Program-made: the position numbers and the translations under genes
The notes under the pieces: model-generated
The model's input: only the letters and a program-made list of their open reading frames with translations
Told to the model about the DNA's origin: nothing
The model's database searches: none
IMG/VR virus record: IMGVR_UViG_3300025237_000001
Coordinates: 1-64,000 of that record
Strand: one strand, 5' to 3'
DNA from: a virus
Length of the DNA stretch: 64,000 nucleotides
In this document: piece after piece, positions 1 to 64,000 of the stretch
How the letters are laid out: each line of letters starts with the position of its first letter
Position numbering within the stretch: position 1 is the stretch's first letter

Positions 1-149
1 CTTATATACCCCCCCGTATGCCCCCTCAGAAATGGGGGTCGGACCTATAAATAAAATTTTATATTTTTTTAAATACTTGAAAAGTCGATTTTAATATCTA
101 TGCCATTAATAGCTGTCAAAATTTTTTTTAGAATTTTTTTTGGAATATA

Positions 150-181
150 TTTGGTTATATGGATTATTCGTTGTATATTTG
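150..181 (+). promoter_or_regulatory. Bacteroidota-type promoter (-33 TTTG / -7 TATATTTG)
   Basis: TTTG at 150-153, 20-nt spacer, TATATTTG at 174-181; matches the TTTG-N19-21-TAnnTTTG consensus and lies upstream of ATG 203. Confidence 0.65.
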
Positions 182-202
182 CATAAAGAAATAATAACTA
201 TT

Positions 203-487
203 ATGAATAGATTAAAATATATGTGTACCGTATTGGTATGTATTTTTATGTTAAGTTGTAGTGAATCTACAAATAACACATCAGAGAAAAAACCTGAGCC
301 TGAACCTAAAGTTCTTACTAATGTATTACTTAATCATAGTGGTATGCGATATATCAATCGATATGATTTCGAGGAAGCTGGAATGCGTTATGTGGTTTAC
401 CGAGAGGTTGATGGTGGTTTGATTATAATTAATATGACCAAGGATAGTTTAGAGGTGGAACATTTACGAAATTTAAAAAACTACTAA
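203..487 (+). CDS. putative lipoprotein
   Basis: ORF 140..487; the TTG start overlaps the promoter, so ATG 203 is preferred. It gives MNRLKYMCTVLVCIFMLSC, a basic-hydrophobic signal ending in a lipobox-like LSC. Confidence 0.55.
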   Translation: MNRLKYMCTVLVCIFMLSCSESTNNTSEKKPEPEPKVLTNVLLNHSGMRYINRYDFEEAGMRYVVYREVDGGLIIINMTKDSLEVEHLRNLKNY

Positions 488-490
488 GCT

Positions 491-643
491 ATGAAATTTG
501 GGATACAGAGTTATACGGATTACACGCAGAAGTTTAAAGATAACGTAGATAGTTTTATGTCTGCGAATGAGATATATCAAGAGGATATACTTTCTATTAC
601 GACTTCTAATTCACAAACCACCTTATGGTATTGGGGTATTTAA
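491..643 (+). CDS. small hypothetical protein (50 aa)
   Basis: ATG 491 to TAA 643 fills the gap between neighbours; read manually, below the ORF-track cutoff. Confidence 0.45.
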   Translation: MKFGIQSYTDYTQKFKDNVDSFMSANEIYQEDILSITTSNSQTTLWYWGI

Positions 644-655
644 AAAATTAAAAAT

Positions 656-847
656 ATGTATACAAAAAAACGAACAATAAAAGTAATAATAATAGCCTTT
701 ATCATAATGATGATAGGTTGTAGTATATCGGATTGGTCTATGGGAGTAGACCTTCAATGGGGATTAAATTTAATCATATCTTTCTATCTAGTTGGTCTAG
801 GCTCTTTATTTGGAGGTCTTGTTAACTTAATCCATAAGACCAAATGA
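656..847 (+). CDS. small membrane protein
   Basis: Two hydrophobic segments in 63 aa. Confidence 0.55.
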   Translation: MYTKKRTIKVIIIAFIIMMIGCSISDWSMGVDLQWGLNLIISFYLVGLGSLFGGLVNLIHKTK

Positions 848-1002
848 AAATAAAGATATTATATCTTTTGATAGTGGTTGTTATATTTGGATGTGTTAGC
901 ACATTTCAATATTTTAACTATGGGATTGAAAACATAACATGGGGATTGAATGTTCTATATGGATTTGTAGGGTATTGGATTGCTGAATATATAATTGATT
1001 GA
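844..1002 (+). CDS. small membrane protein (52 aa)
   Basis: ATGA overlap with the upstream stop; two hydrophobic stretches; read manually. Confidence 0.5.
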   Translation: MKIKILYLLIVVVIFGCVSTFQYFNYGIENITWGLNVLYGFVGYWIAEYIID

Positions 1003-1003
1003 A

Positions 1004-1231
1004 ATGATAGATTTTATAATATATATTGTTTTTGCTATTGTGGTGGATATGCTTACGCCTCATCAATTAAGGTTAAGGTCAAATAGGGAGTTAGGAGCCA
1101 TAGGAGGTTTGTTGATACTAATAGTTTACACAATTATATATTTCATTATCTTTGTAATCTTTTTGGATTGGATTGATTTATGGAATGCAATGGATTTCAC
1201 GATGGCTGAGAAGACAATTAATTTTAAATAA
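1004..1231 (+). CDS. small membrane protein
   Basis: ORF 995..1231, ATG 1004 preferred; two TM-like segments. Confidence 0.55.
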   Translation: MIDFIIYIVFAIVVDMLTPHQLRLRSNRELGAIGGLLILIVYTIIYFIIFVIFLDWIDLWNAMDFTMAEKTINFK

Positions 1232-1237
1232 CGTACT

Positions 1238-1387
1238 ATGTTTAGATTTTTTAAGAAGAAGGATAATGGGGTTAAAGTCACAGTAACTCGAATAAAAGTG
1301 GACCCTAATAAATGTATTTGTGATTTGATAAGGGAAGGTGTTATCACATCTGGATGGTGTCAAGAACATCATACTGATTGGACTTAA
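1238..1387 (+). CDS. small Cys/His-containing hypothetical protein (49 aa)
   Basis: ATG 1238 to TAA 1387; KCICD...GWCQEHH. Confidence 0.4.
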   Translation: MFRFFKKKDNGVKVTVTRIKVDPNKCICDLIREGVITSGWCQEHHTDWT

Positions 1388-1403
1388 ATTTATAAAAAAG
1401 TAG

Positions 1404-1847
1404 ATGGAAACTAATAGTCAAATAGAATTAAAATATTTAGCACCTTACTTACCTTATGGTTTGAAGTACCTTTATTTAAAAAAGGGTGAGGGTATTTGGA
1501 TGGACCCAGATAAAAATCATTTTCACACACTTTTAAGTTCTTGTGAAAAGGGATATCATTCCAAGTCAGATAAAGGGGTTATAATGTTTTACGAGAATCC
1601 ATTTAATAAGAAACTAATACTTAGACCGATATCAGATTTAAAAAACGAAGAATTTGAAATGGATTCGATATCGAAGGGTGCTATAATGTTTTTAGATGAA
1701 ACGGCAAATTTACCACACAATAGTAGGGAGTCACATATAGGTAGCATTCAGTATAAGGATATGGTTTTTTTACTTGAGAATCACTTTGATATATTCGGAT
1801 TAATCCGAATGGGTTTAGCAATAGATATTAATACAATAAAAATTTAA
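1404..1847 (+). CDS. conserved phage hypothetical protein (YLAPYLPYGL...LRPISDL...HFDIFGLI type)
   Basis: Motif set recalled from Bacteroidota phage proteins. Confidence 0.6.
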   Translation: METNSQIELKYLAPYLPYGLKYLYLKKGEGIWMDPDKNHFHTLLSSCEKGYHSKSDKGVIMFYENPFNKKLILRPISDLKNEEFEMDSISKGAIMFLDETANLPHNSRESHIGSIQYKDMVFLLENHFDIFGLIRMGLAIDINTIKI

Positions 1848-1952
1848 AGATATGGATGGAGATTGGGTAGATTATTTTTTGGATATAGCTAAGTGGGCTA
1901 TAATAGTAATAGTAATAATAGCCTTTGTAGTAGGCGCATTAATTTTTTAGAT

Positions 1953-2243
1953 ATGAGAGAAAGATTTGCAAGTTTTGTAGTAGGGATTTTAATTATAGGT
2001 GTTTTCTATTTATTCATCTTGGCAGCTTCGTTGCCATCATATGATTATTTATGTAAGGCTGATATAAATGGTAATGACCATTGTTTTCATTCTGATGATG
2101 GGAGATATGTCCAATACTTCACTAGGAATATAGGTATACATAACCGACAAGGAAGTTTCATCAACTTAGATGAAACACTTGCTGATGACATTAAAAAGAT
2201 TGAAGAAGAAAGAGAATTTATTAATAAATTAAAATGCGAATAG
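1953..2243 (+). CDS. membrane-anchored hypothetical protein
   Basis: ORF 1893..2243, ATG 1953 preferred; N-terminal TM segment. Confidence 0.55.
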   Translation: MRERFASFVVGILIIGVFYLFILAASLPSYDYLCKADINGNDHCFHSDDGRYVQYFTRNIGIHNRQGSFINLDETLADDIKKIEEEREFINKLKCE

Positions 2244-2482
2244 ATATGAAGACAAAAGAATTAGCTGTGTACAGCATACAAGTTAACATGTTACATGTTG
2301 AAACTGATAATAACGTTTGTAAGGTTTTACTTGCAAATGGGAATCATTTACTAATTACATGTGGGACAAGTAAAGATGCTAGGGAGGTTCAGAACACCCT
2401 AAATTATTACCCAATCTCAGGTAGGGATAATAATGCACTTGAGTTTTATTTTGAATTTGAATTAACTTATGAAAAACAATAA
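2234..2482 (+). CDS. hypothetical protein
   Basis: ORF in a tightly packed co-oriented run. Confidence 0.55.
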   Translation: MRIDMKTKELAVYSIQVNMLHVETDNNVCKVLLANGNHLLITCGTSKDAREVQNTLNYYPISGRDNNALEFYFEFELTYEKQ

Positions 2483-2484
2483 AT

Positions 2485-2763
2485 ATGTTACCATCACAAA
2501 AAAGAGATATAATTAGTAGGGTTAAGTTCATTCATTCTAATAGGGCTAAGTTGAAGAAACTTGAGGAAGACAAGAACGAACTTCAGGAGAAGATTAATAC
2601 ACTTGCACAGGAGACCAATCATAAGTTAGGGAAGCTTCATGGTGATATGGGTGAGCATAATGAGCTTAAGATAAAGCTTGGTGATATATATTATACACTA
2701 CTTAAGAAATCAACTGGAGTGGAGATAAGTAAATTTTCAGTAATAGACGAAAAAAACATATAA
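2485..2763 (+). CDS. hypothetical coiled-coil protein
   Basis: Heptad-like K/E/L-rich N-terminal half. Confidence 0.55.
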   Translation: MLPSQKRDIISRVKFIHSNRAKLKKLEEDKNELQEKINTLAQETNHKLGKLHGDMGEHNELKIKLGDIYYTLLKKSTGVEISKFSVIDEKNI

Positions 2764-2765
2764 TT

Positions 2766-3038
2766 ATGAATTTAAACAAACTAAAAGAATTTTTAAACAC
2801 TTTAACCCCACAAGAGTTAGAGGGAAATTTAATTGTAACAAGTAGATACACTAGTAGTGCTATTGAAGAAGTTAAAAGGAGTGAATCGAATTTGTATTGG
2901 TTAGGAGATGATGACCCTTCTGAACTAATTGATGAAGCAGCAATGAAACTCAGAGTTGAAGAAGAAGGGGATGATTGGGAAGATTTTGATGAAGACCCAT
3001 ATATAAATAAAGGGGATGTTTTATTAGTAACCAATTAA
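2766..3038 (+). CDS. hypothetical acidic protein
   Basis: ORF in co-oriented run. Confidence 0.6.
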   Translation: MNLNKLKEFLNTLTPQELEGNLIVTSRYTSSAIEEVKRSESNLYWLGDDDPSELIDEAAMKLRVEEEGDDWEDFDEDPYINKGDVLLVTN

Positions 3039-3048
3039 AAATAAAATT

Positions 3049-3465
3049 ATGAGTAAGATACAGAAAATATTTTTCGGAATCCATATCGGATTAGTAGCTG
3101 GTTTTATCATAGGTGGAGTTGCCGCATCACCAATAGCTGAAGGTATGCCATCTATATTATTAATTGTTTTATTCTTTGCAATGATAATGTTTAGTATAGG
3201 GGTATACACTGGGGATATTACCTTCAGGAAGAAGATTATAACGACTACCAAAGGTGAATGGACTGATGAGCAGCATATACGATGGATTTTTAATCGTTTA
3301 AAGCATGTTCATAATAATGATTTTGAATGGGCATATGAAAAGATTATGGTTGTTGATTTGCAATGGGCATACGATAGGATGTGTGATGTTCATGGTGAGA
3401 ACGTAAATTACGATTACATGATACGTTTAAATAAAATAATAAACAAAAAAAAATATGGAAAATAG
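3049..3465 (+). CDS. membrane protein with C-terminal soluble domain
   Basis: Two TM segments followed by a duplicated W-x-Y/F-(N/D/E)-R/K element and an ENVNYDYM motif. Confidence 0.55.
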   Translation: MSKIQKIFFGIHIGLVAGFIIGGVAASPIAEGMPSILLIVLFFAMIMFSIGVYTGDITFRKKIITTTKGEWTDEQHIRWIFNRLKHVHNNDFEWAYEKIMVVDLQWAYDRMCDVHGENVNYDYMIRLNKIINKKKYGK

Positions 3466-3730
3466 AAGAAATTGTTGTGCCGTAATTGCTAATATGCTTT
3501 TAGAAGTACCGTTAACTGAGGAATCTTTAATTGCTGACCTTGAATGGAATCTTGACGATGCAAGTTATAAGGCACCAGAGCAAACGATTCAATGGGTTCG
3601 AACCCATGAGACTTTATTAAAACACATTCCAAAGCCAACTGAAGAATGGCATTTTAAGGTCTTGTCAATTTTTTCTACGATGAGTGTAGAGGATATTAAG
3701 AAAGACGTAAATGATTTTAAAGTAAGCTAA
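3455..3730 (+). CDS. hypothetical protein
   Basis: ORF overlapping the upstream stop. Confidence 0.55.
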   Translation: MENRRNCCAVIANMLLEVPLTEESLIADLEWNLDDASYKAPEQTIQWVRTHETLLKHIPKPTEEWHFKVLSIFSTMSVEDIKKDVNDFKVS

Positions 3731-4272
3731 TGAAAATAAATGTGACTGAAATAAATATAGGGCAAAGATTATTAATTAAAAATAGATATCAGTGTTATCG
3801 AATTATTGAAAAGATTAGTGAAACACCAAAAACAATAACTTTTAAAGTAAAACATTTCATAAATGATATTAGAAGTATTGGTGATTTTGTTAATAAAAAT
3901 GTGACGTTCAGAAAATCTACATTTATTGAAAGTCGAGAAGATTTTATTGGAACAAAGTATGGACAATTACATAGAATAAAATCAGAAAGATTAAAAGATG
4001 TTATTGATAGAGGTTTTGATTTATATAAAGTAAAATCAAAACCAATATATAAATGGGGTGATGATGGACTAGAAATTGGTGATTATGTGTTTGCCATGTT
4101 TAATGGTATTAATTATGAAACTGAAACAATATTAGATGATGGTAGAATAAATTCAATACCACCATCAAAGAATTCAAATAAACCACAATTATCTGGATGG
4201 AATAATAAAAATGGTGGGTTTGAAGATTATTATGAAAAAGTAGATATAAATATAATAAGGGATAATATATGA
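3730..4272 (+). CDS. hypothetical protein
   Basis: TAATG coupling to the upstream gene, 180 aa. Confidence 0.55.
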   Translation: MKINVTEINIGQRLLIKNRYQCYRIIEKISETPKTITFKVKHFINDIRSIGDFVNKNVTFRKSTFIESREDFIGTKYGQLHRIKSERLKDVIDRGFDLYKVKSKPIYKWGDDGLEIGDYVFAMFNGINYETETILDDGRINSIPPSKNSNKPQLSGWNNKNGGFEDYYEKVDINIIRDNI

Positions 4273-4439
4273 GTTGGAAATATGTATACAACACGCATCA
4301 CATGAGGGGATTTAAATATCTAGCTAAAGCGTTACATTTAGCTAGTGAATGTGGATACGATTTTATTTTATGGAAAGGTGAAGTTTTATATATTAAATCG
4401 GCAGAATCAATTGGAATTAAAGAAAGTGAATTATTTTAA
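4269..4439 (+). CDS. small hypothetical protein (56 aa)
   Basis: ATGA overlap; read manually. Confidence 0.45.
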   Translation: MSWKYVYNTHHMRGFKYLAKALHLASECGYDFILWKGEVLYIKSAESIGIKESELF

Positions 4440-4448
4440 AAATATCAT

Positions 4449-4805
4449 ATGGCAACTAAATTAATAAAAAATATCGTTAGGGAATCCACGGAAGTTATTG
4501 ATGGGAAAGAGATTACGATAACCTTAACGTCAGACCAAAAGATTGAATTGAAATTAAAAGGTAAAAGGGGTAGTGGTGAGACTATTTATATTAAAGATTT
4601 ATATAATCAGTTATATGGTCTTGAAGGAAGTGATGGTGATAAAAAGAAGGGTGTTGTAAGTATTTCTAATACTCCGAAGAAGCGTGGTGGTGGTAAGATG
4701 ATATCTTTAAGTGATTTAAGAAGTCACAATGCTATATCGATGTTAGATATTCCTACGTTAGCTAAATTCGACCAGATAATAAAGAGTGTAATAGATAGTC
4801 CATGA
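4449..4805 (+). CDS. hypothetical protein
   Basis: ORF with AT-rich leader, 118 aa. Confidence 0.6.
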   Translation: MATKLIKNIVRESTEVIDGKEITITLTSDQKIELKLKGKRGSGETIYIKDLYNQLYGLEGSDGDKKKGVVSISNTPKKRGGGKMISLSDLRSHNAISMLDIPTLAKFDQIIKSVIDSP

Positions 4806-5155
4806 AACAAATTAAAGGTATAGTTGAACTTCACGGTGATGAGATTCAATTAAACGAAGGTAACAACGAAATATCAGTTGTAATCGAAAACTTAAGCCCC
4901 TACGATTTCGAGGGGGTAATAATGAACCAGACCAACACTTGGAAACTGGATTTGATAAAAGATTTATGTGAGGATGTCGGACTTGTTAAGATAGCAAAGA
5001 AAATTGACGGCTTATATACAAAAGCTGAAATGGAGGATTGTTGGTCAAAGGCTGCTAACTATACAGATGAGGTAATTCGCATCACTAGTGGACGCTCTAA
5101 CTTTTCTACACCAATTAGGGATAGTAAAGATAAGTTCTTTAAAGACAAGAAGTAG
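4802..5155 (+). CDS. hypothetical protein
   Basis: ATGA overlap with upstream gene. Confidence 0.55.
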   Translation: MKQIKGIVELHGDEIQLNEGNNEISVVIENLSPYDFEGVIMNQTNTWKLDLIKDLCEDVGLVKIAKKIDGLYTKAEMEDCWSKAANYTDEVIRITSGRSNFSTPIRDSKDKFFKDKK

Positions 5156-5196
5156 TTTAAGTGTATATATTCATCGATTAACGGCAATATTATTGT

Positions 5197-5220
5197 GAGG
5201 TTTTTCTACGTAAAAACCTC
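5197..5220. terminator. hairpin, possible terminator
   Basis: GAGGTTTTT-ctacgt-AAAAACCTC, 9-bp stem after the gene run; no long U-tract. Confidence 0.4.
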
Positions 5221-5257
5221 TGAATGACTTTTGTTATATTTTGACATATTTATTGAT

Positions 5258-5539
5258 ATGTGCAACGTTACGATAGCTAAGTCAAAATTACAACTATTAA
5301 CCTCACGGACCGAGAAGGACCTATATGCGTTACGGTATGAGTCAATGGATTTTTTACCTTTAAACGAAGATACTTACTTTAAGGTTAAGATGGTATGTAA
5401 TGATAATAGCTTAACTTGCCCAATCTACAAATACGCTGGTAGTATTAAATTCAGGAAAGTGGAAAAAAATGTTTTTAATGTTTTAAACACCCTAGCTACC
5501 GAACACAGTCTTTACTTAGACTACAAAAAGATTTCTTAA
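5258..5539 (+). CDS. hypothetical protein
   Basis: ORF 5231..5539; ATG 5258 lies 4 nt after TATTTAT (5247-5253). Confidence 0.5.
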   Translation: MCNVTIAKSKLQLLTSRTEKDLYALRYESMDFLPLNEDTYFKVKMVCNDNSLTCPIYKYAGSIKFRKVEKNVFNVLNTLATEHSLYLDYKKIS

Positions 5540-5557
5540 TAATTTAAATACATTAAA

Positions 5558-5863
5558 ATGAAATTCGAAGTACTAAAGAGTTTACAGCGAAAGCTTATTA
5601 ACATACTTAGCAGTGTCCAAGATAGGACGTTAGGTATAGAGGTTGGTAAGGAACTAATCACCAATTTATTTCAGAAGTATGAAGAATCTGAAAAGATTAT
5701 GTTATTAGAGCAAGACCTTCAGAGTGTAAGAAATTTCATACGTTCTAAACATTTATCCGCTGAATATGATGGTTGGTTAATGCGTGAGATAATGGCTGAG
5801 AAATTACCAGATAATTGGGAAGATAAGTGGAACGATGACCAAACACAAACGGGTCAAGAATAA
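5558..5863 (+). CDS. hypothetical protein
   Basis: ORF, 101 aa. Confidence 0.55.
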   Translation: MKFEVLKSLQRKLINILSSVQDRTLGIEVGKELITNLFQKYEESEKIMLLEQDLQSVRNFIRSKHLSAEYDGWLMREIMAEKLPDNWEDKWNDDQTQTGQE

Positions 5864-6448
5864 TTATTTCTTTTTAACTGGACGTTTCTTTTTAGCAGCT
5901 TTTCTTTTCTTGACGACTTTCTTTTTCTTCTTACGTTTCCACGTAGGTTGACCTAGAGTTTTCTTTCTTAGACCTTCATCGATGAGGGTTTTTTTTACGT
6001 CAAATTTTTCCGTAAGAATACTTACATTTAGTTGCCATTTAATCTTAGAACGTTCTTTATGTTCTTGGAAACAGAATCCTACATATGCTTTTACTTCATC
6101 TGGCTTCCATTTATTAACTTTTCCTATATGTGCGAAGACTTTTTTCTTAAGTCCTACCATAACGCTTCTACCGATGTGTTTCACTTGGTGACATCTAGGG
6201 CACAGTGATATAAGACCTGTTAGGAGTTGTGTTCCATCTTTCTTATAGGTCCAAATTTCGTGACATTCTAGTGCATGTTTATAACCTTGGTCGAGTCCAG
6301 AGCCTTTACATATTTGGCATTTAAATTTTGCCTTTGCGTATGAATCTTTTCTAAGTCTATCCCATTCTGATGTTGGTAATATTGAACGTACATTTTTATA
6401 GAAAGACGTTGAAGGGACTAGTTCAATTGTTAATTTAGGTTTTACCAT
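5864..6448 (-). CDS. HNH-type endonuclease with Lys/Arg-rich C-terminal tail
   Basis: CQIC...LECHEIW...LCPRCHQVKH Zn-finger HNH pattern. Confidence 0.75.
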   Translation of the reverse strand: MVKPKLTIELVPSTSFYKNVRSILPTSEWDRLRKDSYAKAKFKCQICKGSGLDQGYKHALECHEIWTYKKDGTQLLTGLISLCPRCHQVKHIGRSVMVGLKKKVFAHIGKVNKWKPDEVKAYVGFCFQEHKERSKIKWQLNVSILTEKFDVKKTLIDEGLRKKTLGQPTWKRKKKKKVVKKRKAAKKKRPVKKK

Positions 6449-6598
6449 TTAACATAGTTTTTTTAACTTCTTGCATTGACCAATTTGCACCTTCAAATAT
6501 TAATTGTTTAAGGATATCAATTGATATGTCTTCAACTTCATTTGCTTTTTCGGTTGCAAATTTGTCTAATTTACGGATATATTCTTCTTCTGTCATAA

Positions 6599-7081
6599 TT
6601 ATTTAGTGATTTTATCAAATGTATTTGAGTTATATATTAGGAAATCTTCAGTAAATTTCCATCTTGGCACGAGCCATCCTTTGGTATTTGAGCCTTTATC
6701 ACCAGCATCTTTTTTAAAGAAAAAGTTTTGTTTATTTTCTTCTATTAGTTTAAGGAAATCTGGTGTTTTAATATACCAGATTTCATTCAGATGTTTATAA
6801 TAGGTTACGAACCATTGTGCTTCGGTTACCATAATCCCAGATGCTTTGCCTCTACATTCCACTTCAACGAATATATTACCAGAATCATTTCCTAGTTCAC
6901 AGAAGACATCTGTCTTTATTTCATATTTTATAGATTTTCCATTTGCTTCTATAATGGCATCATATCGATTATCATTATTTTTTGATATCAGGGTGCCACC
7001 AAGTTTTTTTAGATGTTCTATCACGAGGTTTTCCCCGTTATTACCCTCGTTTAAATCCTTTCTGAAATTGTAGTGTGCCAT
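6599..7081 (-). CDS. PD-(D/E)xK nuclease-fold protein
   Basis: GE..V...RYDA...KYEIKTD pattern; ATG 7081 preferred over the upstream TTG. Confidence 0.65.
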   Translation of the reverse strand: MAHYNFRKDLNEGNNGENLVIEHLKKLGGTLISKNNDNRYDAIIEANGKSIKYEIKTDVFCELGNDSGNIFVEVECRGKASGIMVTEAQWFVTYYKHLNEIWYIKTPDFLKLIEENKQNFFFKKDAGDKGSNTKGWLVPRWKFTEDFLIYNSNTFDKITK

Positions 7082-7165
7082 GGCATTAAGTTTGTTCAAA
7101 AATAACGGTTTTTCAGAAAAAGTCAAGCTATTTATAATATAAAGAAATCTAAAAACAATAACATC

Positions 7166-7456
7166 ATGACAAACCTAAAATTCGATTATGTAACATTCTT
7201 CTATAAAATGTTTATTGTATTTTTAATCGTAGCCCAAGGCTACGCTTTAGTCTTTGGTGTGGTAAATTTATTCACATTATTTGTGAATTACATCACGATG
7301 GGATATTTGTTATTTAGATTTTATTTATTAGTTAAATTAAGTAAAAAGGCAAAGAAAGTTTACATGACCTTACCAGAATTTTTGGTAAAGCGTAATGTTA
7401 AGTTTGAACATTCTGATAAGTGTAAGAATTGTGATGTTAAGTGTCCTGAATGTTAA
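7166..7456 (+). CDS. membrane protein with C-terminal CxxCxxxCxxC motif
   Basis: Two TM segments, then KCKNCDVKCPEC. Confidence 0.5.
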   Translation: MTNLKFDYVTFFYKMFIVFLIVAQGYALVFGVVNLFTLFVNYITMGYLLFRFYLLVKLSKKAKKVYMTLPEFLVKRNVKFEHSDKCKNCDVKCPEC

Positions 7457-7731
7457 ATCTTAATAGATTTAAGGTATTTGGTCACGATTACGGACACATC
7501 TTTTTGGTTAAAACCAAACATATAAGAAACTGTTTCGATGATGTCTGAGGTGATATCCTCAAGTTTTAAATGAATACGGCTATTAATAGGGTAAATTGTT
7601 TTATCTTGTCTAACGTAGCCTTGAGGGATTATAATAGCACGAATCCATTTGTTCCTCTCGTTTCGAACTTTCCTGATTGGAAACTCCTTTTTGATATAGC
7701 TGTTAATAAAATTATTGGTATTTTCGCACAT
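7453..7731 (-). CDS. hypothetical protein
   Basis: ORF, 92 aa; ends with a ..MFGF..K motif similar to that of the divergent neighbour. Confidence 0.5.
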   Translation of the reverse strand: MCENTNNFINSYIKKEFPIRKVRNERNKWIRAIIIPQGYVRQDKTIYPINSRIHLKLEDITSDIIETVSYMFGFNQKDVSVIVTKYLKSIKI

Positions 7732-7771
7732 AATATTGTTTAATTAAAAAATAAGTAGTATAATTGTAAAT

Positions 7772-8098
7772 ATGAACAAAGTTCCTTTAAGTTATTATAT
7801 TAATATATTCATTACAGAAAAGTGTATTGAGATATATGACGTTGACAATAAGAAAACGTTAAGTGAATATTACAGTCATTTCTCATATTTGGGAACATAT
7901 TTTAACAGTGCAACAACAAGCCGTCCCGATTCGGTAAATTATACGTTTTGGGGATTGCTAAAAGCTATTGGGAACATGTATGGATTCGGTCCTGAACTAG
8001 CAACTAACTTCATTTCTAAGTATTTTAGAGATGATAAATATAAACAATATCTAGATTATGTGATTATGTATAATCAGTATCTAGAGTATAAAAACTAA
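7772..8098 (+). CDS. hypothetical protein
   Basis: Preceded by TTG(7736)-N20-TATAATTG(7759-7766). Confidence 0.55.
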   Translation: MNKVPLSYYINIFITEKCIEIYDVDNKKTLSEYYSHFSYLGTYFNSATTSRPDSVNYTFWGLLKAIGNMYGFGPELATNFISKYFRDDKYKQYLDYVIMYNQYLEYKN

Positions 8099-8104
8099 AC
8101 AATT

Positions 8105-8422
8105 ATGAATTTAGAAATTACAAGTAAAAATTTTGATTCACTTCTATCAGAAAAAGAAGTAGTCGTAGTAGACTTTTGGGCACCTTGGTGTGGACCATGT
8201 AGAACGCTAGGACCAATCGTTGAGTCGGTAAATGAAGCGAATACGGATGAAACGGTAGCAATCGTAAAGGTTAATGTCGATGAGGAAGGTGATTTAGCTA
8301 AGAAATTTGGTATTAGGAGCATTCCTACGATGATTTATTTCAAAGCTGGTGTAGAAATACGAAAAACTTCTGGTGTTAAATCAAAAACAGATATAGAAAG
8401 TATAATTGATGGGTTAAAATAA
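8105..8422 (+). CDS. trxA: thioredoxin
   Basis: VDFWAPWCGPC active site; F.IRSIPT cis-Pro motif. Confidence 0.95.
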   Translation: MNLEITSKNFDSLLSEKEVVVVDFWAPWCGPCRTLGPIVESVNEANTDETVAIVKVNVDEEGDLAKKFGIRSIPTMIYFKAGVEIRKTSGVKSKTDIESIIDGLK

Positions 8423-8438
8423 ACCTATTAACTTTATA

Positions 8439-8464
8439 AAAGCCCTCTATTTGAGGGTTTTTTT
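8439..8464 (+). terminator. rho-independent terminator
   Basis: AAAGCCCTC-tattt-GAGGGTTTT followed by a T-run. Confidence 0.7.
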
Positions 8465-8487
8465 AGTTTACAACCATATTTATAGAT

Positions 8488-8823
8488 ATGAATAAAAAAT
8501 TAATCATAAATAAGAGACAATTGGGGCTGATTAAAAATCACGTCAATGAGACTACTGCTAACGTCAGGTTAAGAAATAAGATACAAGATTTCTTAGAAGC
8601 TGATTATAAGCCGAGTGGTGGTGTTGAGCGTATGGGTAATGAATTTTACACTAAAGCGTTCATTGAGAAAAAGATTGATAAGGAAATGATTACACCGAAA
8701 GCATTGTATGATTATCTTCAACATAAATTTGTTGGGGTTGATAAAGCTACGCTTAAAGATTGTATAGAAGGTTGGTATTCGGGTGATTATAATAGAGAAA
8801 CTGGTATGAGAAAACGAAAATAA
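8488..8823 (+). CDS. hypothetical protein, possible internal head protein
   Basis: N-terminal KKLII..QL.LI...VNE motif; TATTTAT 4 nt upstream. Confidence 0.55.
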   Translation: MNKKLIINKRQLGLIKNHVNETTANVRLRNKIQDFLEADYKPSGGVERMGNEFYTKAFIEKKIDKEMITPKALYDYLQHKFVGVDKATLKDCIEGWYSGDYNRETGMRKRK

Positions 8824-8844
8824 AGAATATTTTTTTTTTATAAT

Positions 8845-8884
8845 AGACCTATCATCTCAGTATTAGAATGATAGGTCTTTTTTT
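8845..8884 (+). terminator. rho-independent terminator
   Basis: AGACCTATCAT/ATGATAGGTCT 11-bp stem plus T-run. Confidence 0.7.
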
Positions 8885-8958
8885 GTTAAAAATTGTGTTA
8901 AAGTTAGTAGGTTTGGGCTTGGGATGAACTATTTATAGTAAGATTAAAGAAGTAAATT

Positions 8959-9291
8959 ATGAAAGTAAGAAACTACGACCTTACTGCATTAGGAGATAAA
9001 TTCTCTGGCAGAATACACAACGCTTTTAGAAGCAGTTCGATAAATAAATTTTACACCAACCTTGAGATTGACCGTATGATAACCTATAATGAAATATTAG
9101 GTGAATTCATCGATTTAGGATACCAAGATTTGTATAATGAATTTGAAGAAAGAATTTGTGTCGGGGAAAACCCAAATATAATTTTAGAATCAATTATAGT
9201 TAGAAGTGACTATAACAAATCGACCTTGGGTTACCTATTGGGGATGATTCAATATTATATCGATAAAGATATTACAAAATTATTCTTATAA
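8959..9291 (+). CDS. hypothetical protein
   Basis: ORF, 110 aa; TATTTAT at 8930-8936. Confidence 0.55.
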   Translation: MKVRNYDLTALGDKFSGRIHNAFRSSSINKFYTNLEIDRMITYNEILGEFIDLGYQDLYNEFEERICVGENPNIILESIIVRSDYNKSTLGYLLGMIQYYIDKDITKLFL

Positions 9292-9292
9292 A

Positions 9293-9324
9293 ATTGTTTT
9301 TCTAGATTTTTTTTCGTATATTTG
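9293..9324 (+). promoter_or_regulatory. Bacteroidota-type promoter
   Basis: ATTG at 9293-9296, 20 nt, TATATTTG at 9317-9324. Confidence 0.55.
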
Positions 9325-9341
9325 CATCTAATAGAGTAAAT

Positions 9342-10772
9342 TTGGGAAAAACTAAGTCACCTGTAAAGAGAATTGAATTTTTGGCTAAGATGTTTGATGT
9401 GTTCACTGAAGAAGATTTGGGTAACATGTCAACCAACGAGCTGAGTGATGATACTATCATATATAACACTGACGATTCTGGCGATGAAACCATTTATGCG
9501 GTGCATGATTGGAACAAGCGTAAGTTGAAGAACGAGAATTTGTATGTAGTAGGAAAGGTGAGGGTTTACGAAGATGTCTTCGTTGAAATGGTTCAAGCTG
9601 ACCCCACGGAACATAAGGAATATGTTCAATGGATGTTAACTACCTTTGTGAGATTTATCAAGCAAGATAAAGGTGCAAAAGCGATTCATTTTAGCGGTGA
9701 AGATTTATTTAAAGCTTCTGAGTATTTGGAAATATTCCATGCTGAGAAACACAAACCTAAATTTAAGGCTCTCTGTAAGAGGAATAAGGCATTTAAAGAT
9801 ATATCAGACCCGTCTAACATCAATCAATATAGGGATTTATCTCAATTGTATGATGCTGTTGACCCTTATATCATTAGGAATCCTAGTAAACTTGAAAAGG
9901 AAATTAGGATTGCAAGTAAATTGGGTGATGGGAAGATACCTTATGAAGATAGGAAGATGATAATTTTCATTCCTAAGAAGTTAAGGGGTAGTAGAATATT
10001 CAGTAAGTATTCCAATTGGTGTACGTCTTCTAAAAGTGCCTTTGGTGAGTATCGTGGAGATAAGAGTTCAAAGAATGCGAAATCAGATTTATATATCTTG
10101 ATTCCAAAAACGTTTTTATTAGCGGATGGTGACCCTGAAAGGACTAATGAAATTTATCAATTTCATTTTGAACGTAGGATGTATATGGATAGGTCAGATA
10201 GAAGTGTTACGGACCTGAGTATATTTGTTAAGGATAACATTGGTTTAGGTCAATATTTTTATGATGAGTTAATTAGTTTTGCTAGGGCTAATCATAGGAA
10301 TTATCAAAAGAATGTTTATGTTGACGCATTGAAGAAGTTTGGTTTTATAGACTTGATGTTTGATGTGTTACCAATAGAAACTAAAAAAGTACATCTCATT
10401 AATGAGACCATATCTAACTTGGAAGGTATTAATAAGTTTAAAGACGCTTATGCTTTATCTCTAAGGGATTGTAAGCTTGTTGATGTACATCCTAATATTG
10501 GTGACTTGGTAAAATTAACTATTTTATCATTACCTAATAATAAAATTAAGAAACTTCCTAGTAGTATAGGTAAGTTAAAGAATTTAACAGTAATAAATGT
10601 TTCTGGTAATCCAATTAAAGAGATATCAGAAACGATAAAAGAATTAGACACGTCTAATGGTGGTAGTTTGGAATACTTTTCATATGGTAAGAATCAACTT
10701 AGTGATAAGTTGATTGAACAACTTGGAGAATGGTTACCGAATGCTACGTTAAACGAGTTTAGTAAACTTTAA
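9342..10772 (+). CDS. protein with C-terminal leucine-rich repeats
   Basis: LxxLxLxxNxI/LxxLPxxIGxL repeats from about aa 345; uncharacterised N-terminal region with ADPT...YVQWM and NWCTS motifs. Confidence 0.75.
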   Translation: MGKTKSPVKRIEFLAKMFDVFTEEDLGNMSTNELSDDTIIYNTDDSGDETIYAVHDWNKRKLKNENLYVVGKVRVYEDVFVEMVQADPTEHKEYVQWMLTTFVRFIKQDKGAKAIHFSGEDLFKASEYLEIFHAEKHKPKFKALCKRNKAFKDISDPSNINQYRDLSQLYDAVDPYIIRNPSKLEKEIRIASKLGDGKIPYEDRKMIIFIPKKLRGSRIFSKYSNWCTSSKSAFGEYRGDKSSKNAKSDLYILIPKTFLLADGDPERTNEIYQFHFERRMYMDRSDRSVTDLSIFVKDNIGLGQYFYDELISFARANHRNYQKNVYVDALKKFGFIDLMFDVLPIETKKVHLINETISNLEGINKFKDAYALSLRDCKLVDVHPNIGDLVKLTILSLPNNKIKKLPSSIGKLKNLTVINVSGNPIKEISETIKELDTSNGGSLEYFSYGKNQLSDKLIEQLGEWLPNATLNEFSKL

Positions 10773-10836
10773 CATCTAGAAATGTTCCCTTTATATTTCT
10801 ATGATGTTAATTATATTAATTAATAAAATTATAGAA

Positions 10837-11373
10837 ATGGAATTAAAAAACATGGAATGGAGAAGGGTAAATCATGGTCCAATCGGAATGCCTTTAATTG
10901 ATTATTTAGAAATAATAATCGATGAACAACATGAATTAGGTAATAAAATTAAAGTTTGTGTAGGAACAGATTCACAAAAGAAAGGTAAAGGATTTAAGTA
11001 TGCTACAGCTATCTTGCTTGAAATGAAAGAACCTACGGGAATCAAGATTCAAGGTAAAATGACCTATAAAGGGATTGGGGCGAAAGTTATTTCAGGTGTA
11101 TTCATCGAAAGAATCAAACCTTCAATCAGACAAAGAATGCTTAAGGAAGTACAATTATCAATTGACGTATGTTTTCACATTGTTGATTTGATAGATTTGT
11201 ATGACATTGATATGGAAATTCATGCCGATGTTAATCCTAATCCTATGTGGGCATCTAACGTTGCGTTAAGCGAGGTTGTAGGTTTCTGTAAAGGGATGAA
11301 CTTCACATATAAAGTAAAGCCAGAAGCGTATGCTGCATCTAGTGGCGCAGACAAGCTATGCAATGGTGGTTAA
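10837..11373 (+). CDS. RNase H-like protein (YkuK/DUF458 family)
   Basis: VCVGTDSQ...EIHADVN...AYAASSGAD motifs; ATG 10837 preferred. Confidence 0.75.
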   Translation: MELKNMEWRRVNHGPIGMPLIDYLEIIIDEQHELGNKIKVCVGTDSQKKGKGFKYATAILLEMKEPTGIKIQGKMTYKGIGAKVISGVFIERIKPSIRQRMLKEVQLSIDVCFHIVDLIDLYDIDMEIHADVNPNPMWASNVALSEVVGFCKGMNFTYKVKPEAYAASSGADKLCNGG

Positions 11374-11380
11374 TAAATAT

Positions 11381-11405
11381 AAAACACCCTTAATTAGGGT
11401 GTTTT
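11381..11405. terminator. bidirectional-type terminator hairpin
   Basis: AAAACACCCT-taatt-AGGGTGTTTT perfect 10-bp stem. Confidence 0.7.
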
Positions 11406-11443
11406 ATATGTTTTGTTTATATTTATAATAAAATAGATTAATC

Positions 11444-11659
11444 ATGAACAATAAAAAAAATAAAGTAGTACAAGTTAACGAAGCAATCTTGGTTGATTTA
11501 ATTAATGAAATAGTTGAAAAGACTATTGCTGAAAGAAACTTAATCCAAGGTCCTATTCTTAAAAAGACACCTAGAAAACTTACCGTAACAGAATCTCAAT
11601 TAAGAAAACTACAAGCTAGTGGTGCTAAAATTAATAGCATCGTTAAGAAAAGTAAGTAA
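11444..11659 (+). CDS. small hypothetical protein, possible internal head protein
   Basis: Multiple [ILV]xE motifs (VNE, INE, IAE, VTE); TATTTAT at 11420-11426. Confidence 0.55.
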   Translation: MNNKKNKVVQVNEAILVDLINEIVEKTIAERNLIQGPILKKTPRKLTVTESQLRKLQASGAKINSIVKKSK

Positions 11660-11722
11660 AAAAAAACCAAAAGGTTAACCTTTATTTGTTTACATCTACC
11701 CCACATTTCATATATTCATTAT

Positions 11723-12412
11723 ATGAAAAACATAATAGAACAATTAGAACGAAGTAAAGAGGCTCTTGTCTCATCTGTCATCTATGATAAACACATACAA
11801 GCCGCTGAAAAGGCTTTCGATTGTATATTTGATGGTACTTCTAGTTTCTATCCATGGGAGAAACCCCAATTAATTCCTAAAGAGTTTAACATAGGTGTAG
11901 TCTATGGCGCATCTGGTAGTGGTAAATCTACCTTACTAGGACAATTTGGTAGTCCGAGTGTCCTAGTATGGGATAACACCAAAGCAATTGTATCACATTT
12001 CGACACTCCTGACGAAGGAATCAACAAATTAAGTGCTGTTGGATTGAATTCTATTCCAAGTTGGTACAAATCTTACGATGTCTTATCTACGGGTGAGCGA
12101 TTTAGAGCCGATTTAAGCCGTTCAATTAAAGATAATGCCGTGATAGATGAGTTTACGTCTGTTGTTGATAGAAATGTAGCTAAAGCTGCTTCTATGGCAT
12201 TATCCAAGTATATTAAAAATAACAATATTAAAAATGTGGTAATTTCGACCTGTCACGAAGATGTTTTGGATTGGTTGGAACCAGATTGGGTTGTAAACAC
12301 GAATAATGGGGAGGTATATGACGGAAATTTTACCAAAGACCAGACATCAATATCGATATATATCGAACAAAGTATAGTGTCTGGTCAATGTTCAAAAACC
12401 ATCACTATTTAA
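11723..12412 (+). CDS. soluble ABC-family ATPase (N-terminal part of a frameshift fusion)
   Basis: Walker A GASGSGKST, signature LSTGE, Walker B VIDEF; no TM partner nearby. Confidence 0.85.
   Translation: MKNIIEQLERSKEALVSSVIYDKHIQAAEKAFDCIFDGTSSFYPWEKPQLIPKEFNIGVVYGASGSGKSTLLGQFGSPSVLVWDNTKAIVSHFDTPDEGINKLSAVGLNSIPSWYKSYDVLSTGERFRADLSRSIKDNAVIDEFTSVVDRNVAKAASMALSKYIKNNNIKNVVISTCHEDVLDWLEPDWVVNTNNGEVYDGNFTKDQTSISIYIEQSIVSGQCSKTITI
12325..12386 (+). other. candidate -1 programmed ribosomal frameshift signal
   Basis: In-frame heptamer A_AAT_TTT (12325-12331), 6-nt spacer, stem GACCAGACAT (12338-12347) pairing GTGTCTGGTC (12377-12386). Confidence 0.75.
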
Positions 12413-12807
12413 GTGGTGAAATATCTAAAGCTAGTAGGTGTTGGGTTGGTGTTTGGAATAATCAGATAGTTTGTTTCGGTGCCAGTATGACAATGCCTTC
12501 AGGTACGCTTAAAAACGCTTGGCGTGGTCATAGGACTGTAGTGTTACCAGATTTTCAAGGAATGGGTATTGGTATGCGTTTCTCTGATGCTCTTGCACAG
12601 ATACATATTGAGGATGGTAAGAGATATTTCTCTAGAACGGCACACCCACGTATGGGTTATTACCGAGAAAAGTCTCCATTATGGAAACCTACATCTAAAA
12701 ACAGAAAGTTAAGAACAGATATTACACACAAGAATATATTCAACAATCATTATGCTGATAATAAACGTGTGTGCTTTAGTCATGAATATCTTGGGAACTT
12801 TAAATAG
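12388..12807 (+). CDS. GNAT-family acetyltransferase domain (-1 frame, open from 12322)
   Basis: HRTVVLPDFQGMGIG acetyl-CoA-binding motif A. Confidence 0.85.
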   Translation: MFKNHHYLSGEISKASRCWVGVWNNQIVCFGASMTMPSGTLKNAWRGHRTVVLPDFQGMGIGMRFSDALAQIHIEDGKRYFSRTAHPRMGYYREKSPLWKPTSKNRKLRTDITHKNIFNNHYADNKRVCFSHEYLGNFK

Positions 12808-13000
12808 TTAACGTAACGTCATTAGAATTAACTAACGACTTGAAATTACCTCTTCGAGATAAATCCCTAGCGTATTCTCTAGCTCTTGGCAGAGTTGGGA
12901 ATTGGACCTTTAAAACATCCCCTTCCACGTTCTTATTAATTTTTTTCTTCTTTACAGTGTAAAATCTCACTGGGTTTCTCGTTACTGCGCTTGTACTCAT
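12800..13000 (-). CDS. small basic hypothetical protein
   Basis: Minus-strand promoter TTTG(13060-13063)-N20-TATATTTA(13032-13039) upstream. Confidence 0.55.
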   Translation of the reverse strand: MSTSAVTRNPVRFYTVKKKKINKNVEGDVLKVQFPTLPRAREYARDLSRRGNFKSLVNSNDVTLTI

Positions 13001-13064
13001 AAGTTTTATTTATTAATTATTCTTTAGATTGTAAATATACATAATATATTTGACATTACCAAAT

Positions 13065-13322
13065 TTAATTACCTGATTCTAGATAATATTTTGTTTCACA
13101 TTCTCCACATACGTGGTACTCATCCCAATAATAGAAATGTCCCCAATCAGTACAAGATGACCTATAGTTATATATCTCAGGAAATTTATCACCTTCATGG
13201 AAATAAGGTGAGTCGGGAATACATGATTCACAATTAGGACAACAATCTTCACTTAGTAAAAATATTTTATCATACCCTTCTGGTGTTGACTTTGGTGTTT
13301 CAAATAAATGTTCATTTTGCAT
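13065..13322 (-). CDS. zinc-ribbon-like hypothetical protein
   Basis: CCPNC...CGEC. Confidence 0.55.
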   Translation of the reverse strand: MQNEHLFETPKSTPEGYDKIFLLSEDCCPNCESCIPDSPYFHEGDKFPEIYNYRSSCTDWGHFYYWDEYHVCGECETKYYLESGN

Positions 13323-13516
13323 TAGTAAATCTGTTTTAAAATACCTAACCCCTTTAAACCGTATTGATATTTACATTCATTACATTTTCTAATGGAATTG
13401 ATAACATCAACAAATTTGGTTTTTGGGACATCCTTAATTGTAATATCCATTATAACTTCACCTGAAGTATTACATTCACCACATCTATAAATATTTACTG
13501 TTTTTTTTGTTGCCAT
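13322..13516 (-). CDS. small zinc-ribbon protein
   Basis: CGEC...CNEC. Confidence 0.55.
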   Translation of the reverse strand: MATKKTVNIYRCGECNTSGEVIMDITIKDVPKTKFVDVINSIRKCNECKYQYGLKGLGILKQIY

Positions 13517-13699
13517 AATTAGTTATATTTTTATTCAGATGGTATTGTGGTCCATCTCTTAACATCACCTTTTAAGGAAGTTTCCCACATATCAGTCCAA
13601 TTCTGTTTATCCCAATGACACATTTTAATATACGCATTATCCATTCTACATAAATAATCACCCTCTTTTGTAGGGTTTTTTGTTTTCCAATTTTTCATA

Positions 13700-13894
13700 T
13701 TAACTATATTGTATTATTTCATCTAAATCCTTTTCAAGTTCGGATTTATCCTCCATTGTATTATCATACAATTCTGGTTCATGTTTTTTAAGGCAAGGTT
13801 CGCACCACCATATACCATCCACACCAAATTCATTTACTCTTTGAAGTACTTGTCCATTATCTGCTTTACATTTATCACATTTCATTATCACCAA
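13700..13894 (-). CDS. small zinc-finger protein
   Basis: CDKC...WWCEPC. Confidence 0.55.
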   Translation of the reverse strand: MVIMKCDKCKADNGQVLQRVNEFGVDGIWWCEPCLKKHEPELYDNTMEDKSELEKDLDEIIQYS

Positions 13895-14106
13895 ATTATA
13901 GATTTATACTTACTTTCAATTTTATTATGTAAAGCATTTGACACTTCCATTTTATTTCCAAGTGCTTCGTTTACACATTCGGCAGCAAAGCGTTTAGCAA
14001 CATCTTCAGCGTAAACTTGCATTAGTTCTTCTGTTGTTAAAATTTGTTTATTCGTAAAGGGAGCCTTTACGAATTCTTCAGCTGTTTTTAATTGGTAAAT
14101 TTTCAT
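13888..14106 (-). CDS. hypothetical protein
   Basis: ORF 13888..14145; ATG 14106 preferred. Confidence 0.5.
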   Translation of the reverse strand: MKIYQLKTAEEFVKAPFTNKQILTTEELMQVYAEDVAKRFAAECVNEALGNKMEVSNALHNKIESKYKSIIW

Positions 14107-14107
14107 A

Positions 14108-14560
14108 TTAGTTATATTTTTCAACAATATTAACCCAAGTATCAAAAATTTCTTGTTGAATGTCTACGTCTACATCATCTAAATGGAAACCTTTACGACC
14201 AGTTAAGTCATCGAATATTTTTTCTACCGTATCAAATGCATTAGTCTTTTCACTTTTTTTACTTTTAACATCGTACCTACATTCTTTAAGTAGATTAACA
14301 AAATCATTGAAACGTCTCTTAACACAACCTATAATATCTTCATCGTAGTCATTCGCAATATCGTATGTATCAAACTTTGAATCAGGTCTTTCGGATAACC
14401 ATGCTTGGCAATCCTCAGAATCCCATAATACATGTTCGTTAAACTTAATACATTCGTACCAACCATTGGTTTCATACGTAAATCCGTAAAGGTCCTCTGT
14501 TTTCTCCGTGAAAACGTGGTTTAACTCAAATACTTGCTCAATTGTTTTTTTATCTAACAT
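14108..14560 (-). CDS. hypothetical protein
   Basis: ORF, 150 aa, co-oriented run. Confidence 0.55.
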   Translation of the reverse strand: MLDKKTIEQVFELNHVFTEKTEDLYGFTYETNGWYECIKFNEHVLWDSEDCQAWLSERPDSKFDTYDIANDYDEDIIGCVKRRFNDFVNLLKECRYDVKSKKSEKTNAFDTVEKIFDDLTGRKGFHLDDVDVDIQQEIFDTWVNIVEKYN

Positions 14561-14701
14561 CTTTTAAAATTTTATAATCAGTGTGCATACTACTAAACCA
14601 TTCCTCTAGAGAACCCTTATAGTTACTCTTTTCCATATCCATTAATGATGTGGCTAAGAAGGTTCTACTATATTGGTCTATTATGTAATCAGTGAATGTC
14701 A

Positions 14702-15028
14702 TTAATCTTGTATTAAAGCCAAGTTATAATCCTTAGCTACTTTATTTAATATTATTTTCAACTTACCTATAACATCGTCAATCTGAGTACCATCGTTTTT
14801 ACCAGTCATAAAATAACGTTCCCATAACCAACCTCTTAATTCACTTAAGTTGTCAAAGTCATGTATTATTTTATTTTTCTTCGGTATATTATTCAATAAA
14901 AGTTCTGAATAATTAGTAATGTTCACAACAGAACTTAATTCAACGAATGAATAACCATCTTCTGTTTTAACCCATACTTCTAGGTCTAATAGGTTTCTAC
15001 CCTTTTCATTTCTAAGATATAGTGTCAT
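14702..15028 (-). CDS. hypothetical protein
   Basis: ORF, 108 aa. Confidence 0.55.
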   Translation of the reverse strand: MTLYLRNEKGRNLLDLEVWVKTEDGYSFVELSSVVNITNYSELLLNNIPKKNKIIHDFDNLSELRGWLWERYFMTGKNDGTQIDDVIGKLKIILNKVAKDYNLALIQD

Positions 15029-15434
15029 TATTTGCTTGGAATTTCATAAAGGATTTTAATAATCCAGTCATATTTTCAACACCTGAAGGATTAGCACTAT
15101 GGCAAACCCAATTAGGTAGTTCAACGTTATTGTCCATACAATATTCTGTCAACCATTTAACACAATCCATTCCAGTTTTCTCTTGAAAGTCTTGAGAATC
15201 AGCCCAATCATTGTAATCTTTCCATCTATCTTGCGGTGCGTAATGCTCATCCGCTAAGTCATGGTCAAAAGCAATCTTACTTGGTAAACCATTGTTGGTA
15301 ATCCATTTGACAAATTCGTTGTAGGATTTTACCCACACAATTTTATATGCGCTATTGTCAGGCACGTACTTATTTAAGAACGGACTTGTAGCTGGGTCTC
15401 TATAATCGTCTAACCAAAGTAGTGTTTTTTTCAT
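15012..15434 (-). CDS. cyclic-phosphate-processing receiver-like domain protein
   Basis: LWLDDYRDP...IAFDHDL...TGMDC...CHSANP motif series. Confidence 0.75.
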   Translation of the reverse strand: MKKTLLWLDDYRDPATSPFLNKYVPDNSAYKIVWVKSYNEFVKWITNNGLPSKIAFDHDLADEHYAPQDRWKDYNDWADSQDFQEKTGMDCVKWLTEYCMDNNVELPNWVCHSANPSGVENMTGLLKSFMKFQANNDTIS

Positions 15435-15751
15435 GGTTTAATTGAATTAATTATCTCTTCTTCAGTTTCAAAAACGTCATATTCATACCGCATATGTGGT
15501 GTAGATTGGTAATCACCATCTTTAGAAACTAAATCTAAACTATATCTAATTCTCATCCTTTCAAATGGATAATCTTTATCAAAAATTGTAATTACTTTAT
15601 CAATTATTTTTTTAGTTAAATGGGTAGCAAGCCTCTTTGTTTGTACATCAAATTCTATTCTTGCTACAATACCTTTTCTTATTTCATTTTCATACATAAA
15701 GTAAACCACTTGCCCTACTATATATCTATATTCAATTTTTAAACTTCTCAT
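15431..15751 (-). CDS. hypothetical protein (SH3-like beta-rich)
   Basis: Y.VGQ.VYF...I.KG.V pattern, similar to 16703..16954. Confidence 0.5.
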   Translation of the reverse strand: MRSLKIEYRYIVGQVVYFMYENEIRKGIVARIEFDVQTKRLATHLTKKIIDKVITIFDKDYPFERMRIRYSLDLVSKDGDYQSTPHMRYEYDVFETEEEIINSIKP

Positions 15752-16260
15752 TTCTTCTTATTTGGTTTAATAAACATTATCATTTTTCTACCTTCCATTG
15801 TTGGTAACGCTTCCGTTACCCCAACTCCAGCATCTGAAATATCTACAGATATTTTAAGTAATAATTCTCTACCTATATCCCTAAACATATTCTCACGCCC
15901 TTTAAAGAAGACATAAGTTTTAACTTTGTGACCTTTTTCTAAGAACTTGACAATCGATTTAAACTTAATGTTCATATCATGTTCACCAGTATTAGGACCA
16001 AATCTAACAGTTTTTAACGATGGTGTTTTTTGTGGTTTAATAACTTTATCTTTCTTGAAGATGAATTTATTATAATCCATTATCTTACAGACTGGTACAT
16101 CACCCTTACCAGCACCTACCATTACCAAATCCATTTCTAAATCTTCGGCAAGTTTTTTTGCTGCGTCAATTGAATAAGTACTTCGTTCAACATTATCACC
16201 AACCAACATCACTTTTCGATATCTAATTTGGTTATTAATTTTATGTTGTTGTTTAGCCAC
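15748..16260 (-). CDS. infC: translation initiation factor IF-3
   Basis: IN..IR...V.LVGDNVE...DLV...PVCKIMDY.KF...RFGP....HD...FL.KG.KVK..VFFKGRE...P.MEGR; GTG start. Confidence 0.92.
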   Translation of the reverse strand: MAKQQHKINNQIRYRKVMLVGDNVERSTYSIDAAKKLAEDLEMDLVMVGAGKGDVPVCKIMDYNKFIFKKDKVIKPQKTPSLKTVRFGPNTGEHDMNIKFKSIVKFLEKGHKVKTYVFFKGRENMFRDIGRELLLKISVDISDAGVGVTEALPTMEGRKMIMFIKPNKKK

Positions 16261-16376
16261 TATTTTTTAGTGTTTTCTTTACCATTCGTGTAAGTGGTCA
16301 CTTTAATCTTTTGAAGTTTGCTTTTTGATAAACTTCTAAACCAATCACGAGTAGTTTCAATTCCTGTTATCGTCAT
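16260..16376 (-). CDS. 38-aa basic ORF coupled to infC
   Basis: Its TAG overlaps the infC GTG (TAGTG); read manually. Confidence 0.4.
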   Translation of the reverse strand: MTITGIETTRDWFRSLSKSKLQKIKVTTYTNGKENTKK

Positions 16377-16397
16377 ATTATTCTATATTTTTTTTAA

Positions 16398-16703
16398 TTA
16401 ATTAATCCAAGCTTCTAATTCTACAAAAGTTAAATTAGAAAAAGATTTTATTTGATTTTCTGTATAAGGTTCGTCCCAATATTCTATTAATTTACCTTCT
16501 TTTGTTGTAAATGATTTCCATATTTTAGGTTCTCTTGTTGTCCAATCTTTTATTTTTTCATCGTCTTCGGTTCTTATACTTAACCCTATTCTGTGGTCAG
16601 AGTGTCCAAAGTAATTTTTATTATTAACTTTTCTATGTAAATGCCAATACCCCAGTAAAGATATTATCTTAACCACATCATTACCTAATTCAGGGTTATC
16701 CAT
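16398..16703 (-). CDS. hypothetical protein
   Basis: ORF, 101 aa. Confidence 0.5.
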   Translation of the reverse strand: MDNPELGNDVVKIISLLGYWHLHRKVNNKNYFGHSDHRIGLSIRTEDDEKIKDWTTREPKIWKSFTTKEGKLIEYWDEPYTENQIKSFSNLTFVELEAWIN

Positions 16704-16954
16704 TATTCAATAATTTTAATACTATTAAGGACATCTTCAACGGTGTCATATAAATCACCTACGTTGTTTGTTCTAGTTATTCTCATTTCACCTTTAATCA
16801 ACTTAAGACCGTAGGTTTCTTGAGCTTCGGGGAAGCCTTTTGTACTTCCACCCTCGATTACTTCCGTTTTAGTAATGGTTTCAATCTTAGCCTTATAAAT
16901 CCTCTTGTTATGTAAGACATAGACCTCATCTTTTAATTCATATTTAGTTTGCAT
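16703..16954 (-). CDS. hypothetical protein (SH3-like beta-rich)
   Basis: KY.L.D.VYVL...I.K..I pattern. Confidence 0.5.
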   Translation of the reverse strand: MQTKYELKDEVYVLHNKRIYKAKIETITKTEVIEGGSTKGFPEAQETYGLKLIKGEMRITRTNNVGDLYDTVEDVLNSIKIIE

Positions 16955-17115
16955 AATACTTTTTTAATGTATGGGTTGACCTACAATATAATGTCTAGTT
17001 GCAATATCATTATTACCTCCATCTTCCCAACTGATTAAATAAAATTGACCCTTTTCTGTGTCATAGTATACTATGTTGTCTCTATTGGGAATCATCCCCT
17101 CTGGTAAATTCTTCA

Positions 17116-17461
17116 TTATCTGTAAGTTGAGTTAGAGAAGTAAGCTTGACTTGTGATATGTGATTTATCCAATACATATTCATCAAATTCATCTCTCGTC
17201 AATTCAACTTCATTTTTAACTTCCCATTCGAATAATTTAATATTCTCATCATAAGTTTCAGAGTTGTCGATTGGCGTTACCAAGTCCAATCTGATATCTA
17301 TAGCACCGCCTTCAATACGAAGTTTAAGTCTTAATAATTGCTTTAAACCTTCTTGTTTATAGGCGATTACAGCTTCGTTATAATCCTTAATGTGTGCTGC
17401 CTTATTTTCTTTAAGGGCTTCTAATAAATCTAATTTCTTAATTGTTACAGTTCTGTTCATT
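17116..17461 (-). CDS. conserved phage hypothetical protein
   Basis: LL..LKEN...H..DY.EA...Y...P......YD..I...EW...E.EL...EF..YVLD pattern; ATG 17461 preferred. Confidence 0.6.
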
Positions 17462-17498
17462 GTACTTATTTTTGCAATATAACGCAAAAAAAACGATA

Positions 17499-17530
17499 TA
17501 AACAAGTTTATACCGTTTTATTTTAAAATA
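17499..17530 (-). terminator. terminator hairpin overlapping the next promoter
   Basis: Minus strand AAACGGTATAAAC-tt-GTTTATATCGTTT followed by a T-run. Confidence 0.55.
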
Positions 17531-17538
17531 ATTAAGTT

Positions 17539-18018
17539 TTAATGACCTCTACTTAGAATTAAGTATTCAGGTGATATTCTATTGAACCCTAATTTGTTCC
17601 AGAAGCTAATACCTTCGGGTTTTGGAGCAACAATTAAATCGTTGGTTTCTTTAAACATTCCCCAAAGTGATTTAACAGCTTCGTTAAGAATAAATACTGT
17701 TTCGTAATCTTTTTTAAATTTAACACCTACTATTTCTAGGGTATTATCAGCGTTAGCTTCTGCAATCATGATAATACCAGCGTTTCTATCGTTATATTCT
17801 ACCAATATCGATATTGTATCTGGTGATTCATCAGTTATTTGTAAGTTTATTTCTTCTCTAAGAAATCTTTTTATGATGTTTTTATTTTCTGTTATATTTT
17901 TTGGTGAGTTAACATGTCCACATTCATGACAAGTAAATAAATCATCACCTCCATCTTTGACTTCCCAAGACCATTCGCAATTAGCGCAATTAACTTTAGG
18001 TTCTTTAGTATCTTTCAT
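17539..18018 (-). CDS. zinc-finger plus GNAT-like protein
   Basis: CANC...TCHECGH, then ITE/LRE motifs, then a GNAT-like fold ending in A.P..EGISFWNKLGF. Confidence 0.5.
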   Translation of the reverse strand: MKDTKEPKVNCANCEWSWEVKDGGDDLFTCHECGHVNSPKNITENKNIIKRFLREEINLQITDESPDTISILVEYNDRNAGIIMIAEANADNTLEIVGVKFKKDYETVFILNEAVKSLWGMFKETNDLIVAPKPEGISFWNKLGFNRISPEYLILSRGH

Positions 18019-18691
18019 TATTCATTATTTTTATATTTTTAGGGTCGAATACCATTCTAACCGTTGATTTAACGTTACCACCTTCGTAAGCATCTAAAAC
18101 ACCTACAACGTCAATATAATCAAAACCAAACCACTCACCTATTACAGCAACCACATCAGTTTTCAATCCTTTATCGTTATTTTGATAATAACTAAATTGT
18201 TTTATTGCCTTGTTGACATCATCTTCTGGGACACCAGCACTAACAAAACCTCTTATTACTTTATTAACATCAATAAACCTAAATCTATCACCAGTTGCTA
18301 CAATTGTAACTACCTTACCATCGTTAAGATGGGTCGTTAATACCTTTTCTTCAGCACCTTGATAATCCATTGACCTTCTAGGGTTTGCATATGTTTTAGC
18401 GATGCTTCTAACATTGGTTAAAAATACTGGTTTTCTCATTTTAAATTGAGCTTTCAGTTTAGGTACTAAATCTAAATATCTAAAATACGCATCTTCATCA
18501 CCACTTTCTCTACTTACTTTAATTTTATTTTGTAATTCGTAATACTGAGTTAAGTCGCTGATATAGTCTACAGAAATAGTTCTAGACGAAAACCCACCTT
18601 CTTTTTCTAAATTTCTAACATCAGGTGTCCCATGATACCAAACATTATTTAAACCTTCGTTTAATAATCTTTTAATAATCTTTTTACTCAT
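18005..18691 (-). CDS. ADP-ribosyltransferase-fold protein (ART-PolyVal-like)
   Basis: WYHGT...GF...VFLT...A..YA...GFD....V...VFDP..IKI pattern directly after LLNE. Confidence 0.55.
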   Translation of the reverse strand: MSKKIIKRLLNEGLNNVWYHGTPDVRNLEKEGGFSSRTISVDYISDLTQYYELQNKIKVSRESGDEDAYFRYLDLVPKLKAQFKMRKPVFLTNVRSIAKTYANPRRSMDYQGAEEKVLTTHLNDGKVVTIVATGDRFRFIDVNKVIRGFVSAGVPEDDVNKAIKQFSYYQNNDKGLKTDVVAVIGEWFGFDYIDVVGVLDAYEGGNVKSTVRMVFDPKNIKIMNNERY

Positions 18692-18706
18692 ATTAATAAA
18701 TATAAA

Positions 18707-18728
18707 AAAAGCCCTAAAAAGGGCTTTT
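18707..18728. terminator. terminator downstream of clpC
   Basis: AAAAGCCCT-aaaa-AGGGCTTTT; T-run on the minus strand. Confidence 0.7.
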
Positions 18729-18731
18729 AAT

Positions 18732-21218
18732 TTAATTGGTTACTTTAGTAGTAATCCCATCCTTAGTATTGTAGGATAGTTTTATAGTTCCACCCTCTTT
18801 TAGTTTACCATCCATGACGGCATCCGTGATAGGGTCTTCAACATATTTCTGTATCGCTCTCTTAAGAGGTCTAGCACCATATTCTTTATGGTAACCTTCT
18901 TTAGCAATGAAATCCATCGCTGATTTATTTACGACCATCTTGTAATTTAATTCAAGGATGCGTTCTTTAACCTCTTTGATTTCATTCTTGATAATTACGT
19001 TGAGATTTTCTTGTGTTAAAGGGTTAAAAATGATAGTTTCATCAATTCTATTCAAGAATTCTGGTTTGAATTTATCCTTAAGTGCTTTTTGTATAATACT
19101 TTTAGCCCTTTCCTCTTCATCAATAGAGGTGTTGTTACTTCCGTATCCAATACCTCTACCAAATTGTGATAATTCTTTCACACCTATGTTAGAAGTCATA
19201 ATAATTAAAGCGTTTTTAAAGTCCACTTTTCTATCATTACTATCAGTTAAATGACCTTCATCTAATACTTGAAGTAAAAGGTTGAAAACATCTGGATGTG
19301 CCTTTTCAATTTCATCAAAAAGAATAACTGAATAAGGGTTTCTTCGTACAGCCTCAGTGAGTTTACCACCTTCTCCGTAACCGACATAACCTGGAGGTGC
19401 TCCCACCAATTTAGACATCGAGAATTTCTCCATGTATTCGGACATATCCATTCTTATTAGTGAATCATCATTATCAAATACGTGCTTAGCAAGTGTTTTA
19501 GTAACGAATGTTTTACCTACACCAGTTGGTCCAAGGAATATAAAGGACCCAATTGGTTTATTACTATTTCTAATCCCTAATCTACTTCTTCTAATTGCTT
19601 TAGAGATTTGTTTAACCGCTTCGTCTTGACCAATAATTTCCTTTTTAAGTTCTGCTTCAAGATTTTTAAGTGAGTTATTCTCTGTTGTTGTAACTTTGGT
19701 TAACGGAATACCAGTCATAGTTGAAATAACCTTCTCAACAATCTCTTCTGTAATTATAGTTTTGTCTTTAAGATTACTATCTTCCCATTTCTCCATCATT
19801 TCTTCCAACTTAGCTTCAAATTCTTTACGTTTATCACGCATCATTGCCGCATCTTCGAAATCTTGTTTGTTTATGATTTCCTTCATTTGGTCTTTAAGAG
19901 CTTGAATTTTAATTTTCAGTTCTTTGATTTGCACTGGTAACTTGATATCAATATTTGTTGATGCACCAGCTTCATCTAGGATGTCAATGGCTTTGTCAGG
20001 CATCGCTCTATCAGAGATGTAACGATTTGCTAACTTAACAATGTATTCAACTACGTTATCGTCATAACTTACATTATGATATTTCTCGTAGTTTACTTTA
20101 ATATTTTTAAGAATTGTAACGGTTTCGTCTAAACTTGGTTCTTTTATCAATACTTGTTGGAAACGTCTAGTTAATGCACCATCGGTTTCAATATTTTCTC
20201 TAAATTCATCAAGAGTAGTTGCTCCAATTATTTGTATCTCACCTCTCGCTAATGCTGGTTTGAATATATTGGATGCGTCTAATGAACCTGATGCGTTACC
20301 CGCACCTACAAGTGTATGTAGTTCATCGATAAACAGAATTACATCTTGATTATCTTTTAATTCACTTAAGATAACTTTCATACGCTCTTCAAATTGTCCT
20401 CTGTACTTTGTTCCAGCTACGATTGAAGCTAAATCCAATGAGAATATTCTTTTTCCTAATAGAGGTCTAGGTGCGTCACCAGTATTTATCAAAGTTGCTA
20501 GACCTTCAATGATTGAAGTCTTTCCAACTCCTGGTTCTCCAATCAGTACTGGGTTGTTTTTCTTACGTCTCGATAGGATTGCAGTAACTCGTCTTATTTC
20601 ATCTTCACGACCTACTACTGGGTCGATTTTACCTTCCAATGCTGCTTTTGAGATATCTCTACAAAAACCGTCTAAGGCTGGTGTTTTAGAAGCGTTAGCT
20701 TTAGAAGTAGCACGCTTTTTAGGTTTTAATGGTTGTGTACTTTCATATTCATCTTCGGGTGTCATATCCATATCGTTATCGTTTTCTGCCATAAGCTTTG
20801 TTTTAAATATTTTATAGTTTATTTTTAGTTCTACGAGCATTTTTTGTGCCACACATTTGGTTTTTAAGATACCTAACATGATATGTGCTTCACTAATAGT
20901 ATCATCTCCCATTCCACTACATTCTTTTTGCATTTCTTCAATTACAAATTTAGTGTCGGAACTTGGTAAAATCTCTTCTTTAGTGAGGTACGCTCTATTA
21001 TTGTTGATTATATTTTGTGTTAAGTGAGTTGTCAATTTTTCAAATAAAGCATCTACATCAAAGTTCAAGTTTCGTAGAATTTTAACGATACTGTTGTGTT
21101 CGTGCATAATGATTGACAGTAATATATGTTCAGGTCTGAACTTATTGTCTTCATAGTCTTTTGCTTGGTAAATTGCTTTTTTCATCAGCTCACTGGCTGT
21201 CGGTGTCAATTCCATCAT
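18732..21218 (-). CDS. clpC: ClpC-type AAA+ chaperone / protease ATPase
   Basis: Clp N-domain, two AAA+ modules (GEPGVGKT, GPTGVGKT), UVR-type M-domain; also an IG(Y/F)-like loop region RGIGYG. Confidence 0.95.
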   Translation of the reverse strand: MMELTPTASELMKKAIYQAKDYEDNKFRPEHILLSIIMHEHNSIVKILRNLNFDVDALFEKLTTHLTQNIINNNRAYLTKEEILPSSDTKFVIEEMQKECSGMGDDTISEAHIMLGILKTKCVAQKMLVELKINYKIFKTKLMAENDNDMDMTPEDEYESTQPLKPKKRATSKANASKTPALDGFCRDISKAALEGKIDPVVGREDEIRRVTAILSRRKKNNPVLIGEPGVGKTSIIEGLATLINTGDAPRPLLGKRIFSLDLASIVAGTKYRGQFEERMKVILSELKDNQDVILFIDELHTLVGAGNASGSLDASNIFKPALARGEIQIIGATTLDEFRENIETDGALTRRFQQVLIKEPSLDETVTILKNIKVNYEKYHNVSYDDNVVEYIVKLANRYISDRAMPDKAIDILDEAGASTNIDIKLPVQIKELKIKIQALKDQMKEIINKQDFEDAAMMRDKRKEFEAKLEEMMEKWEDSNLKDKTIITEEIVEKVISTMTGIPLTKVTTTENNSLKNLEAELKKEIIGQDEAVKQISKAIRRSRLGIRNSNKPIGSFIFLGPTGVGKTFVTKTLAKHVFDNDDSLIRMDMSEYMEKFSMSKLVGAPPGYVGYGEGGKLTEAVRRNPYSVILFDEIEKAHPDVFNLLLQVLDEGHLTDSNDRKVDFKNALIIMTSNIGVKELSQFGRGIGYGSNNTSIDEEERAKSIIQKALKDKFKPEFLNRIDETIIFNPLTQENLNVIIKNEIKEVKERILELNYKMVVNKSAMDFIAKEGYHKEYGARPLKRAIQKYVEDPITDAVMDGKLKEGGTIKLSYNTKDGITTKVTN

Positions 21219-21222
21219 ATTA

Positions 21223-21305
21223 ATAAATAGTTTTTAATTAAGGCAAATATACACAAAAATAATTTAAAAACAAGTTGTTTTTTCCTTTTTTTTGTAGTAT
21301 AATTG
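21223..21305. promoter_or_regulatory. divergent promoter region clpC / KTSC
   Basis: Minus strand: TATTTAT (21223-21229) and CTTG-N19-TATATTTG (21244-21274). Plus strand: TTG(21275)-N20-TATAATTG(21298-21305). Confidence 0.6.
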
Positions 21306-21331
21306 CGGTATAGAATAAAAACAAACGAATT

Positions 21332-21763
21332 ATGATTTTAAAAAGAACTGTAAATGAGGGAGTTGTAAAAGGACTTTACGACTCAACAAACATTTTGGCA
21401 TCAGAGTATGACCAAACAACTAATAACTTAACCGTAGTATTTAAAAATGGTGGGAAATATAAGTATAATGGAGTGATTATGAAAGACTTCACTAGATTTG
21501 AATTAGCTGATAGCCAAGGAAAAATATTAAATACTCATATTAAAAATAATTATGAGTTTGAAGCTTTGGGTAAAATTGATACTAAAGACATACTTGAAAG
21601 TGTTGCGCTTTTAGAAAAAGATTCGCTTCAAGAATTTGCTGAGGTTGTTAGAGCTAAGGCATTAGACCTAATTGCTGAGGTTGATTCTAACTTAGAGTTA
21701 TCTGATAAAAGAATTGACGAACTAGAATCTGCACTTGCGGTTTACAAAAGTAAAAGAAAATAA
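21332..21763 (+). CDS. KTSC-domain protein
   Basis: STNI.ASEYD.....L.V.FKNG..Y.Y.GV....F......S.GK..N..IK KTSC signature, plus a C-terminal helix. Confidence 0.85.
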   Translation: MILKRTVNEGVVKGLYDSTNILASEYDQTTNNLTVVFKNGGKYKYNGVIMKDFTRFELADSQGKILNTHIKNNYEFEALGKIDTKDILESVALLEKDSLQEFAEVVRAKALDLIAEVDSNLELSDKRIDELESALAVYKSKRK

Positions 21764-22899
21764 TGGGAACAAGAAAAGTTTTTTTGGAGTATATCTGGCT
21801 TGACGGCTCGGAACCCCAACAATTAAGAAGTAAGACAAAAGTAGTGGAAGAAATTCCAACTACTGTACATACTTTATCTAACTGGTCATTTGATGGTTCA
21901 TCAACAGACCAAGCAAAAGCTGGCAAGGGCGAAAATACAGATTGTATGCTCAAGCCAGTTTTTATGGTTAATGACCCCTTTAGAGGTCATGACCATAAGT
22001 TAGTTTTATGTGAAGTGTTTAATCCTGATGGAGTTACACCACATAAAACTAATCATAGGTTTGCATTAAATGAATTTACACGGAAGCCTAAAATAGATAT
22101 TAATGAAAAGATAATAAAATATAAACACTTACCTTGGTTTGGTTGGGAACAAGAATATACCCTGACTCGTAAGACTAAACGTTGGGAACGTGGTGAAGGA
22201 TTACCTTTAGGTTTTAAAGAACCTGAAGTTGAACGAGTTTTAATTGATGGTGAAAAATTAGCATCAAGGATAAATAATGGTGAACCAAGACCTCAAGGAG
22301 ATTACTATTGTGGTGTGGGTGCTGATAATATTGCTGGACGTTCAATAGCCGAAGAACATTTACGTATTTGTGCTGATATAGGAATTGTTATTTCTGGAAT
22401 CAATGCTGAAGTAATGTTAGGTCAATGGGAATATCAAATAGGACCTGTTACTTCGTTAGGTGGTTCTGACCAATTATGGATGTCTAGATATCTTCTTCAA
22501 CGAATAGCTGAAAGAAAAACTGTTAAAGTTTCTTTACACCCAAAACCTAAAAGTGGTGATTGGAATGGCTCAGGTTGTCATGTTAATGTTTCGACTAAAC
22601 AAACAAGAAAAAAAGGTGGTTTAAAAGTCATTGAAGATTTAATGCCACGTTTAGAAACTTTACATAATGAACATATGGACGTATATGGGTTATCTAACGA
22701 TGAGAGACTAACTGGAGACCATGAAACATCAACGATTCACGACTTTAGTTTTGGATATAGTACTAGAGATACTAGTATTAGAATTCCATTACAATCTAAA
22801 ATTGATGGAAAGGGTTATTTTGAAGATAGAAGACCAGCTTCAAATTGTGACCCGTACTTAGTAACACTTAGAATGCTTAAAACAATATACGATGTCTAA
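21763..22899 (+). CDS. glutamine synthetase type II
   Basis: LEYIWLDG...LRSKT...W.FDGSST.QA...EQEY...YYCGVG...INAEVM.GQWEYQ.G...DWNGSGCH...RLTG.HET...YFEDRRPASN.DPY. Confidence 0.93.
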   Translation: MGTRKVFLEYIWLDGSEPQQLRSKTKVVEEIPTTVHTLSNWSFDGSSTDQAKAGKGENTDCMLKPVFMVNDPFRGHDHKLVLCEVFNPDGVTPHKTNHRFALNEFTRKPKIDINEKIIKYKHLPWFGWEQEYTLTRKTKRWERGEGLPLGFKEPEVERVLIDGEKLASRINNGEPRPQGDYYCGVGADNIAGRSIAEEHLRICADIGIVISGINAEVMLGQWEYQIGPVTSLGGSDQLWMSRYLLQRIAERKTVKVSLHPKPKSGDWNGSGCHVNVSTKQTRKKGGLKVIEDLMPRLETLHNEHMDVYGLSNDERLTGDHETSTIHDFSFGYSTRDTSIRIPLQSKIDGKGYFEDRRPASNCDPYLVTLRMLKTIYDV

Positions 22900-23206
22900 A
22901 ATACGATTTATGTACCAGTATTTAAAAGATGAAAATCTTCACTATTTAGCCGAACTTCATGATGATGATGGTGTATTGGGTGAAGATTTTTTTAATACTA
23001 CTGAAGAATTCTTAGAATATACCAAAGTTAATAATATTACCTTTGTGGGTGAGATTAATGCTGAAGTAATGTTAACTGAATTGTTAACCAAAAATATTAG
23101 AATAGAATATGATAATGAACTTGGTGAAGGGGCTTATGATGCAATGCTTAAGCTTGCTGATGAGAATAATATTAAACTAGTAAAAAAATTATATGAAGGA
23201 AATTAA
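22892..23206 (+). CDS. hypothetical protein
   Basis: Overlapping co-oriented ORF. Confidence 0.55.
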   Translation: MSKIRFMYQYLKDENLHYLAELHDDDGVLGEDFFNTTEEFLEYTKVNNITFVGEINAEVMLTELLTKNIRIEYDNELGEGAYDAMLKLADENNIKLVKKLYEGN

Positions 23207-23537
23207 AGATTTAACAATTAAAGATTTAATTCACATAGCTGATTTAGCTACGGGTGGATGGTGTAATAGCGAATGGAGTTCTTTACATAAAGAAGTAGAA
23301 GTAGGTGGTTATGGTAAGCGTAGACGTTTAGAATGGGTTCAAAATTCTGACGGTCCTAATGAAGAACATTACTTCGAAGTGTCATCTGAAAATTCAGATG
23401 GTTGGGCTTGGCATTGTAAAGCAAGAAATGGTGAAGAATTTGTGTTGGTTAATACCATTGCGCCACATAGAATTGTGGATTACCTAAGAGAAAATAAATT
23501 TAATATAGAAAGTAATTATGAACTACAAAAAATATAA
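23193..23537 (+). CDS. hypothetical protein
   Basis: Overlapping co-oriented ORF. Confidence 0.55.
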   Translation: MKEIKDLTIKDLIHIADLATGGWCNSEWSSLHKEVEVGGYGKRRRLEWVQNSDGPNEEHYFEVSSENSDGWAWHCKARNGEEFVLVNTIAPHRIVDYLRENKFNIESNYELQKI

Positions 23538-23871
23538 TAAAATGATTGCTAAGTTTATGGACCAAAAAGATAAACTTAAAGACTCTATGGAGTATGGTAA
23601 GTTCCACCTTCAATGGGATTGGCTAATGCCAGTAGTTGAAAAGATAGAAACTATTAACGACCCACATCATGGGTTTTTTGGAGTTTACATAAGTTCAAAT
23701 TCGTGTTGTATCCAAGGTACCAATCTAAGAACTGATAAAAAACAAGAACCACCAGTGTATTTTAATGACGTTGTACATGATAATAAGTTATCGTCCACAT
23801 ATTCCGCAGTAATTATATTCATTCAATGGTATAATATAACTGAACAATTAAAAGAATTAAGAGGTAAATAG
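23518..23871 (+). CDS. conserved phage protein (WDWLMPVVEKIE; ABA-sandwich-like)
   Basis: N..IA.FM...F...WDWLMPVVEKIE...Y.AV..FI.WYN motif. Confidence 0.55.
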   Translation: MNYKKYNKMIAKFMDQKDKLKDSMEYGKFHLQWDWLMPVVEKIETINDPHHGFFGVYISSNSCCIQGTNLRTDKKQEPPVYFNDVVHDNKLSSTYSAVIIFIQWYNITEQLKELRGK

Positions 23872-23888
23872 AATAAATTTTAAAAACA

Positions 23889-25223
23889 ATGAATAATTTA
23901 GACACAACTTACACAGATTTACTTTCAGACATATTAGATAATGGTATTGTTAAGAGTGATAGAACTGGAACAGGTACAACATCTGTATTCGGTAGACAAA
24001 TAAGACATGATATGTCAGAGGGATTTCCTTTGTTAACTACTAAGAAAATGGCTTACAAGTCAATTATAGTAGAACTACTATGGTTTCTTAAAGGAGATAC
24101 CAACATCAAATACTTGGTTGATAACGGTTGTAATATTTGGAACGGTGACGCTTATAAACATTTTAAAACCACCATAAGCTCTCAAATATCTGATGATAAT
24201 CGACTGAAATTATATGATAAAGGGTATTTACAAGTACGTGGTAAAAATGACGTTAACGGTGGTAGTTATAAATTCAGGGTATTGTCTCAAGAAGAATTTA
24301 TTGAGCGAATTAAAAGTGATGAAGAATTCGCTAAGAAGTGGGGTGATTTAGGACCTATATATGGTAAGCAATGGAGAGGATGGGGTGGATATAAAGATGT
24401 TTTCGAATATGTGGATAACGGTAAAGGTACACCAGTAGGTGTTACCAAGTCTTGGGAAGGTATTGACCAAATAGCTAATGTTATAGACCAACTTAGGAAT
24501 AATCCTGATAGTCGTAGAATTATGGTTAACGCATGGAATGTAGCGGAGGTACCTAACATGACTTTACCACCTTGTCATTATGGATTTCAATTGTATACTA
24601 GAAAATTATCTCTAGAAGAAAGGACTGCTATTTGGGATAAAAAATATCTTAAAGATGTTAATCCTGAAGATGCTATGGACCGTATTAATTTCCATAACAT
24701 CCCAGAAAGAGCTATTTCATTAATGTGGAATCAACGTTCAGTTGATACGTTCTTAGGTTTACCATTTAACATAGCTTCTTATGGATTGTTACTTGAGATA
24801 TTAGCTAATGAAGTTGGGATGGTACCAGACCAATTAATAGGTAATCTAGGTGATACCCATCTATATTCAAATCATTTAGACCAAGCTAGAGAACAAATAG
24901 GTGGTGAATTATCTGACAAATCTTTGATGAATTTATACAAAGAACATGATGCTGAAAACTTTGACGCTTATGTAACGTCAAGAAGACTTAAGAAAGAAGC
25001 TATAAATAAGCAAGACTATGAAGTAGCCGCTAAGGAGAGGGACAATGAAAAGGTGGCTAAGACAGAATTAATTAAAATTGACATACCTACATCTGATAGG
25101 TATCCATACCAGTTACCACAGATGAAAATAGCCGATAAACATTTTGAAGATTTAACAATTGAAGATTTTGAATTGATTGGTTATAAATCTCATTCTGCGA
25201 TTAAAGCACCACTATCTAACTAA
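23889..25223 (+). CDS. thyA: thymidylate synthase with three insertions, one containing a UVR motif
   Basis: DRTGTGT, FPLLTTKK, ELLWFL.G, GP.YGKQWR, LPPCH, QRSVD..LG.PFNIASY, GDTHLY.NH. Confidence 0.95.
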   Translation: MNNLDTTYTDLLSDILDNGIVKSDRTGTGTTSVFGRQIRHDMSEGFPLLTTKKMAYKSIIVELLWFLKGDTNIKYLVDNGCNIWNGDAYKHFKTTISSQISDDNRLKLYDKGYLQVRGKNDVNGGSYKFRVLSQEEFIERIKSDEEFAKKWGDLGPIYGKQWRGWGGYKDVFEYVDNGKGTPVGVTKSWEGIDQIANVIDQLRNNPDSRRIMVNAWNVAEVPNMTLPPCHYGFQLYTRKLSLEERTAIWDKKYLKDVNPEDAMDRINFHNIPERAISLMWNQRSVDTFLGLPFNIASYGLLLEILANEVGMVPDQLIGNLGDTHLYSNHLDQAREQIGGELSDKSLMNLYKEHDAENFDAYVTSRRLKKEAINKQDYEVAAKERDNEKVAKTELIKIDIPTSDRYPYQLPQMKIADKHFEDLTIEDFELIGYKSHSAIKAPLSN

Positions 25224-25263
25224 AAAATTTGGATATTATATATTTATTAATAAATGTTTTAAT

Positions 25264-25692
25264 ATGAGCGATTTATTAATGAAAATGCCAGAACCTTACG
25301 AACCTAAACTTACAAACAGATGGTTGATTAGATTTAAAGGAGATTATAAAGAAATACCAATTTGGGTACCTTCTAAAACATCTAGACCTAAATGGGTAGA
25401 TGGAAAATGGTCCAATATCGAAATTTGTTTGCGTGACCCAATTACTACGTCAACGTCAAAAGTTTTAATGACTGCTGTTAGATTGGCAAGTTCAACGTCA
25501 ACAATAATTGGGAGATTTAGTAAAATTAAATATGACCTAGAGTTGTTAGACTCAACTGGTGTTGTTGTTGAGAAATGGAAAATAAAAGGTTTAGTTGAGG
25601 TCTTTGATTTTGGTGAATTAGATTATACAAAATCCGCTTTAGTAGATATAAAATTGGTAATTAAACCGACAAAGGTTAGATTAGTTTTCTAA
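25264..25692 (+). CDS. tail-tube (gp19)-like protein, divergent
   Basis: MSDLLMKMP.PYEPK..NR...RP...W..I.I.LRDPI...L..LD.TG.V.E.W...FGELDY pattern; ATG 25264 preferred. Confidence 0.55.
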   Translation: MSDLLMKMPEPYEPKLTNRWLIRFKGDYKEIPIWVPSKTSRPKWVDGKWSNIEICLRDPITTSTSKVLMTAVRLASSTSTIIGRFSKIKYDLELLDSTGVVVEKWKIKGLVEVFDFGELDYTKSALVDIKLVIKPTKVRLVF

Positions 25693-25754
25693 AATCACCT
25701 TATTTGGTGTTTTTTCCCTATTTCTATTATATTTATATAAGAAAAGAACCTAAT

Positions 25755-25976
25755 ATGAATGAAGTAATACATTTAGCAGCAGATGCTGTTTTCAGTGATT
25801 TCACATATACAGCTGTATATGCTAGTAGTGGTGCGTCACCCGAAATCAATGGGGTTAGTGTACCAATGGTAGCTGGAAGTACGTTAGTAATATTAGTAAA
25901 AAGTATCACTGCAACGGCTGGTATTTATGTTGTTGGGAGACAACGATTAGTAGCACCTTTAGTAATAAACGGATAA
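25755..25976 (+). CDS. small beta-rich putative structural protein
   Basis: ATG 25755 after TATTTAT 25730-25736; A/V/G/T-rich. Confidence 0.5.
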   Translation: MNEVIHLAADAVFSDFTYTAVYASSGASPEINGVSVPMVAGSTLVILVKSITATAGIYVVGRQRLVAPLVING

Positions 25977-25993
25977 ATTAAATTTATATATAA

Positions 25994-26749
25994 ATGAAAA
26001 ATAAGAACAATATTAAACCTACAGGATTAAAAGGTAACGACCAATTAAGTAGAATGAAAAGCTTAATGGGTGTAGCATCTATTACTGAAAACACAAAAAC
26101 TTCGGTTGTGGAATTAACTAAAACAGGTCCTGATGGAAAGGTATATGGTATCGTTAGAGAGAACCATAAATATTTCATTAAAATAACTAACAAAAAACAA
26201 AATTTAATTGCTGAGGACTTCAGATATATGGGTGGGTTGCAAAACAAAACCGAAAAATCTTATGATAGTTACTCTCAAGCAACTAAACAATTAAATCTTA
26301 AATTCTTAAGCTTAAATGAAGCGTTAGATAAAACTGAGCAAATCAATGTTTTACAAAACGATAATTTATTAGCTGAATCTTTTGATTCTTATTCTGAAAA
26401 ACCAAAGAAAAGTCAACCAGACTCTACTTTAGGAACTGTTAAAGAAATAGGAAAAAACGATGGTCATGAAGAAGAAATCATTGCAGATACTGGTGAAACT
26501 GGTAACCCTGATGTGAAAACTCCACCAGTTGTTGAAGAAGATGAAGATGTAAACGAAGATACTGATGAAATAACTGAAGAAGAAGTTGTTGAAGAAGAGG
26601 ATGTCGTAGAATTAACTGAAAACGAAAAAGCTATTGATAACATCATTCGTGAACTTAAAGCAGAAACTTTAAACGAAAACAAACCAAGCATTACTACAGC
26701 GATACACAAAATCAAAGAGGGAGAAGAAAGCTCAAAAAAAAAAGTGTAA
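25994..26749 (+). CDS. head-region hypothetical protein (N-terminal part of a putative frameshift fusion)
   Basis: Many [ILV]xE motifs, acidic region; ends in SSKKKV on an A10 run. Confidence 0.7.
   Translation: MKNKNNIKPTGLKGNDQLSRMKSLMGVASITENTKTSVVELTKTGPDGKVYGIVRENHKYFIKITNKKQNLIAEDFRYMGGLQNKTEKSYDSYSQATKQLNLKFLSLNEALDKTEQINVLQNDNLLAESFDSYSEKPKKSQPDSTLGTVKEIGKNDGHEEEIIADTGETGNPDVKTPPVVEEDEDVNEDTDEITEEEVVEEEDVVELTENEKAIDNIIRELKAETLNENKPSITTAIHKIKEGEESSKKKV
26734..26746 (+). other. A10 slippery run, candidate -1 frameshift or transcriptional slippage
   Basis: TCA AAA AAA AAA GTG TAA; the -1 frame is open from 26659 and runs into ORF 26806..28146. Confidence 0.6.
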
Positions 26750-26805
26750 CTGAAACTAAATTTAAACTTAAATTAGATAACCCATCTCCTGAGCAACCTC
26801 AAGAA

Positions 26806-28146
26806 ATGGGTTCTCCTGTTTCTGGTGGAGAAGAATTTGGTGGTGAAGAAGACTTTGGTGGCGGTGAAGTAGAAGACTTTGGCGGTGGTGAAGCTTCAAG
26901 TGAAAAACCATTTGATGAAGAACCATTTGACGCTGGTGTAGAAGCTAGTGAAGATGATAGCCCAGAAAAATACATACAACAAATATCAGGTAAGTTAGGT
27001 CAAAGCCTAAGAAAATATACTGACGAAATGGGGCAACCAGATTTCGACTTAGAAAAGTTTGCAATCAATTCTGTATTATCCGCAACCAACTCTGGTAAAA
27101 TGGATAGTGGAGACCAATCCGATATAATTCAAAAAGTTAAATCGTCATCTACTGATGGTAGTGGTGGTAATGGTGTAGACCATAATGACGGAGCTAATGA
27201 CGGAGCTGATGACGGAGCTGAAGATTTAGATACATCTGATGAAGGTGGTTTGGATTTAAGTAATATCGACATGGAAGAAAGTGTTAACCCTAGTGGTTGT
27301 TTTCCTCAACCAATTGTTGATAGACAAATAGAGAATATTAAAAAAGAAAGTGTAATAACTAAAGAACCTGTATCTAAAGAATTTGTAGGTAAAAAAGTTA
27401 GTGTAGATTTTAGAAAAGAAATTGGAATTGTTAAGGATTATGACGATAAAGAAGTTGTTATCCATTTCCCAGATTTAGGATTTACTGAAAAAATTAATTA
27501 TAAAATGGTTGAAGTATTATTTCAGGAAGATGGTCAAGTTGACGAAGCTTTCAACCCTAACCCAAATGGTAAGACTGTGTTTCAAGATGCCGCTTTAGGT
27601 GTTAAGGAAGATGGTATGGAAGAGAATAAATATTTAAACTTGGAAAGCACTAAGAAAAGTAGTATAATTGCAACTAAACTAAGAAATATGTTACAGGAAA
27701 AAGAAATCATTACTATTGGTGGGCAAGTTTATGACCCTAAAACAAAACCACAAGTACAGCCACAAGTAAAACCTGAAAGAAAAACTAGAAGAGGTAAACC
27801 TTATAGGATTATCCCTGAGCAATTACCTGACCCAAAGCCAAAAGCTGAAAAAAAAAATGATAGCGTAAGTTTTATTAAAGATTCTGGGTTTGCACGAGAT
27901 GGTAATTCAGTAACAATCAAATTTGACATTAATGGTGAAAGGTTTGTATCTAATTTTGTGAATACTGGTGAGTTATTAGTGAAACCAGAAGCTTATGATG
28001 AGTCATGGGTTTATGCATTTGAATCAGAGGTTTTATCAAACGGTAAATCATATAGTGTAGCCGTAGCATTTTTCGGTCACCCAGATACTAATCTTGAGGT
28101 AGAAGAATATGCTGATGGTTCAGTACCAGATATAGAAGAAGTATAA
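26806..28146 (+). CDS. head-region acidic protein (C-terminal part of a putative frameshift fusion)
   Basis: The ORF starts inside a low-complexity G/E/F region; the conserved-looking block KPFDEEPFDAGVEA.E..PEKYIQQ..GKLGQ.LR follows. Confidence 0.7.
   Translation: MGSPVSGGEEFGGEEDFGGGEVEDFGGGEASSEKPFDEEPFDAGVEASEDDSPEKYIQQISGKLGQSLRKYTDEMGQPDFDLEKFAINSVLSATNSGKMDSGDQSDIIQKVKSSSTDGSGGNGVDHNDGANDGADDGAEDLDTSDEGGLDLSNIDMEESVNPSGCFPQPIVDRQIENIKKESVITKEPVSKEFVGKKVSVDFRKEIGIVKDYDDKEVVIHFPDLGFTEKINYKMVEVLFQEDGQVDEAFNPNPNGKTVFQDAALGVKEDGMEENKYLNLESTKKSSIIATKLRNMLQEKEIITIGGQVYDPKTKPQVQPQVKPERKTRRGKPYRIIPEQLPDPKPKAEKKNDSVSFIKDSGFARDGNSVTIKFDINGERFVSNFVNTGELLVKPEAYDESWVYAFESEVLSNGKSYSVAVAFFGHPDTNLEVEEYADGSVPDIEEV
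27184..27219 (+). repeat. 12-bp coding tandem repeat x3
   Basis: (a/g)ATGACGGAGCT units encoding NDGA/NDGA/DDGA. Confidence 0.7.
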
Positions 28147-28550
28147 TGGAGTTATATTTAATATACATACACGAGATAGGATTTGACATTGAAGATAAAT
28201 ATTTTTATGAATTTGTTTTCAGTGATAGCATAGATAATATTGAGGGTGAGCATTGGGATTCTTACCCAGCTTCAGGGAACCCAGAAAAGCCTAATTCCGA
28301 TGTCATAAAAGATATTGGTAAAATTGAGATTGATGGTAATTTATTAGTTGCTCAAGATAATGAACAATTTTCAATGTGGGACGCTATTGATGGTGTGATT
28401 CCGTTGGGTTGGGAAAATATAGATGGGTTGGAAGATTACCCAGAAAATAGATTAACATTCCACTTTGGAATGACCTCAACTGAGGTTAGTGATAAATTAT
28501 ATGAAAGGGATATAAGAATAAAATATAAAAACGAATTTAAAGAAAAATAA
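28146..28550 (+). CDS. conserved hypothetical protein
   Basis: TAATG coupling; acidic, YEF.FS...W...PA motif. Confidence 0.65.
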   Translation: MELYLIYIHEIGFDIEDKYFYEFVFSDSIDNIEGEHWDSYPASGNPEKPNSDVIKDIGKIEIDGNLLVAQDNEQFSMWDAIDGVIPLGWENIDGLEDYPENRLTFHFGMTSTEVSDKLYERDIRIKYKNEFKEK

Positions 28551-28551
28551 T

Positions 28552-29016
28552 ATGAACAGTGAAAATTATAGAATTGTATTAAGCAATGCGTATAAGAATA
28601 GAGAGTTAACTCCTGAAGACTTTGATAATACATTAAATCATTACACAATGTTAGTTAAAAAAGAAGGTGGTATAACTGAAGAAGATACTGGAACGGAATA
28701 CGGTGTTGAGAGTGATGAATTTGATAAGGTGATGCCTGTTGTGGGACCACGTTTAGAAGATGGTGACACAGTAAACATCTCTGCAAATGAATCTACTATA
28801 AAGGAAGATGATGAAGATACTTCCGAAGTTGATTCATTATATTCTGGTGCCGATGATAGAGGTGTTGAATACGGGATGAAGAATGAGGATTTTGATAAGT
28901 TAATGGAAGAACTTAAAGAAAGTGGAGGTCCGAGTATTAAAGTTAATGAAAATAGAACTATTAATGCTAAAATCAAGAAAGGTGATTTAATAAATTATAT
29001 TAAAAACAAAAAATAA
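28552..29016 (+). CDS. acidic head-region protein
   Basis: Internal duplication EYG..S/N.EFDK.M; ITE and VNE motifs. Confidence 0.6.
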   Translation: MNSENYRIVLSNAYKNRELTPEDFDNTLNHYTMLVKKEGGITEEDTGTEYGVESDEFDKVMPVVGPRLEDGDTVNISANESTIKEDDEDTSEVDSLYSGADDRGVEYGMKNEDFDKLMEELKESGGPSIKVNENRTINAKIKKGDLINYIKNKK

Positions 29017-30245
29017 TGTCAAACAAATACAAATTTTTAGCAATAAAAGCTCTAGGTAAACCTAAGAAAAAGGGTAAGATAGTAGCTGAAAGTAGGGTAT
29101 CTTATGATAAGAATCATTCTGAAAGATTGGCTCCGCATTTAGCTAAACAACTTAGAGAAAAAACACATTCATTAGGTAAGCATCCAGCTTTTCCTGATGC
29201 TGATGAGAGTAACTTCGAAGAGAAGTTAATTTCTAAGCGGTTTAAAGACGTTTTAAAGACGTTTAAGCGTCATCATGGACTAGAACAGATAGATGTAGAT
29301 GTTTTCCTTGGAGAACAACGTCAATTACTATTTCAAATAATGACATTAGAAAAGAAACATCAAGATGTTTTAATCGAGATGGCTATTCAAATGGTTAGAG
29401 ATGAATTTGATGTACAAGAAGATGATATTGATATTGAAGCTAAGTTTACTACTGATTTGACAATCAACAAAAATATTGACCAAATACGAATCAAGCCAAC
29501 ATCTGACATTGAGTTCGATAGTCACATTGAATTTGTTGAAGCGAACAAAGAAGTTTATAAGCGTAGAATGATTAACGCTTTAATTCAAGGTTCAGCTAAG
29601 AAAACTAATCATATGTTCCATGTTATTGACGAGGAACTTCAAGATTTAGAACCTGTATTACCTTCCGCTTATGGTAAGTTAATGTCTGGTGCTGATTATA
29701 TGTATATGGTTAAAGATGATAGAGAACCAAGAGTTATTGGTGGAATTGTTAGTGTTGAATTTCCAAAATCTGAGAATGATATTCCAAAGATTATGGTTGA
29801 GGGAATGACATTACCTGTAGTGATACATGAATTAGTTAAAGGTGTTATGGAAATCCTTTCATATCATGGTTTACCTAAAGATAGTAAAGTTGCTCAATTC
29901 GTAATAGATAAAGCTGATTTTATGGCGGCTGAAAGTTGGGACATGAGATTAGGACCACCTATCTGGGAAAAGTTCTGTGAAGCTATTCCATCTGAAGATT
30001 TTGCCTTGAAACACCACGTATATGTGGAGTTAGTGTCATTACCTGTTGATGAATTCAACGAAACTCTACGAGAAATCCTTCTGGGAAGTAGAGCTGGTAA
30101 GGCTAAAGTAGCTGGAATGATTGATAAAGTTAAAGATGAGTTAAGAAATGATGAATTCGATGACATTATGGATAAGATAACTGATGATGATTATTTAGGT
30201 CCTGAGGATTTAGATAATTTAGATGATGAAGATTGGTTTATGTAA
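29016..30245 (+). CDS. conserved hypothetical protein upstream of terminase
   Basis: 409 aa; KRR.INALIQG..KK, HELVKGVME, E.WD.RLGP motifs. Confidence 0.7.
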   Translation: MSNKYKFLAIKALGKPKKKGKIVAESRVSYDKNHSERLAPHLAKQLREKTHSLGKHPAFPDADESNFEEKLISKRFKDVLKTFKRHHGLEQIDVDVFLGEQRQLLFQIMTLEKKHQDVLIEMAIQMVRDEFDVQEDDIDIEAKFTTDLTINKNIDQIRIKPTSDIEFDSHIEFVEANKEVYKRRMINALIQGSAKKTNHMFHVIDEELQDLEPVLPSAYGKLMSGADYMYMVKDDREPRVIGGIVSVEFPKSENDIPKIMVEGMTLPVVIHELVKGVMEILSYHGLPKDSKVAQFVIDKADFMAAESWDMRLGPPIWEKFCEAIPSEDFALKHHVYVELVSLPVDEFNETLREILLGSRAGKAKVAGMIDKVKDELRNDEFDDIMDKITDDDYLGPEDLDNLDDEDWFM

Positions 30246-30266
30246 ACCCACATTATATTAATAAAT

Positions 30267-30294
30267 AAGGCTGTCGTAAATGACAGCCTTTTTT
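30267..30294 (+). terminator. rho-independent terminator
   Basis: AAGGCTGTC-gtaaat-GACAGCCTT plus T-run. Confidence 0.75.
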
Positions 30295-30343
30295 GTTTTT
30301 AAGGCTTAATCGGCACTTTTTACATATTTATATATAAAAAAGT

Positions 30344-32209
30344 ATGCTTACAGCTCATGAAATATTAGAGGAATATACTAAATGTCTAATGGACCCTTGT
30401 TACGCCATTACAGAATATTTACAAACGTTTGATAAAACCAAAGAAGGTTTTGTGCCGTTTAACCTATTCCCAAAACAAATAGAAATAGTACAAGCCTATC
30501 GAGACCATAGGTTTACAATGGTTACTAAACCAAGACAAGCTGGTGTATCTACAACAACTGCCGCTTATGCTGCAATTAAAGTGTTATTTGCTGACCCGAA
30601 TAACCCAGAAGCGATTCTAATTCTTGCAAACAAGCAAGATATGGCATTTGAATTCCTAGACAAGATTAAAGATTTTATTACTCAATTCCCAAGATGGGTA
30701 TGGGGTTCTGAATATTATGGAACACCAGAAAAAGAATCCAAAAGTATTTATTCAACCGAATCTAAGAAAGAACTTAAATTACCTAATGGTAGTAGAGTTA
30801 GAGCGGTTGCAACATCTAAAGATGCATTAAGGGGTTTCACACCTACTTGGCTTATTATGGATGAAGCAGCGTTTATTGATAATGGAGCTACCGTATTTGG
30901 TACTGCATTAACAGCGTTAGGTACGGGTGGTAGAGCATCTCTAGTTTCTACACCAAATGGTATGGATGAATTATACTACAAAACTTACGAACAAGCAAAA
31001 AGTGGTGATAATGATTTCTTTGTTGTTGAAATGAAATGGTATCAAGACCCTAGATATATTACAAATCAAGGTTCGTCAAAAACTCCAAAAGAACAAGATT
31101 TAATGTGGGTTCATGAAGAAGATGAAAATGATATTGTATATGAAGTTAGATACGCTCACGAAGGTGATAGTAAAGAATCTACAGACGCTATCCATGAACA
31201 TTACGAATCAATGATTCAAAAGGGTTATACACCTAGTTCAAGTTGGTACAGAAATATGTGTCGTGGTATGAACAACAATAAACGTATGATTGCTCAAGAG
31301 TTAGATGTATCATTCATCGGTTCTGGGGGTAACGTTATTGATGACAAATACATTATACAACAAGAAAAAAAGAACGTTCAGGAGCCTAAATGGATTGCTG
31401 GTGACGATAAAGATGAATGGATGTGGGAGAAACCTATTGAAGGGCATCAATATATACTTGCGAGTGACGTTGCCAGAGGTGACGGTGAAGATTCATCTAC
31501 CATCGTAGTTATCGATTTTACTACCATGACTCAAGTTATGGAATACAAGGGTAAATTACAATCTGATTTATTAGGATATGTTGTTGATAAGTACGCTAGA
31601 ATATACGATGCGCTTGTAGTAGTTGATATTACTGGGGGTATTGGTGTTGGAACTATTAACAAACTTATGGAATTAGGGACACCAAATTTATATCATGGTG
31701 AAACAACTAACAAACCTCTAGATAAATTAACGCACAAGATAACTTATTACACAAATGAAGGTAAATATCCAGGTTTCAATTGTGCTTCAGGTGTAAGAGC
31801 ACCAGTAGTTGCGCATATGGAAATGATGGTTAGAACAATGGGAATTACAATTCGTTCACGTAGAATGACTTCTGAAATGAAAACATTTGTATTTAAAAAT
31901 GGTAGACCTGACCATATGGATGGTTATCATGATGATTTACTAATGGCATTAGCATACGGATTATGGGTAGCTGAACATTCATTTAAGAAATTAAAAAACG
32001 CTAAAGAAAAAACGAAGGCTATGCTATCAGGTTGGTTGATGACCAATGCTGGTGATAGAACTCCTACTGAATATCAAGGGGATAACTTTGTTTCTAGAAA
32101 AGGAAGAAATAAAGAGTCTATTAAACGACCTAAATTCAGTTCACAAGTATCTAAGAACATGCAAGACCCAACAGGGAAATACATGTGGCTATTTAGTGGA
32201 ACCAAATAA
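30344..32209 (+). CDS. terminase large subunit (T4 gp17-like)
   Basis: Deviant Walker A KPRQAGVST, Walker B LIMDEAAF, STPNG coupling motif, nuclease DVARGDG.D and HDDL.MA. Confidence 0.93.
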   Translation: MLTAHEILEEYTKCLMDPCYAITEYLQTFDKTKEGFVPFNLFPKQIEIVQAYRDHRFTMVTKPRQAGVSTTTAAYAAIKVLFADPNNPEAILILANKQDMAFEFLDKIKDFITQFPRWVWGSEYYGTPEKESKSIYSTESKKELKLPNGSRVRAVATSKDALRGFTPTWLIMDEAAFIDNGATVFGTALTALGTGGRASLVSTPNGMDELYYKTYEQAKSGDNDFFVVEMKWYQDPRYITNQGSSKTPKEQDLMWVHEEDENDIVYEVRYAHEGDSKESTDAIHEHYESMIQKGYTPSSSWYRNMCRGMNNNKRMIAQELDVSFIGSGGNVIDDKYIIQQEKKNVQEPKWIAGDDKDEWMWEKPIEGHQYILASDVARGDGEDSSTIVVIDFTTMTQVMEYKGKLQSDLLGYVVDKYARIYDALVVVDITGGIGVGTINKLMELGTPNLYHGETTNKPLDKLTHKITYYTNEGKYPGFNCASGVRAPVVAHMEMMVRTMGITIRSRRMTSEMKTFVFKNGRPDHMDGYHDDLLMALAYGLWVAEHSFKKLKNAKEKTKAMLSGWLMTNAGDRTPTEYQGDNFVSRKGRNKESIKRPKFSSQVSKNMQDPTGKYMWLFSGTK

Positions 32210-32267
32210 AAAATAAACACTATTGATTAATTTCAAATATTTAGTATAATATAGTAAAGAAAAAATA

Positions 32268-34277
32268 ATGGCAAACAAAAATTTAACAGTATTTCAAAAA
32301 TTAGGAAATGTCTTCGGTAAAGATGGGTTAAACCCACATGTAAAAAAGACCAACAGATATAATCTAGGTAATGGTGAAATCATTAAAACGCAAGATAAAG
32401 AAGAATTTGCTGCGGCAAAGTTACAAGCGCAACAAAACAAATACCTATCAAATTTATGGAGTAAAGTTGATGGAGAATTATATCAACAAGCAATTCATTA
32501 TGAAACAACTAGAATTGGTTCATATTCGGATTTTGAAACAATGGAATTTTATCCTGAAATATCTGCAACGTTGGATATATTCATGGAAGAATCCACGACT
32601 CCAAACGATAAGGGTGATATTATAAACGTTTACTCTGGTAGTAAGCGTGTAAAAAGAATACTTGAAGATTTATTTATAAATAGATTGGATATTCACACCT
32701 CACTACCAATGTGGACTAGAAACCTTTGTAAGTACGGGGATAACTTCGTGCAATTAAACATTGACCAAACTGCTGGTATTATTGGGGCAAGGCAATTACC
32801 TAACTTCGAAATAGAACGTAGAGAAAATGACATTCAAGGTGTTATCTCTCAATCTCAATTAGAAGGTGTAAATGCTGATGAAAAGAAAAACAAAACAAAA
32901 TTCTTTTGGAAGGGTAGGGATATTACTTTCAACTCGTGGCAAATTGCTCACTTTAGATTACTTGGTGATGATAGAAAATTACCTTACGGTACTTCATTCT
33001 TAGAAAAAGCTAGACGTATTTGGAAACAATTAATCTTAGCTGAAGATGCGATGTTGGTGTATCGTGTAACGAGAGCACCTGAAAGAAGGGTTTACAAAAT
33101 ATTCGTTGGTAACATTGATAACGAAGATGTTGGTGCTTACGTAGATGAAATTGCTAATAGATTTAAACGTGCCCCATTAATTGACCCACAAACTGGTCAA
33201 ATGGATTTAAGATATAACCAATTGGGTATTGACCAAGATATTTTCGTTCCAACTAGGAGTGAAGATGCGGCAACACCTATTGATACACTTCCAGGTGCTC
33301 AAAACTTGGACCAAATTGCAGATATTGAATACTTACAAAGAAAGTTATTTACTGCACTTAGGGTTCCTAAGACTTTCTTAGGATTTGAAGAGCCAACTGG
33401 TGAGGGTAAAAACCTTGCATTACAAGACATTAGGTTCTCAAGAACTATTAATAGAATACAACAAGCTGTTTTACATGAATTAAACAAAGTTGCGATTATT
33501 CATTTATACCTTTTAGGTTTCCATGATGACATCGATAACTTTACACTTACACTTAACAATCCCTCAACACAAGCAGAGATGCTTAAGATTGAACATACAG
33601 CCGCTAAAGTAACACTTTATAAAGATGCGGTTTCTGATGCTGGTAACGGATTTGGTGCTATGTCAATGACTAGAGCTAAAAGAGAAATCTTAGGTTGGAG
33701 TGATGATGAAATCAAGCAAGATATGCTTGAACAAAGAATTGAGAAAGCTGCGGCTGCTGAATTAGAGAATACTCAAAACGTAATTAAAAATACGGGAGTG
33801 TTTGACCAAGTGGATAGGGTGTATGGAGATATGGACCTTGCGAAAATCGGTGGAGTTGTTGATGAAGAAGGTGGTGACGGTGCCCCATCTGAAGGTGGTG
33901 GTGGCGGTGGAGGCTTCGGTGGAGGTTTTGACGCACCAGATTTAGAGTTAGGTGATGAAGATTTAGACGCTGAAGATGAAGATTTAGGTGGTGATTTAGG
34001 AGATGATGATTTAGGTGGTGATTTAGGAGATGAAGGTTTTGGTGATGAACCAACTACGGATGAATCTAGAAACAAATCTGGTAAACTACTTAAAGAAAAC
34101 ATGAGACAGAAACCTAGTGATATATCAACTAAAAAATACCTTAACATGTTAGACAATAGCATTAAAAAAGAAGATATTATTAACGATAGTGTTACTAAGA
34201 TTTACGATAAATCAGTTAAGTTTAATGATGAATTAAATGATATGATTAGTGAAATCGATAATAAGTTAGGAGAATAA
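32268..34277 (+). CDS. portal protein (T4 gp20-like) with long acidic C-terminal tail
   Basis: YR..RAPERR.YKI.VGN, EDxxPT, TLPG.QNL..I.DI.Y.Q.KL..AL.VP. Confidence 0.93.
   Translation: MANKNLTVFQKLGNVFGKDGLNPHVKKTNRYNLGNGEIIKTQDKEEFAAAKLQAQQNKYLSNLWSKVDGELYQQAIHYETTRIGSYSDFETMEFYPEISATLDIFMEESTTPNDKGDIINVYSGSKRVKRILEDLFINRLDIHTSLPMWTRNLCKYGDNFVQLNIDQTAGIIGARQLPNFEIERRENDIQGVISQSQLEGVNADEKKNKTKFFWKGRDITFNSWQIAHFRLLGDDRKLPYGTSFLEKARRIWKQLILAEDAMLVYRVTRAPERRVYKIFVGNIDNEDVGAYVDEIANRFKRAPLIDPQTGQMDLRYNQLGIDQDIFVPTRSEDAATPIDTLPGAQNLDQIADIEYLQRKLFTALRVPKTFLGFEEPTGEGKNLALQDIRFSRTINRIQQAVLHELNKVAIIHLYLLGFHDDIDNFTLTLNNPSTQAEMLKIEHTAAKVTLYKDAVSDAGNGFGAMSMTRAKREILGWSDDEIKQDMLEQRIEKAAAAELENTQNVIKNTGVFDQVDRVYGDMDLAKIGGVVDEEGGDGAPSEGGGGGGGFGGGFDAPDLELGDEDLDAEDEDLGGDLGDDDLGGDLGDEGFGDEPTTDESRNKSGKLLKENMRQKPSDISTKKYLNMLDNSIKKEDIINDSVTKIYDKSVKFNDELNDMISEIDNKLGE
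33981..34034 (+). repeat. 27-bp tandem duplication in the portal tail
   Basis: GATTTAGGTGGTGATTTAGGAGATGA(T/A) x2. Confidence 0.8.
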
Positions 34278-34321
34278 GGGTTTTTAATGAAACCTGAAAC
34301 ATATTTATTAAAAAAAGAACA

Positions 34322-35101
34322 ATGCAAAATTTTGGACAGATAAACGAAACCTTTAAAAATATTTTAGTAGATAGTATCATTACTAAAGACGAAAAAGGTA
34401 AAAAGGTATTTAAGAGTTATGTTAAAGCTCTTAAAGAGAATTCTACTTTAAGAACTCAATACGATATATTTAGTAAATTAGAAAATAAAGTTAACGAAGA
34501 AAATGAAGGTGAACGTAATGAAATGTTCATTACAGAATGCATTTCATTATTAGAAAATGTTGGTAGCGATACAGTAGATAAGGTTAACAATAAATTAGTT
34601 AAACACTTAACCAAAAACGGGTATGAGTTATACGCTGGTGACTATGAGTTAAAATCATTACACGAGCATATTACCAATGCCGCATACTTGGAAAGAAATA
34701 CTAAAAACGTTAACACTGTTATTGAATCTAAATTATTTCTTAAAAATTATTCAAAAGTACTTGTTGAATCTGAAGATATTGAAGTTGAACCTTATTCTAA
34801 TAAAATGTTAATTCCTTTATTAGAAAGAAAATTCAATGACAAATACGCAAACATCTCTGAACTTGAAAAGAAAGTGATTAGATTAAGTATTAATAGCACT
34901 GATGAGGCGAAAGAAGAATTATACAACGGCACGATTCGTGAATGCATAGATTTAGTAGATTCTCAGTTAACTGAGTGTACTATTGAGCAAAAGAATACTC
35001 TATTGCAAGTAAAAGATAAATTATTAAGAAGTAAATTCAGCACAGATGGTTTTACATCTGAAATGAGTAAAATTAGTTACCTAAAAACAACATTAAATTA
35101 A
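34322..35101 (+). CDS. conserved head-region protein downstream of portal
   Basis: 259 aa; TATTTAT at 34302-34308. Confidence 0.65.
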   Translation: MQNFGQINETFKNILVDSIITKDEKGKKVFKSYVKALKENSTLRTQYDIFSKLENKVNEENEGERNEMFITECISLLENVGSDTVDKVNNKLVKHLTKNGYELYAGDYELKSLHEHITNAAYLERNTKNVNTVIESKLFLKNYSKVLVESEDIEVEPYSNKMLIPLLERKFNDKYANISELEKKVIRLSINSTDEAKEELYNGTIRECIDLVDSQLTECTIEQKNTLLQVKDKLLRSKFSTDGFTSEMSKISYLKTTLN

Positions 35102-35102
35102 T

Positions 35103-35396
35103 ATGATGGCATTGTTACCTTTATCTCTTGAGTTAGTCGAATGGTTAATTCAACAAGCACCAGTGGTGGTTGTTATGGGAGCTGCAATATTCTGGTTAGC
35201 GAAGAAGTTAACCAAATCGGAAGAAGATAAGGATTCCTTGGCGAAAGATGTAATTAAGTTAACAACGCTTTGGGAAGAAAAGAGTGATAAGATTGAAGAA
35301 CGGAATGAGGAACAACGTATGAGGGATGATAAAGTGGATGATAAAATAATAGAATTACTTCATGATATTAAAATACTAGTTAGCAATAAAAGATGA
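35103..35396 (+). CDS. small membrane protein with coiled-coil tail (holin-like topology)
   Basis: One or two N-terminal hydrophobic segments followed by a charged helix. Confidence 0.45.
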   Translation: MMALLPLSLELVEWLIQQAPVVVVMGAAIFWLAKKLTKSEEDKDSLAKDVIKLTTLWEEKSDKIEERNEEQRMRDDKVDDKIIELLHDIKILVSNKR

Positions 35397-35893
35397 AAAA
35401 TTTAATGAACCTGTTTTTCCCAGAAAAAAATGATAACTATTCTAAAGCTAAGTCTGGGCTTAGTAACATCAAAAAGAAATTTGATGGTTTTGCACTTTCT
35501 TTTCCTGACATAACTCCAGATGAAATTATGTTTGTTAAAGAGAAATGGGAAACCCTACCAAAATCCATATCTAAAGGTGTTAAGATAATGGCACTTAAAT
35601 TTAGAGATGATTGTAAGTGTTTACTTACATCGTATGATTCAAACTCTTATATTAGACCACATAGACATACAGAAGAGTATGAACATGGTGTGATACTTAA
35701 AGGTCAACTTATTGACAAGTTTAGAAACATATCTTATAAAGTTGGTGATACATATGTAATCGAGCCAAATAAAATTCATTATTTATCTTCTAGTATTGAT
35801 GGATGTCTCGTATATTCTCAATTAAGTCAGAATAAAATACACGAGTTAGAACCACTTCCAAAAAATTTACTTTCAAAACTAGAAATGGTGTAA
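35393..35893 (+). CDS. cupin-domain protein
   Basis: PHRHTEEYEHGVILKG...GD..VI.PN.IH metal-binding cupin motifs. Confidence 0.8.
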   Translation: MKNLMNLFFPEKNDNYSKAKSGLSNIKKKFDGFALSFPDITPDEIMFVKEKWETLPKSISKGVKIMALKFRDDCKCLLTSYDSNSYIRPHRHTEEYEHGVILKGQLIDKFRNISYKVGDTYVIEPNKIHYLSSSIDGCLVYSQLSQNKIHELEPLPKNLLSKLEMV

Positions 35894-35952
35894 ATCCACT
35901 GTTTATAGGTGGTCAATTTATAAGAAACCTGGTTTTCAGGGTCATTAGAGGG

Positions 35953-35983
35953 GTTGACTAATTTTATATTTTACGTATATTTG
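35953..35983 (+). promoter_or_regulatory. Bacteroidota-type promoter
   Basis: GTTG at 35953-35956, 19 nt, TATATTTG at 35976-35983. Confidence 0.55.
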
Positions 35984-35987
35984 TAAT

Positions 35988-36455
35988 ATGAAATATAACA
36001 GAGGAACCGAATTAGAAATAGATATAAATGATAACTTAAACGTAGTTTTTGGGACAATAGATAAGCATACACCAAAGACTGTATACATAAGGATTAGTGG
36101 TTGGGGAAACCCAATAGACTATGACGATGAAAATGATTATAGTTCAATCATACGAAAATATGATAAGCGTATTAAGACTTACTTATACAAGAACTCAAAC
36201 TTAGATATACTAAATAATATTAGTATGGTTGATATGGATATGCGGGAGTCTGGTATAGCCCAAAACAAATCTAGTTTCATGTCATGTGAGATAACACTAT
36301 TTCAAAAGAATCTTCAGCTATTAACTGACGATTCTTTAAACAACGAACTAATAAAACTATCCAAACATATCTGCGATGAGATTATCAATCGAGATATTTA
36401 TTTCAATTTTTTTAAGAAAAAAACCAACGCTAAAAAAGAATTAACTGAAGCCTAA
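35988..36455 (+). CDS. conserved hypothetical protein
   Basis: GTIDK..PK.VYI....W...D.R.SGI...K.SFM..EITL pattern. Confidence 0.65.
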   Translation: MKYNRGTELEIDINDNLNVVFGTIDKHTPKTVYIRISGWGNPIDYDDENDYSSIIRKYDKRIKTYLYKNSNLDILNNISMVDMDMRESGIAQNKSSFMSCEITLFQKNLQLLTDDSLNNELIKLSKHICDEIINRDIYFNFFKKKTNAKKELTEA

Positions 36456-36476
36456 TCGTAATGATTAGGCTTTTTT
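36448..36476 (+). terminator. rho-independent terminator
   Basis: AAGCCTAATC-gtaat-GATTAGGCTT plus T-run. Confidence 0.75.
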
Positions 36477-36510
36477 GTGTTTATTCGCATATTTATTGAA
36501 AAAGGTATTT

Positions 36511-37200
36511 ATGAACGAATTTAAAGTTATAAGAGGTGGTAGAGCTGGAACTGGATTATTAATTGAAGGTGATGCTGGTTTTATCGAACCAAATGATATT
36601 AGGAACAAGCCATTTGTTACTGAAGCTGCTAAGATAGGCAAAGGTACTGTAATGATTGAACCATTAATCCTATTCGTTGTGTTACAAAAATTTGGTGTAG
36701 AGAACAAGAACGGTAGAATCTATCCAGAACACATTTTAAAAAGAGAAGCTGTTAATTATCAAGAGTTAATTAACAATAGGTCAGCAGTTGGGGAAAGTGA
36801 CCACCCTGAATCATCAGTTATTTCAAACAGTAGAGTTTCACATGAAATCAAAAAGATTTGGTGGGAAGGTCGCACGCTTGTTGGTGAAATAGAAATCATT
36901 ATGTCTCCAGGTTTTATTAATCAAGGAATCATATCTTGTGAGGGTGATAACATTGCAAACATGTTAAGAAAAGGAATACGTGTGGGAGTATCTTCAAGAG
37001 GTGTTGGTTCACTGGATGAAATTGCTGGTAAATTATTAGTGCAAGAAGATTTTGAATTAATATGTTGGGATATCGTTACGAGTCCTAGTACTCCAGGTTC
37101 TTATATGTTCAATAGTAAGTCTGAGGCACAACCATTTATGGAGTCTGAGATAAAGGGGAAAGACCTATTAATCGACAATTTAAATAAATTTTTATTATAA
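36511..37200 (+). CDS. prohead core protease (T4 gp21-like)
   Basis: NKNGRIYP..IL, GESDHPE, VSH, GVSSRGVGS, DIV..PSTPG; ATG 36511 preferred. Confidence 0.92.
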   Translation: MNEFKVIRGGRAGTGLLIEGDAGFIEPNDIRNKPFVTEAAKIGKGTVMIEPLILFVVLQKFGVENKNGRIYPEHILKREAVNYQELINNRSAVGESDHPESSVISNSRVSHEIKKIWWEGRTLVGEIEIIMSPGFINQGIISCEGDNIANMLRKGIRVGVSSRGVGSLDEIAGKLLVQEDFELICWDIVTSPSTPGSYMFNSKSEAQPFMESEIKGKDLLIDNLNKFLL

Positions 37201-37334
37201 TAAAATAGATAATTTAATAAAATTAAGTTTTTTTTTACCTAAAACGGGTGTTTTAGGAAAATAAACTATATTTATTAAGTAACTGGTACGATTTTATATT
37301 GTGCCTAATCACAAAAACTTTAAAACAAAGACAA

Positions 37335-39032
37335 ATGAAAGACGAAAAAAAGTCTATTATAGAAGAAGCACTAGCGGAATTTAACCTTATCGAGGAAACA
37401 TTAAATTCGAATGCTAAAGAAATACTTCGTTCCGTAGCGAAAGAAGAAATTACTAGCACGCTAAACGAGTCCTTGAATGAGGATGAGTATGATATTGAAG
37501 ATATCGAAGACGTTGACACTGATACAGATGTTGACGCATTACCAATAGATGACGCACCAGATGCAGCACCAGAAATGGGAGCTGAAATGGGTCCAGAACC
37601 AGAAATGGGAATGGAACCTGATTTAGGTGGTTCTGAAGAACTTGGATTAGATGACATGGGAATGGACGCTGGAGAAGAAGGACTAGAAATAGAACTTGGA
37701 GCAGAAGAAGGTAGCGAAGACTACGGATTGGACATGACTGGAGCATCAGACGAGGAAGTTATATCAGTTTACAAGAAATTGCAAGGTGAAGACGAAATAG
37801 AAGTAGTATCATCAGAAGAAGTAATAATTAAAGACCCAGTATCGGGAGCAGAGTACAACGTCAAAATGGGCGGTGGTAGTATGCTAGACCAAGGGGAAAT
37901 GGACGCAGAAGGTGGACTAGGAGCAGAAATGGGACTAGACGCTGAACCAGAAATGGGACCAGAAATGGGTGCGGAACTTGGACCAGAGGTTGAAGCTGAA
38001 CCAGCAATGGATACAGAAGTAGACGCTGAACCAGCACCAGATTTTGGTGGAGGTGAAGAAGAAACTGAAGTTGCACCAGAAGGTGGAGAAGCAGAAGAAA
38101 CTGAGGAAGAAGAAGATGAAATAGGTGAAGCAGTTGTTTATGAAATTGAATTATCGGAAGATGATGAAATTGTAGAAGGTTTAGAAAATGACCTTAAGAT
38201 AAACAAAGATAGCAAAATTGGTGCTACCGCAGACGGTAAGCCAAGAACTGCTACTAGTGATGTTGAAAAAAACATGACTGGCGATTTAGCTACTGGCGAT
38301 ATCGAAGGACAAAAAGCTCCAAATGATTCTGATTCAGGTGATAATCTTACAGGTGGATTTGACGATGATGCTCAAAACGGAAGTGGCGACAATCATGCGG
38401 CTCACATCATGGAAGATGCTGAAGTAGTTGATGAAAACGAAAACATTGATGAAACGGTAGAAGTTGTGGACGAAGAAGAAGTTGTAGAAGGAGAAGATGC
38501 TATTGACGAAAAGATTTCAACCAACGGTGCTCGTGAGAGACAAGCTGGTGGAGATTTAACTAAAATTAAAGGTCCAGGGGCAAGGCAAACTGCTAAGAAC
38601 CTAGGTCACACAGTTGAAAGCGTATCTAAAAAATACAACACTTTATTAAAAGAAGCGAAAGCTCTTAAAGTTGAGAACGTAGCGTTCAAATCATCTTTAA
38701 AAGATTTTAAAAGAACCATGACTGAGACAGCGATATTTAATATCAACCTAACTCACGCTACTAAATTATTCTTAGAACACTCTACTACTATTGGAGAGAA
38801 GAAAGATATTTTAACTAGATTTGATGAAGAGGTTAGTACAATCGAAGAGTCTAAAAAACTTTACAAACGAATCAATTCTGAATTAGGAAATCAAAAACCT
38901 CTTGCTGAATCGATTGAAAATAAATTAATGTCTGAGCAAACATCAGGTCAATCAACTCAAATTAACGAGACGGTTGCTTATGTAGACCCAGCACAAAAAA
39001 GAGTTCTTGATTTAATCAATAGAACTAAATAA
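37335..39032 (+). CDS. prohead scaffold/core protein (gp22-like position), acidic low-complexity
   Basis: Between protease and capsid gene; PEMG repeats, C-terminal coiled coil, many [ILV]xE sites; ATG 37335 preferred. Confidence 0.7.
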   Translation: MKDEKKSIIEEALAEFNLIEETLNSNAKEILRSVAKEEITSTLNESLNEDEYDIEDIEDVDTDTDVDALPIDDAPDAAPEMGAEMGPEPEMGMEPDLGGSEELGLDDMGMDAGEEGLEIELGAEEGSEDYGLDMTGASDEEVISVYKKLQGEDEIEVVSSEEVIIKDPVSGAEYNVKMGGGSMLDQGEMDAEGGLGAEMGLDAEPEMGPEMGAELGPEVEAEPAMDTEVDAEPAPDFGGGEEETEVAPEGGEAEETEEEEDEIGEAVVYEIELSEDDEIVEGLENDLKINKDSKIGATADGKPRTATSDVEKNMTGDLATGDIEGQKAPNDSDSGDNLTGGFDDDAQNGSGDNHAAHIMEDAEVVDENENIDETVEVVDEEEVVEGEDAIDEKISTNGARERQAGGDLTKIKGPGARQTAKNLGHTVESVSKKYNTLLKEAKALKVENVAFKSSLKDFKRTMTETAIFNINLTHATKLFLEHSTTIGEKKDILTRFDEEVSTIEESKKLYKRINSELGNQKPLAESIENKLMSEQTSGQSTQINETVAYVDPAQKRVLDLINRTK

Positions 39033-39062
39033 AATTAAAAATTAAAATTAAATTATATTATT

Positions 39063-40865
39063 ATGAATAGCAATTTTTTAACTTCAGGTCAAGTTGGTAA
39101 CATCGGACTTAACCACATGAAACAAGTAAGAGAGAACACTATCAATAAATGGGATTCATTAGGATTCTTAGATGGTCTTCAAGGACATGTAAAAGAGAAT
39201 ATCGCTCAGTTATATGAAAACGAAGCTTCTCACTTATTAAACGAATCAACTGATGCTTCAAGCTCAGGTTCATTCGAAACGGTTGTATTTCCAATCGTAA
39301 GGAGAGTATTCTCTAAATTATTAGCAAATGATATTGTATCAGTACAAGCTATGAATATGCCAATTGGTAAATTATTCTTCTTCGTACCACAAACATCTGC
39401 AAGATATGACGCTGCTGGTGATGCATACGGAGACCCACATAAAAATGGACCTCAGTTTTCTGCTCACACTTCAATGGGTGCTGATGGACTACCAATCGTA
39501 AGAGGTGTAGACCCATCTTATGCTCCAACTGAGTATTTAGCTAAAAATCTTTATGATATTTACTATAACGATGGATTATTTGATGCATCTAAAGGTACTA
39601 TCTCAATTATTGCGGGAACAGGTAACTTAGTTACTTTATCTGCTGACGGTACATTCGCTGCCGCTGCTGATTTCTCTGCACTTCCAACTTCAACTGATGG
39701 TTCTTTAAGAACTGCCATTTTCCAAGTATCTGGATTTAGTGCAATAAACAAAGGTAGATTAAGTGGACCAGATGGTAACCCAATGGACACAGAATCTTTC
39801 TTAGCTTCTTTAAAAGTTGTTACCAATGGTATCGCTTTAAATGATGCTGACGGAAACGTAATTGTTGCTGACGCTACAATCGTTCCTTTTAGATTAGTTA
39901 CTCAAAAATACGGTAGAGGTATCGTAGATTATAGTGACATATGTGACGCTGCTGGTGTTATCTATCTTGAATTAGATATGACTCACCCAGTTGACGCTGC
40001 TGGAACTTCAACATACGATGGTTATGTTGGTGCAGATATGGGCGGTGCTCAATCAGCATTTACAAGTGCTGATTTCTCAGTATCTTGGGCAGAATATGCT
40101 ACGTTAGAACTTGAAACAGAAATGGGTGAAGTATCTTTCAAATTAGACGAGGTTGTTGTTTCCGTTGAAGAACGTAAATTAAGAGCTACATGGTCTCCAG
40201 AATTAGCTCAAGATGTTAGTGCATTCCACAACATTGATGCTGAGGCTGAATTAACTGCAATGTTATCAGAACAAGTTGCTGCTGAAATCGATAGAGAAAT
40301 CTTAAGAGACATCAGAAGTGCTGCTGCATGGCAATTAAGATGGGATTGGAACGGATGGAGAAAAGCTTCATTGGCTGCTAATGCTTACACGCAAAAAGAC
40401 TGGAATCAAACTTTAATTACTAAAGTTAACCAAATTTCAGCACAAATCCACAAGTCTACTCTTAGAGGTGGTGCTAACTTTATCGTAGTTTCTTCAGAAA
40501 TTTCTGCTGTATTCGATGATTTAGAGTACTTCCACGTAAGTGATGCATCTCCAGAGCAAGACCAATATAATATGGGTATCGAGAAAATCGGTTCATTAAG
40601 TGGTCGTTACCAAGTGTACCGTGACCCTTATGCACCATCTTGGTCACTTATTATGGGACATAAAGGAAAATCATTGTTAGACACTGGTTACATCTACGCA
40701 CCTTACGTGCCAATGCAATTAACGCCTACAATGTATAACCCATTCAACTTCGCACCAGTGAAAGGTATAATGACACGTTATGCTAAGAAAGTGGTAAACA
40801 ACAGATTCTACGGAGCTGTAAGAGTTGATGGATTACAAACATTCAACATCGCTGAATTAAGATAA
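39063..40865 (+). CDS. major capsid protein (T4 gp23-like)
   Basis: P.VRR.F..L.A..I..VQ.M..P.G, RKLRA.WS.ELAQD..A.H..DAEAEL..L...I..EI.REI, YAPYVP. Confidence 0.96.
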   Translation: MNSNFLTSGQVGNIGLNHMKQVRENTINKWDSLGFLDGLQGHVKENIAQLYENEASHLLNESTDASSSGSFETVVFPIVRRVFSKLLANDIVSVQAMNMPIGKLFFFVPQTSARYDAAGDAYGDPHKNGPQFSAHTSMGADGLPIVRGVDPSYAPTEYLAKNLYDIYYNDGLFDASKGTISIIAGTGNLVTLSADGTFAAAADFSALPTSTDGSLRTAIFQVSGFSAINKGRLSGPDGNPMDTESFLASLKVVTNGIALNDADGNVIVADATIVPFRLVTQKYGRGIVDYSDICDAAGVIYLELDMTHPVDAAGTSTYDGYVGADMGGAQSAFTSADFSVSWAEYATLELETEMGEVSFKLDEVVVSVEERKLRATWSPELAQDVSAFHNIDAEAELTAMLSEQVAAEIDREILRDIRSAAAWQLRWDWNGWRKASLAANAYTQKDWNQTLITKVNQISAQIHKSTLRGGANFIVVSSEISAVFDDLEYFHVSDASPEQDQYNMGIEKIGSLSGRYQVYRDPYAPSWSLIMGHKGKSLLDTGYIYAPYVPMQLTPTMYNPFNFAPVKGIMTRYAKKVVNNRFYGAVRVDGLQTFNIAELR

Positions 40866-40898
40866 GATAACTTCTTAATCTCAGTCGAGATAAATACA

Positions 40899-40930
40899 AA
40901 AGCCCAACATTACAGATGTTGGGCTTTTTT
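40899..40930 (+). terminator. rho-independent terminator after capsid gene
   Basis: AAAGCCCAACAT-tacag-ATGTTGGGCTTT 12-bp stem plus T-run. Confidence 0.8.
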
Positions 40931-40952
40931 TATTTTATAGACTATTTATAAT

Positions 40953-41810
40953 ATGAACTTATATAACTTATATGAAGAAGTTTTAAAAGAAGATTGTGAG
41001 AAAATATCTCTCGTAAGTAAATCCAAGAAAGGTAATCGTTATTTTAAAATGCTTAAAGATGCGCAATGGCAACATTATGACGCACCTAAAGGTGACCTAA
41101 CTGATTACGTTAGTGGGGAAGATGATAGAAAACGTCTAGTTACTAATTTAAGTAAAGCTGATAAGAAACTTTATAGAGAATGGTTAAAAACACCAGAAGG
41201 TGAAACATCGGTAAAATTATTTGCTGATAAGCAAACTAAATTTAAAGAAAGGACTAAAGGTTGGGGTGAAGGACCTATTTCTGAATCAACTGATAGAATG
41301 ATTGATGTATCATGTGCTGCTTTAGGTAGTATTAAAATTGATGGTAAATATTTATTATTTAAAGAAAAAATGAAATACCAACCAATAGGTGGTGGTCTTA
41401 AATTTAAACCATCCGCAATTCCATTCTTAGAATCAATAAATTACCGTACAGCTAGAACTGATAATGATATTAGAATTCAAATACCCGAATCTAAATGGGA
41501 AATTTTTAAACAATGGTTCCAAAGTGGTAAAGATAGAGAAATATCAATTGATAGAGAAATGGAAGAAGAATTAGGTTCATTCCTAGACTCTTCATATCTT
41601 TCACAAATGAATACAAGTAACTATCAACTTAAAGAAGTAATTGAAGGTAAACATAGAATATTTCAAATACATCAAATTACGTTTTCAGATGAAGTTCGTA
41701 ATGCGATATTAGAATTAGTTCATCATAAACAATTATTTATATTGGCAACGCCAGAAGAAATGAAATCTTCTGATGAAATATCAAGCCACAGCCATAATAT
41801 CATATTATGA
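40953..41810 (+). CDS. SMODS-associated-type NUDIX domain protein with N-terminal extension
   Basis: From aa 116: I.VS.AAL..IKIDGKYLL...YQPIGG..KF....FLE...ND.R..IP..K...F..WF.SG.DRE....RE.EEEL. Confidence 0.7.
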   Translation: MNLYNLYEEVLKEDCEKISLVSKSKKGNRYFKMLKDAQWQHYDAPKGDLTDYVSGEDDRKRLVTNLSKADKKLYREWLKTPEGETSVKLFADKQTKFKERTKGWGEGPISESTDRMIDVSCAALGSIKIDGKYLLFKEKMKYQPIGGGLKFKPSAIPFLESINYRTARTDNDIRIQIPESKWEIFKQWFQSGKDREISIDREMEEELGSFLDSSYLSQMNTSNYQLKEVIEGKHRIFQIHQITFSDEVRNAILELVHHKQLFILATPEEMKSSDEISSHSHNIIL

Positions 41811-42811
41811 GATTAAATACACTGTATACGCAAATATTAAACGAAGGAACAGGTTGTCCAGTTCTTAAAGTAACTAAACAGATTCAATCTGAGGTAATAA
41901 GATTTAAATCTGATGAAGATTTATTAAGAGGTGGTGGTATTTCAATAGAAGCTTTAGATAGAGCCGCACATGGCTTCTCTGAGGGTGATATTAAGACAAT
42001 ACACCCTAGTAAGTTATCCATTAAATGGAAAGAAGACCATGAAAATGTTATGTGGGAGATTAAAAAAAGTGGAATGAACATCACTCAATGGTCTAAACAG
42101 ATAAATTTAAATGAACCAATTGATGTTAGTTTTAAAAATGGTAAGTTTTTCATTGAAGATGGACATCATAGGTATGTTGCCGCTAAAACACTTAACGTTG
42201 AATTAAACTGTAATTTAGAAATTAAAGAAAATCCAATAAGGGTCTTAGCACCAACATTAGGATATGATGAATTTCATAGATGTCTTTATAAGCAAGTTTC
42301 ATCAGGAGTAAGTGAAATAGTGGAAGGTTCAAAGATTAAAACTAATCGAGGTTATTTAATTGATAACGGTGATAAATACACCAAATTAACTACCGATAAA
42401 ATAGAATATGAAAATGCCTTAAGATTAATTAATAACCCAAATAAACATTTCGTTAAATATTATTCAGCTAAACCTCATAATGAAAAATATTATGAGTTAG
42501 TCATGGATAAACTTAATCCATTAAGTGATAATGATTCTGATATCGTTGATATGATTCAACAAAGCTTAGGACTTCAAGAATATATGTTGGATAGTGCTAA
42601 ACGAAACTCAATAATAAACGAGTTTAAAAGAAACCCAGAATGGTATGAAGGGTTAGGTTCAATACAAGACGTTTTAAAGATTATTAATTCTATTTATCAA
42701 ATGTATTTATATGCCAAAAATAACACTTTTTCCTTATTTGATTTAAGGGCGCAAAATTTAGGTAGAACTAATGAGGGAATTTTAGTTCATTTCGATTTAG
42801 GTTCGGGTTAA
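41807..42811 (+). CDS. ParB/Srx-like domain fused to a protein-kinase-like domain
   Basis: IDV....F.IEDGHHRY.AA (ParB/Srx); KLT.D..E...A, DLRAQN and FDLG (kinase catalytic and Mg-binding loops). Confidence 0.7.
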   Translation: MRLNTLYTQILNEGTGCPVLKVTKQIQSEVIRFKSDEDLLRGGGISIEALDRAAHGFSEGDIKTIHPSKLSIKWKEDHENVMWEIKKSGMNITQWSKQINLNEPIDVSFKNGKFFIEDGHHRYVAAKTLNVELNCNLEIKENPIRVLAPTLGYDEFHRCLYKQVSSGVSEIVEGSKIKTNRGYLIDNGDKYTKLTTDKIEYENALRLINNPNKHFVKYYSAKPHNEKYYELVMDKLNPLSDNDSDIVDMIQQSLGLQEYMLDSAKRNSIINEFKRNPEWYEGLGSIQDVLKIINSIYQMYLYAKNNTFSLFDLRAQNLGRTNEGILVHFDLGSG

Positions 42812-43347
42812 AATGTTTCGTGAGTTGCGAATCTTTTAATTTTATAACAAGTATTTGGTGTTAAACCAGAATAATTATCGGTTAAAAATAAATTATGTCG
42901 CTGATTGTATAACATATCACTATCATCATCAATAATAGCGTACTTATAAAAGTCATAATAGTTTATACCATATTTTTCCTCAACAATATTATCTTTTATC
43001 CACCTTTTAATTTCATTTCCCCTACAACAGTCTCTACAACCATATGGAGTAACGTCATGGACCTTAAAGGTACCACCTACTCTATCAAAAATCTCTTGTA
43101 GACCTTCCACACCATAATTTCGCCAAGTACTACTTACAACTACCTTTGCATCAATAGCTACAACTAAGTTATTGAACCATGAAATCCTTTCACGACAAAA
43201 TTGGTTAGCGTGATAAGCTGCCATATCCTGTTCTTCGGGGAAACCATCTTTTGTCCATCGTTCATGTCTTTCCTTATAGAAAAGTTGACAATTGAAAACT
43301 CCATCTATGTCTAGAAATATAATAAAAGGTACTTTTTCCATTACCAA
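42808..43347 (-). CDS. HAD-family phosphatase (HAD_SAK_2 / RNA-repair-associated type)
   Basis: IFLDIDGV.N, VVSSTWR, RG.EI..W, AIIDDD.DM. Confidence 0.85.
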   Translation of the reverse strand: MVMEKVPFIIFLDIDGVFNCQLFYKERHERWTKDGFPEEQDMAAYHANQFCRERISWFNNLVVAIDAKVVVSSTWRNYGVEGLQEIFDRVGGTFKVHDVTPYGCRDCCRGNEIKRWIKDNIVEEKYGINYYDFYKYAIIDDDSDMLYNQRHNLFLTDNYSGLTPNTCYKIKRFATHETF

Positions 43348-43646
43348 CTAAGTTTTTCTTCAGCTTCTTCTTCTGTTAAATGATTTTTTAAATCAAATAG
43401 AGCGTAATATTTCTCACCATTTTCTTGAACATAAAACATTTGAATCCCATCAACAGTGTTACCCACTTGATTGGCATATTCATAACTATACACATCATCT
43501 TTTAGATAACTTATTTCATCTGAATGTAAACGCCAAGGATGTTCTATATTATTTACAATTTCCATATAACCATCAACATCAAATATTGAGAATATTTGCG
43601 CTTTAGCGGCATAAAAATCTTCTATAACTTCTTTTACTACACTCAT
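43341..43646 (-). CDS. hypothetical protein
   Basis: ORF, 101 aa. Confidence 0.55.
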   Translation of the reverse strand: MSVVKEVIEDFYAAKAQIFSIFDVDGYMEIVNNIEHPWRLHSDEISYLKDDVYSYEYANQVGNTVDGIQMFYVQENGEKYYALFDLKNHLTEEEAEEKLSW

Positions 43647-43879
43647 TATGTAGCTTCTTGAACCAATGTATAACGTGAGAACGTTATCTTATCACCGAAT
43701 TTGTTTTTTCCTTCTTCAGTTACCGAAGTGATAACATGACCATCTTTCTTCAAATTAAAGATTGTAGCAGCCAATCTAGTGTTACCTAATTGATTGATTG
43801 CATACCAAGGACTAATTGATTTTGACGCATGAGTTCTCATTGCCTCTAATACACGTTCTTTTCTAGTTACTTTTGCCAT
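43646..43879 (-). CDS. winged helix-turn-helix protein (HTH_39-like)
   Basis: RVL.A....SI.PW.A....G.TRLAA.I..LK..G..I. Confidence 0.75.
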   Translation of the reverse strand: MAKVTRKERVLEAMRTHASKSISPWYAINQLGNTRLAATIFNLKKDGHVITSVTEEGKNKFGDKITFSRYTLVQEAT

Positions 43880-43908
43880 AATATAATGTTTTTATTATTA
43901 TTAAAGTA

Positions 43909-43940
43909 CAAATATACAAATAATATTTTAACTTTCCAAA
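43909..43940 (-). promoter_or_regulatory. Bacteroidota-type promoter
   Basis: Minus strand TTTG-N20-TATATTTG (plus-strand CAAA 43937-43940, CAAATATA 43909-43916). Confidence 0.7.
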
Positions 43941-44069
43941 TTTTTGTTAATTATTTCTAATTTTCTTTTTTCCATTCGACTAATTAAAGTCAAAGACTTG
44001 CGTATTGGATTATCTTCTATCCAAAATCTAGCTCTTTTTAACTCAAGTTTAACCTCAGCCAATGTCATT

Positions 44070-44324
44070 TCATTTATTACCATCTAATAATTCTTTAGAA
44101 CGGTAATAATCATCTATTCCACCGCCACATTCTGGACATGTTGGGTAAGGTATATCATTACCTTTAAATTCATCCCACTCATACTCGATTTCAGCGTCTT
44201 TTAAGAGACCATCCCATTCACAATCCATACACGAGCCACTATCAACCGTAAATTCATCTACGGGTGTCTCATTAACTTTAATTCTTTTAAACGTCATCAT
44301 GATTAATTTTATATTCAATAACAC
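44070..44324 (-). CDS. zinc-ribbon protein
   Basis: CMDC...CPECGG. Confidence 0.55.
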   Translation of the reverse strand: MLLNIKLIMMTFKRIKVNETPVDEFTVDSGSCMDCEWDGLLKDAEIEYEWDEFKGNDIPYPTCPECGGGIDDYYRSKELLDGNK

Positions 44325-44727
44325 CGTCTTTATGTATTACACCAAATGTTACATGAGTGTCTTCACCATTAGCCATATCACAACCTATGATATATTTAGG
44401 TTTATTATATTTTAATAAGTCATACGATTTTCGATAACTAGCAGTAATTAAATTTAATACTCTAGTTTCAACATCTTTAGGAAAGTTTTTTTTAAATATT
44501 GCAGTCTTACACCTTGTAAACCATAACTTATAAAAAGTTTCTGTCATATTTTTGGTATGTGATAGGTCATCCATAGCATAGTTGAAGTTTACTAGAATTT
44601 TCCCAACTGACTTCGTTGTGCTTTTATTATTTAAATCAGTTAGTATTTGAGCTAAGTCAATTGCACATTGTGAACTACCATATGTGTTCTTGTCAACTTC
44701 ACCACGATTTGATTGTTTATATTTCAT
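44287..44727 (-). CDS. hypothetical protein
   Basis: ORF, 146 aa. Confidence 0.5.
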   Translation of the reverse strand: MKYKQSNRGEVDKNTYGSSQCAIDLAQILTDLNNKSTTKSVGKILVNFNYAMDDLSHTKNMTETFYKLWFTRCKTAIFKKNFPKDVETRVLNLITASYRKSYDLLKYNKPKYIIGCDMANGEDTHVTFGVIHKDGVIEYKINHDDV

Positions 44728-44743
44728 GTGACAATATTACAAA

Positions 44744-44777
44744 AAAAAAGGGAGAAAACCTAATTTTCTCCCTTTTT
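44744..44777. terminator. terminator after the vWA gene
   Basis: AAAAAGGGAGAAAA-cctaa-TTTTCTCCCTTTTT; T-run on the minus strand. Confidence 0.75.
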
Positions 44778-44798
44778 AATATATTTTAATTCTTAATC

Positions 44799-45440
44799 TT
44801 AAGAATCACTACCCGTATCTGAATCTGAATCAACTAAGTTTTCAGTTTGTACATCATTATCAATCACACTAGCAAAATACAATGATTTTGACATGTTTCT
44901 TGAAACACTAGCTAAAGTTGTACCAACACCACTATCAGCGTATTGGAACGTATTGCTACGGCTAATACCTAGATTCACTGCACTTTCAATTGCACCTTCT
45001 GTTGTTCCCATAAAGGTTAATCCCCATTCTTTTTTCTTAGCTTTTTTAAGAAGCTTTTGAACATCTGTTTGGGTAAACTCTTTGGAATCATTTTCACCAC
45101 CATCGGTAAGAATACTTACGAACACACCGTCTTGTTTTTTACCTACAAGACCAAAACTTTGTCCGATTGCATCATATAGAGCAGTCATACCATTTGGTCT
45201 GTAATTGTCAGCACTTTCATAAGTGATGTTTTTTCTTTTTGAAGAGTCTAATAAAACTGTAAACTTTCCAGCAGATGAAAACTGCGAAACTATAGTTCTA
45301 ATTTTAGCATCACCCTTTGTTTTTTTCATATCCTTTCTGACATCCTTAAGTAAGTCTTTAAGACCACCTTGCACTTCTTGTGTTTTGCTACTCATACTTG
45401 AACTAGCATCTACGATAATTAAATTTGTAATTTTTTTCAT
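44799..45440 (-). CDS. von Willebrand factor A domain protein
   Basis: MIDAS DASSSM, MTALYDAIG, ILTDG.EN.S. Confidence 0.9.
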   Translation of the reverse strand: MKKITNLIIVDASSSMSSKTQEVQGGLKDLLKDVRKDMKKTKGDAKIRTIVSQFSSAGKFTVLLDSSKRKNITYESADNYRPNGMTALYDAIGQSFGLVGKKQDGVFVSILTDGGENDSKEFTQTDVQKLLKKAKKKEWGLTFMGTTEGAIESAVNLGISRSNTFQYADSGVGTTLASVSRNMSKSLYFASVIDNDVQTENLVDSDSDTGSDS

Positions 45441-45525
45441 TTTGTAATATTTTAAGATTTGTTAATAATTGTAATTATACTATTTTTTTATTATATAAAC
45501 AAGTATTAAACAATGTTATTAGTAA

Positions 45526-45540
45526 AACGTGATTAAACTA
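45526..45540. repeat. left arm of a 15-bp inverted repeat
   Basis: AACGTGATTAAACTA, exact reverse complement of 46608-46622. Confidence 0.85.
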
Positions 45541-45545
45541 ATTAT

Positions 45546-46520
45546 TTATTGTTGTTTACCGCAAAATGCGCAAAACTTTGTTTTACATCTACCACCACAA
45601 TTTGTGCAATGCTTAGTGTAATAATCAACCGAAGTTAATTGTTTTTGTGATTTAGGTGATAACTTATACTTAATGATATGGAATGACATCATTTCGAAGT
45701 CACCCGAAGCCTCACGTAAATCTTGTTTAGAATTTGAACCCTTTTCAACTCTACCAGTTTCAATTGTAGTTGGTGTAGCGTTACTCGCTGTGGTTGTTCT
45801 ACGTCTCTTACCTTTAAGATTTTTAGATTTTAAGGATTGGTCCTTTTCATTGGTTAAAGTTATACCTCTTGTTGCGATGTTACCATCGACACTTAAATCA
45901 CCCTTTATATTTACATCACCATCAATAGTTAAAGAAGCTGCATTTGATTCACCTCTTACGGGAATAAATATATCTTCGTTTATATTCAATTGATTATAAC
46001 CACCAGTTGACGTTGTTAAAGTTGAATTACCCAAAGTGTATGTTCCACTGCTACTGTCAACGAAACCTACATTAGTAGTTCCGAATTGGTCACTATCAAA
46101 ACAATCCAATGTAACGGTCCCACTTGACCCAAAATGTTGGAAAAATGGAATTTCTTCAACTTCCTTAAAGAAAGCGATTTCTACATCACCGTTAGGTTCG
46201 ATAGCTTTTTTAGCACTCTTCGTATTATCTACGTTATAAGTGTCAAATAAGAACTTCTTATTTGTGTCTAAAAATCTATCAAGAAATACTCTCTCACCTG
46301 GTCTTATTACTAAGCCACCTGAAATTGGTTTGTTGTTTAATTTAATTGTTGTTAGTATTTTACCCTGAGTCGGGTTAAATAGTTCGATTTGGAATTCTTG
46401 TCCTTTTTCCAAATAGTATGAAGGAATAGTCTTACTCTTCCCATACTTTTTAATCCTACTTTTATTAATAGCAAGATTTGCTGTAGGCTTTTTATCGCCC
46501 GAAGTTTTCTTTATTTTCAT
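45546..46520 (-). CDS. conserved vWA-partner protein with C-terminal zinc ribbon
   Basis: YL..GQEF.IELFNP...RPGERVFLDRF....KKF.F.TY.V motif; C-terminal CTNCG...FC.FCG. Confidence 0.7.
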   Translation of the reverse strand: MKIKKTSGDKKPTANLAINKSRIKKYGKSKTIPSYYLEKGQEFQIELFNPTQGKILTTIKLNNKPISGGLVIRPGERVFLDRFLDTNKKFLFDTYNVDNTKSAKKAIEPNGDVEIAFFKEVEEIPFFQHFGSSGTVTLDCFDSDQFGTTNVGFVDSSSGTYTLGNSTLTTSTGGYNQLNINEDIFIPVRGESNAASLTIDGDVNIKGDLSVDGNIATRGITLTNEKDQSLKSKNLKGKRRRTTTASNATPTTIETGRVEKGSNSKQDLREASGDFEMMSFHIIKYKLSPKSQKQLTSVDYYTKHCTNCGGRCKTKFCAFCGKQQ

Positions 46521-46607
46521 AATTATTTTTAATTTAAAATTAATGTGCAGATATTTTCGTTACCATTTGATAACTCTAAAGTCGAATACGACTCAAGACC
46601 AACACGC

Positions 46608-46622
46608 TAGTTTAATCACGTT
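46608..46622. repeat. right arm of a 15-bp inverted repeat
   Basis: TAGTTTAATCACGTT; lies just downstream of a minus-strand TATATTTA element (46631-46638). Confidence 0.85.
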
Positions 46623-46683
46623 ATATAATTAAATATACGAAAAATTAAAAAAAAGTCAATAGGTTTGTAAAAAAAGTTTTGAA

Positions 46684-48102
46684 TTAACCAATTCTTTCGT
46701 CAACTTGGTTCACAATATCAAAAGTAATTACGTTTTTAAGTGTTGATACTTCGTAGCTTGATTTTGCTTTAATATCGAGGTAATACCTTTGTGGTACTAG
46801 ACTTGCGGTATCCAATAAAAAATAATTATGGTTGAATGCAATCTCAACTGACGTATAATCAATTACAGTATATTCAGCGTTACCTTCTTTAATATAAATT
46901 CTATATTCTAAGGCATCTAAAACTTCTTGTTCGTTAACTGTATAAGGGACTCTAGCAGAAATTCTAATTTTTCTAACATCACCTCTGTTGATTTTTTCCT
47001 TGTCTTTAACTCCAGATACATTAAATGTAAAATCTAATGGGATTGAAGTATCAGAACCAAGACCATAATATTCACCAGCGTCCTTCAATTCAAATTCCAT
47101 TTCAATATCGGGTCTAGTAACACCGTTGATTACAACTCCTGACCAAACGTCTTCATATAGTACACAACCAATTGAAGTTGTTGGTACCATTAAATCGATT
47201 GAATAAACTCCTTGAGATATGTGAGTGATACCACTACTAGTAATAGCTGAAAATACATCACCTGAATTATCTAATATTGATACGCTCATACCTGACATAA
47301 CATCAACGTCTGTAGGTATTCCACCAACATTAACATATAAATAAAGTTTATTATTTTTATCTAGATAGAATTTACCTCTATCATCGTTGATTGTTTCTGA
47401 ATATCTACTTTCTACATAAGGTTCATAGAAAGTTTGTGTATGTCGAGTAAAGAACCCAACGTATTTTAAATTATCTAAGACATCATTTTCACGAGCCTCA
47501 TCAAATGCGATTCCTAACCCATTGTTAGTATCACCTGTTAAATATGCATTTACAATGTCAGTAACATCCATTTCAAGATTTTCATTACCATCTTCAAAGT
47601 GTTGTGTTACTAAGGTTTGTCCAGTCCATCCAGAGAATACACCACTACCATTAGCCCAAACAGTACCTGTCTCCGCTTCAATCCAATTTGAAGCAGCATT
47701 GCTATATACTGACGAATCAGATGAAGTGAAATATTTTTGACCAGCAAAATCATAACCCACACCTTCATCCCAAGGTTGGTTAACTGCAAATAAGTTTAAG
47801 TTGAAAGATGATGTTCTATCTTTACCATCACCAGTTTCTTTACTTAGTAAAGAATCATCGAATGTCCCAGTATTGGTCATTCTAAGTGTGTGTTTTAATT
47901 TAGATAAATCAGGATACATACCTTTATCTCTAAACGCTTCGATTCTTGAGGTATCGAATTGAAAGATATATCTTGTGAATAGTGGATTTTCAGTTGTCCA
48001 CACACCACCGTAAAATAATTCAGCTACAGGGTTTTTACCTGTATTGGTATTATCATTGTAAACCAGTGTGTTATTTCTATCGAAGTATGTTCTTAGTACC
48101 AT
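46684..48102 (-). CDS. putative virion structural (baseplate-region) protein
   Basis: 472 aa, beta-rich, W.EG.GYD..., F.TRHT.T..EP motif; TATTTAT upstream. Confidence 0.55.
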   Translation of the reverse strand: MVLRTYFDRNNTLVYNDNTNTGKNPVAELFYGGVWTTENPLFTRYIFQFDTSRIEAFRDKGMYPDLSKLKHTLRMTNTGTFDDSLLSKETGDGKDRTSSFNLNLFAVNQPWDEGVGYDFAGQKYFTSSDSSVYSNAASNWIEAETGTVWANGSGVFSGWTGQTLVTQHFEDGNENLEMDVTDIVNAYLTGDTNNGLGIAFDEARENDVLDNLKYVGFFTRHTQTFYEPYVESRYSETINDDRGKFYLDKNNKLYLYVNVGGIPTDVDVMSGMSVSILDNSGDVFSAITSSGITHISQGVYSIDLMVPTTSIGCVLYEDVWSGVVINGVTRPDIEMEFELKDAGEYYGLGSDTSIPLDFTFNVSGVKDKEKINRGDVRKIRISARVPYTVNEQEVLDALEYRIYIKEGNAEYTVIDYTSVEIAFNHNYFLLDTASLVPQRYYLDIKAKSSYEVSTLKNVITFDIVNQVDERIG

Positions 48103-48123
48103 TGTTTCTTTTATTATAAATAG

Positions 48124-48471
48124 TTAGTTATCTAGTAATAATTCGTAAATTGCTTTACGTTCTTCCAAACCCTCAATTAACAGTATTTCATAGTCTAATT
48201 TAGGACTAGTGTCGTCTGGTGGTATAATCCTACCACCGTATGCACCTCTAACTCTACCAATTATTTTTTTACTTTCAGCTAACAGTAATCTACTAATAAT
48301 AACATTTCTATTAAATTTAGATGTGATAGTGATATTATGATTTTCTAAATCTTCCTCCACCATTTCAAGTATAATTTCGAACATATCATCATCCATAGTA
48401 AAATTTATTAACGGTACTCCTAAACGCCCTTTAACCCATTTAAACATTTTTTCCAAATCAATTTTATTCAT
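48124..48471 (-). CDS. compact neck-protein (gp13)-like protein
   Basis: ..RLG.P.I......., ..LA..K..IGRVRG.YGG......LDY..L..EG..E motifs with the middle region absent. Confidence 0.4.
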   Translation of the reverse strand: MNKIDLEKMFKWVKGRLGVPLINFTMDDDMFEIILEMVEEDLENHNITITSKFNRNVIISRLLLAESKKIIGRVRGAYGGRIIPPDDTSPKLDYEILLIEGLEERKAIYELLLDN

Positions 48472-48472
48472 A

Positions 48473-49414
48473 TTAATTAATCTTTATATTTTTGGATAGT
48501 ATTGACTCTAAATTAAATTCTAATAAAGTATCAATATCATTGGCACCAGAAAGGTCTTGTGGTTTCATACCTGGAAATGCATGAACATGATTAATAAAAG
48601 CATTAATAAAAACCTTTATTAAATCAATTAAATTATCACCAAATACCAAAGGATGTGCATTATTAATTATTTTTTGCATTTCTATATCTGTAATCATAGA
48701 TTCTTGGTCGTTTAACTTAAACCTAGGACTACCATTTTCGTGTGTTAATAAATTAATTTTATTACTCACAACGTTGATTACTCCACCAAGTTTTGATTCT
48801 TGATTTTCTGTTTCTTCACGTAACGTTACATCGTGTTTAATTTGAATAAATGATGGATTGACTTTGTTAAATTTTGGTATTTCACCAATAATAACTTTTG
48901 AGTCGAATTGACCCGCTCTTAATACAATTTCTTTTTCTTTTAAAAGTATATCAGAATTGTTTCTACCTTGAATCGCAATAGTGTCTAATTGTGGGTATAC
49001 TCCTTTGTTTTCTGGGATAGTATCAGGTGAAGCTTTTGCTTCTTTTATACCACTAGATAATGTTGACCTTGCAGAAAATAAATCACTTTCTTTATATAGG
49101 TTTTGTGGTTGTGAAATAATTGGACCTAAATATAATCTATCTATAAATGGATTCTTAACATCTGGTATGAAAACTAATACAGTCTCACCCACTTTAGGTA
49201 TGATATGAATGAATTTTTGGAGCATAGGGAATGCAAAGCCTAATTGTGACCCTGATAAGGTATCATCTATACCAATTATACGCACTTTAATGCGATTTGC
49301 GCCTAGTTCATCAATATTTGATGTAACCTTACCATAATAGAAGATAGTGGTCTCTAAACGTCCTCTAGAGCCTTGGTTATATATACTAGTACCACCGAAT
49401 GCAAACTTACTCAT
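48473..49414 (-). CDS. baseplate hub/spike gp5-like OB-fold protein
   Basis: GKV....D..G..RIKVRI.G.D...FP......IPKVGE.V.V OB-fold signature. Confidence 0.7.
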   Translation of the reverse strand: MSKFAFGGTSIYNQGSRGRLETTIFYYGKVTSNIDELGANRIKVRIIGIDDTLSGSQLGFAFPMLQKFIHIIPKVGETVLVFIPDVKNPFIDRLYLGPIISQPQNLYKESDLFSARSTLSSGIKEAKASPDTIPENKGVYPQLDTIAIQGRNNSDILLKEKEIVLRAGQFDSKVIIGEIPKFNKVNPSFIQIKHDVTLREETENQESKLGGVINVVSNKINLLTHENGSPRFKLNDQESMITDIEMQKIINNAHPLVFGDNLIDLIKVFINAFINHVHAFPGMKPQDLSGANDIDTLLEFNLESILSKNIKIN

Positions 49415-49584
49415 TATCTTTGTAATCTTTTATCTAACACCGCTTTACTTTTAATGAAATCAGCGTCCATATTATCCATTTTATCAAGCAATTGCTTGAT
49501 TCTTAATCTTATCGCCTCATACTCTTCTTTCATCTTAACATGTGATGCTGCGATATCTGTATTTGACATTGTTTCGTAATTCAT
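49414..49584 (-). CDS. small coiled-coil protein (56 aa)
   Basis: Read manually on the minus strand; TAATG coupling to the gp5-like gene. Confidence 0.5.
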   Translation of the reverse strand: MNYETMSNTDIAASHVKMKEEYEAIRLRIKQLLDKMDNMDADFIKSKAVLDKRLQR

Positions 49585-49587
49585 AAT

Positions 49588-49992
49588 TTATCTAATTACA
49601 CCTTCACCAACACCCATATTAGTGGTTGCTCCTTGACTTATTACTGGTCCACCCATGTTCCCTAGACCTGTTGTGGTTACTTGAACACCTGGCGGTACCA
49701 CGATTTCTATCTTAGCATCCAATTGTAATGCACTTACAACTTCTTCAACCATTATAGCGACCATAGATTCCATAATATTAGTATTCTCAGAGAAAATATT
49801 ACCTACTGGCGCACCCGCTTCTGACTGTCTAGCTATAACGTTTGAAGCAATATTCCTAGCACTCAAACCAGGTTTTAATCTAGCTCCAACCATAACTAAT
49901 TGAGGTGGTAGACTTTGAACAGGAGTTCTAGGTACTGCGAAAGCTGCTTTTAATGTATTAATAACATTACTCATTGAACTTTTTTGTGTCAT
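49588..49992 (-). CDS. conserved hypothetical virion-region protein
   Basis: RPGLSAR.IAS..I.RQSEAG.PVG; C-terminal G..GGPV...G. Confidence 0.65.
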   Translation of the reverse strand: MTQKSSMSNVINTLKAAFAVPRTPVQSLPPQLVMVGARLKPGLSARNIASNVIARQSEAGAPVGNIFSENTNIMESMVAIMVEEVVSALQLDAKIEIVVPPGVQVTTTGLGNMGGPVISQGATTNMGVGEGVIR

Positions 49993-50002
49993 ATATTTAT
50001 TA

Positions 50003-51445
50003 TTATACTAATCCTGATAACTGTCTAAGTATATCAGTTGGGACACCGACTAGACTAGCTACTTGTGCCTTTTTATATTTTGTTTTTTCTATTTGCGTTT
50101 TAAGAATATTATCAGTTACTAGTTTTTTAATTTCTTTAAGAACCACAGCCATTAGTATCACTACCACCGCATCTCTTATAGTATTTAATACAGATGTCAA
50201 TAAGACATTATTTTTTTTCATAAAATCTTCAGTGTTGGTAAACGTCTCACCGTAAATAATAGCATGGTTTACCGCTAATATTACCGCTAATTTAGGAGAT
50301 AATATTACATTAACAATTGCAGTCATTAACTGTTTTAACATTTCTTCGATAAAAGAAAGTTTAATTGTTAATCTATCTTGGTTTTCAACGTTTTCAGCTG
50401 ACTCATCAGCTAGGTTATCTAATCCTTCTCTAACAACGATTAAAATCTCTTCCATTAGTTGTGGTGTTGTTGGTTGTGCTTCTAACACATCCAATTGAGC
50501 GTTCAAGGAACTTAACGTATCAAAAGATACAGTTGATGGTGTGTTACCACAAGTGGTAACTATTCTCATGCCACTTCGTCTAAGTTCAGCTCTATAATCA
50601 ATTGACGATAGTTGTTCATTTGAGAATTTATAATAACTGTCATCAATTATGATTTCGTCATCAGTATTTATAATTCTATTAACTATATCCTCGATTCTAA
50701 TCTCGTTTCTAATTTGTTCCGAATCCTTATCCGTTTGTACACTAACCACACCAAATATCGACTCTATAATATTGTTGATTAATTTAGCCGAATTAAATAA
50801 TTGAATACTATCGATGTAATCATTATTTAAATCTGGTAATTTTTTATTATTTACATAATAAGAACTTGGTTTAACATTTAATGAATTATTAGGTTCGCCA
50901 TTGGAACCTTGTTCATCAAATCTAATCTCTAATATGTCTTGATTGGTAGTTTGTAGTCCCCAAGGGCTGGTAGCTCCACCACCTTGAATAACGTTGTATA
51001 AGTATGTGTTAAAATCAGTACTATTTAAACCTTGGTCTACATCATTATAAAGTAACGCACCTTCGTTAGTCGTTGGGTCTGTTTTAAACATGTCTAAGTA
51101 ATCAATCTTATCTAATTCTAAAGTGACACCATCGTTGATAAAGAAATCAGGGATAGATGGGTTTACACTACAGCTAACCATAGATTTTAATGATTTCTTA
51201 AGTGCTTGTTTAATGTCTAATTCAATTTCATCTAAGTTATGGGTTAATATATCAACCAAAGATTCTTTCAATGCTTCAAAACCCGTTAAAGCCTTAACTA
51301 AATCAGTTAAGAAATTTAAACTATTTGCGGCTTGAGATATTGAAGCTATGGAATTGGAAATAGAGGTTATGGGGAATCCTTCAGCAGAAACCCTTAATGC
51401 GGCAATTTGACCGAAAACATCAGATTTTTCTTGGGTGATATCCAT
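50003..51445 (-). CDS. conserved hypothetical protein
   Basis: 480 aa in the baseplate-associated block. Confidence 0.65.
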   Translation of the reverse strand: MDITQEKSDVFGQIAALRVSAEGFPITSISNSIASISQAANSLNFLTDLVKALTGFEALKESLVDILTHNLDEIELDIKQALKKSLKSMVSCSVNPSIPDFFINDGVTLELDKIDYLDMFKTDPTTNEGALLYNDVDQGLNSTDFNTYLYNVIQGGGATSPWGLQTTNQDILEIRFDEQGSNGEPNNSLNVKPSSYYVNNKKLPDLNNDYIDSIQLFNSAKLINNIIESIFGVVSVQTDKDSEQIRNEIRIEDIVNRIINTDDEIIIDDSYYKFSNEQLSSIDYRAELRRSGMRIVTTCGNTPSTVSFDTLSSLNAQLDVLEAQPTTPQLMEEILIVVREGLDNLADESAENVENQDRLTIKLSFIEEMLKQLMTAIVNVILSPKLAVILAVNHAIIYGETFTNTEDFMKKNNVLLTSVLNTIRDAVVVILMAVVLKEIKKLVTDNILKTQIEKTKYKKAQVASLVGVPTDILRQLSGLV

Positions 51446-51451
51446 TATAAA

Positions 51452-51826
51452 TTATTTAGTTTCTTGGTTTTTTTCAGCCTTGATTAACTCTCTAATATTT
51501 GCAAAAGCATCTTTTCCAACTATTTCTGGATTATTGGTCATTGCAGCTGCAACGTCACCACTATGTTTAAGTACATCACTTTGAAGTTTCCCAATATCAA
51601 GTTTAGTTTTGATAGCGTCCATTTTCTGTTTTAATGCATCTGTTTTAGCTTTGGCAATTTTAACCAAATCGTCAGTGTCCTCTATGTTCTGAGCAGCACC
51701 AACTTCATTTACTATTTTTTGTGCATCTTTTATTTGTGTACAAACATTGTTGTATACTTCTTGTAAAACACTTTGAAGTGAATCAGTATTATTCACTTCT
51801 ATTTTTTGTCTTGTAGTTCTAGGCAT
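51452..51826 (-). CDS. coiled-coil hypothetical protein
   Basis: TATTTAT upstream at 51844-51850. Confidence 0.6.
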   Translation of the reverse strand: MPRTTRQKIEVNNTDSLQSVLQEVYNNVCTQIKDAQKIVNEVGAAQNIEDTDDLVKIAKAKTDALKQKMDAIKTKLDIGKLQSDVLKHSGDVAAAMTNNPEIVGKDAFANIRELIKAEKNQETK

Positions 51827-51869
51827 AATGTATCGTTTTAATTATAAATAGCTAGAAAAAGGGTTTTAA

Positions 51870-52610
51870 TTACAAAAAACCCTCTTCAATCTTATCACTT
51901 TTAACTAATTCATAAATCATTTTATACCTACGCATTGCGATTCTAATGTCTTTAGTTATTAGATTCGTATTTTCTCTAATGGTAGCTAGTATAACATTCT
52001 TGTTAAATTTAGCTCCACCTAGTGATGAAAATAACATTTCCCAATTGTTAAGAATATCTAACAAAGCTTCACCAACTCTTCGTTCATTCTCAGTCATTTT
52101 CTTCTTGTTGCCAAGTCCTTCACCATCAAGTTCTTTCTGTATTTCCTCACATATTGTATTAATCAAATCTGATAAACCATAATCGGTATCAGGTAAATGA
52201 TATACAAACTCATCCTTCTCATGAATTTTGGTAATTGAAGTGTCAAAATCTAAGGTTTGGTTAAGCATTTTCGTGTCTTTAATCATTAACCCTAAGATGT
52301 AATGTTTACATATAGTTCCGTAATAAGAGTATGCACGTTTACCCTTAGTAGTATCAAACTTATCAGCCTTAAGAATTAAGTATGATAACGTATCGCTATG
52401 TAGGTTTTCAAACGTGTAACTCTTTCGGTATAATTTATATCGTCTAATTATAGATTCAATCATTATATCAAATGCATCTCTTAGGTGTTCGTTATAAATT
52501 TTATTTCGAATTGCTGGGTCTTCCTCATTTAAAAATTCCACAACAGCTTTTTCTTGTTCTTCACCAAAATATAAACCATTCTTTCTTTTACGCCCTCTTT
52601 TAATTGCCAT
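51870..52610 (-). CDS. sigma-factor-like protein (possible late sigma)
   Basis: Region-2-like IESIIRRY...D.LS.L..K..KFD..KG.RAYSY..TI.K.Y. Confidence 0.55.
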   Translation of the reverse strand: MAIKRGRKRKNGLYFGEEQEKAVVEFLNEEDPAIRNKIYNEHLRDAFDIMIESIIRRYKLYRKSYTFENLHSDTLSYLILKADKFDTTKGKRAYSYYGTICKHYILGLMIKDTKMLNQTLDFDTSITKIHEKDEFVYHLPDTDYGLSDLINTICEEIQKELDGEGLGNKKKMTENERRVGEALLDILNNWEMLFSSLGGAKFNKNVILATIRENTNLITKDIRIAMRRYKMIYELVKSDKIEEGFL

Positions 52611-52616
52611 TAATAT

Positions 52617-53402
52617 TTAATCTTTTTTTTCATAAAGAATTTCCCTATCGTTAATATGAAAACATTCTCTTTTTGCTAAAGTTAACCACCATCTGTATTC
52701 ATCTTCTGATAATTCTTTTTTATAGTTTGAGAAAAGAGCACCTTCTCTCTCGTTGACATGTTTATATCCGTTTTTAGGGATTACCATAACTCTACAAGAA
52801 TTATGTGTCATTCGTAATAAATATTCATAAATGAAACTTAGTTTAATACTTTCTTTTAACCCACCATAATCATCGTATGCCTCTTTTAATACAGCCATAC
52901 CATCAATACTAAAGTTTTGAAATCTTAATAATGCAGCATTATCTAAAAACCCCATTTCATCACAAAATTGTGAAGCCCAAACTGGTTCGTTTGTAAAGCC
53001 CATGAAGTTATCTTCAGGCGTTACTTCAACTATAATTGGTAAGAAGATTGTTACATCAGGATTATCATCCCTGTATTTAATTACATTGTCAACCCAAATG
53101 TTAGATAATTCATCGTCTTGTTCTAAGAACACAAACCATTCAGTTTTACATTCCTTTACACCAAGATTAAATTGAGCTTGGAAATTAGTATTCCCTTTGT
53201 TTGCAATAATTTTACAATTAACTGCAATATCTTTGGTTAATTTCTTAACTAATTTTTGGTCATCAGATTTATCTTTAACCACAATAATTAAAGTATCTGG
53301 CAACACTTTTTGTGAAGTCACACTTTGTATAGCTCTTGCTAAAAATATTTCATCAGCATTGAATACTGGTAAAATTACACTTATTTCGTTTGTCTCTTTC
53401 AT
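52617..53402 (-). CDS. glycosyltransferase family 2
   Basis: ISVILPVFN...SV..Q, N.G......EWF..LE.DD. Confidence 0.85.
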   Translation of the reverse strand: MKETNEISVILPVFNADEIFLARAIQSVTSQKVLPDTLIIVVKDKSDDQKLVKKLTKDIAVNCKIIANKGNTNFQAQFNLGVKECKTEWFVFLEQDDELSNIWVDNVIKYRDDNPDVTIFLPIIVEVTPEDNFMGFTNEPVWASQFCDEMGFLDNAALLRFQNFSIDGMAVLKEAYDDYGGLKESIKLSFIYEYLLRMTHNSCRVMVIPKNGYKHVNEREGALFSNYKKELSEDEYRWWLTLAKRECFHINDREILYEKKD

Positions 53403-53403
53403 A

Positions 53404-54495
53404 TTATTTTGTTTTTTCAGATTCTATTTTTAAAATTGTTTCAAATTCAACTTTTCTATCAGATACGAATTTAGAATATAATCCTTCAATCGCTTTATCT
53501 TCATTTTCTTTCGTGTATATGTCTTTTGAATCGCTTACAGCGTCTAAAAATGAATCGGTAAGAGAATCATCTAACCATGCTTTCATATAGTCAGCTATTA
53601 AATCAGGAATAGCTAAGGCACTATTTGTCCAAATACCATTATTTTTTAATTTGATGACTTGTTTATCATCTGACTCATCTTGCATCCATTCAGGAATCAT
53701 TTCAGGAATCTTCCCAATAACTGGTGTATCACATTGAATTGCTTCTAATGGGAATGTTCCAAAACTTGAAATATCATCAACCCAAACAGCTAAACATGAT
53801 TCACCTAAAGTTTCAGCAAACGTTTTCCTTGGTAAACCTCTTAATTCCCTAAACGTAACCCACTTATACATTGGGTAACGAAGATAGAATGATTTAACAA
53901 TACTTAACGCTTCTTTTTGGTCTCTAGTTAAAATAGAGATAACTGGTTTTTTAATCTTAGTACTAGGTTTAAAATACTCAGGAATAGCTGGGTTAATTAC
54001 GTGAGTCTTAATCCTTGGGAATAATTCTTTAATGTAACTAGCTTGCTTATCTGTTGTTGTAATAACATCCCAGAAACCGTAGTTAATATCCCATCTTTCA
54101 TTAATCTTTAACAATTCTAAAATATAGGTGTAAGATTGTGATAACACAATTTTCTTACAAGGCATTTGTTTAACGCTTTCCATTACATTAGAGAAAATCT
54201 CAGGTACTATTAAATAATCAATAGCCTTTAAGTTTAAATCTTGGTTTTCGATTGAACAATGAGGTAGCGAAGCATAGGTTTCACCTAGCCAATCACCAAC
54301 ACCTTGATAATCATTTTTGTCATGTAATATTGAAGCTCTGTAACCTAATTCATTTAACACTTTAACGTGCTCATAAATGTTAGCAATAGCTGCCGTAGGG
54401 TTACCTTTAGTGTCTAAAGTGTAAAAATAGAAATCGAAATTTTTATTATCGATACTTTCTATTAATTCTAAAATCTTTTTGTGCTTATCTTCCAT
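53404..54495 (-). CDS. GT-B fold glycosyltransferase-like protein
   Basis: IVPEIF, C-terminal ..FG..PLEA..C..PVIG motif. Confidence 0.7.
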   Translation of the reverse strand: MEDKHKKILELIESIDNKNFDFYFYTLDTKGNPTAAIANIYEHVKVLNELGYRASILHDKNDYQGVGDWLGETYASLPHCSIENQDLNLKAIDYLIVPEIFSNVMESVKQMPCKKIVLSQSYTYILELLKINERWDINYGFWDVITTTDKQASYIKELFPRIKTHVINPAIPEYFKPSTKIKKPVISILTRDQKEALSIVKSFYLRYPMYKWVTFRELRGLPRKTFAETLGESCLAVWVDDISSFGTFPLEAIQCDTPVIGKIPEMIPEWMQDESDDKQVIKLKNNGIWTNSALAIPDLIADYMKAWLDDSLTDSFLDAVSDSKDIYTKENEDKAIEGLYSKFVSDRKVEFETILKIESEKTK

Positions 54496-54496
54496 C

Positions 54497-54871
54497 TTAA
54501 TCTAATTTTTTTAATATATCGTAAGCTAATAATGTGTTAAAAGCTAACTTAAATCTAATACTAGTTTTTCCTAAACTAGAATCACCCAATTTTGGGTCTT
54601 CTTCATAACTCTCATCTCCTATATCTGAAATGAAATTTCTTATAATTTCAAATCTAACACCGTCAATTTCTTTATGTTTTATATGTTCTCTTATTGTTGT
54701 TTCTGTGGATTGTATTATTCCATTTTTGTCCATTACTTCAACAATGTCTTTGGTAAATATTTTACCAACATCACCTTTTTTTATTTTACCTTTTACGTCC
54801 TTATCCAATAATAGAATATTGTCTAATTCCGCAAAATCAATATAGTATACTTCACCAAATAATTCTATCAT
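54497..54871 (-). CDS. hypothetical protein
   Basis: ORF, 124 aa; KLAFNTLL C-terminal motif. Confidence 0.6.
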   Translation of the reverse strand: MIELFGEVYYIDFAELDNILLLDKDVKGKIKKGDVGKIFTKDIVEVMDKNGIIQSTETTIREHIKHKEIDGVRFEIIRNFISDIGDESYEEDPKLGDSSLGKTSIRFKLAFNTLLAYDILKKLD

Positions 54872-55440
54872 TCTACTATCTCATTAAATGTAACTTCGTC
54901 AGTAACGAAATCTAGAATACTATCCAATGAAAAATCAGCTTCAGTATCCGTGTTATAACTGGCATTTATCTTAACTGATATTTTACCTTCTGGTTTAGCT
55001 TCTAAAGCTATTGGGTTTGCAGTAACTAATATGTCAATGTCATCCCATTTTTTTGCAGTATCCGTAACGAATTTAATGTTATTTCCAGTGAAACCTAATT
55101 TAGATAAAAAGAATAATGTTGAAGGTCTGCTCTTATGTGCGTCTCTACTAATCATTACAACTTCATGTTCTTCGTCATCATTTATCTCTGAAATAAACTT
55201 ATTTAAAATCGTACCAATGTTATTGTGCAATTGGTCTGCGTGTGCAAAAATTTCCATTGGTGCATCGCTGTATAAAAACTCATTAAGTTTTGTTTCGTTG
55301 GGAAATGGAAAGAATTTAATTAAATCCCATTCATCTACATCAACTTCATCTAAATCTGCTTTATAGTATTTACCATAAACATATTTAAATTGTCCTATAA
55401 AGTCTCTTATTACTTCATTTAGTGTTATTCCTATTTTCAT
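54868..55440 (-). CDS. 5'(3')-deoxyribonucleotidase-like HAD fold, degenerate catalytic motif
   Basis: MKIGITLNEVIRD in place of IGIDxDxV; T.FFL...G, D.LV..NP. Confidence 0.55.
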   Translation of the reverse strand: MKIGITLNEVIRDFIGQFKYVYGKYYKADLDEVDVDEWDLIKFFPFPNETKLNEFLYSDAPMEIFAHADQLHNNIGTILNKFISEINDDEEHEVVMISRDAHKSRPSTLFFLSKLGFTGNNIKFVTDTAKKWDDIDILVTANPIALEAKPEGKISVKINASYNTDTEADFSLDSILDFVTDEVTFNEIVE

Positions 55441-55482
55441 ATTACTATTTTAATAAAAAATTCGTCAAAGTAAACATAATGT

Positions 55483-56232
55483 TTAATCTTTGTCAGTTTT
55501 TTTGTAATTATTCACAATCTTTGTTATTAGTGGGTTTCTAACAATATCATTCTCATCAAATTCAAAGAACCCGATTTCTGGAATATTGTTATGTCTATTC
55601 ATCGCATCATATAACCCAGTTTTCTCAATAGAATCATATCTATCGGATTGGTCCATATCACCAGAAATTATAAATTTAGAACCATAGCCGATTCTAGTTA
55701 AAAGCGTCTTCATTTGAGATGCTGACATATTCTGAGCTTCCTCCACAATTAAAATGGAATTATCAATCGACTTACCTCTAATGAAACCTAATGCTTCACC
55801 GATAAGTTCTTCAGACTCTTCTAATTTAATTCTTTTTTCTTTGGAAACTAATTTATCAACAATATCAATCGATGATGCTAAGTATGGTGCTAATTTTTCT
55901 TTTAAATTACCTGGTAAGAAACCAAGGTTCTCTTCAGCTTCAACAGCTGGTGTGATAATTAGTATTTTTCTAAAGGATGTTGTAGTGTCTTGAAGTAATT
56001 GAATTGCTGCTGCGATTGCTATATAGGATTTTCCTACACCAGCTGGTCCAGCACAAATTATTATTTCTCGGTCCTTTATTAATTTAACGTATTCTTTTTG
56101 TTTTACGTTCTTACATTTTAAAACTAGTTTTTTAGGTAATATTTTATTTACCTCATAAACCTTAGATTTAACTGTATCGGTACTTACTTGTCTTTTTGCC
56201 ATAAAAAAATGTGAACTTATTGATAAGTTCAC
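55483..56232 (-). CDS. phoH: PhoH-family ATPase
   Basis: Q..Y...I, GPAG.GKS, .PAVEA.E.LGFLPG, RG......LI.EEAQN, LTRIG..SK....GD..Q.D. Confidence 0.92.
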   Translation of the reverse strand: MNLSISSHFFMAKRQVSTDTVKSKVYEVNKILPKKLVLKCKNVKQKEYVKLIKDREIIICAGPAGVGKSYIAIAAAIQLLQDTTTSFRKILIITPAVEAEENLGFLPGNLKEKLAPYLASSIDIVDKLVSKEKRIKLEESEELIGEALGFIRGKSIDNSILIVEEAQNMSASQMKTLLTRIGYGSKFIISGDMDQSDRYDSIEKTGLYDAMNRHNNIPEIGFFEFDENDIVRNPLITKIVNNYKKTDKD

Positions 56233-56276
56233 ACTAAATATAATAACAAAATTTAAAAACTAAATAAAAAAGTCTA

Positions 56277-57254
56277 TTATTTAGCTTCTTTATTTTTATA
56301 ACGTTCATCAAGTTCATCTAACTTGTACTTGGTGAATATGTTATCTCCGTCAATTGTAGCCTCCGCAATAAATTTAATTACGTAATGACCATTGAATTTA
56401 ACTATTTTATCGAATTTCTTGATTTCAAATTCATATTCTAGACCATCTTGCGCACCTATAGCCTTATCGGTAATAAATCCAACTTTTTTGAAGTCTAATA
56501 AATCTGAGTGTCTTGGATTCTTGATTGCAGCTTTAATATCAGAAATTAATAATCTAGTTTTTCTATTATATTCATCTGGGTATTCTGATAGATAAAACTC
56601 AAGTAACCTCTCATTCTCATTTATCTTTCTAATCAATAGTTTTTTAGCGTATTCTTCAATTTCAAATTTAGGTCTAAAATCTCTTTCAACATATAACGTT
56701 TTTTTAGATTTCATGGAAGCTACCATGTCATCAAATGATATTTCACCCAACGTCCTTGCTTCCCATTTTTCAGTTCCTATTAAATCAAATTTCTCTTTAT
56801 CATCTTCATAATTAACGATTTCATCTTTATCTAAAACCTTCATCTTTTCATTACCAAATTCTTCGGCTGTTGGTTTACCCATAGCCATATTCTTAACGAC
56901 CATGACAACGGGATAAGGGTCTGCATCGTCTTTAATTATTTTATCTAATTTATATTTCTCTATATCATAAGTTTCCACTATTGGTAAGCCATCAGCGTCA
57001 TAACCTGTAATCTTGGCTGTTTTAGATTTAGATTGATTTAAAACCTTATATAATCTCCACCTCAATTCTTTAACTGGCATTGTAATTTCACCTTTTAATA
57101 AAGAATCCGCTAACATACCTTGATTATATCCTTGTTCTAGTTCACCTCCGCTTGTTATTGCATCTGATTTTTGAGCAAAAGCGTCCTTCTCTACCCTAGA
57201 TAGGGCTAAAGATATTAATCCCATTTTTCTATTTAACCAATTTTTCATAATCAT
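56277..57254 (-). CDS. conserved hypothetical protein
   Basis: 325-aa ORF, co-oriented. Confidence 0.65.
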   Translation of the reverse strand: MIMKNWLNRKMGLISLALSRVEKDAFAQKSDAITSGGELEQGYNQGMLADSLLKGEITMPVKELRWRLYKVLNQSKSKTAKITGYDADGLPIVETYDIEKYKLDKIIKDDADPYPVVMVVKNMAMGKPTAEEFGNEKMKVLDKDEIVNYEDDKEKFDLIGTEKWEARTLGEISFDDMVASMKSKKTLYVERDFRPKFEIEEYAKKLLIRKINENERLLEFYLSEYPDEYNRKTRLLISDIKAAIKNPRHSDLLDFKKVGFITDKAIGAQDGLEYEFEIKKFDKIVKFNGHYVIKFIAEATIDGDNIFTKYKLDELDERYKNKEAK

Positions 57255-58285
57255 TTCTTTTCTACTTCGTTAGTAACCCATTTTAATGTATCTAACATCC
57301 CATTAACTAATGGTGCATTTACTTTCCAACCTATCTTTTCAAAATACAAGTCATTATGTGAATTTCTACCTTTAACACCAATTGGACATGTGAACCCATA
57401 CTTACTAATAAACTCTTTACCTTCTATGTTATTTATTTTAACATTCTTACCTGATAAATCAATTGCCATTTGCGCTAGACCGTTGATTGAAATCATTTCA
57501 TCTGACCCAATGTTAACAGGTCCCATGAAATCGCTATCCATAAGCCTTTGTACGGCTTCTAAACATTCATCAATATATAAGAATGAACGGGTTTGTTTAC
57601 CGTTACCCCAAACTTCTATTTCTCCACCATCTTTAGTTTCAGCTACTTTCCTACACATTGCGGCTGGGGCTTTCTCTTTACCACCATCCCAAGTACCTTT
57701 TGGTCCAAATATATTATGAAACCTAGCTACTCTTATATCTAATTTATAATTTCTGTGAAATGAAAAATATAATCTTTCACTAAACAATTTTTCCCATCCA
57801 TATTCTGAATCTGGTTGAGCTGGATAAGCTGAAGATTCTTCACAATTTGGATTATCTGGGTCGGTTTGATTGAACTCTGGGTACATACACGCTGAAGAAG
57901 AGTAAAACAATTTTTTTACATTTTTCTTAGTTGCTTCATAAACAACATTTAAATTTATCAACGCTGAGTTATGTACAACATCTGCATCGTGATTACCAGT
58001 AAAGATATATCCAGCACCTCCCATGTCGGCAGCCAATTGGTATACCTCATCAAATGAATTAAACGCATCGTCAACCGATGTTTGAGTTGGTGAAAATATT
58101 ACCATAGAAACTAATTTTGGGTCTCTTAAATCACCTAATACGAAGTCATCACATATTTCATCGTGGTCAAAATATTCGTGAGGTTTAATATCCACGATTC
58201 TAACCCAATGCCCTTCTTCTTTTAATTTTTTCCCTAGATGACCACCTATAAAGCCTCCACCACCTAATATTAATATATTCTTCAT
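57251..58285 (-). CDS. NAD-dependent sugar epimerase, GDP-mannose 3',5'-epimerase-like
   Basis: GGGGFIG, LAADMGG.GYI, SSACMYP, P.S.YGWEK, RFHNIFGP.GTW.GG.EKAPAA.CRK. Confidence 0.88.
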   Translation of the reverse strand: MKNILILGGGGFIGGHLGKKLKEEGHWVRIVDIKPHEYFDHDEICDDFVLGDLRDPKLVSMVIFSPTQTSVDDAFNSFDEVYQLAADMGGAGYIFTGNHDADVVHNSALINLNVVYEATKKNVKKLFYSSSACMYPEFNQTDPDNPNCEESSAYPAQPDSEYGWEKLFSERLYFSFHRNYKLDIRVARFHNIFGPKGTWDGGKEKAPAAMCRKVAETKDGGEIEVWGNGKQTRSFLYIDECLEAVQRLMDSDFMGPVNIGSDEMISINGLAQMAIDLSGKNVKINNIEGKEFISKYGFTCPIGVKGRNSHNDLYFEKIGWKVNAPLVNGMLDTLKWVTNEVEKK

Positions 58286-58286
58286 T

Positions 58287-59102
58287 TTAATATCTTTTTA
58301 TTATTTGTGTTATTCCATCTCTCAATGAGGTTTTTGGTTTCCAGAAATTAAGTATATAATCGTCTGGCTCATTTCTTTTATCTAATTGAATATCATCAGT
58401 TTTTTTTGATGGGCGAACTATAATGTTACCGAACTGAAGTCTTATAATTTCAGCAATATCTGATATTTTGTTCCATTCAAAATTTGTAATGTGTAATTCT
58501 TTTTCTCTATCAATATCATCGTACTTATCCATTAATATTGATAGACATTCACAACAATCATTGGCGTATAGAAATTGTCTTTCTTCCGTACCATCAGTTC
58601 TCATATTAATAATACCTTCATTCTTAGCCATAAGAATAAAATCGGTAATAACATGAGATTTTGTAAGGTCGGATTCATAACCGTATACATTCCAGAACTT
58701 AACAACCACACCATTTAAAATCTCAGTGTATGTTTCACCTAGTCTCTTTAAGATACCATATGGTGAATAACTCATATTGGACATTTGACTTGAAGCAAAT
58801 ATAAATTTTGTATTATGTTTTTTAAGACTTTCGAAAGTGTTTGTCATTAATTTAACATTGTTATCGATAAACTCAAAAGTGTGTTGGTATTTGGATAAAT
58901 AAACTGACCCACCAACATCAAATGCTAAAAAGAATACAAAGTCTACCGTTGGTAGTATTTCATCCAAGATATTGCTTACCCTTAAATCTTCGTTTATTTC
59001 AACAGCTATGTCAAATTCAATGACAGTGTGATTTTGCGCTCCTAGGTGTTGAACCAAAGGCGCACCTATTTGTCCAGCAGACCCTAATACTAGTATTTTC
59101 AT
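58287..59102 (-). CDS. NAD-dependent epimerase/dehydratase
   Basis: GSAGQIG, FLAFDVGG, ASS, YG..K, NVYG. Confidence 0.85.
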   Translation of the reverse strand: MKILVLGSAGQIGAPLVQHLGAQNHTVIEFDIAVEINEDLRVSNILDEILPTVDFVFFLAFDVGGSVYLSKYQHTFEFIDNNVKLMTNTFESLKKHNTKFIFASSQMSNMSYSPYGILKRLGETYTEILNGVVVKFWNVYGYESDLTKSHVITDFILMAKNEGIINMRTDGTEERQFLYANDCCECLSILMDKYDDIDREKELHITNFEWNKISDIAEIIRLQFGNIIVRPSKKTDDIQLDKRNEPDDYILNFWKPKTSLRDGITQIIKRY

Positions 59103-59935
59103 ATAATTATTTTTTGTAATGTATCAGCTATGATGTCATCTGTTGATACATATTCTCCACCTAAAATAATATTTTTTCGAATAAAGTCAAGTTTATCTGT
59201 GTAATCTTTTATAGTTAAATTATCTAAAATAACATCTAGCTCATCAAGTGTATCAAAAGTTATTATTCCGTTTTTATCAAAATATTCACCAATATTTGGA
59301 CAACCCCAGAATATTGGCACGGTACCAACCATAAAATTATCTATTAATATCTCAGTGAAGAAATTGTCTACTTTACTATTCATAACGGATATACTAAAGT
59401 AGTATTCACTTAGTGGGTCAAGTTTATCATTAAAACGTTTGTATCCGCTTCCCCACATATCGATGTTATGTTTACTAGCTAAAGATTTAGCGATAGTATG
59501 TCTAAAATTATGACCTTCAGTTGTTCTTTTGTTTGAAGCAATCATACTAAGGAATTTATTCTTCTTATATATTTTAGGTAATGTAATTCTACTTTGACCA
59601 ACAACGTATTTTAAATACTTGTCACTTCTCTTTAAAAGTTCAGCGTCATAAGTTAGAATGTAGTCAAACTTATGTTCTAATTTTAAAATGTTTAAATAAC
59701 TTTCAGGTCTAAAGGCTCTAGGTTCTAGAATCCAAGCGACCTTTATTTTACTTTTAACTCTATCAACCATTGCAGTGTTGATGAATCTCTCGGTGAAGAC
59801 AGTTATCCCATCATATTCCATTAAACCATCTAACCATTCAATCTTTTTTGGTTTTAAAGTATCTGAACATGTGATGTAACCGAGCATGTTCTTAGTGTGT
59901 ATAAATTCTTTATCAAATAAATTAACTTTTAGCAT
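59099..59935 (-). CDS. glycosyltransferase family 10-like (fucosyltransferase motif)
   Basis: Y.FSI...NS...N.FTE...D....GTVPI.WG.P; ATG 59935 preferred. Confidence 0.75.
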   Translation of the reverse strand: MLKVNLFDKEFIHTKNMLGYITCSDTLKPKKIEWLDGLMEYDGITVFTERFINTAMVDRVKSKIKVAWILEPRAFRPESYLNILKLEHKFDYILTYDAELLKRSDKYLKYVVGQSRITLPKIYKKNKFLSMIASNKRTTEGHNFRHTIAKSLASKHNIDMWGSGYKRFNDKLDPLSEYYFSISVMNSKVDNFFTEILIDNFMVGTVPIFWGCPNIGEYFDKNGIITFDTLDELDVILDNLTIKDYTDKLDFIRKNIILGGEYVSTDDIIADTLQKIII

Positions 59936-60599
59936 TTTGTAGTTTAGTAATATCTCTAGTAGCACTATTATTTAAATAGGCTTTATATCCATGAAAATCT
60001 TCTTGACCTTTACTATCAACCACAACACTTAACGCATCTTTTTCTCTTTTACCTGTTGAATAATGTCTGTGTTCTACGATGATATCATCAAAATAGAATA
60101 ATGAATTCATTTTTTTACCAATAAACTTCCAAAAGTGGTCAGCCCATAGGTATTTTATTTCTGGTGGGCACATGTAACCTAAAACTTCTATTATTTTAGA
60201 GTTCATAAATGGTAACCCAACAATATATTCTTTATTTAATAAATCATTTCCCCAAACAATTCCATACTCACCAAGGTCTTTTAATTTATCAATAAATCTA
60301 GATTCCCATTTTTCAGTTACAAAGTTACAATCGTCTTCTAAGAACGCAACGTAATTATATTCCTTAGCACCTTCAATAGCCATTTCATTAAGAATCTCTA
60401 AAAACGGTTTAGGTGTTATGTTAACGTACTTAAATGGGTACTTATCCTTCACACTATCATAAGTGGTGTCACCTTCATCTATTCCAACCCACACGTCACT
60501 TTTACCCTCTGTTGTATTAACCCAAGAATCCGCAAAAATGATGAAATCATCTAAACGGTCTTTTGTTGGTATTAACACTAATATTTTATCTTGTTTCAT
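59922..60599 (-). CDS. glycosyltransferase family 2-like
   Basis: VLIPTK.R, AFLEDD, W.D, H.H motifs. Confidence 0.75.
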   Translation of the reverse strand: MKQDKILVLIPTKDRLDDFIIFADSWVNTTEGKSDVWVGIDEGDTTYDSVKDKYPFKYVNITPKPFLEILNEMAIEGAKEYNYVAFLEDDCNFVTEKWESRFIDKLKDLGEYGIVWGNDLLNKEYIVGLPFMNSKIIEVLGYMCPPEIKYLWADHFWKFIGKKMNSLFYFDDIIVEHRHYSTGKREKDALSVVVDSKGQEDFHGYKAYLNNSATRDITKLQNAKS

Positions 60600-61204
60600 T
60601 ATCTTTGTTTGAATTTACTAGAGTACTTCTTTCTAAGGATTGTTAGACCGTTATTCCAAGGTAATGTAGAGAATTCCCAGAATTGTGGGTTAAGTTCAGC
60701 TACGGCTCTGTATGGACCTCCATTATCCCATTGTTTACCAGCAGATTTGGTTAAATCAGAATGATAAAACGGACAGGTACCTCCATACATCAAATCGTGT
60801 AAAACTATAATCGTTGATGGTGATACTAATGCATCAATAATTTCCAACTGCTCCTTAACGTGTTCATATGAATGCCAATCGTCAATATAAATCAAATCAA
60901 TATTAACCTCTTGTTTTAAGTTTTTTAAGAATTTTATTGAATCTTTTTTAAAGAACGCCCAATGTTCTTTTTGTTCTTCACTTGGTTTGAAATCAGTATC
61001 TTCTATATCTACCGAAAATAACTGACCGTCATTTATTCTAGCAGCTTCTAGTAACGGTAATGTTGTGCCACCACCTCTTACACCTAATTCGATAATCAAC
61101 TTAGCTTTACTCCCTAAAGCAATTCCTAATAAAGTGGTAAGGTGTCTATCTGAATCACCTTTTCCATTTATTGTAGTGTCTATAATTTTTTCTATTGTAT
61201 TCAT
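60599..61204 (-). CDS. class I SAM-dependent methyltransferase (Methyltransf_24-like)
   Basis: IELGVR.G.TT, S.DI, DL.YID..H.YE.V, HD; ATG 61204 preferred. Confidence 0.85.
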   Translation of the reverse strand: MNTIEKIIDTTINGKGDSDRHLTTLLGIALGSKAKLIIELGVRGGGTTLPLLEAARINDGQLFSVDIEDTDFKPSEEQKEHWAFFKKDSIKFLKNLKQEVNIDLIYIDDWHSYEHVKEQLEIIDALVSPSTIIVLHDLMYGGTCPFYHSDLTKSAGKQWDNGGPYRAVAELNPQFWEFSTLPWNNGLTILRKKYSSKFKQR

Positions 61205-61205
61205 A

Positions 61206-61838
61206 TTATTTAAAAAAGTTTGTATAGTTAACAACTTTATTTTGGATGTCACTATAATCTATGGTTTGTACCGCCATATTAGGGGTGAAGCCATATGCAT
61301 TTATTACTGGATGTAAATCAGCATAATAACCATCTATTTGTTTATTTCTGTTTTTAACTAAATCAAGTATTCTATCGTAAACGGTAGCTCTAATAGCCAC
61401 ACATTGTAACGCTACGGTTTTATTTAATTTTATGATATTATCATTAACTTTAATTGGTGGTCTACCATAAATATGATTACCACCAAAATATATCATATCC
61501 CAATTATCTGGGACCGATTCCATATAGTCTTTTAATCCATTAATCTCATCGGTAAATAATACGTCATCTTCAAGTATTAAGACACTTGAGTACTTATTTT
61601 CTTTAGCTTCTGTAATGATATTAATATGGGTTTCCATAACACCTAACTCACCTAATAATAAATTTGGATTATGTTTGAATTTTGAAGTATCCAATTTCTT
61701 CCCATCAATAGCTTTGAATTTAATTACATCATCAAAACCCACCCTGTTAAATTCTATGTTAACTTTATCCCACCTATCAGGTCTTCGTTCTAAGTTAATA
61801 CAATATACTTTATCAAAATACGTTTTTAATATACTCAT
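61206..61838 (-). CDS. glycosyltransferase family 25
   Basis: YCINL.RR.DR, F.AIDG, GELG...H, ILEDD. Confidence 0.88.
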   Translation of the reverse strand: MSILKTYFDKVYCINLERRPDRWDKVNIEFNRVGFDDVIKFKAIDGKKLDTSKFKHNPNLLLGELGVMETHINIITEAKENKYSSVLILEDDVLFTDEINGLKDYMESVPDNWDMIYFGGNHIYGRPPIKVNDNIIKLNKTVALQCVAIRATVYDRILDLVKNRNKQIDGYYADLHPVINAYGFTPNMAVQTIDYSDIQNKVVNYTNFFK

Positions 61839-62489
61839 TTAAAAATCTTTTAAACCCTCACTATCTCTAAATGCTTCCCACCCAACTGATTTCTTAAAAC
61901 CTATACGTACAGCATTAAAATAAGTTGTTGGTATTGAAGCGTCAGCGTAAGTTTTATGGTCAGTACCTAATAATAAAGCACTACCTTTTAATTCAAAATC
62001 CCATGGGGAATATTCATCTTTAAGAACTTCCAATAAATATGACTTCTTCCATATTGATGGTTGAACTGAAATTATATATCGACTATTTGGTTGAAATATT
62101 TTATAAGGACAATTTTCTTTATCCATATATCTTTGCTCACCTGGCGGTCCACATACTTGTAACCTATTCATATCGTACTTTTTCATATCTTCTATCCACG
62201 TATTCATTTGGGTTTCGTCATATGAATAATTAAAAAAGTAATCTTCCAAAACAAAAAAGATATATTCCTCTTTACAAGCAATAACCCCATCTCTCATTCT
62301 ACTACCCCACGACTTCTTACCTAAAGCAATAGTGTCGAACTTAGTGTCAGTATAATTTGGAATAACTTTCGTTTCACCAACGAATAAATTTTGTGTAGGA
62401 AATTTCCAATACCTATCAAAGGTAATTTGGAATGGCTCCCAAAGTGGTTCGTATGCGTCACAGGTTCCTATTAGTACGGATAATTTCAT
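61839..62489 (-). CDS. glycosyltransferase-like protein
   Basis: LEDY, Q.S.W.K..L......PW.FE motif. Confidence 0.6.
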   Translation of the reverse strand: MKLSVLIGTCDAYEPLWEPFQITFDRYWKFPTQNLFVGETKVIPNYTDTKFDTIALGKKSWGSRMRDGVIACKEEYIFFVLEDYFFNYSYDETQMNTWIEDMKKYDMNRLQVCGPPGEQRYMDKENCPYKIFQPNSRYIISVQPSIWKKSYLLEVLKDEYSPWDFELKGSALLLGTDHKTYADASIPTTYFNAVRIGFKKSVGWEAFRDSEGLKDF

Positions 62490-62490
62490 A

Positions 62491-63348
62491 TTATATCATT
62501 TTTTTAATTTCCTCAATAGTAAATTCTTCTACTTCGTTTGAGTATGGACCTTCATCCAATACTTTTTCATGTAAATTCTCACCCGCTTGTAATCCAATTA
62601 CATTAAAATTAATCTCTATTCCATTGGAATATTTTTGAACCATTGCAGTTAATAAATTTTCAATACTCATTGATTTCATATTAGGACAAAATGGTGTGCT
62701 ATCTATAGCCTCTTCCATACATTGGTAAATTAATTCTAACGCTTGTTCAACCGTCCAGAAAAATCTAGTAGCCGAAGGTTCTGTTACGATAACATCTTCA
62801 CCATTTTCAATTAGAGCTTTCCATTTACATAAAACTGAACCAGTTGAGTATAATACGTTTCCATATCTAACTATCCTATATTGACAATTAGGATTTAACG
62901 CCTCATATTGCTTAGATAACCTTTCCATTAATAATTTAGTGGCACCGTAAACACCAACTACTTGAGCGGCTTTATCAGTTGAAATTGATAATATAAAATC
63001 TAGAGGTTGTTTAAGTGATTGCTCAAAAATATTTAATGAACCAATTACGTTAGTTTTTAAACATTCTCTGGGGAACGTTTCTGCAAGACCAACGTGTTTA
63101 GAAGCTGCTAAATGAAATACTCCATCCACACCTTTCATGGCTTGTTGAACTTCAAAGGCATCGCTTATATCACCAGTAAAGATTTCAACATCAGGGTATA
63201 CTTCTTTTAAATACACCAACGTACCTTCGTCTCTACCCATGACTCTAACTCTACCACCTTTATTAAAGATATCTTTAACTAGGGGTTGACCTAAAAAACC
63301 ACCACCACCAGTTACTAGATATAATTTATTAATTTCTATTTCTATCAT
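62491..63348 (-). CDS. polysaccharide-biosynthesis NDP-sugar 4,6-dehydratase (CapD/FlaA1-like)
   Basis: TGGGG.LG, HLAA.KHV, STDKA, YGATK, RYGNV..S.GSV, TRF. Confidence 0.88.
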   Translation of the reverse strand: MIEIEINKLYLVTGGGGFLGQPLVKDIFNKGGRVRVMGRDEGTLVYLKEVYPDVEIFTGDISDAFEVQQAMKGVDGVFHLAASKHVGLAETFPRECLKTNVIGSLNIFEQSLKQPLDFILSISTDKAAQVVGVYGATKLLMERLSKQYEALNPNCQYRIVRYGNVLYSTGSVLCKWKALIENGEDVIVTEPSATRFFWTVEQALELIYQCMEEAIDSTPFCPNMKSMSIENLLTAMVQKYSNGIEINFNVIGLQAGENLHEKVLDEGPYSNEVEEFTIEEIKKMI

Positions 63349-64000
63349 TTTATAATTTCTTTATACTCTTCTATTATTTGTGTGACAACATTTTCACTTT
63401 TATATTTGTCAACATCTGTAGGGACTGGGTGTAATTTCTTACCCAATACAATCCCCTTATCGTCAACATCATATATCCAACCAGCTTTACCACATAACCA
63501 ACCTTCAATTGTTGTCCTACCTAATAGGATTCCAGCGGTTTCGGTACATTGGTTGATATAATTCTCAACCTTTCTTTGTACTCCATGATACGTTACGTGA
63601 GTGTCACTATCATTTATAAGACTATCAACGGTTACACCATTTTCTTTTCCTATAACCCATAGTTTACTTCCTTCTTTTTTGGTTCTTTCAATTAAATCAG
63701 ATAACATATTTTTCCTTAAGTAATCAATAGTTCCAACAAACAAAGTAATTTTTTCATCAATGAGCGTATCTTTTGGTTGAAATCTATTCGTGTCAATTGG
63801 GTTATAAATAACGCTTATCTTTTCTTCAGGTATGTCATAACCTGAAGTGATAAAATCTTTTATCTCAGGTCTAATTGCAATATATTTCTTAATATTATCA
63901 TGTACTACTGGATGCTCTAAAGATATTACTTCAGAGTGTATTGAAGCTATCGCTGGGATTTCAGGGTATAATTGTAACATTAAGTTGGTTACAGGTGTGT
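63345..64000 (-). CDS. glycosyltransferase (GT4-like), 5' end outside the window
   Basis: Frame is open to the window edge; I.NP.D..RF, GRT..EG...G motif. Confidence 0.65.
   Translation of the reverse strand, partial: TPVTNLMLQLYPEIPAIASIHSEVISLEHPVVHDNIKKYIAIRPEIKDFITSGYDIPEEKISVIYNPIDTNRFQPKDTLIDEKITLFVGTIDYLRKNMLSDLIERTKKEGSKLWVIGKENGVTVDSLINDSDTHVTYHGVQRKVENYINQCTETAGILLGRTTIEGWLCGKAGWIYDVDDKGIVLGKKLHPVPTDVDKYKSENVVTQIIEEYKEIIK

Follow-up and report, generated by a model that had tools for sequence, protein, structure and literature searches.

Bacterial dnaX is among the closest known parallels to the locus examined here, and Larsen et al. reportedly found in 2000 that dnaX homologues alternate between a ribosomal and a transcriptional route of recoding. 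In Escherichia coli, the tau and gamma forms arise through a -1 ribosomal frameshift at A_AAA_AAG, together with a 5' Shine-Dalgarno (SD) element and a simple stem-loop on the 3' side, and in Thermus thermophilus through slippage of RNA polymerase on a homopolymer run (PMC5009743). Runs of nine A or T are long enough for efficient slippage by bacterial RNA polymerase, and in Shigella mxiE slippage at a T9 run adds a U and leads to an extended product (PMC5009743). For ribosomal slippage in E. coli, H_HH.U_UU.Y motifs rank with the most efficient, provided that they have a stimulator (PMC4066793). The protein family of interest was treated by Iyer et al. (2021; PMC7824862), who described a GNAT coupled to an ABC ATPase, predicted that it places an acyl modification, as yet uncharacterised, on a DNA base, and named Tenacibaculum phage pT24 for the family. 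The type of signal discussed below is textbook and the protein family is already known as a fusion; our search of the literature, which was incomplete, found no paper on recoding of this gene family.

Gene layout and fused relatives

The window, by which we mean the whole 64,000-nucleotide stretch of viral DNA that was analysed, belongs to an IMG/VR virus record of 197 kb. Since that record is rated 56% complete, the phage carrying the window is probably a jumbo phage. The two reading frames and the point at which they meet are defined by the following features:

11723-12412, + strand: zero-frame open reading frame (ORF) for a 229-amino-acid ABC-type ATPase, with Walker A GASGSGKST, a signature-like LSTGERFRADL, Walker B VIDEF and H-loop TCH
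12322-12807, + strand: open stretch of the -1 frame, covering linker and GNAT domain, with the acetyl-CoA motif FQGMGIG, of the form Q/RxxGxG/A
12325-12331, + strand: slippery heptamer A_AAT_TTT in zero-frame phase (codons GAC GGA AAT TTT ACC)
12388-12390, + strand: internal ATG of the GNAT frame, taken as the GNAT start by ORF callers

The -1 frame is closed by a TGA at 12319-12321, opens at 12322, as a first-pass annotation of this DNA had read it, and stays open up to its stop at 12805-12807; all coordinates of that annotation hold. The zero-frame stop of the ATPase ORF lies at 12410-12412, and the last 26 codons of that ORF, from ACC 12332 onwards, are an out-of-frame reading of the linker and the GNAT start. 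The ATPase motifs are invariant in the alignment. Pfam and NCBIfam returned sub-threshold matches only, to ABC (a weak ABC_tran and the NCBIfam ABC) and to GNAT, the -1 frame matching Acetyltransf_7 and Acetyltransf_1 under the Pfam cut-off, and no solved structure was a close match to the protein.

Two observations concern the surroundings of the gene. The order LRR protein (9342-10772), PF04308 RNase H-like protein (10801-11373) and ATPase-GNAT is kept in 50-58 related loci. Elsewhere in the window, reading of the sequence revealed an A10 run (26734-26743) just 5' of the TAA that ends ORF 25994-26749; it is a possible second site of slippage-type recoding in this phage.

Both pieces of the split gene are spanned by a single profile, phrog_11143 (357 positions), which is matched by the ATPase ORF over positions 37-209 (E 1e-59) and by the -1 piece over positions 198-351 (E 2e-41). 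In 55 of the 68 IMG/VR loci found with the ATPase, both domains lie in one frame, the ATPase part being 47-65% identical to that of the window; the other 13 have the GNAT at -1, twelve of them 59-82% identical and the thirteenth (L068) a partial match. A trans-frame protein made by shifting at 12331 aligns to the fused homologues without a gap through RxPxI..I...W..F..HHYL, a stretch that runs from the linker into the beginning of the GNAT (for example, window ...DGNFYQRPDINIDIYRTKYSVWSMFKNHHYLS against fused ...SRGSLRQPDIHLEILPCSYKAWSLFSRHHYLS). The stretch 12331-12387 lies 5' of any ATG and yet is homologous to fused proteins; given the gap-free alignment, its 19 -1-frame codons upstream of ATG 12388 are therefore coding and continuous with the ATPase. 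Translation across the frames also bore out the junction peptide ...YDGNFYQRPDINIDIYR and the trans-frame length of 361 amino acids given in the first-pass annotation. Among 74 distinct relatives, the zero-frame third positions are the most variable upstream of the site (1.31 bits) and the -1-frame third positions the most variable past the zero-frame stop (1.24 bits), while the interval from heptamer to ATG shows a weaker -1-type pattern (0.80/0.59/0.85).

We placed the junction on an AlphaFold model of a fused homologue (P0121, from locus L023; mean pLDDT 80). Residues 188-192, in the inter-domain linker, are the only internal low-confidence segment of this model, and the window's last zero-frame Phe and first -1 Tyr align to residues 188 and 189. 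As modelled, the frame shift falls in a disordered inter-domain linker. Residue 208, the counterpart of the Met of ATG 12388, lies within helix alpha1, past strand beta1 (196-201). In Foldseek searches, the N-terminal half of the model matched ABC nucleotide-binding domains (MalK, MetN and HrtA) and the C-terminal half matched small GNATs (TM 0.62-0.66).

Phage pT24 and further phage members of the family are matched by both halves of the window's protein, and the suggestion of a 'Mom-type' DNA modification, made from the sequence at first reading, agrees with what has been predicted for the family (PMC7824862). The pT24 ATPase-GNAT itself is in one frame, but has an in-frame TGA inside the GNAT (L154:1636-1638; ..FTWNGVPV*INVISPLP..) and is annotated as two 'ABC transporter' genes; the TGA could be readthrough, a broken gene or an error. 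Among isolated phages, a DNA-level search gave two weak matches only (67%), and none exceeded 60% protein identity to the window.

Conservation of the frame break and its signals

Scanning metagenome contigs with peptide patterns that lie far from the junction added 80 loci, all of them -1, and a second scan of IMG/VR added 68 -1 loci and three in-frame loci. The total comes to 163 -1 loci with 106 distinct junction sequences, in which the break is always at the same codon. They derive from many independent assemblies, have 59-88% protein identity and show purifying selection on both sides of the break, and the window's -1 clade is monophyletic with respect to the fused outgroups (support 99). 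The zero-frame stop occupies the same alignment column in 78 of 78 distinct relatives, inside the HHYL codons. Selection for a long zero-frame tail was considered and rejected, the fused relatives being likewise without earlier stops in that frame.

The survey of homologues for a conserved slippery site, proposed at first reading, found one at the same codon in every one of the 163 -1 loci. The commonest form, found in 91 distinct junctions, is a T9 run reading GG TTT TTT TTT; like T8 and T7, it places T_TTT_TTT at this codon. Thirteen distinct junctions have shorter runs, slippery at the same codon as in the T9 relatives, and two have T10 (L184; L192/L193), which puts ATPase and GNAT in one frame. 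The shorter forms are distributed as follows:

A_AAT_TTT: the window's subclade and, separately, L211/L212/L222 (63% identity)
G_GAT_TTT: L070 and L155
T8: L082, L134 and L191
T7: L148

On the tree, the T10 in-frame cases (L184:1750-1900; L192 and L193 in the same region) represent two independent changes within the -1 clade. A scan of a prokaryote genome collection gave one locus only, on a 103 kb contig (L149; PLXT01000052.1) in a Methanobacterium-labelled MAG. It has the T9 form and an LRR neighbour, and since it carries both, it is probably a phage contig wrongly binned into that MAG.

A -1 split at the same linker is also seen in three isolated Firmicutes phages, Streptococcus phage Javan141 (L152), Oenococcus phage Vinitor-27 (L153) and Thomasclavelia phage TR-TP2 (L151). 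In each, homology reaches upstream of the annotated GNAT start, and each is annotated as two genes. Reading of the three loci showed an in-phase A_AAG_GGC at the junction of Vinitor-27, GTT TTT in Javan141 and a G5 run in TR-TP2. In the Streptococcus and Oenococcus phages, Javan141 and Vinitor-27, the ATPase-GNAT gene follows a DNA methyltransferase gene.

In the window itself, the claim that A_AAT_TTT fits X_XXY_YYZ in the ATPase frame is confirmed at 12325-12331: TTT (Phe) is the last zero-frame codon and TAC (12331-12333) the first -1 codon. In-phase canonical heptamers occur at 0.77% of the codons in the window's ORFs, and at this rate the stretch of about five codons in which the frame has to change would contain one by chance in about 4% of cases. 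It is comparison, rather than this chance estimate, that carries the case for this candidate frameshift site. A_AA.U_UU.U falls in the H_HH.U_UU.Y class, although the efficiency ranking of that class is that of E. coli and may not be that of the host. Runs of about nine or more A or T, the criterion for transcriptional slippage, are present in the T9 relatives and absent from the window's junction, which has A3T4.

Three further elements flank the heptamer:

12332-12337, + strand: spacer of 6 nt between heptamer and stem, 6 nt in all 13 short-run junctions
12338-12386, + strand: predicted stimulatory stem-loop with a 10-bp stem and a 29-nt loop (from folding, covariation and RNAalifold)
12308-12315, + strand: SD-like GGGGAGGT, whose GGAGG core ends 10 nt 5' of the heptamer

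The stem pairs GACCAGACAT (12338-12347) with GTGTCTGGTC (12377-12386) through nine Watson-Crick pairs and one U.G. Positions 12325-12395 fold with an MFE of -18 kcal/mol (z -4.38), a stability matched by none of 200 dinucleotide shuffles. This upholds the earlier report of a 10-bp stem 6 nt after the heptamer, within the 5-9 nt expected of a stimulatory structure. Two details of that report need amending. The inner TCGATA/TATCGA hairpin can form only 5 bp, with a 4-nt loop (12353-12357 with 12362-12366); being window-specific and unconserved in relatives, it was rejected as part of the signal. ATG 12388 does adjoin the stem, but starts 1 nt past its 3' arm and thus lies outside it. Rfam had no family match across 12200-12500. 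A loop-to-downstream pseudoknot, GAACA with TGTTC, was considered by eye; the columns concerned are invariant.

We then compared the folding of 61 nt after the heptamer position at each junction. A stem of 10-12 bp after a 6-nt spacer is present in 13 of 13 short-run junctions (MFE -14.3 to -21.8; mean z -4.84 for the first ten). Conserved structure is absent from the T9 relatives (mean MFE -7.2 and mean z +0.16 for the first 69), the strongest fold among 24 further T9/T10 junctions has an MFE of -12.5, and the homologous region of the fused clade is unstructured (z -0.25). The covarying stem sought in homologues is thus found throughout the short-run junctions but not in the T9 majority. Representative stems differ in sequence:

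window: GACCAGACAT with GTGTCTGGTC
L011: GGCCAG.. with ..CTGGCC
L071: GACCAGATAT with ATATCTGGTC
L082/L134: GCCCAACTATC with GATAGTTGGG
L211: GCCCAGATATC with GATATCTGGGC

Across ten sequences, 92.7% of the stem cells are paired and four pairs are changed on both sides, a degree of covariation reached in 0 of 500 shuffles. Sliding the partner arm by 1-3 columns lowers pairing to 24-39%, and RNAalifold recovers the same helix. On a tree of 121 rows, built with the junction columns left out, four changes are required to explain the short-run state; three of the contrasts are on supported branches, each agreeing with stem presence, although a sign test on three contrasts (p 0.25) cannot reach significance. 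The T8 state of L082 and L134 may have one origin, since their monophyly is not rejected (p-AU 0.44). The association of short run and stem is perfect, but few independent events (three or four) lie behind it. What is new here is this contrast, a stem in 13 of 13 short-run junctions against 0 of 91 T9 junctions, together with the covariation test, the T10 revertants and the placement of the shift site in the linker of the structural model.

Upstream of the heptamer, the window's GGGGAGGT would form a duplex of -12.8 kcal/mol with the anti-SD. It is kept in six of the seven sequences of the A_AAT_TTT/G_GAT_TTT subclade, being absent from the G_GAT_TTT junction of L070, and anti-SD duplex energies are -11.7 to -12.8 kcal/mol in the subclade members that have it, against a mean of -4.6 in the T9 group. 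However, none of the window's 79 ORF starts of at least 100 amino acids has an SD or reaches -6 kcal/mol; the mean duplex energy at these gene starts is 0.03 kcal/mol, a weaker signal than at random positions. The motif occurs in the window at chance level and is not rarer. Because the 79 gene starts lack an SD and the motif is at chance frequency, we list GGGGAGGT with low confidence as a possible 5' stimulator. The lack of SD signal and a GC content of 32% in the window suggest a host without SD pairing, as in Bacteroidota, and the SD-like element may be irrelevant in a host that apparently does not use such pairing. A separate observation concerns ATGTTYAAARACCATCAYTATTT (12388-12409), whose nucleotides are nearly invariant across relatives at about 60% protein identity. 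Third-position entropy is 0.36 bits here against 1.24 downstream, a constraint that exceeds what the MFKxHHYL motif requires.

The frameshift reading and its rivals

The comparative data support the core of the first-pass reading, a -1 frameshift that yields a 229-amino-acid ATPase and a 361-amino-acid ATPase-GNAT: homologues are fused, the break is at the same codon in 163 loci, all have a slippery sequence and short runs have a covarying stem. On these sequence comparisons, we consider it likely that the window has one ATPase-GNAT gene with its GNAT in the -1 frame, reached by a dnaX-like ribosomal -1 frameshift giving both products. When ribosomes in the ATPase frame arrive at A_AAU_UUU (12325-12331), the 10-bp stem that begins 6 nt further on would lie at the mRNA entry channel. 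Some of them would then slip back by one base, tRNA-Asn moving from AAU to AAA and tRNA-Phe from UUU to UUU, and read on through linker and GNAT to give the 361-amino-acid ATPase-GNAT. Unslipped ribosomes would read 26 more codons, to the stop at 12410-12412, and release the 229-amino-acid ATPase. The spacing and size of the stem are those of the E. coli dnaX stimulator. We infer that the slip in the window is ribosomal and not transcriptional, that each of the two products has a use and that the upstream GGGGAGGT may assist.

The T9 ancestors of the clade probably reached the same frame by RNA-polymerase slippage, with one extra U, by stimulator-free ribosomal slippage, or by both, and the hairpin would have taken over when the run shortened. 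By analogy with Shigella mxiE, RNA-polymerase slippage adding one U is the likelier route in the T9 majority, perhaps joined by ribosomes that slip on U9 without a stimulator. The in-frame T10 variants are consistent with a run from which mixed transcripts arise in either state.

It could be that the recoding is real but merely rescues an old one-base deletion, the full-length ATPase-GNAT being what matters and the 229-amino-acid protein a by-product. No coding-type constraint is seen on the zero-frame tail itself, and fused relatives work with a single product. Moreover, the T10 in-frame variants survive in two lineages, and the out-of-frame state is therefore not obligatory. Against this, T9 runs change length easily, and yet the -1 state persists in 91 distinct T9 junctions, as compared with two T10; where the long run was lost, a hairpin was built and the frame was not simply restored. 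In addition, the Firmicutes phages split at -1 in the same linker with differing junction sequences, which suggests repeated selection for two products. We regard mere rescue as unlikely.

Gene fission would dispense with recoding altogether, leaving the 229-amino-acid ATPase and a separate 139-amino-acid GNAT started at ATG 12388, their overlap being incidental. The ATG is kept in 74 of 78 distinct relatives, whereas only 6 of 27 in the fused clade have Met there. Furthermore, the window's genes need no SD, so the missing SD upstream of 12388 is no argument against initiation at this codon. However, the 19 -1-frame codons 5' of the ATG are homologous to fused proteins, the ATG position is ACT, CTG or ATC in four distinct junction sequences, and a GNAT begun at this Met would, judging from the structural model, be without strand beta1 and part of helix alpha1. 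The ATG adjoins a stable stem, and fission leaves unexplained both the slippery sequence at the exact junction in every locus and the covarying stem 6 nt further on. Such a fission is improbable, and ATG 12388 is probably an ordinary internal Met, although some initiation may occur at a codon kept in 74 of 78 relatives.

Transcriptional slippage is a stronger candidate for the T9 relatives than for the window, where we think it very improbable that RNA polymerase, and not the ribosome, changes the frame by one extra base at A3T4. In its favour, T9 is the ancestral state of the clade and has the length at which bacterial RNA polymerase slips efficiently (PMC5009743), T10 in-frame variants (L184, L192/L193) exist as expected of a slippage-prone run, and another ORF junction of this genome carries an A10 run. 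Nevertheless, the window's junction has A3 and T4 only, and because this is far below the 9-nt run for efficient RNA-polymerase slippage, a ribosomal slip is favoured there. Each lineage that shortened its run gained a stem spaced by 6 nt, as is typical of ribosomal stimulators, T9 junctions being without one, and a 3' hairpin at this spacing is the signature of ribosomal -1 frameshifting. Finally, although homopolymer frame breaks are a common artefact, a sequencing or assembly error or a pseudogene has a negligible chance, since about 160 related phage loci from many independent assemblies keep the same break, the stop column is shared by 78 of 78 relatives, both sides of the break are under purifying selection, the window's break lies away from any long homopolymer, and at least seven other independent assemblies have the same A_AAT_TTT arrangement, which excludes the assembly error entertained at first reading.

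Returning to the frameshift reading, it is conceivable, though we hold it only tentatively, that the family toggles between RNA-polymerase slippage at T9/T10 and a heptamer with a new hairpin because the ratio of ATPase-only to ATPase-GNAT sets the composition of a heterodimeric ABC-type DNA-acylating enzyme. Dimerisation of ABC domains is textbook, and the ATPase-only form may be a required partner of the ATPase-GNAT. The gene is very common in environmental giant phages: 5,837 protein clusters match at E <= 0.001, and the best 120 of the 5,837 are all of split length. As ORF callers annotate two unrelated genes, the real architecture of the enzyme is missed. The recoding, if real, would be among the more widespread phage frameshifts outside tail chaperones, and would provide a way into a predicted but uncharacterised DNA-modification enzyme. 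The series found in nature, T9, T8, T7 and A3T4, in which a hairpin accompanies short runs only, amounts to a test of slippery strength against stimulator, and also of when transcription and when translation does the slipping.

Comparison with known recoding systems

With the ABC ATPase-GNAT family (phrog_11143; JGI label 'ABC-type ATPase with predicted acetyltransferase domain'), the window shares the profile on both halves and, by the model of a fused relative, the ABC and GNAT folds. Its domains, however, are split between frames and would need recoding, unlike the plain fusion of published descriptions. The phage tail assembly chaperone G/GT resembles the present case as a conserved phage -1 shift by which overlapping frames yield one short protein and one extended at its C-terminus, but the window's gene is for an enzyme and not a structural chaperone. 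With mxiE, the T9 relatives have in common the length of the run and the one-base addition needed for the extended product; the window's junction, in contrast, is without a long run and has a heptamer and hairpin instead.

In the comparison with dnaX, the protein families are unrelated, the heptamers differ (A_AAU_UUU against A_AAA_AAG), and the window's shift would add a whole enzymatic domain. Since the host apparently lacks SD pairing, the 5' element may not act as it does in dnaX. In both systems, however, a single gene would yield a P-loop ATPase protein in two lengths, short and long, and some bacterial dnaX genes likewise make the long form by the shift. The layout of heptamer and simple stem-loop is shared, and the window may also have the SD-like element, 10 nt upstream. 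In both, some homologues have a long homopolymer and no structure, and others a heptamer followed by a stem.

Follow-up and report, generated by a model that had tools for sequence, protein, structure and literature searches.

A ClpC M-domain-like hairpin inserted in the thymidylate synthase of a phage that also encodes ClpC

Results

The thyA and clpC neighbourhood

The window analysed here is a 64,000-nucleotide stretch of viral DNA (positions 1 to 64,000 of IMG/VR record IMGVR_UViG_3300025237_000001), in which a thymidylate synthase gene lies three genes from a gene for the unfoldase ClpC. The features concerned are:

18732–21218, minus strand: clpC, full-length class I Clp/Hsp100 unfoldase, 828 aa (Pfam Clp_N, AAA, AAA_lid_9, AAA_2, ClpB_D2-small)
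19761–19937, minus strand: ClpC M-domain coiled coil, ~aa 428–486 (UVR 18.3–18.5 bits)
21332–21763, plus strand: KTSC-domain gene (Pfam PF13619, E 1.8e-14)
23889–25223, plus strand: thyA, thymidylate synthase, 444 aa (Pfam PF00303 and matches to solved ThyAs)
24909–25103, plus strand: lineage-specific ThyA insert, 65 residues, aa 341–405 (gap relative to solved ThyAs, alignments)
24951–25073, plus strand: ClpC M-domain-like (UVR-type) helix-turn-helix hairpin, aa 355–395 (AF2, hhalign, PDB sequence search)
24993–25043, plus strand: 17-residue ThyA stretch, aa 369–385 (Pfam UVR, 16 bits)

The record as a whole spans 197 kb and is ~56% complete; the phage is AT-rich and marine, at roughly 200–350 kb.

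The ThyA ORF belongs to the PF00303 family, with an E-value of 9.7e-93 (310.6 bits, where the cut-off is 24.3), and it matches solved ThyAs with an E-value of 5e-70. Both motifs that identify the enzyme are intact, PPCH with the catalytic cysteine (C229) and DSRR with the dUMP-phosphate arginines (R209/R210), and all three residues are invariant in three ThyA alignments. The AF2 model has a pLDDT of 83.7, and the sequence suggests that the enzyme is active. A Pfam scan of ThyA returned PF00303 and a weak UVR match only, with no AAA+ domain and no known Clp adaptor family.

Compared with solved ThyAs, the protein has an extra segment between residues 340 and 406, confirming the C-terminal insertion reported in a first-pass annotation of this DNA, whose range of 24901–25090 is slightly off from the insert and hairpin boundaries listed above. 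The segment follows the helix ending in EQIG and precedes the conserved R-x-P-[FY]-x-L-P strand. In a survey of ~180 ThyAs we found that related phage enzymes carry many different inserts or none at this same site; over 20 unrelated types of insert occur there.

The phage ClpC has the composition of its class: Clp_N, two AAA+ modules, a short UVR-type M-domain and a D2-small domain. Its ClpP-loop has the tripeptide I-G-Y where relatives show V-G-F, and ClpP is encoded by the same phage (G000:178291–178818). The gene order clpC(−)/KTSC(+)/.../thyA(+) is also found in L088, L094, L361, L362 and L363.

The insert contains a hairpin of the ClpC M-domain type

The hairpin comprises 41 residues around a core [YF]-E-x-A-A-x-x-R-D that runs from Y377 to D385, and its near-invariant residues are K368, Y377, A380, R384, D385 and E387. 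Modelled alone with AF2, the insert forms helices at 21–39 and 43–61 with a pLDDT of 88–93, the predicted tip (K374-Q375-D376/Y377) lies where expected, and the UVR core motif sits on a predicted helix-turn-helix hairpin. With the Pfam UVR model (PF02151; gathering cut-off 21.5 bits), ThyA scores 12.7 bits as a whole protein and 16 bits (E 0.01) as the insert alone; the insert misses the cut-off, as does the phage's genuine ClpC M-domain at 18.3–18.5 bits. A six-frame scan of the 197-kb record with the same model finds exactly two sites; the M-domain of ClpC scores 18.5 bits in it (E 4.9e-4) and the insert of ThyA 16 bits (E 0.003).

The 17-residue ThyA stretch and its ClpC counterpart (aa 446–462, nt 19833–19883, minus strand) share 12 of 17 residues, a count from the first-pass annotation that is correct on recount. 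They share 32 of 51 nucleotides and the same codon at only four of the 12 identical residues, so the likeness lies at the protein level, as had been claimed. Recent copying of DNA between clpC and thyA in this genome is ruled out by the same figures. BLASTP of the insert against the phage ClpC gave an E-value of 9e-5 for the single pair. With hhalign, ThyA inserts matched phage ClpC M-domains with a probability of 95.9–97.2% (E 5.8e-9 to 4.7e-11, 32–36 columns), the inserts of 18 ThyAs with one of 97% (E 5e-11), and the match held at 95.2% (E 2.8e-8) when the window's own rows were left out; 30 column-shuffled controls and one reversed control scored 6.5–16.5, against 43–56 observed.

When the insert profile was run against 177,635 PDB sequences, the 14 best matches were all M-domains of ClpC or ClpC1 (best E 4e-4), the first non-ClpC match was the UVR region of McsA (E 0.78), and UvrB and UvrC were absent. 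A Foldseek search of the PDB with the isolated insert returned nothing at E 0.001. The ClpC-related entries in that search (0.8–0.9 Å over 41–42 columns) are weak, non-significant helical-hairpin matches, and the weak matches also include UvrB entries, with 1qoj_A listed. The insert has the character of a UVR motif, specifically that of the ClpC M-domain rather than of UvrB/C. The UVR label of the first-pass annotation stands on the six-frame scan and the profiles, though the Pfam cut-off is not reached and the narrower assignment is the more exact one.

We find that the hairpin looks like either a homologue of the ClpC M-domain tip or something that mimics it closely. Its tip triad Y377/R384/D385 is the counterpart of F436/R443/D444 in S. 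aureus ClpC, and the triad of the phage ClpC is F454/R461/D462, an equivalence taken from motif spacing together with PMC5699869. M-domains proper sit within the AAA-1 modules of Clp/Hsp100 ATPases; the carrier here is a ThyA without an AAA+ module, and the hairpin is therefore M-domain-tip-like but architecturally no M-domain. Prediction of a complex between ClpC residues 190–500 and full-length ThyA, with separate alignments, gave scores of 0.14 and 0.00, where the mark is 0.32; we count them on neither side of the question of binding.

The hairpin defines a family of phage ThyAs

The hairpin is present in at least 18 distinct ThyAs from metagenomes, a family from uncultured phages and a fusion of which the first-pass annotation knew no example, and some precomputed annotations already tag PF02151 together with PF00303. 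Eighteen such ThyAs, with overall identity as low as 46%, keep it across four or more insert architectures. Of their inserts, 16 have Y and two have F at position 377, and R384 is retained in all of them, A380 in 17, E387 in 16 and D385 in 15. In the remaining three (P0048, P0175 and P0203) D385 is replaced by alanine, and P0048 is also without the second alanine of the A-A pair. A comparison of the window with L173 gives 52% identity, no indels and a dN/dS of ~0.40 for the insert, as against 86% identity and a dN/dS of 0.145 for the rest of ThyA; the hairpin evolves under relaxed but real constraint.

A word-indexed search with region 336–410 gave no matches, a false negative of its prefilter, as later searches found many relatives. 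A tblastn search with the hairpin of 50,697 deposited phage genomes, cultured or metagenomic, gave one marginal match (E 0.9). In the literature we found no paper that joins "thymidylate synthase" with "UVR domain" and none describing a hairpin-bearing ThyA, and what was found on thymidylate synthase, ClpC and phage is unrelated to the hairpin.

Full-length ClpC is present in all eight hairpin-bearing phages with readable context. In seven of these clpC adjoins thyA (the window, L173, L088/L174, L094, L361/L362, L363 and G020), and in the complete genome G001 it lies away from thyA. Among 44 hairpin-less relatives, 21 have any ClpC-like gene and three a full-length one. The co-occurrence with clpC that the first-pass annotation proposed as a check is seen in eight of eight. 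Some relatives with an adjacent full-length clpC have an unrelated ThyA insert (G004, G037 and L205) or none (G007), which indicates that ClpC needs no hairpin. Since hairpin-less kin share the clpC–thyA neighbourhood, the association is confounded by shared ancestry, and with most hairpin phages in one syntenic lineage it amounts to only ~2–3 independent events. In the P0207 group no ClpC was found in the 10 kb around thyA, on a contig of 167 kb.

The special match to the phage's own ClpC that had been singled out is not conserved. The 12/17 match is seen only in the window phage and the relative nearest to it. In the sister phage L088, identity between the phage's own ThyA and ClpC drops to 7 of the 32 columns compared, from 14 in the window. 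A cross-identity matrix gave no preference of ThyA hairpins for their own ClpC M-domain and no covariation with it. The ThyA tree, with 31 of its 84 branches left open, has poor resolution, and the 25 changes of insert state on it are scattered, no better than with shuffled labels.

Discussion

The tip of the M-domain is a switch: it holds ClpC in the resting, inactive state, and it is the site of MecA action. The first-pass annotation had named McsA and MecA as adaptors that reach ClpC through this domain; McsB is the ClpC adaptor of the McsA–McsB pair and McsA its activator, and MecA touches both the N-domain and the M-domain. The M-domain contact of MecA needs F436, a residue that with R443 and D444 makes the head-to-head contacts between S. 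aureus ClpC M-domains (PMC5699869).

Building on the likeness of the two tips, we propose tentatively, and with rather less than even confidence, that the ThyA hairpin is a ClpC-docking element. A permissive surface loop of ThyA would have acquired a hairpin resembling the M-domain tip, its likely source being the M-domain coding sequence of the adjacent clpC, captured into the hypervariable thyA site. Through its triad (Y377, R384 and D385) the tip could dock head-to-head on ClpC M-domains, with the ThyA dimer presenting two such tips, and a bound ThyA would then be in competition either with MecA-type adaptors or with the contacts that M-domains make with each other in resting ClpC. The outcome would be that phage ClpCP is switched on, or that ThyA is brought to ClpCP for timed turnover. 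In favour of docking we count the specificity of the profile and PDB matches, the confidently predicted hairpin, the conserved tip residues, the constraint on the insert, the company of full-length ClpC and of ClpP, and the chloroplast precedent described below; against it we count the missing preference for the own ClpC, the relatives that have clpC but no hairpin, the small number of independent events, the hot-spot site and the loss of D385 in three members. The hairpin-bearing ThyA family suggests a possible link of DNA-precursor synthesis to the phage's own protease. We regard as improbable the fullest form of the proposal: that a metabolic enzyme became a regulator of a protease by receiving that protease's control element as a graft, that the ThyA dimer caps the phage ClpC M-domains and opens the resting state or competes with adaptors, such that ClpCP is tied to the amount of ThyA or ThyA is removed on schedule, and that this constitutes a new, adaptor-free control of an AAA+ protease, which arose in large phages of marine and fresh waters and spread there.

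A chance likeness, in which a lysine/glutamate-rich helix of an AT-rich genome happens to resemble the UVR motif, could draw on the Pfam UVR scores, every one of them under 21.5 bits, and on the BLAST E-value of 9e-5, which we estimate to be near 1 after all-against-all correction over the window. It is nevertheless effectively refuted by the presence of two UVR sites only in six frames of 197 kb, the profile–profile E-value of 5e-11 with clean controls, PDB matches specific to ClpC M-domains and a motif conserved in 18 diverged ThyAs. A reading that we consider somewhat unlikely is that the hairpin is a passenger or structural decoration, an M-domain fragment, probably from the neighbouring clpC, that sits in a permissive loop, harmless or mildly stabilising and with no partner. 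The hot-spot character of the site and the scatter of gains and losses over the tree make a tolerated passenger plausible; non-synonymous change in the insert is ~4 times faster than in the ThyA core, close relatives with an adjacent clpC manage without the hairpin, and own-ClpC specificity is absent. Moreover, the conserved residues are those that define the UVR hairpin fold, and because the tip residues also hold this hairpin together, conservation alone proves no external partner. Yet the near-invariance of the motif across such divergent ThyAs and architectures speaks against a passenger, as do the dN/dS of ~0.4 and the absence of indels in the comparison with L173; a neutral insert at so fluid a site would be expected to decay or be replaced. 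Even as a passenger, the hairpin would show a short regulatory module copied into a permissive loop.

The hairpin might also be a docking element with a different partner, which we hold to be unlikely: an adaptor of the MecA or McsB type, with the hairpin as decoy, the ClpC, ClpE or ClpL of the host, host UvrB or UvrC, or, by UVR–UVR pairing, a second ThyA dimer or a dNTP-synthesising enzyme. The UVR hairpins of UvrB and UvrC pair with one another, and 1qoj_A is among the weak fold matches of the insert. Another partner would be in keeping with the binding of MecA to the M-domain tip via F436 (PMC5699869) and with the McsA UVR region being the first non-ClpC match of the insert profile. Host ClpC is a known target of phages (SPO1 Gp53, PMC6873191), and a conserved external partner would agree with the missing covariation between hairpin and own ClpC. 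Against such partners, the insert profile matches ClpC M-domains and not UvrB/UvrC, the 197 kb of this ~56%-complete record contain no further UVR-type protein, and Pfam detected no MecA or McsB homologue in nine neighbouring ORFs at E up to 0.01.

Several known systems resemble the hairpin in part. With the M-domains of S. aureus and B. subtilis ClpC and M. tuberculosis ClpC1 it shares a profile match of ~36 columns, the helix-turn-helix and an aromatic tip residue followed 7 and 8 residues on by R-D, but it lies in a loop of a metabolic enzyme rather than in an AAA-1 module and has no ATPase context. The UVR domains of the UvrB C-terminus and of UvrC (PF02151) have the same [YF]-E-x-A-A-x-x-R-D core and helical hairpin, and the Pfam match is weak at 12.7–16 bits; unlike them, the ThyA insert stays below the cut-off, its profile finds the ClpC type, and it has no link to nucleotide excision repair.

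Proteins other than unfoldases that carry UVR motifs and associate with a ClpC-type chaperone are known from chloroplasts, where the interactors of CLPC1 show an enrichment of UVR-domain proteins and CLPF, an adaptor, contains such a domain, although that work does not establish the UVR motif itself as the CLPC1 contact (PMC8889267). CLPF and the proteins trapped with CLPC1 (EXE1/2 and UVR2–4) are, however, plastid proteins of eukaryotes whose further domains (YccV, DUF151) differ from ThyA, and no thymidylate synthase is among them. Phage manipulation of ClpCP has a precedent in the adaptor-like modulator SPO1 Gp53, which binds B. subtilis ClpC and stimulates its ATPase (PMC6873191); Gp53 is a small dedicated protein acting on host ClpC, whereas here the element is an insert in an enzyme and both ClpC and ClpP are phage-borne.

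An M-domain-like tip, its three contact residues conserved, on an unrelated enzyme encoded beside the phage's clpC bears on the control of AAA+ proteases in trans and on the carriage of ClpC and ClpP by large phages. The ThyA architecture, previously undescribed and present in at least 18 sequences, and the hypervariable site in phage ThyAs are useful for annotation and for the study of domain capture from neighbouring genes. That ThyA tolerates large surface insertions is seen also in the small-domain insert of the L. casei and S. aureus enzymes and in the inserts of phage T4 Td, but these occupy other places in the fold and resemble neither a UVR domain nor an M-domain. The window ThyA also has a small-domain insert, which aligns with 4dq1 and 1lca.

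A ClpC M-domain-like hairpin in phage thymidylate synthase

We find that a helix-turn-helix hairpin resembling the M-domain of ClpC is conserved in a family of phage thymidylate synthases (ThyAs), where it occupies a hypervariable loop and is accompanied by full-length ClpC and, in this record, also by ClpP. The window spans the opening 64 kb of a source record that is 197,358 bp long, with a G+C content of 32% and a CheckV-estimated completeness of 56%. The relevant features are:

18732-21218, minus strand: clpC, a full-length ClpC-type unfoldase (Clp_N, two AAA+ modules, AAA_lid_9, D2-small)
21763-22899: glutamine-synthetase-like gene, 378 aa (Gln-synt_N and Gln-synt_C, both matches weak)
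23889-25223, plus strand: thyA, thymidylate synthase, 444 aa (PF00303, 310.6 bits)
24603-24713, plus strand: second ThyA insert, ~37 aa (aa 239-275), after the catalytic PPCH strand, a gap against solved ThyAs
24909-25103, plus strand: 65-aa ThyA insert bearing the hairpin (aa 355-395)
178,291-178,818 of the record: ClpP gene

Between clpC and thyA lie a KTSC-domain gene, the glutamine-synthetase-like gene and two small ORFs with no assigned function. The presumed ClpP-docking tripeptide of ClpC (~aa 690) is I-G-Y in the window and in the related contig L088, and V-G-F in most related phage ClpCs. Relative to solved ThyAs the window protein has several additional pieces, including the known small-domain insert and the 65-aa segment between residues 340 and 406, and its catalytic C229 and D-S-R-R arginines are invariant in all alignments built. 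The aa 239-275 insert starts L-S-L-E-E-R and should, by prediction, fold into two helices. It is common to all of this phage ThyA clade, megaphages LR756502 and LR745206 among them, and solved ThyAs lack it.

Similarity to ClpC

The first-pass annotation had reported a 12/17 match between the ThyA insert and the phage's own ClpC, apparently conserved at the protein level, and this holds: ThyA aa 369-385 (nt 24993-25043) agrees with ClpC aa 446-462 (nt 19833-19883) at 12/17 residues and 32/51 nucleotides, and just 4 of the 12 matching residues have the same codon. Recent DNA copying between clpC and thyA within this genome is ruled out by these codon and nucleotide counts. As a single pair, the insert and ClpC match by BLASTP with an E-value of 9e-5. 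A six-frame scan of the whole 197 kb with Pfam UVR (PF02151) returned two sites only, one in the M-domain of ClpC (18.5 bits, E 4.9e-4) and the other in the insert of ThyA (16 bits, E 0.003). The UVR assignment made on first reading is borne out as a match, but strict PF02151 membership is not, because 16 bits is under the 21.5-bit gathering cut-off, a value that the phage's genuine ClpC M-domain likewise fails to reach.

In profile-profile comparisons against ten phage ClpC M-domains, five insert rows matched with 95.9% probability (E 5.8e-9), and with both window rows taken out the match was still 95.2% (E 2.8e-8); all 18 insert rows gave 97.2% (E 4.7e-11, 36 columns). A chance resemblance is very improbable, as the reversed M-domain and 30 column-shuffled M-domains scored 6.5-16.5 against the 43-56 observed. 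When the insert profile was run against every distinct PDB sequence (E up to 10), the 14 top matches were all ClpC or ClpC1 M-domains, among them those of Mycobacterium tuberculosis ClpC1 (E 4e-4), a Staphylococcus aureus ClpC fragment (E 0.005) and Bacillus subtilis ClpC (E 0.007). McsA ranked lower (E 0.78), behind two ribosomal proteins and a calmodulin, and neither UvrB nor UvrC was among the matches. Because of this ranking, the element is to be described as ClpC-M-domain-like rather than generically UVR. AlphaFold2 predicts helices at 9-19, 21-39 and 43-61 of the isolated insert, with the turn at K374-D376 and a hairpin pLDDT of 88-93; in full-length ThyA the region is again helical (pLDDT 59-85). 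Foldseek is uninformative for a fold of this size.

A family of hairpin-bearing ThyAs

Exhaustive HMMER over 1.84 billion representatives and a word-indexed search with the C-terminal third of ThyA turned up other ThyAs whose insert is homologous and shares this core. They fall into four groups:

Group 1: P0154, P0155-P0159, P0004, P0003
Group 2: P0161, P0164, P0163 (very canonical M-domain-like sequence)
Group 3: P0175, P0203, P0207, P0254 and duplicates (shorter architecture)
Group 4: P0040, from a complete 339.6-kb phage

P0154, identical to the ThyA of TARA scaffold L173, is 76% identical to the window protein. The first-pass annotation knew of no ThyA-UVR fusion; the alignment holds 18 distinct hairpin-bearing sequences, for some of which the precomputed annotation of the database already gives PF02151+PF00303. 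The motif is absent from all ~180 other related phage ThyAs inspected.

Among the 18 inserts, R384 is kept in all, K368 and A380 in 17 each, E387 in 16 and D385 in 15, while position 377 is Tyr in 16 and Phe in two and position 381 is Ala or Gly in 16. By spacing, Y377, R384 and D385 are the counterparts of S. aureus ClpC F436, R443 and D444, mutation of which activates ClpC, F436 also being needed for MecA binding (PMC5699869). When the window is compared with L173, the insert shows 52% identity, zero indels and a dN/dS of ~0.40, against 86% identity and a dN/dS of 0.145 for the remainder of ThyA, both ratios being approximate because dS is near saturation. Constraint on the insert is relaxed but present.

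Association with ClpC

The order clpC (minus), KTSC, thyA, terminase, portal, with other genes interspersed, is repeated in several hairpin-bearing relatives: L088 and L174 (P0004), L094 (P0048), L173, L361 and L362 (P0163) and L363 (P0156). In G020 (P0161) clpC adjoins thyA too, and in the complete genome G001 (P0040) a full-length ClpC lies ~100 kb from thyA. The co-occurrence of the fusion with clpC, raised on first reading, is indeed found in all eight hairpin-bearing phages with readable context. Outside this count are L087, where the contig breaks off 400 bp upstream of thyA, several short contigs and the P0207 group, in which ClpC was not found within 10 kb of thyA. Among 44 records with a hairpin-less ThyA, 21 encode a ClpC-like protein of some kind, in most cases a ~680-aa form without the N-terminal Clp_N domain, and only three (G004, G007, G037) have full-length ClpC. 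In these three and in metagenome contig L205 clpC adjoins thyA, yet the ThyA insert is unrelated or absent. The hairpin is thus found so far only alongside full-length ClpC, and ClpC occurs without the hairpin. The association comes mostly from a single syntenic lineage, to which two or three outliers are added; it is suggestive and does not amount to statistically independent evidence.

Among the large ThyA-related phages, full-length ClpC occurs in one lineage only, the window included. The short ClpC-like ATPases that many of them encode, ~660-720 aa long and lacking Clp_N (G002, G003, G005, G014, G015, G022, G024, G027-G029, G032, G033, G035, G038, W02, W03), retain a Y-E-E-A-A-x-L-R-D M-domain.

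Possible functions of the hairpin

The hairpin is a putative M-domain-type docking tip, whose natural partner would be a ClpC M-domain or a binder of M-domain tips. The ClpC docking proposed in the first-pass annotation is a possibility that we hold tentatively; it is consistent with the conserved tip residues and the company of full-length ClpC. Over 32 columns, we compared every ThyA hairpin with the ClpC M-domain of every phage. The window hairpin scores 14 with its own ClpC, 15 with that of L173 and 12 with that of L088, and the L088 hairpin only 7 with its own. The match to the phage's own ClpC therefore stands for the window phage and its nearest relative and not for the family. That the hairpin docks to another partner is unlikely.

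A tolerated passenger is somewhat doubtful as an explanation: the conserved tip and the absence of indels point away from it, and the site points towards it, being an insertion hot spot in the loop following the ...EQIG helix, with other inserts in about a third of the ~180 related ThyAs (loci: window 24909-25103; L004-L083, L096-L161, L173-L252). Hot-spot inserts are 35-75 aa long; their ends are conserved (E-L-T-x-E-E-R ... P-x-R-T-R-E-P) and their middles differ greatly, one being of a P-F-G-G-G type. Their presence and absence are scattered over the poorly resolved ThyA tree (25 changes, not fewer than with shuffled labels), as if by frequent gain, loss or recombination. The hairpin itself may have been captured from the neighbouring clpC. 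Such an origin fits the adjacency and the profile similarity but is unproven, as a tree would need more than the 36 columns available.

Our literature searches found no paper in which a UVR domain is combined with thymidylate synthase, and no relevant work linking ThyA, ClpC and phages. Two precedents come nearest: in chloroplasts, UVR-domain proteins trapped on CLPC1, along with CLPF, an adaptor that bears a UVR domain (PMC8889267), and in phage SPO1, the adaptor-like protein Gp53, which acts on host ClpC (PMC6873191). What is new here is a known module within a new host protein, with a candidate function that is testable but unproven.

Other features of related thyA loci

In L094 (8977-11086), whose clpC-thyA neighbourhood is that of the window, a NUMOD/HNH-type homing-endonuclease ORF divides thyA into an N-part of 102 aa and a C-part of 361 aa, and it overlaps the beginning of the latter. 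In L091, an unrelated complete 339-kb phage with a short M-domain-like ThyA insert, a glutathionylspermidine-synthase-like gene immediately precedes thyA, and positions 1353-2396 encode an IS605 OrfB / TnpB (Cas12f-like) protein.

Follow-up and report, generated by a model that had tools for sequence, protein, structure and literature searches.

A conserved run of ten adenines as candidate slip site joining two open reading frames of an uncultured marine T4-like phage

Two adjacent open reading frames, ORF1 and ORF2, of an uncultured marine T4-like phage are probably one gene with a programmed slip site, from which a short and a long form of the same protein would be made. Based on the comparison of homologous sequences we give this reading a probability of about 80%. 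Both frames lie in the window, i.e. the whole stretch of 64,000 nucleotides that was analysed. The run of ten adenines (A10) at the end of ORF1 is most likely a deliberate slip site, because it is kept in about 100 related phage lineages. Standard decoding of the genomic A10 run would lead to a stop one codon past the run and to a short form of 251 aa. A −1 move inside the run in a set fraction of expression events would lead to a long form of 717 aa with the junction SSKKK/SVTETKFKLKL. We propose that the main source of the shift is most likely the host RNA polymerase, which would add one A on transcribing the run. A ribosomal −1 slip or “sliding” on AAA codons may contribute, and the polymerase and the ribosome route would give an identical protein. 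The preliminary description of this DNA had proposed two open reading frames joined by a shift and products of 251 and 717 aa, and the comparison of homologues supports this proposal. The features are compiled in Table 1.

Table 1 Features of the putatively recoded gene and its surroundings (positions refer to the window).
Feature	Position	Strand	Basis or remark
ATTTATATATAA box directly 5′ of the ORF1 start codon; probable late-promoter-like element (inferred)	25982..25993	+	
ORF1, 0-frame product (short form, 251 aa)	25994..26749	+	sequence, alignment, predicted structure
A10 run, putative slip site; KKK encoded in 0 and −1 frames alike	26734..26743	+	exactly 10 nt
Bridge S-VTE-T-KFKLKL-DNPSPEQPQE, −1 frame only, 5′ of any start codon	26743..26805	+	
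TAACTGA: 0-frame stop TAA 26747-26749, +1-frame stop TGA 26751-26753	26747..26753	+	
RNA hairpin around the Met codon 26806-26808	26779..26812	+	folding, clade alignment
ORF2 as called from ATG, 446 aa; C-terminal 446 residues of the predicted 717-aa trans-frame product	26806..28146	+	
Further A10 run, in frame (..PKAEKKND..), at the last domain border	27848..27857	+	

The sequence itself confirms the arrangement described before, in which the frame starting at 25994 ends at an A10 run and a −1 frame open from 26659 continues into the frame starting at 26806. The 3′ end of ORF1 reads AGC TCA AAA AAA AAA GTG TAA and the encoded protein terminates with SSKKKV. The last stop in the −1 frame is located at 26656-26658; from there the frame is free of stops to 28146 and reads ..LKKKSVTETKFKLKLDNPSPEQPQE-M.. 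into ORF2. Directly past the run both non-productive frames are shut by the TAA and TGA of the TAACTGA element. A shift within the run would join 250 and 467 residues to 717 aa with SSKKKSVTETK at the junction. The VTE motif noted earlier in the continuation is indeed present in the −1 frame (26746-26754) and is followed by KFKLKL (26758-26775). Six runs of at least ten A occur in the 197,358-bp genome compared with ~3.9 expected from composition, and by such single-genome statistics the A10 run is not significant. It is the comparison with relatives, with 85 distinct −1 junction sequences, which indicates that the run is more than chance.

Homologous loci were drawn from IMG/VR and metagenomes, with independent assemblies including TARA, JGI, ENA and IMG/VR. 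The split at the poly-A run is kept in the homologues: 153 of 175 classifiable loci have a −1 break at 9-12 A, a single locus shows a +1 break and the remaining 21 are fused, so that uniform fusion, considered beforehand as an alternative, does not describe the family. The junctions represent 86 distinct sequence contexts, 85 of them with the same run and the −1 break and one, the A9 variant L098, requiring +1. Where the downstream ORF is complete (76 unique loci), the run comprises ten A in 65 cases, nine in 8, eleven in two and twelve in one, A9 being the shortest. The variants in run length come from substitutions in the flanks or from 3-nt changes and the −1 relation is thereby kept, as in the sister loci L148 and L064 (A9 and A12), which retain the frame despite the change in run length. 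The window for a shift is limited to the run: in the 76 loci the stop of the 0 frame is completed 4-27 nt past the run (median 6) and that of the +1 frame 4-28 nt past it (median 13), and the −1 frame opens at most 30 nt 5′ of the run in 73 of them, in 13 even inside the run. Both halves of the gene are conserved, and purifying selection on the 470 codons downstream is clear. In L002-L006 an insert of 145 aa is located directly 3′ of the run and is open in the −1 frame only. In a search of 5.8 billion proteins, all 38 long ORF1-type proteins terminate with ..KKK followed by 1-6 residues, and >55% identity to the whole ORF1 of the window was not reached by any fused form.

From these sequences we infer that slippage occurs, which enzyme slips and that the two forms are made in a certain ratio. 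The preliminary description had named ribosomal and polymerase slippage side by side; the shift at the A run is supported, and the sequence evidence leans towards slippage by the polymerase or otherwise dependent on run length. Slippage of RNA polymerase is efficient from about nine A or T, which corresponds to the length of the RNA:DNA hybrid. We favour polymerase slippage over a ribosomal −1 shift because the run has at least nine A, a stimulatory structure is missing and a Shine-Dalgarno (SD)-like element is not general. The 45 nt past and before the run are not unusually stable as RNA in the 76 loci (median percentile 0.65 and 0.41, respectively), 10.5% of the loci fall into the most stable decile for the 45 nt past the run, and the window itself reaches −0.7 kcal/mol there. 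No stable structure was found at the canonical spacing of 5-9 nt or within 45 nt. Slippage sites have been described with a threshold of an A or T run of ~8-9 nt or more (PMC5009743, PMC3711429), and the features of such sites seen here are a run of A9-A12, a break conserved in diverged homologues, selection on both halves and nearby stops.

A purely ribosomal programmed −1 frameshift on A_AAA_AAA, for which the extra A's would be incidental, is possible but in our view the less probable origin. All loci contain an A_AAA_AAA heptamer in phase, irrespective of how the run itself is phased, so that a ribosomal −1 shift is always possible. In addition, an SD-like GAGGGAG is located 10 nt 5′ of the run, which is the spacing that stimulates frameshifting in dnaX (PMC5009743). 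Sliding of ribosomes on repeated AAA codons has been reported to depend on their length, and therefore the length constraint is no proof of a transcriptional origin (PMC4363877). However, no locus has fewer than nine A, whereas seven would suffice for the heptamer, and RNA polymerase would be expected to slip on so long a run in any case (PMC5009743). The SD-like box, GAGGGAG or GAAGGAG encoding E-G-E, belongs to the clade of the window and is absent from most other clades. The hairpin of this clade was rejected as frameshift stimulator due to its spacing, since it begins 35 nt past the run and is too distant for a canonical −1 stimulator. Within the explanation by a programmed slip, we roughly consider a mainly transcriptional origin slightly better than even, a mainly ribosomal origin a clear second and a combination of both the least likely case.

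The fused homologues allow the history of the run to be traced. In the outgroup homologues L001 and L021-L025 the N-domain, the xYKLKV motif and the GKIGQ helix are encoded in one ORF which has no run. In a tree of the N-domain, 104 run-bearing rows and six fused rows without run are found on opposite sides of a branch (SH-aLRT 94). The run arose once in the family. Of the run-bearing rows 98 are out of frame, and the in-frame A11/A10 forms constitute one nested group of six. The LKKKRLTE encoded by this in-frame group is what the split relatives are predicted to produce, and the other two frames reach a stop 1-3 codons past the run. Three fused proteins, P0138, P0141 and P0145, sit in otherwise split lineages, so variation between A10 and A11 does occur at the DNA level; a scan of viral contigs for P0141 gave no match. 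True fusions were recovered through searches with ORF1 only. Proteins of the ORF2 family with 543-734 aa were also considered as fusions and were rejected, because none carries the ORF1 N-domain.

These data bear on phase variation at the DNA level, according to which a contingency tract flips between A10, which gives the short form only, and A11, which gives the long form, and recoding is not required. Homopolymers mutate fast, and the in-frame A11 subclade, the three fused proteins in split lineages and the A9 variant that needs +1 would agree with such flipping. We nevertheless regard it as unlikely, because the great majority of run-bearing rows is out of frame and the in-frame state does not occur scattered but in a single subclade, and because the 470 downstream codons are under purifying selection even in lineages whose consensus genome could not express them. 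The preserved frame in the A9/A12 sisters L148 and L064 argues that the frame relation itself is selected.

Still less likely are two separate genes, with ORF2 translated from the ATG at 26806 and a merely coincidental A run and open −1 overlap. The Met codon at 26806 is kept in the clade of the window and some independent initiation of ORF2 is therefore possible in this clade. Gene callers list the ORF2 homologues as separate proteins, and the missing SD of ORF2 is uninformative because the phage shows no obvious SD at its own genes. On the other hand, the −1 frame past the run always reads KKK[S/R/E][L/I/V].., followed by E-x-K[YF]KLK[LV], and this bridge peptide, located 5′ of the ATG, is kept in all relatives and is also found inside the single ORF of the outgroup homologues. 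The bridge is coding in the −1 frame, with the variable columns distributed over codon positions 1, 2 and 3 as 8, 5 and 14 of 21. The first ATG past the run is reached after a median of 40 and at most 158 codons; in 19 of 42 loci it comes only after the GKLGQ motif. Independent initiation of the homologues, which the preliminary description had also set against a shift, is at odds with the lack of any start codon over 100-158 codons in many lineages; L056, L091, L136, L152 and L187 run for more than 150 codons without ATG, GTG or TTG. The earlier observation that the ATG at 26806 is buried in a hairpin proved real. The hairpin has a folding energy of −14.4 kcal/mol (z = −3.85 compared with shuffled sequences), and its stem ACCCAU/AUGGGU is unchanged in 12 clade members, synonymous sites included, without covariation among these 12. 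It probably masks the internal AUG.

An error of sequencing or assembly in the homopolymer, to which some platforms are prone, or a decaying pseudogene, as one additional in-frame stop in L128 might suggest, is highly improbable given the same break in 85 distinct junctions from many independent assemblies (TARA, JGI, ENA, IMG/VR), the restriction of in-frame forms to one subclade and the conservation of both halves.

ORF1 consists of a conserved N-domain (aa ~33-125, a beta sheet and a helix), an acidic disordered linker and two C-terminal helices. ORF2 comprises a disordered acidic region in which DKPFDEEPFDAGVEA is found, a helical bundle carrying YIQQxSGKLGQSLR, a small barrel resembling SH3/Tudor folds, a Pro-rich basic motif and a beta domain at the C-terminus. 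AlphaFold predicted the core of ORF1 with pLDDT 85-90 and three ordered parts in the −1 product. The C-terminal half is variable between lineages. The preliminary description had taken the protein for a head assembly or core protein, and searches of Pfam, PHROGs, PDB sequences, Foldseek and VIA gave nothing in favour of this. Pfam and PHROGs returned nothing for ORF1 or ORF2 in a search that also covered the neighbouring genes, and Pfam nothing credible for 76 downstream ORFs, for 14 N-domains at E<=5 or for special segments. A profile search of the PDB gave no match, and Foldseek against PDB and BFVD and a VIA-wide search gave only uncharacterised phage homologues and generic folds. The best Z scores, 5.8 and 6.9, belong to generic small folds; a WGR-like fold (Z 4, weak), the SH3/Tudor/KOW-like barrel (Z 6.9) and a streptavidin/lipocalin-like fold (E 0.13) were not built on. 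A search of the ESM Atlas gave only unnamed viral clusters. No cultured relative was found by blastn and tblastn of ORF1 and ORF2 against 50,697 phage records, and no description of the gene family in the literature searched.

The gene is not located in the head module, as had been assumed, but between thyA and a conserved block 5′ of terL, outside the block of portal, protease, scaffold and capsid genes. Around it lie thyA and two small ORFs as well as the conserved block, which has three genes, and terL; the prohead protease of the phage is encoded at 36475-37200. Nor does the gene pair lie between the tail tube and tape-measure genes, and a tail assembly chaperone of the G/GT type was rejected for this reason. 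The 12-mer ATTTATATATAA 5′ of ORF1 occurs identically 5′ of terL, at 30344, and similar boxes of the form (C)ATATTTAT are found 5′ of head genes. The gene is probably expressed together with the late genes for packaging and head. ORF1 has no capsid-targeting leader of the kind seen on other cargo proteins of this genome; it starts with MKNKNNIKPTGLKG.., unlike these tags, which comprise ~12 residues ending with LLNE, ILNE or VLKE on ART, g41807 and Nudix. The motif (L/I)xE corresponds to the specificity of the prohead protease gp21 of T4, and candidate sites of this type are conserved. In ORF1 an I-x-E at aa 30-32, ITE in the window, is nearly invariant, and in 71 of 72 loci an [LIVM]xE precedes KYKLKL by 0-2 residues. 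A role as head core protein is unproven, with the late-promoter-like context and the conserved (L/I/V)xE motifs as indirect leads.

The kind of system is already known, namely poly-A recoding as in dnaX. In E. coli dnaX a −1 ribosomal frameshift takes place at A_AAA_AAG with an upstream SD-like element and a downstream stem-loop. The lysine-codon slip site and the immediate stop are shared with the gene described here, the SD-like box 10 nt 5′ of the run in the clade of the window only; in contrast to E. coli, a stem-loop at 5-9 nt is missing here and the run exceeds the required length. The topology is reversed, since the shift here would extend the protein and not truncate it. In phages, frameshifts at ribosomal heptamers occur in the tail chaperone G/GT, in T7 10A/10B and in the major head protein of Lactobacillus phage A2. 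Like these, the slip site proposed here would set the ratio of a short to a C-terminally extended form of a late phage protein from one mRNA. Unlike them, it is a long homopolymer, in a gene which encodes neither a tail chaperone nor a capsid protein.

Closer in kind is dnaX of Chlorobi, where two ORFs are joined at A10 and programmed transcriptional realignment was predicted (Antonov et al. 2013, PMC3711429). Again one gene is split at a conserved run of ~10 A, with a short product by default and a long one after the shift, and the main evidence is the conservation of the run across homologues. The protein families are unrelated, and the phage gene differs by its variable C-terminal half. In Thermus thermophilus dnaX, transcriptional slippage at A9 gives tau and gamma at about 1:1 (PMC5009743). 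Shared features are a homopolymer of hybrid length, stops in both alternative frames past the run and nested products with a common N-terminus. The Thermus topology is exactly that of the in-frame A11 subclade (L068 type): the genomic frame encodes the long form, whereas in the window and most relatives it encodes the short form. Transcriptional slippage was also described for Shigella spa13 and mxiE and Citrobacter tssM (PMC5009743, PMC4256274), with A or T runs in the coding sequence, two length variants and an extension needed for function. Those are bacterial secretion genes in few genera, in contrast to the wide phage clade here.

In hundreds of phage contigs from metagenomes the locus is annotated by gene callers as two hypothetical proteins unrelated to each other, and the correct gene model would be a single gene giving two nested products. 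The locus would add to the viruses of bacteria a case of poly-A recoding which is widely conserved and stable in evolution. One family holds both topologies, with either the short or the long form as default, which makes it a natural system for measuring how the slip rate sets protein stoichiometry and for telling polymerase slippage apart from ribosome sliding on lysine codons. It suggests that selection since the run arose has acted on the ratio of short to long form and not on either product alone.

As for the function of two forms, we tentatively consider a loading system resembling Gag/Gag-Pol, which we regard as doubtful. The short form, as the abundant one, would act as a carrier associated with the prohead, and the long form would take its lineage-variable C-terminal part as cargo into the head via the shared N-domain, with the slip rate setting the dose. 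A T4-type prohead protease would then cut at the (L/I/V)xE just 3′ of the slip site, and the freed cargo would begin with KYKLKL. If this is true, runs of A9-A10 at other domain borders (27848; L141, L185) would represent a general slippage system for nested isoforms.

The second A10 run of the window is a possible candidate for a second slip site. One additional A would lead to an immediate TGA, and the corresponding site is A9-A10 in L002, L009, L109 and L111. In L141 and L185 a second A10 run is out of frame.

The A10 run at the 3' end of ORF1 is well supported, by the comparisons that follow, as a widely conserved recoding site of known poly-A type in an uncharacterised late phage gene. 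The preliminary description had proposed that a -1 shift there joins ORF1 to the following ORF2 (446 aa as called from its ATG) in a protein of about 717 aa, and frames and lengths agree with it, a shift within the run giving a product of 250 + 467 = 717 aa. The window covers the initial 64 kb of one 197,358-bp contig of 32% GC with T4-like phage gene content (TerL at 30344, portal at 32268, prohead protease at 36475, major capsid protein at 39063), in which ORF1 and ORF2 are placed between thyA (23889) and three unknown genes that form a conserved block 5' of terL. The A10 alone is unremarkable in this genome, since 6 runs of at least ten A were observed where about 3.9 are expected. Of the tRNA genes that aragorn locates at the contig's other end, two are amber readers with a CUA anticodon, and lysine is not represented.

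The ORF1 search gave 27 IMG/VR loci, and an alignment of the N-domain 160 further loci from IMG/VR and metagenomes; duplicate contigs are present among them and counting was therefore by distinct sequences. Gene order is conserved among the relatives (thyA, two small ORFs, ORF1, ORF2, g28146, g28552, g29016, terL). Homologues keep the split at the poly-A run that had been noticed in the window: the downstream conserved region lies in the -1 frame in 153 of 175 classifiable loci, in the +1 frame in one and in frame in 21, with 86 distinct 42-nt junction contexts. Junction anatomy was compared over the 76 unique loci whose downstream ORF is complete. Because the other two frames stop after the run and the -1 frame opens late, only a shift within the run can join the frames. 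The frame is kept in length variants, as in the sisters L148 (A9) and L064 (A12), which are 3 nt apart, and in L073, where A11 derives from a substitution in the flank. In L098, the A9 sister of an A10 locus, +1 is needed.

Features of the ORF1-ORF2 locus, its junction and its relatives (window positions unless a locus or contig is named)
Feature	Position	Remarks
12-mer ATTTATATATAA	25982-25993	abuts ORF1 start codon
ORF1	25994-26749	251 aa; 3' end AGC TCA AAA AAA AAA GTG TAA
-1 frame, open	26659-28146	reads LKKKSVTETKFKLKLDNPSPEQPQE, enters ATG at 26806
A10 run	26734-26743	at 3' end of ORF1
+1-frame stop	26751-26753	TGA
Hairpin	26779-26812	Met codon of ORF2 inside
Second A10	27848-27857	inside ORF2, in frame (PKAEKKND)
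Identical 12-mer copy	~30323-30334	5' of terL
Run length, 76 loci		A10 65/76, A9 8/76, A11 2/76, A12 1/76; 0/76 below 9
0-frame stop, 76 loci		ends 4-27 nt after run, median 6
+1-frame stop, 76 loci		ends 4-28 nt after run, median 13
-1 frame opening, 76 loci		<=30 nt 5' of run in 73/76; within run in 13
Insertion 3' of A10	L003:4714-5160	145 aa; also L002, L004-L006
Locus with extra TAA	L128:159-1360	metagenomic
Second, out-of-frame A10 with -1 continuation	L185:5033-5596; L141:1663-2235	
Separate C-terminal ORF	L068:5146-5277	42-45 codons; also L077, L161, L162, L170
A9 + TAG	L025:5159-5173	also L026, L027
tRNA genes	C1:182404-197068	17

Immediately 3' of the run, the -1 frame reads KKK[S/R/E][L/I/V].. 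in all loci, followed 8-58 codons on by E-x-K[YF]KLK[LV], then by DKPFDDEPFDAGVEA and the helix YIQQLxGKLGQSLR. The first ATG comes a median of 40 and at most 158 codons after the run and lies past the GKLGQ motif in 19 of 42 loci; several lineages have more than 150 codons without any ATG, GTG or TTG. In the 63-nt bridge between run and ORF2 ATG, the window's clade (its nearest relatives) shows 8, 5 and 14 variable columns, of 21 each, at -1-frame codon positions 1, 2 and 3. On these sequence grounds the -1 continuation is read as coding, and would be unable to start by itself.

As to mechanism, sequence cannot separate polymerase from ribosome: the protein is the same whether one A is added or the ribosome shifts by -1. 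We would favour polymerase slippage, since the run never falls below nine A though a heptamer would suffice for the ribosome; bacterial RNA polymerase slips efficiently from about 9 A/T, with a hybrid of 9-10 bp (PMC5009743). A ribosomal shift has to be kept beside it, as every locus has A_AAA_AAA in phase and ribosomes are able to slide on iterated AAA codons (PMC4363877). No excess folding was found around the run (median percentiles 0.65 for the 45 nt after and 0.41 for the 45 nt before), and the window's own 45 nt 3' of it fold with only -0.7 kcal/mol. The SD-like GAGGGAG 10 nt 5' of the run occurs in the window's clade only, where it encodes E-G-E, and an SD is not seen at this phage's own genes. 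Phase variation of the run at the DNA level is unlikely: 98 of 104 rows have the out-of-frame state as their consensus, the in-frame state is clustered, not scattered, and the downstream half is strongly conserved. Sequencing error, a pseudogene and separate genes are ruled out by the conserved break, the junction anatomy and the coding -1 bridge.

Among known systems, the nearest are the dnaX poly-A recoding sites of Thermus (A9, long form in frame) and Chlorobi (A10, two ORFs) (PMC5009743, PMC3711429); Shigella spa13/mxiE and Citrobacter tssM, with their slippage sites, also come close (PMC4256274). What is new is the phage gene, on whose family the literature search found no paper; poly-A recoding as such is already known from these systems.

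The distant loci L001 and L021-L025 carry the N-domain, [LIVM]xE-x-YKLKV and a GKIGQ helix in a single ORF, with no A run at the corresponding place. A quick maximum-likelihood tree, built on 110 distinct N-domains, has a branch with SH-aLRT 94 that parts these run-less forms from all 104 run-bearing rows, which would fit the run having arisen once. The six in-frame rows (L068 type A11; L141 and L161 A10) form one nested group, which reads ..ILKKKRLTE.., as predicted from split relatives read with one additional A, and has both alternative frames stopped 1-3 codons past the run. With split and in-frame forms in one family, both dnaX-like topologies are therefore present. When long ORF1 relatives were sought among 5.8 billion proteins, all 38 long ORF1 matches ended in ..KKK plus 1-6 residues, and 73 of 82 fused matches were of the run-less outgroup type. 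Over the whole of ORF1, none of the fused forms from this search was more than 55% identical to the window; otherwise split lineages include three fused proteins (P0138, P0141, P0145).

The hairpin described earlier over the ORF2 ATG was borne out, folding at -14.4 kcal/mol (z = -3.85). Its stem ACCCAU/AUGGGU and the neighbouring codons are invariant, synonymous sites included, in 12 members of the window's clade, with no compensatory changes in its pairs. Starting 35 nt 3' of the run, it does not qualify as a canonical frameshift stimulator; it may block ribosome start or restart at the internal Met codon.

For the ORF1 and ORF2 products no family, PDB or fold match was found. The ORF1 model has a small sheet-plus-helix domain (aa 37-111, pLDDT 85-90), an acidic disordered linker and two terminal helices. 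That of the -1 product starts acidic and disordered; a three-helix unit, a small SH3/Tudor-like barrel (seen in the nearest relatives only) and a C-terminal beta domain follow. C-terminal parts differ widely among lineages. Such leads to a head role as exist are indirect. The 12-mer 5' of ORF1, its identical copy 5' of terL and related (C)ATATTTAT boxes, which precede head genes and were noted 5' of g25704, g34322, the protease and the Nudix gene, are likely late-promoter-type elements. T4 prohead protease sites have the form (L/I)xE. An I-x-E at ORF1 aa 30-32 is nearly invariant, and the [LIVM]xE just 5' of KYKLKL in 71 of 72 loci resembles both these sites and the LLNE, ILNE and VLKE leader-tag ends on other proteins of the same genome; a leader tag of this kind is absent from ORF1. 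The proposed identity as a head core protein is unproven.

Other sites in the family deserve mention. The second A10 borders the last beta domain of ORF2 and is A9-A10 in L002, L009, L109 and L111; one extra A leads to TGA at once, and this run may act as a further slip site that removes that domain. In L185 and L141, of the subclade with the first run in frame, a further A10 followed by a stop closes the fused ORF; beyond it the -1 frame extends 188-191 aa (..GLAYH.N.NLPLNESIYRYGS..) with no Pfam match. We read this, from sequence, as a second, out-of-frame slip site further 3'; a comparable site occurs in 0 of 76 split loci. The L003-type insertion, immediately 3' of A10 and open in the -1 frame only, has no intein motifs and no Pfam match; its left flank, TCA+A10, and right flank, TCA+A7, look like a target-site duplication. 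L128, which had been flagged run-less, has the usual run and an extra in-frame TAA about 20 codons upstream, either an error or a sign of a decaying copy. In L068-type loci the family's basic, Pro-rich C-terminal motif (..PRRKRIW..KPVVTPKPK) forms a separate ORF, whose own ATG overlaps the preceding stop (TAATATG). In the outgroup, the L025-type fused ORF (402 aa from the first Met) ends at A9, past which the +1 frame has 100 open codons that include a hydrophobic segment; it could reflect an independent recoding, or chance.

Follow-up and report, generated by a model that had tools for sequence, protein, structure and literature searches.

SMODS-associated NUDIX (Sa_NUDIX) domains are a recurrent module of bacterial immune effectors, where they occur with two transmembrane (TM) helices or with TIR, patatin, TCAD9 or reverse-transcriptase partners. 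Among the closest described proteins are the Cap16-type CBASS effectors, which combine two TM helices with this domain and are covered in PADLOC by the models '2TM effector' and 'RTasNUDIX'. Cap14-16 have been described as binders of cyclic nucleotide messengers (PMC12642688, PMC10419184) and, according to a review, mutation of the NUDIX domain does not abolish Cap16 toxicity (PMC10419184); the searchable literature yielded no demonstrated ligand for any Sa_NUDIX domain. On the phage side, Iyer, Burroughs, Anantharaman and Aravind predicted in 2022 that myoviruses pack Nudix enzymes against NAD- or nucleotide-based immunity, the major phage groups in their survey being the T4 NudE and NadM clades (PMC9503650). 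In T4, the capsid-targeting sequence of internal proteins is cut after Glu (PMC9026906, PMC3012670), and a leader of ten residues suffices for foreign proteins to be taken into the head (PMC9026906). Furthermore, prohead proteases were found to trigger CBASS late (PMC12991175).

Here, we analyzed a window of 64,000 nucleotides (positions 1 to 64,000 of IMG/VR record IMGVR_UViG_3300025237_000001) from an uncultured T4-like giant phage, known from metagenomes only. Its head operon encodes a soluble Sa_NUDIX protein consisting of a leader, a basic module and the Nudix domain (Table 1). Sa_NUDIX as leader-tagged cargo is a new element, and this soluble Nudix, which carries the phage's own head-loading tag, probably travels with the DNA and may serve to blunt host immunity.

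Table 1 Features of the locus, in positions of the window.
Feature	Position	Strand	Basis or remark
Prohead protease, T4 gp21 type	36475..37200	+	PF03420 Peptidase_S77, 72.9 bits; expected to cut after [LIV]-x-E
Acidic scaffold-like protein, gp22 position	37299..39032	+	D/E-rich, between protease and capsid genes
Major capsid protein, gp23 type	39063..40865	+	PF07068, 2e-70
Terminator-like hairpin and T run	40898..40937	+	Stem 40898-40928, 14 pairs (5 GC), then T-rich tail
TATTTAT promoter-like word	40943..40949	+	3 nt before start codon
Gene for leader, basic module and Sa_NUDIX	40953..41810	+	285 aa, ATG start
Leader, residues 1-13, ending VLKE; candidate capsid-targeting propeptide	40953..40991	+	Leader type common to other genes of the record
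Basic mobile module, residues 14-110 (97 residues)	40992..41282	+	pI 9.4; 35 invariant columns
Soluble Sa_NUDIX domain, residues 111-285	41283..41807	+	PF18167 and AF2 model
G146-G147, invariant start of split Nudix box	41388..41393	+	Invariant in both family clades
Nudix helix R201-E202-x-x-E205-E206, metal-binding glutamates	41553..41570	+	96-100% conserved in both clades; helical in model
ParB/Srx-like leader-tagged protein	41807..42811	+	Start overlaps Sa_NUDIX stop (ATGA)
HAD_SAK_2 phosphatase, RNA-repair type, convergent	42808..43347	-	PF18143, 77.2 bits

The locus had been picked out by an earlier, sequence-only reading, which assigned the protein to the Sa_NUDIX family by a series of motifs; these are present in residues 116-285, and the proposed membership was borne out by the Pfam model PF18167 (75.3 bits, E 8e-21, curated cut-off 25). 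The match spans residues 117-274 and profile positions 2-179 of 199, and a six-frame search of the whole record returned the same single match. Likewise, the PADLOC models for the CBASS '2TM effector' match via the Nudix part, with E down to 2.9e-17. The same reading was right that the protein has no TM helix: a hydropathy scan of the 285 residues showed neither a TM segment nor a hydrophobic 19-mer, compared with hydrophobic 19-mers (TM) in 56 of 148 family representatives.

The Nudix box of the protein is split, with GG at residues 146-147 followed by an insert of about 45 residues and then E196-x4-R201-E202-x-x-E205-E206, so that the REUXEE helix is kept. The canonical contiguous box of 23 residues (GX5EX7REUXEEXGU) is absent, and the general model PF00293 gave no match at E up to 1. 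Across 80 aligned members seven residues do not vary (G146, G147, W188, R195, E202, E205 and E206), and the query has each of them. In addition, S120, P144, G146, G147, D172, R174, W188, R195, E196, R201, E202, E205 and E206 are conserved at 91-100% in the soluble as well as in the TM/effector clade; therefore, both clades should handle the same kind of ligand. With its conserved metal-binding glutamates, the domain is a candidate diphosphate hydrolase. The AF2 model of the domain reached a pLDDT of 96.9 and a pTM of 0.89, and the top 50 matches of a structure search (VIA) were all Nudix-fold chains. The best of these was the ADP-ribose pyrophosphatase domain of NadM (Z 10.6 over 117 aligned residues) and the third was NrtR (Z 9.7); RppH and decapping Nudix enzymes were also among the matches. 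Foldseek TM scores reached only 0.3-0.43, so the Nudix fold is divergent, and a profile search of the PDB found no solved relative by sequence (best Nudix hits at E ~0.5).

To place the protein within its family, a quick IQ-TREE phylogeny was built from 148 family representatives. The soluble phage-type forms appear as a deep sister clade (SH-aLRT 96) of the clade holding the TM, TIR and patatin fusions. The sequence-only reading had regarded the protein as a defence-derived domain captured by the phage; this did not hold, as the phage forms are not nested inside the defence clade and, judged from this tree, are a deep sister lineage and not a recent capture. The soluble clade also holds stand-alone cellular members without CBASS genes nearby. 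Among bacterial Sa_NUDIX proteins we found fusions to TIR (P0082 and P0090, the latter ThsB-like), patatin (P0173), an alpha/beta hydrolase (P0155), a P-loop domain (P0075) and TCAD9 (P0035) as well as to two TM helices; the contigs with TM, TIR or patatin forms were too short to show partner genes. No longer fused forms close to the query were found, which is weak evidence. Only 1 of 50,697 GenBank phage records was recovered by tblastn with two family members, namely LR745206.1, an unannotated metagenomic phage of 635 kb. This near-absence from cultured phages may explain why the family has been overlooked.

One phage protein (P0041) joins Sa_NUDIX to an intact 2H/Acb1-like phosphodiesterase with both HxT motifs. 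Its 2H module matches Acb1 at 33.5 bits, barely above the generic 2'-5' RNA ligase model at 30.6 bits, and relatives of this module are fused to portal, ART-PolyVal and RelA_SpoT. In the query itself, Acb1 (PF23474, a 2H fold with two HxT/S motifs) had no match, the 2H/Acb1-like domain being confined to P0041. An Acb1 search of the record gave no match either, and control genomes also gave none.

The gene is located in the head operon. As the sequence-only reading stated, it follows the capsid gene (39063..40865, gp23 type), and a terminator-like hairpin lies between the two. The capsid protein has LLNE|S at residues 58-62, where its propeptide cut is expected; the scaffold-like protein in front of it was without Pfam match. 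The TATTTAT start signal named by the same reading is the word at 40943-40949, directly ahead of the ATG. On the sense strand this word lies at most 45 nt upstream of 46/210 ORFs (9 for the reverse complement), with spacings in two classes of 1-4 nt and 11-17 nt. Across the window, TATTTAT-type words (ATATTTATA) are not over-represented and only their strand-specific placement upstream of ORFs is enriched; their weight rests on position and comparison, not on count. The overlapping downstream gene gave weak ParB-like matches (phrog_1033 at 0.0035, DUF6551 at 0.019) and no PADLOC match, and no CD-NTase (SMODS) or other signal generator was found among the neighbours (protease, scaffold, capsid, ParB-like and HAD_SAK_2). 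PHROGs held no family for the 285-aa protein or its N-terminal part, and megablast of the locus against GenBank phages gave no match.

The distinct N-terminus seen by the sequence-only reading consists of a 13-residue leader and the basic module. A leader of this type is also found at the head of at least six further, unrelated genes in the record, starting at 41807(+), 68586(-), 152816(-), 153862(-), 154362(-) and 180989(+), and this set of seven genes includes ART-PolyVal (40.6 bits), two ParB-like proteins and GP88. Its consensus is M-[KNR]-L-x-x-L-[YF]-x-x-V-[IL]-x-E, ending at residue 13 or 14 in [VI]-[LIF]-x-E, the motif at which the Peptidase_S77 head protease of this phage would be expected to cut. 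At the strictest cut, nine pairs of N-terminal similarity were counted in the record, compared with 1-2 for internal-segment controls. The leader was modelled as an amphipathic helix with low confidence. Relatives of the Sa_NUDIX protein carry the leader of their own genome, which is common to their neighbours (L005, L008, L020, L012, L014, L015 and LR745206.1); leaders differ between genomes and agree within each genome. Moreover, the gene lies directly behind the capsid gene in L014 and L015 as well. By analogy with T4, loading of the Sa_NUDIX protein into the capsid is likely because of the leader with its protease motif, the relatives with leaders of their own and the capsid-gene synteny kept in two of them. 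The packaging that had been suggested from the sequence alone thus appears probable.

Between leader and Nudix domain, the 35 invariant columns of the basic module extend across 11 proteins of different architecture. Its AF2 model has a mean pLDDT of 71; a fold search gave no match with Z >=5 (best 4.8) and nothing usable in the Atlas, and the record contains no second copy. The module ends in a disordered linker (residues 106-116, pLDDT <50), in which the ISE motif is located (residues 108-110, 41274-41282), at the domain border as the sequence-only reading had placed it; it is a plausible site for the protease. In the query (ISE|S) as in P0002, L014 and P0013, the candidate cut site is placed about four residues ahead of the first strand. 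[LIV]xE motifs are not above chance in this protein (7 observed, 5.4 +/- 2.0 in shuffles), their weight coming from position and comparison and not from count; ISE was retained as a candidate cut site only because of the disordered linker and its alignment with the leader cut site of relatives.

Based on these observations we infer packaging, cleavage, a ligand and an effect on immunity as follows. The Sa_NUDIX protein would be made alongside the head proteins, and its leader would tie it into the scaffolding core. The Peptidase_S77 prohead protease would then cut after VLKE, and probably also after ISE, and the Nudix domain of about 20 kDa would be carried in the head and released with the DNA into the next cell. 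The protein would also be present late in the producing cell, at the time when head-protease activity switches CBASS on. Its conserved pocket, as in the Sa_NUDIX of bacterial effectors, could bind a nucleotide immune messenger or its precursor; a ligand with a diphosphate bond would be hydrolysed by the Nudix domain, and the host effectors would consequently be left untriggered. As a whole, a late three-part protein that is packaged in the head, cut by the protease and blunts nucleotide-signal immunity is our best, albeit tentative, explanation.

The sequence-only reading had proposed an eraser or sponge directed against CBASS-, Thoeris- or Pycsar-like signalling, which is a hypothetical role. 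Nudix enzymes cleave diphosphate bonds, and canonical 3'-5' cyclic oligonucleotides are without such bonds. Therefore, hydrolysis of CBASS signals is chemically doubtful, and Nudix chemistry is compatible only with binding, or with action on signals or precursors that contain a diphosphate. That a capsid-borne soluble relative of the CBASS/Thoeris/DRT effector Nudix intercepts the arming messenger, by binding or by hydrolysis, is a possible but doubtful proposition. If true, such a protein would represent a new anti-signalling class that is kin to the sensor of the host, is delivered by means of a capsid-targeting leader and is set free by the head protease, and it would reveal the ligand of the Sa_NUDIX family.

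The genes around Sa_NUDIX in relatives (RtcB, HAD_SAK_1, RNA ligase 1, PARP and ART-PolyVal) point to RNA repair or ADP-ribose chemistry. One explanation could be that the Nudix partners co-packaged ADP-ribosyltransferases (ARTs), its substrates being ADP-ribose (ADPR), NAD+ or ADP-ribosyl marks. It might, for instance, remove free ADPR, break down ADPR-derived signals such as gcADPR or trim ADP-ribosyl to phosphoribosyl on host targets modified by the injected ART. The link with the phage ART raised by the sequence-only reading is seen most directly in L015, where the Sa_NUDIX gene directly follows the capsid gene and overlaps with an ART-PolyVal gene (43.4 bits) that bears the same leader. 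ART-PolyVal is further located 2-5 kb from Sa_NUDIX in L005/L006 and L021, PARP two genes upstream in L008, and PARG and ADP-ribosylglycohydrolase genes within 5 kb in L012 and L020; ART-PolyVal is also one of the leader-tagged genes of the record itself. The structural matches to the ADP-ribose pyrophosphatase of NadM and to the ADPR-binding NrtR, the ThsB-like TIR of P0090 and the suitability of diphosphate chemistry for ADPR-type ligands agree with such a role, as does the argument of Iyer et al. that NAD-derived signals are countered by phage Nudix proteins carried in the heads of myoviruses (PMC9503650). However, ART, PARP and PARG are common in large T4-like phages, so co-occurrence over several kb may be chance, and direct coupling is confined to L015. 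Z scores of 8-10 are spread across many specificities and do not separate ADPR-specific Nudix enzymes. We consider this explanation somewhat unlikely; with an immune signal derived from ADPR as the ligand, it would in part coincide with our best explanation.

Alternatively, the same biochemistry could take place without packaging, with the leader serving as a translation-start or recombination cassette and the protein acting in the cytoplasm late, when head assembly triggers CBASS. The late-operon position, the promoter-like word directly upstream and the late activation of CBASS by the prohead protease (PMC12991175) would suit this. We nevertheless regard it as unlikely: the leaders end in a protease motif and are genome-specific yet uniform within a genome, the cargo types (ART, ParB-like, 2H) are elsewhere fused to portal/MuF or found in polyvalent injected proteins, and the ten leader residues of T4 load foreign proteins into the head (PMC9026906).

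A part in RNA repair, namely the removal of 5' di- or triphosphates, NAD-type caps or adenylate intermediates before RtcB or Rnl1 seals broken tRNA or mRNA, is less likely again. It is suggested by L005/L006, where RtcB and HAD_SAK_1 flank Sa_NUDIX, which overlaps HAD_SAK_1, by the overlap with a T4-type RNA ligase 1 gene in L010, by the 2H phosphoesterase fusion P0041, by the HAD_SAK_2 gene that faces Sa_NUDIX in the window and by the matches to RppH and decapping enzymes. However, the HAD_SAK_1 gene of L005 carries the local leader too, and therefore this adjacency may simply be that of a cargo cassette. The nearest relatives (window, L014 and L015) are found in the head operon and not beside ligases, and in its bacterial branch the family is linked to effector domains instead. 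Finally, a housekeeping Nudix for nucleotide-pool sanitation without a role in conflict, for which stand-alone cellular members without defence neighbours and the NudE-type genes of many phages (PMC9503650) could be cited, is very unlikely given that the general NUDIX model fails where Sa_NUDIX scores 75 bits, and given the leader tag, the head-operon position and the cargo-type neighbours.

Returning to the head-packaged, protease-cut Sa_NUDIX protein as our best explanation, its compact and soluble form of about 20 kDa, which is confidently modelled, offers an easy route to the Sa_NUDIX ligand. Should it block signalling, the few known anti-CBASS and anti-Thoeris proteins would be joined by a new family. 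For leader-tag loading, a system that seems widespread in uncultured T4-like phages, with experiments mainly in T4, it would moreover provide an enzyme cargo whose function can be tested.

Compared with Cap16-type effectors, the phage protein belongs to the same family, with the GG/W/RE/RExxEE residues and the same divergent Nudix fold with an insert of about 45 residues inside the Nudix box. In contrast to these, it lacks TM helices, falls into a separate deep clade of soluble forms, is encoded in a head operon without a CD-NTase or reverse-transcriptase partner and has a predicted cleavable leader and an extra basic module. With IPI-III and Alt of T4 it shares the short leader common to unrelated proteins of one genome and ending in [LI]-x-E (PMC9026906), the gp21-family protease, a cargo that includes an ADP-ribosyltransferase and a cargo set varying between relatives. 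However, the leader sequence differs, the cargo consists of enzymes of defence-related families and not of small basic inhibitors, and its packaging is a prediction. Unlike the NudE and NadM groups of phage Nudix proteins, to neither of which it belongs, it is a member of Sa_NUDIX. NrtR and AraR are precedents for the Nudix fold as a sensor of a nucleotide ligand (ADPR); the Nudix box of NrtR is degenerate, whereas the catalytic glutamates of Sa_NUDIX are nearly invariant. The proposed outcome, removal of the host's immune nucleotide signal, is that of Acb1 (2H) and of the sponges Acb2, Acb4, Tad1 and Tad2, and in one relative an Acb1-like 2H domain is physically fused to Sa_NUDIX. Yet the fold is different and without sequence relation to any of these, and the phage protein would be a viral kin of the ligand-binding domain of the host effector itself.

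The open reading frame behind the capsid gene encodes a Sa_NUDIX protein, as the sequence-only reading had proposed: residues 117-274 match PF18167 at 75.3 bits (cut-off 25), this is the only Pfam family of the query, and a six-frame search of the whole record returned the identical single match. The general NUDIX Pfam model did not match the query even at E = 1. A search of 5.8 billion clusters divided the protein into two sets of relatives. Residues ~110-285 correspond to stand-alone proteins of 182-205 aa (55-76% identity), all of them Sa_NUDIX, and residues ~19-95 to a separate set of proteins of 156-435 aa (53-70% identity) with unrelated remainders and no Pfam domain. The three-part architecture of leader, basic module and Sa_NUDIX domain was found only in the phage's own cluster; no other match covered more than 62% of the query.

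On the record, an IMG/VR virus contig (197,358 bp, completeness rating 56%, G+C ~31%), the query indeed lies downstream of the Gp23 gene within a T4-type head block. The ParB match of the overlapping downstream gene is weak (phrog_1033 at 0.0035). The near-leaderless start noted earlier was also found, with TATTTAT 3 nt before the query ATG. Across the whole record, 46/210 ORFs have a sense copy of this word in the 45 nt preceding them, compared with 9 for its reverse complement. Its spacing to the ATG forms two classes: 25 genes have 11-17 nt, and 10 genes, the query among them, have 1-4 nt. It may represent the late-promoter word of the phage, and mRNAs of the short spacing class would carry no 5' leader or almost none. 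The record does not use the T4 word TATAAATA (2 sense occurrences versus 31 for its reverse complement).

Features of the head block and leader-tagged genes in the virus record
Feature	Position	Strand	Remark
Large terminase	30344	+	T4-type head module
Portal_T4	32268	+	T4-type head module
Peptidase_S77 prohead protease	36475	+	T4-type head module
Acidic scaffold-like protein	37299	+	T4-type head module
Gp23 capsid protein	39063	+	T4-type head module
Strong terminator-like hairpin and T run	40898-40928		3' of capsid gene
Query ORF	40953..41810	+	285 residues
Basic module of query	40992-41282
Leader gene overlapping Sa_NUDIX stop codon (ATGA)	41807..42811	+	334 aa, weakly ParB/Srx-like
HAD_SAK_2 phosphatase gene		-	convergent on 41807..42811
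Leader gene	68586	-	no family
Leader gene	152816	-	ART-PolyVal, 40.6 bits
Leader gene	153862	-
Leader gene	154362	-	ParB-like
Leader gene	180989	+	GP88
ORF with second leader type	18005-18691	-	228 aa
ClpB-type AAA+ gene	18732-21218		adjoins 18005-18691
TATTTAT examples	40943, 18702(-), 21229(-), 30325, 36490

The query leader comprises the first 13 residues and ends with VLKE. Its pattern, M-[KNR]-L-x-x-L-[YF]-x-x-V-[IL]-x-E, was found on six further genes in a scan of all N-termini of the record, and N-terminal similarity pairs at the strictest cut numbered 9 versus 2 and 1 in two internal control segments. In the capsid protein, residues 58-62 read LLNE|S, close to the expected end of a gp23-type propeptide. 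The decisive comparison for the putative leader is the one across genomes: leaders of Sa_NUDIX relatives resemble those of their own neighbours and not those of orthologues. For example, contig L005 has one leader type common to Sa_NUDIX, an overlapping HAD_SAK_1 gene and a 73-aa ORF. On contigs L008 and L020, Sa_NUDIX and adjacent genes have another type that starts with M-I-T-T-I-N-E-F and closely resembles the T4 capsid-targeting sequence; L012 shows a third type, and the leader of the copy in megaphage LR745206.1 ends INE|S. In T4, even foreign proteins are loaded when they bear just ten leader residues, processing requires the Glu, and the cargo set varies among relatives (PMC9026906, PMC3012670). 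The [LIV]xE motif count in the query is at chance level. The ISE at the domain border is given weight because its Glu, located ~four residues ahead of the first beta strand in the query as well as in relatives P0002 and P0013 and on contig L014, aligns with the leader cut site of module-less relatives, and because it falls in a linker (residues 106-116) predicted by AF2 to be disordered. Elsewhere in the window, the second leader type (ending LLNE|G) of the 228-aa ORF is followed by a WYHGT motif resembling that of ART-PolyVal proteins; this product has no Pfam match at E 0.01, and TATTTAT stands 4 nt before its ATG.

The position directly behind the capsid gene is retained in two IMG/VR relatives. 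The 360-kb contig L014 shows the order capsid and leader-Sa_NUDIX, and L015 the order protease, scaffold, capsid, leader-ART-PolyVal (43.4 bits) and overlapping leader-Sa_NUDIX. Leader-tagged genes thus make up a variable cassette in the slot behind gp23, closely resembling the plastic internal-protein loci of T-even phages. On L015, a 9.5-kb contig, the capsid gene (3619-5430) is split into two ORFs (3619-4299, 4351-5430), which may reflect a frameshift, an assembly error or an insertion. On a related phage contig (L009:2297-6823), a ClpB-like gene is interrupted, its downstream part showing a weak intein-splicing match, and a GNAT gene, a 132-aa ORF and Sa_NUDIX follow just downstream. Two otherwise near-identical contigs (L005:10278-14024, L006:6145-11040) encode polyvalent-type giant proteins with lysozyme and ART-PolyVal of unequal length (1248 and 1631 aa), 2 kb downstream of an RtcB / Sa_NUDIX / HAD_SAK_1 trio.

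The basic module spans ~70 residues with 35 invariant columns in the alignment of its carriers and has a pI of 9.4, the Nudix domain being acidic (pI 5.7). Its position in the carriers varies, being N-terminal, central or C-terminal. AF2 predicts a small domain, helical and including a hairpin (mean pLDDT 71), for which no fold match reached Z 5 and the Atlas added none. The carriers (P0016-P0025), at least ten proteins of which several have a leader tag, are otherwise unrelated; [LIVF]-x-E motifs usually border the module, as though the head protease cut it out.

For the Sa_NUDIX domain, AF2 with an 80-sequence alignment gave a model with pLDDT 96.9 and pTM 0.89. The high-ranking structural matches are all Nudix folds, led by NadM ADP-ribose pyrophosphatase (Z 10.6 over 117 residues), a Listeria MutT/Nudix protein (3i9x, Z 9.9) and NrtR (Z 9.7), with RppH and decapping enzymes lower in the ranking; the matches align ~two thirds of the domain, with low Foldseek TM scores. 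A PDB profile search found no solved relative by sequence. The Nudix box is split into P-x-G-G (144-147), ~45 inserted residues and E196-x4-R201-E202-x-x-E205-E206 in a helix, and these residues are conserved at 96-100% across the family. This conservation points to nucleotide binding that depends on metal and, probably, to catalysis, in contrast to those sensor Nudix domains whose box has been lost.

HMMER, run exhaustively against 1.84 billion representatives, recovered 233 family members at E up to 1e-3. In a quick maximum-likelihood tree, 148 near-full-length domains fall into two clades (SH-aLRT 96). Clade A (69 rows) consists nearly entirely of soluble stand-alone proteins. Clade B (79 rows) includes 55 forms with N-terminal TM helices, counting patatin fusion P0173, in which a hydropathy scan flags an N-terminal segment, as well as TIR fusions and an alpha/beta hydrolase fusion. 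PADLOC labels the domain as CBASS 2TM effector and RT-associated NUDIX, and Cap16 is described as a TM-NUDIX CBASS effector that binds cyclic nucleotides (PMC12642688, PMC10419184). Among clade A members with usable context, ten lie on T4-like phage contigs, the query being the eleventh, and two do not: P0035 (L011:8001-12119), a bacterial 1372-aa fusion of TCAD9 (ternary conflict-system domain) and Sa_NUDIX that groups here and not with the TM forms, and P0144, a lone gene among transporters in a cellular genome. The P0035 gene adjoins IS66 and Mu-type transposase genes. A copy is also present in a Woesearchaeota MAG. Since the phage forms fall in a separate sister clade that also has non-phage members, the earlier suggestion of a defence-derived domain captured by the phage is not supported: the phage proteins were not acquired recently from CBASS, and clades A and B appear to be old sisters sharing one pocket.

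What might such a protein do? A domain that is joined to a range of alternative killing modules (pore, TIR, lipase) shows the distribution typical of a signal receiver, and a free soluble viral copy would compete for, or destroy, the same ligand as host effectors. We tentatively rank this anti-signalling role, the central idea of the sequence-only reading, first. It is helped by P0041, in which Sa_NUDIX is fused to an intact 2H/Acb1-like phosphodiesterase, and by the relatives of this 2H module, which are fused to ART-PolyVal, RelA_SpoT and phage portal domains (P0206, P0213, P0217), so that the module itself is shuffled and probably head-borne cargo. Furthermore, prohead proteases are reported to activate CBASS in late infection (PMC12991175), so that a place in the head operon would make sense even if the protein were not injected as well. 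However, the role is weakened by a Nudix chemistry unsuited to 3'-5' cyclic oligonucleotides, an Acb1 call marginal over generic 2H (33.5 versus 30.6 bits), a family with no known ligand, and direct neighbours elsewhere that belong to RNA repair (RtcB, HAD_SAK_1, Rnl1) or ADP-ribose metabolism (ART, PARP). The strongest alternative, rather unlikely in our view and partly overlapping the first, is that Sa_NUDIX acts on an ADPR-type immune signal or an ART by-product. An ADPR-derived ligand would reconcile much because it contains a diphosphate bond, and it fits the ART neighbours, the NadM/NrtR structural matches and the ThsB-like TIR fusion P0090 (L017:345-1565), whose TIR matches the Thoeris ThsB1 model at 209 bits. 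A second TIR fusion is P0082. The ThsB1 match hints that NAD-derived signals, and not CD-NTase products, are what at least some Sa_NUDIX domains work with.

Packaging of Nudix, Macro and ART proteins into myovirus heads was proposed by Iyer et al. 2022, who placed the phage Nudix domains for the most part in the NudE and NadM clades (PMC9503650); their jumbo-phage survey does not mention the Sa_NUDIX family, and among GenBank phages a relative occurs in only 1/50,697 records, an unannotated metagenomic megaphage. New elements are the Sa_NUDIX identity of one leader-tagged cargo, a large soluble and mostly phage-borne sister clade of the defence domain, and a conserved basic module uniquely inserted between leader and enzyme.
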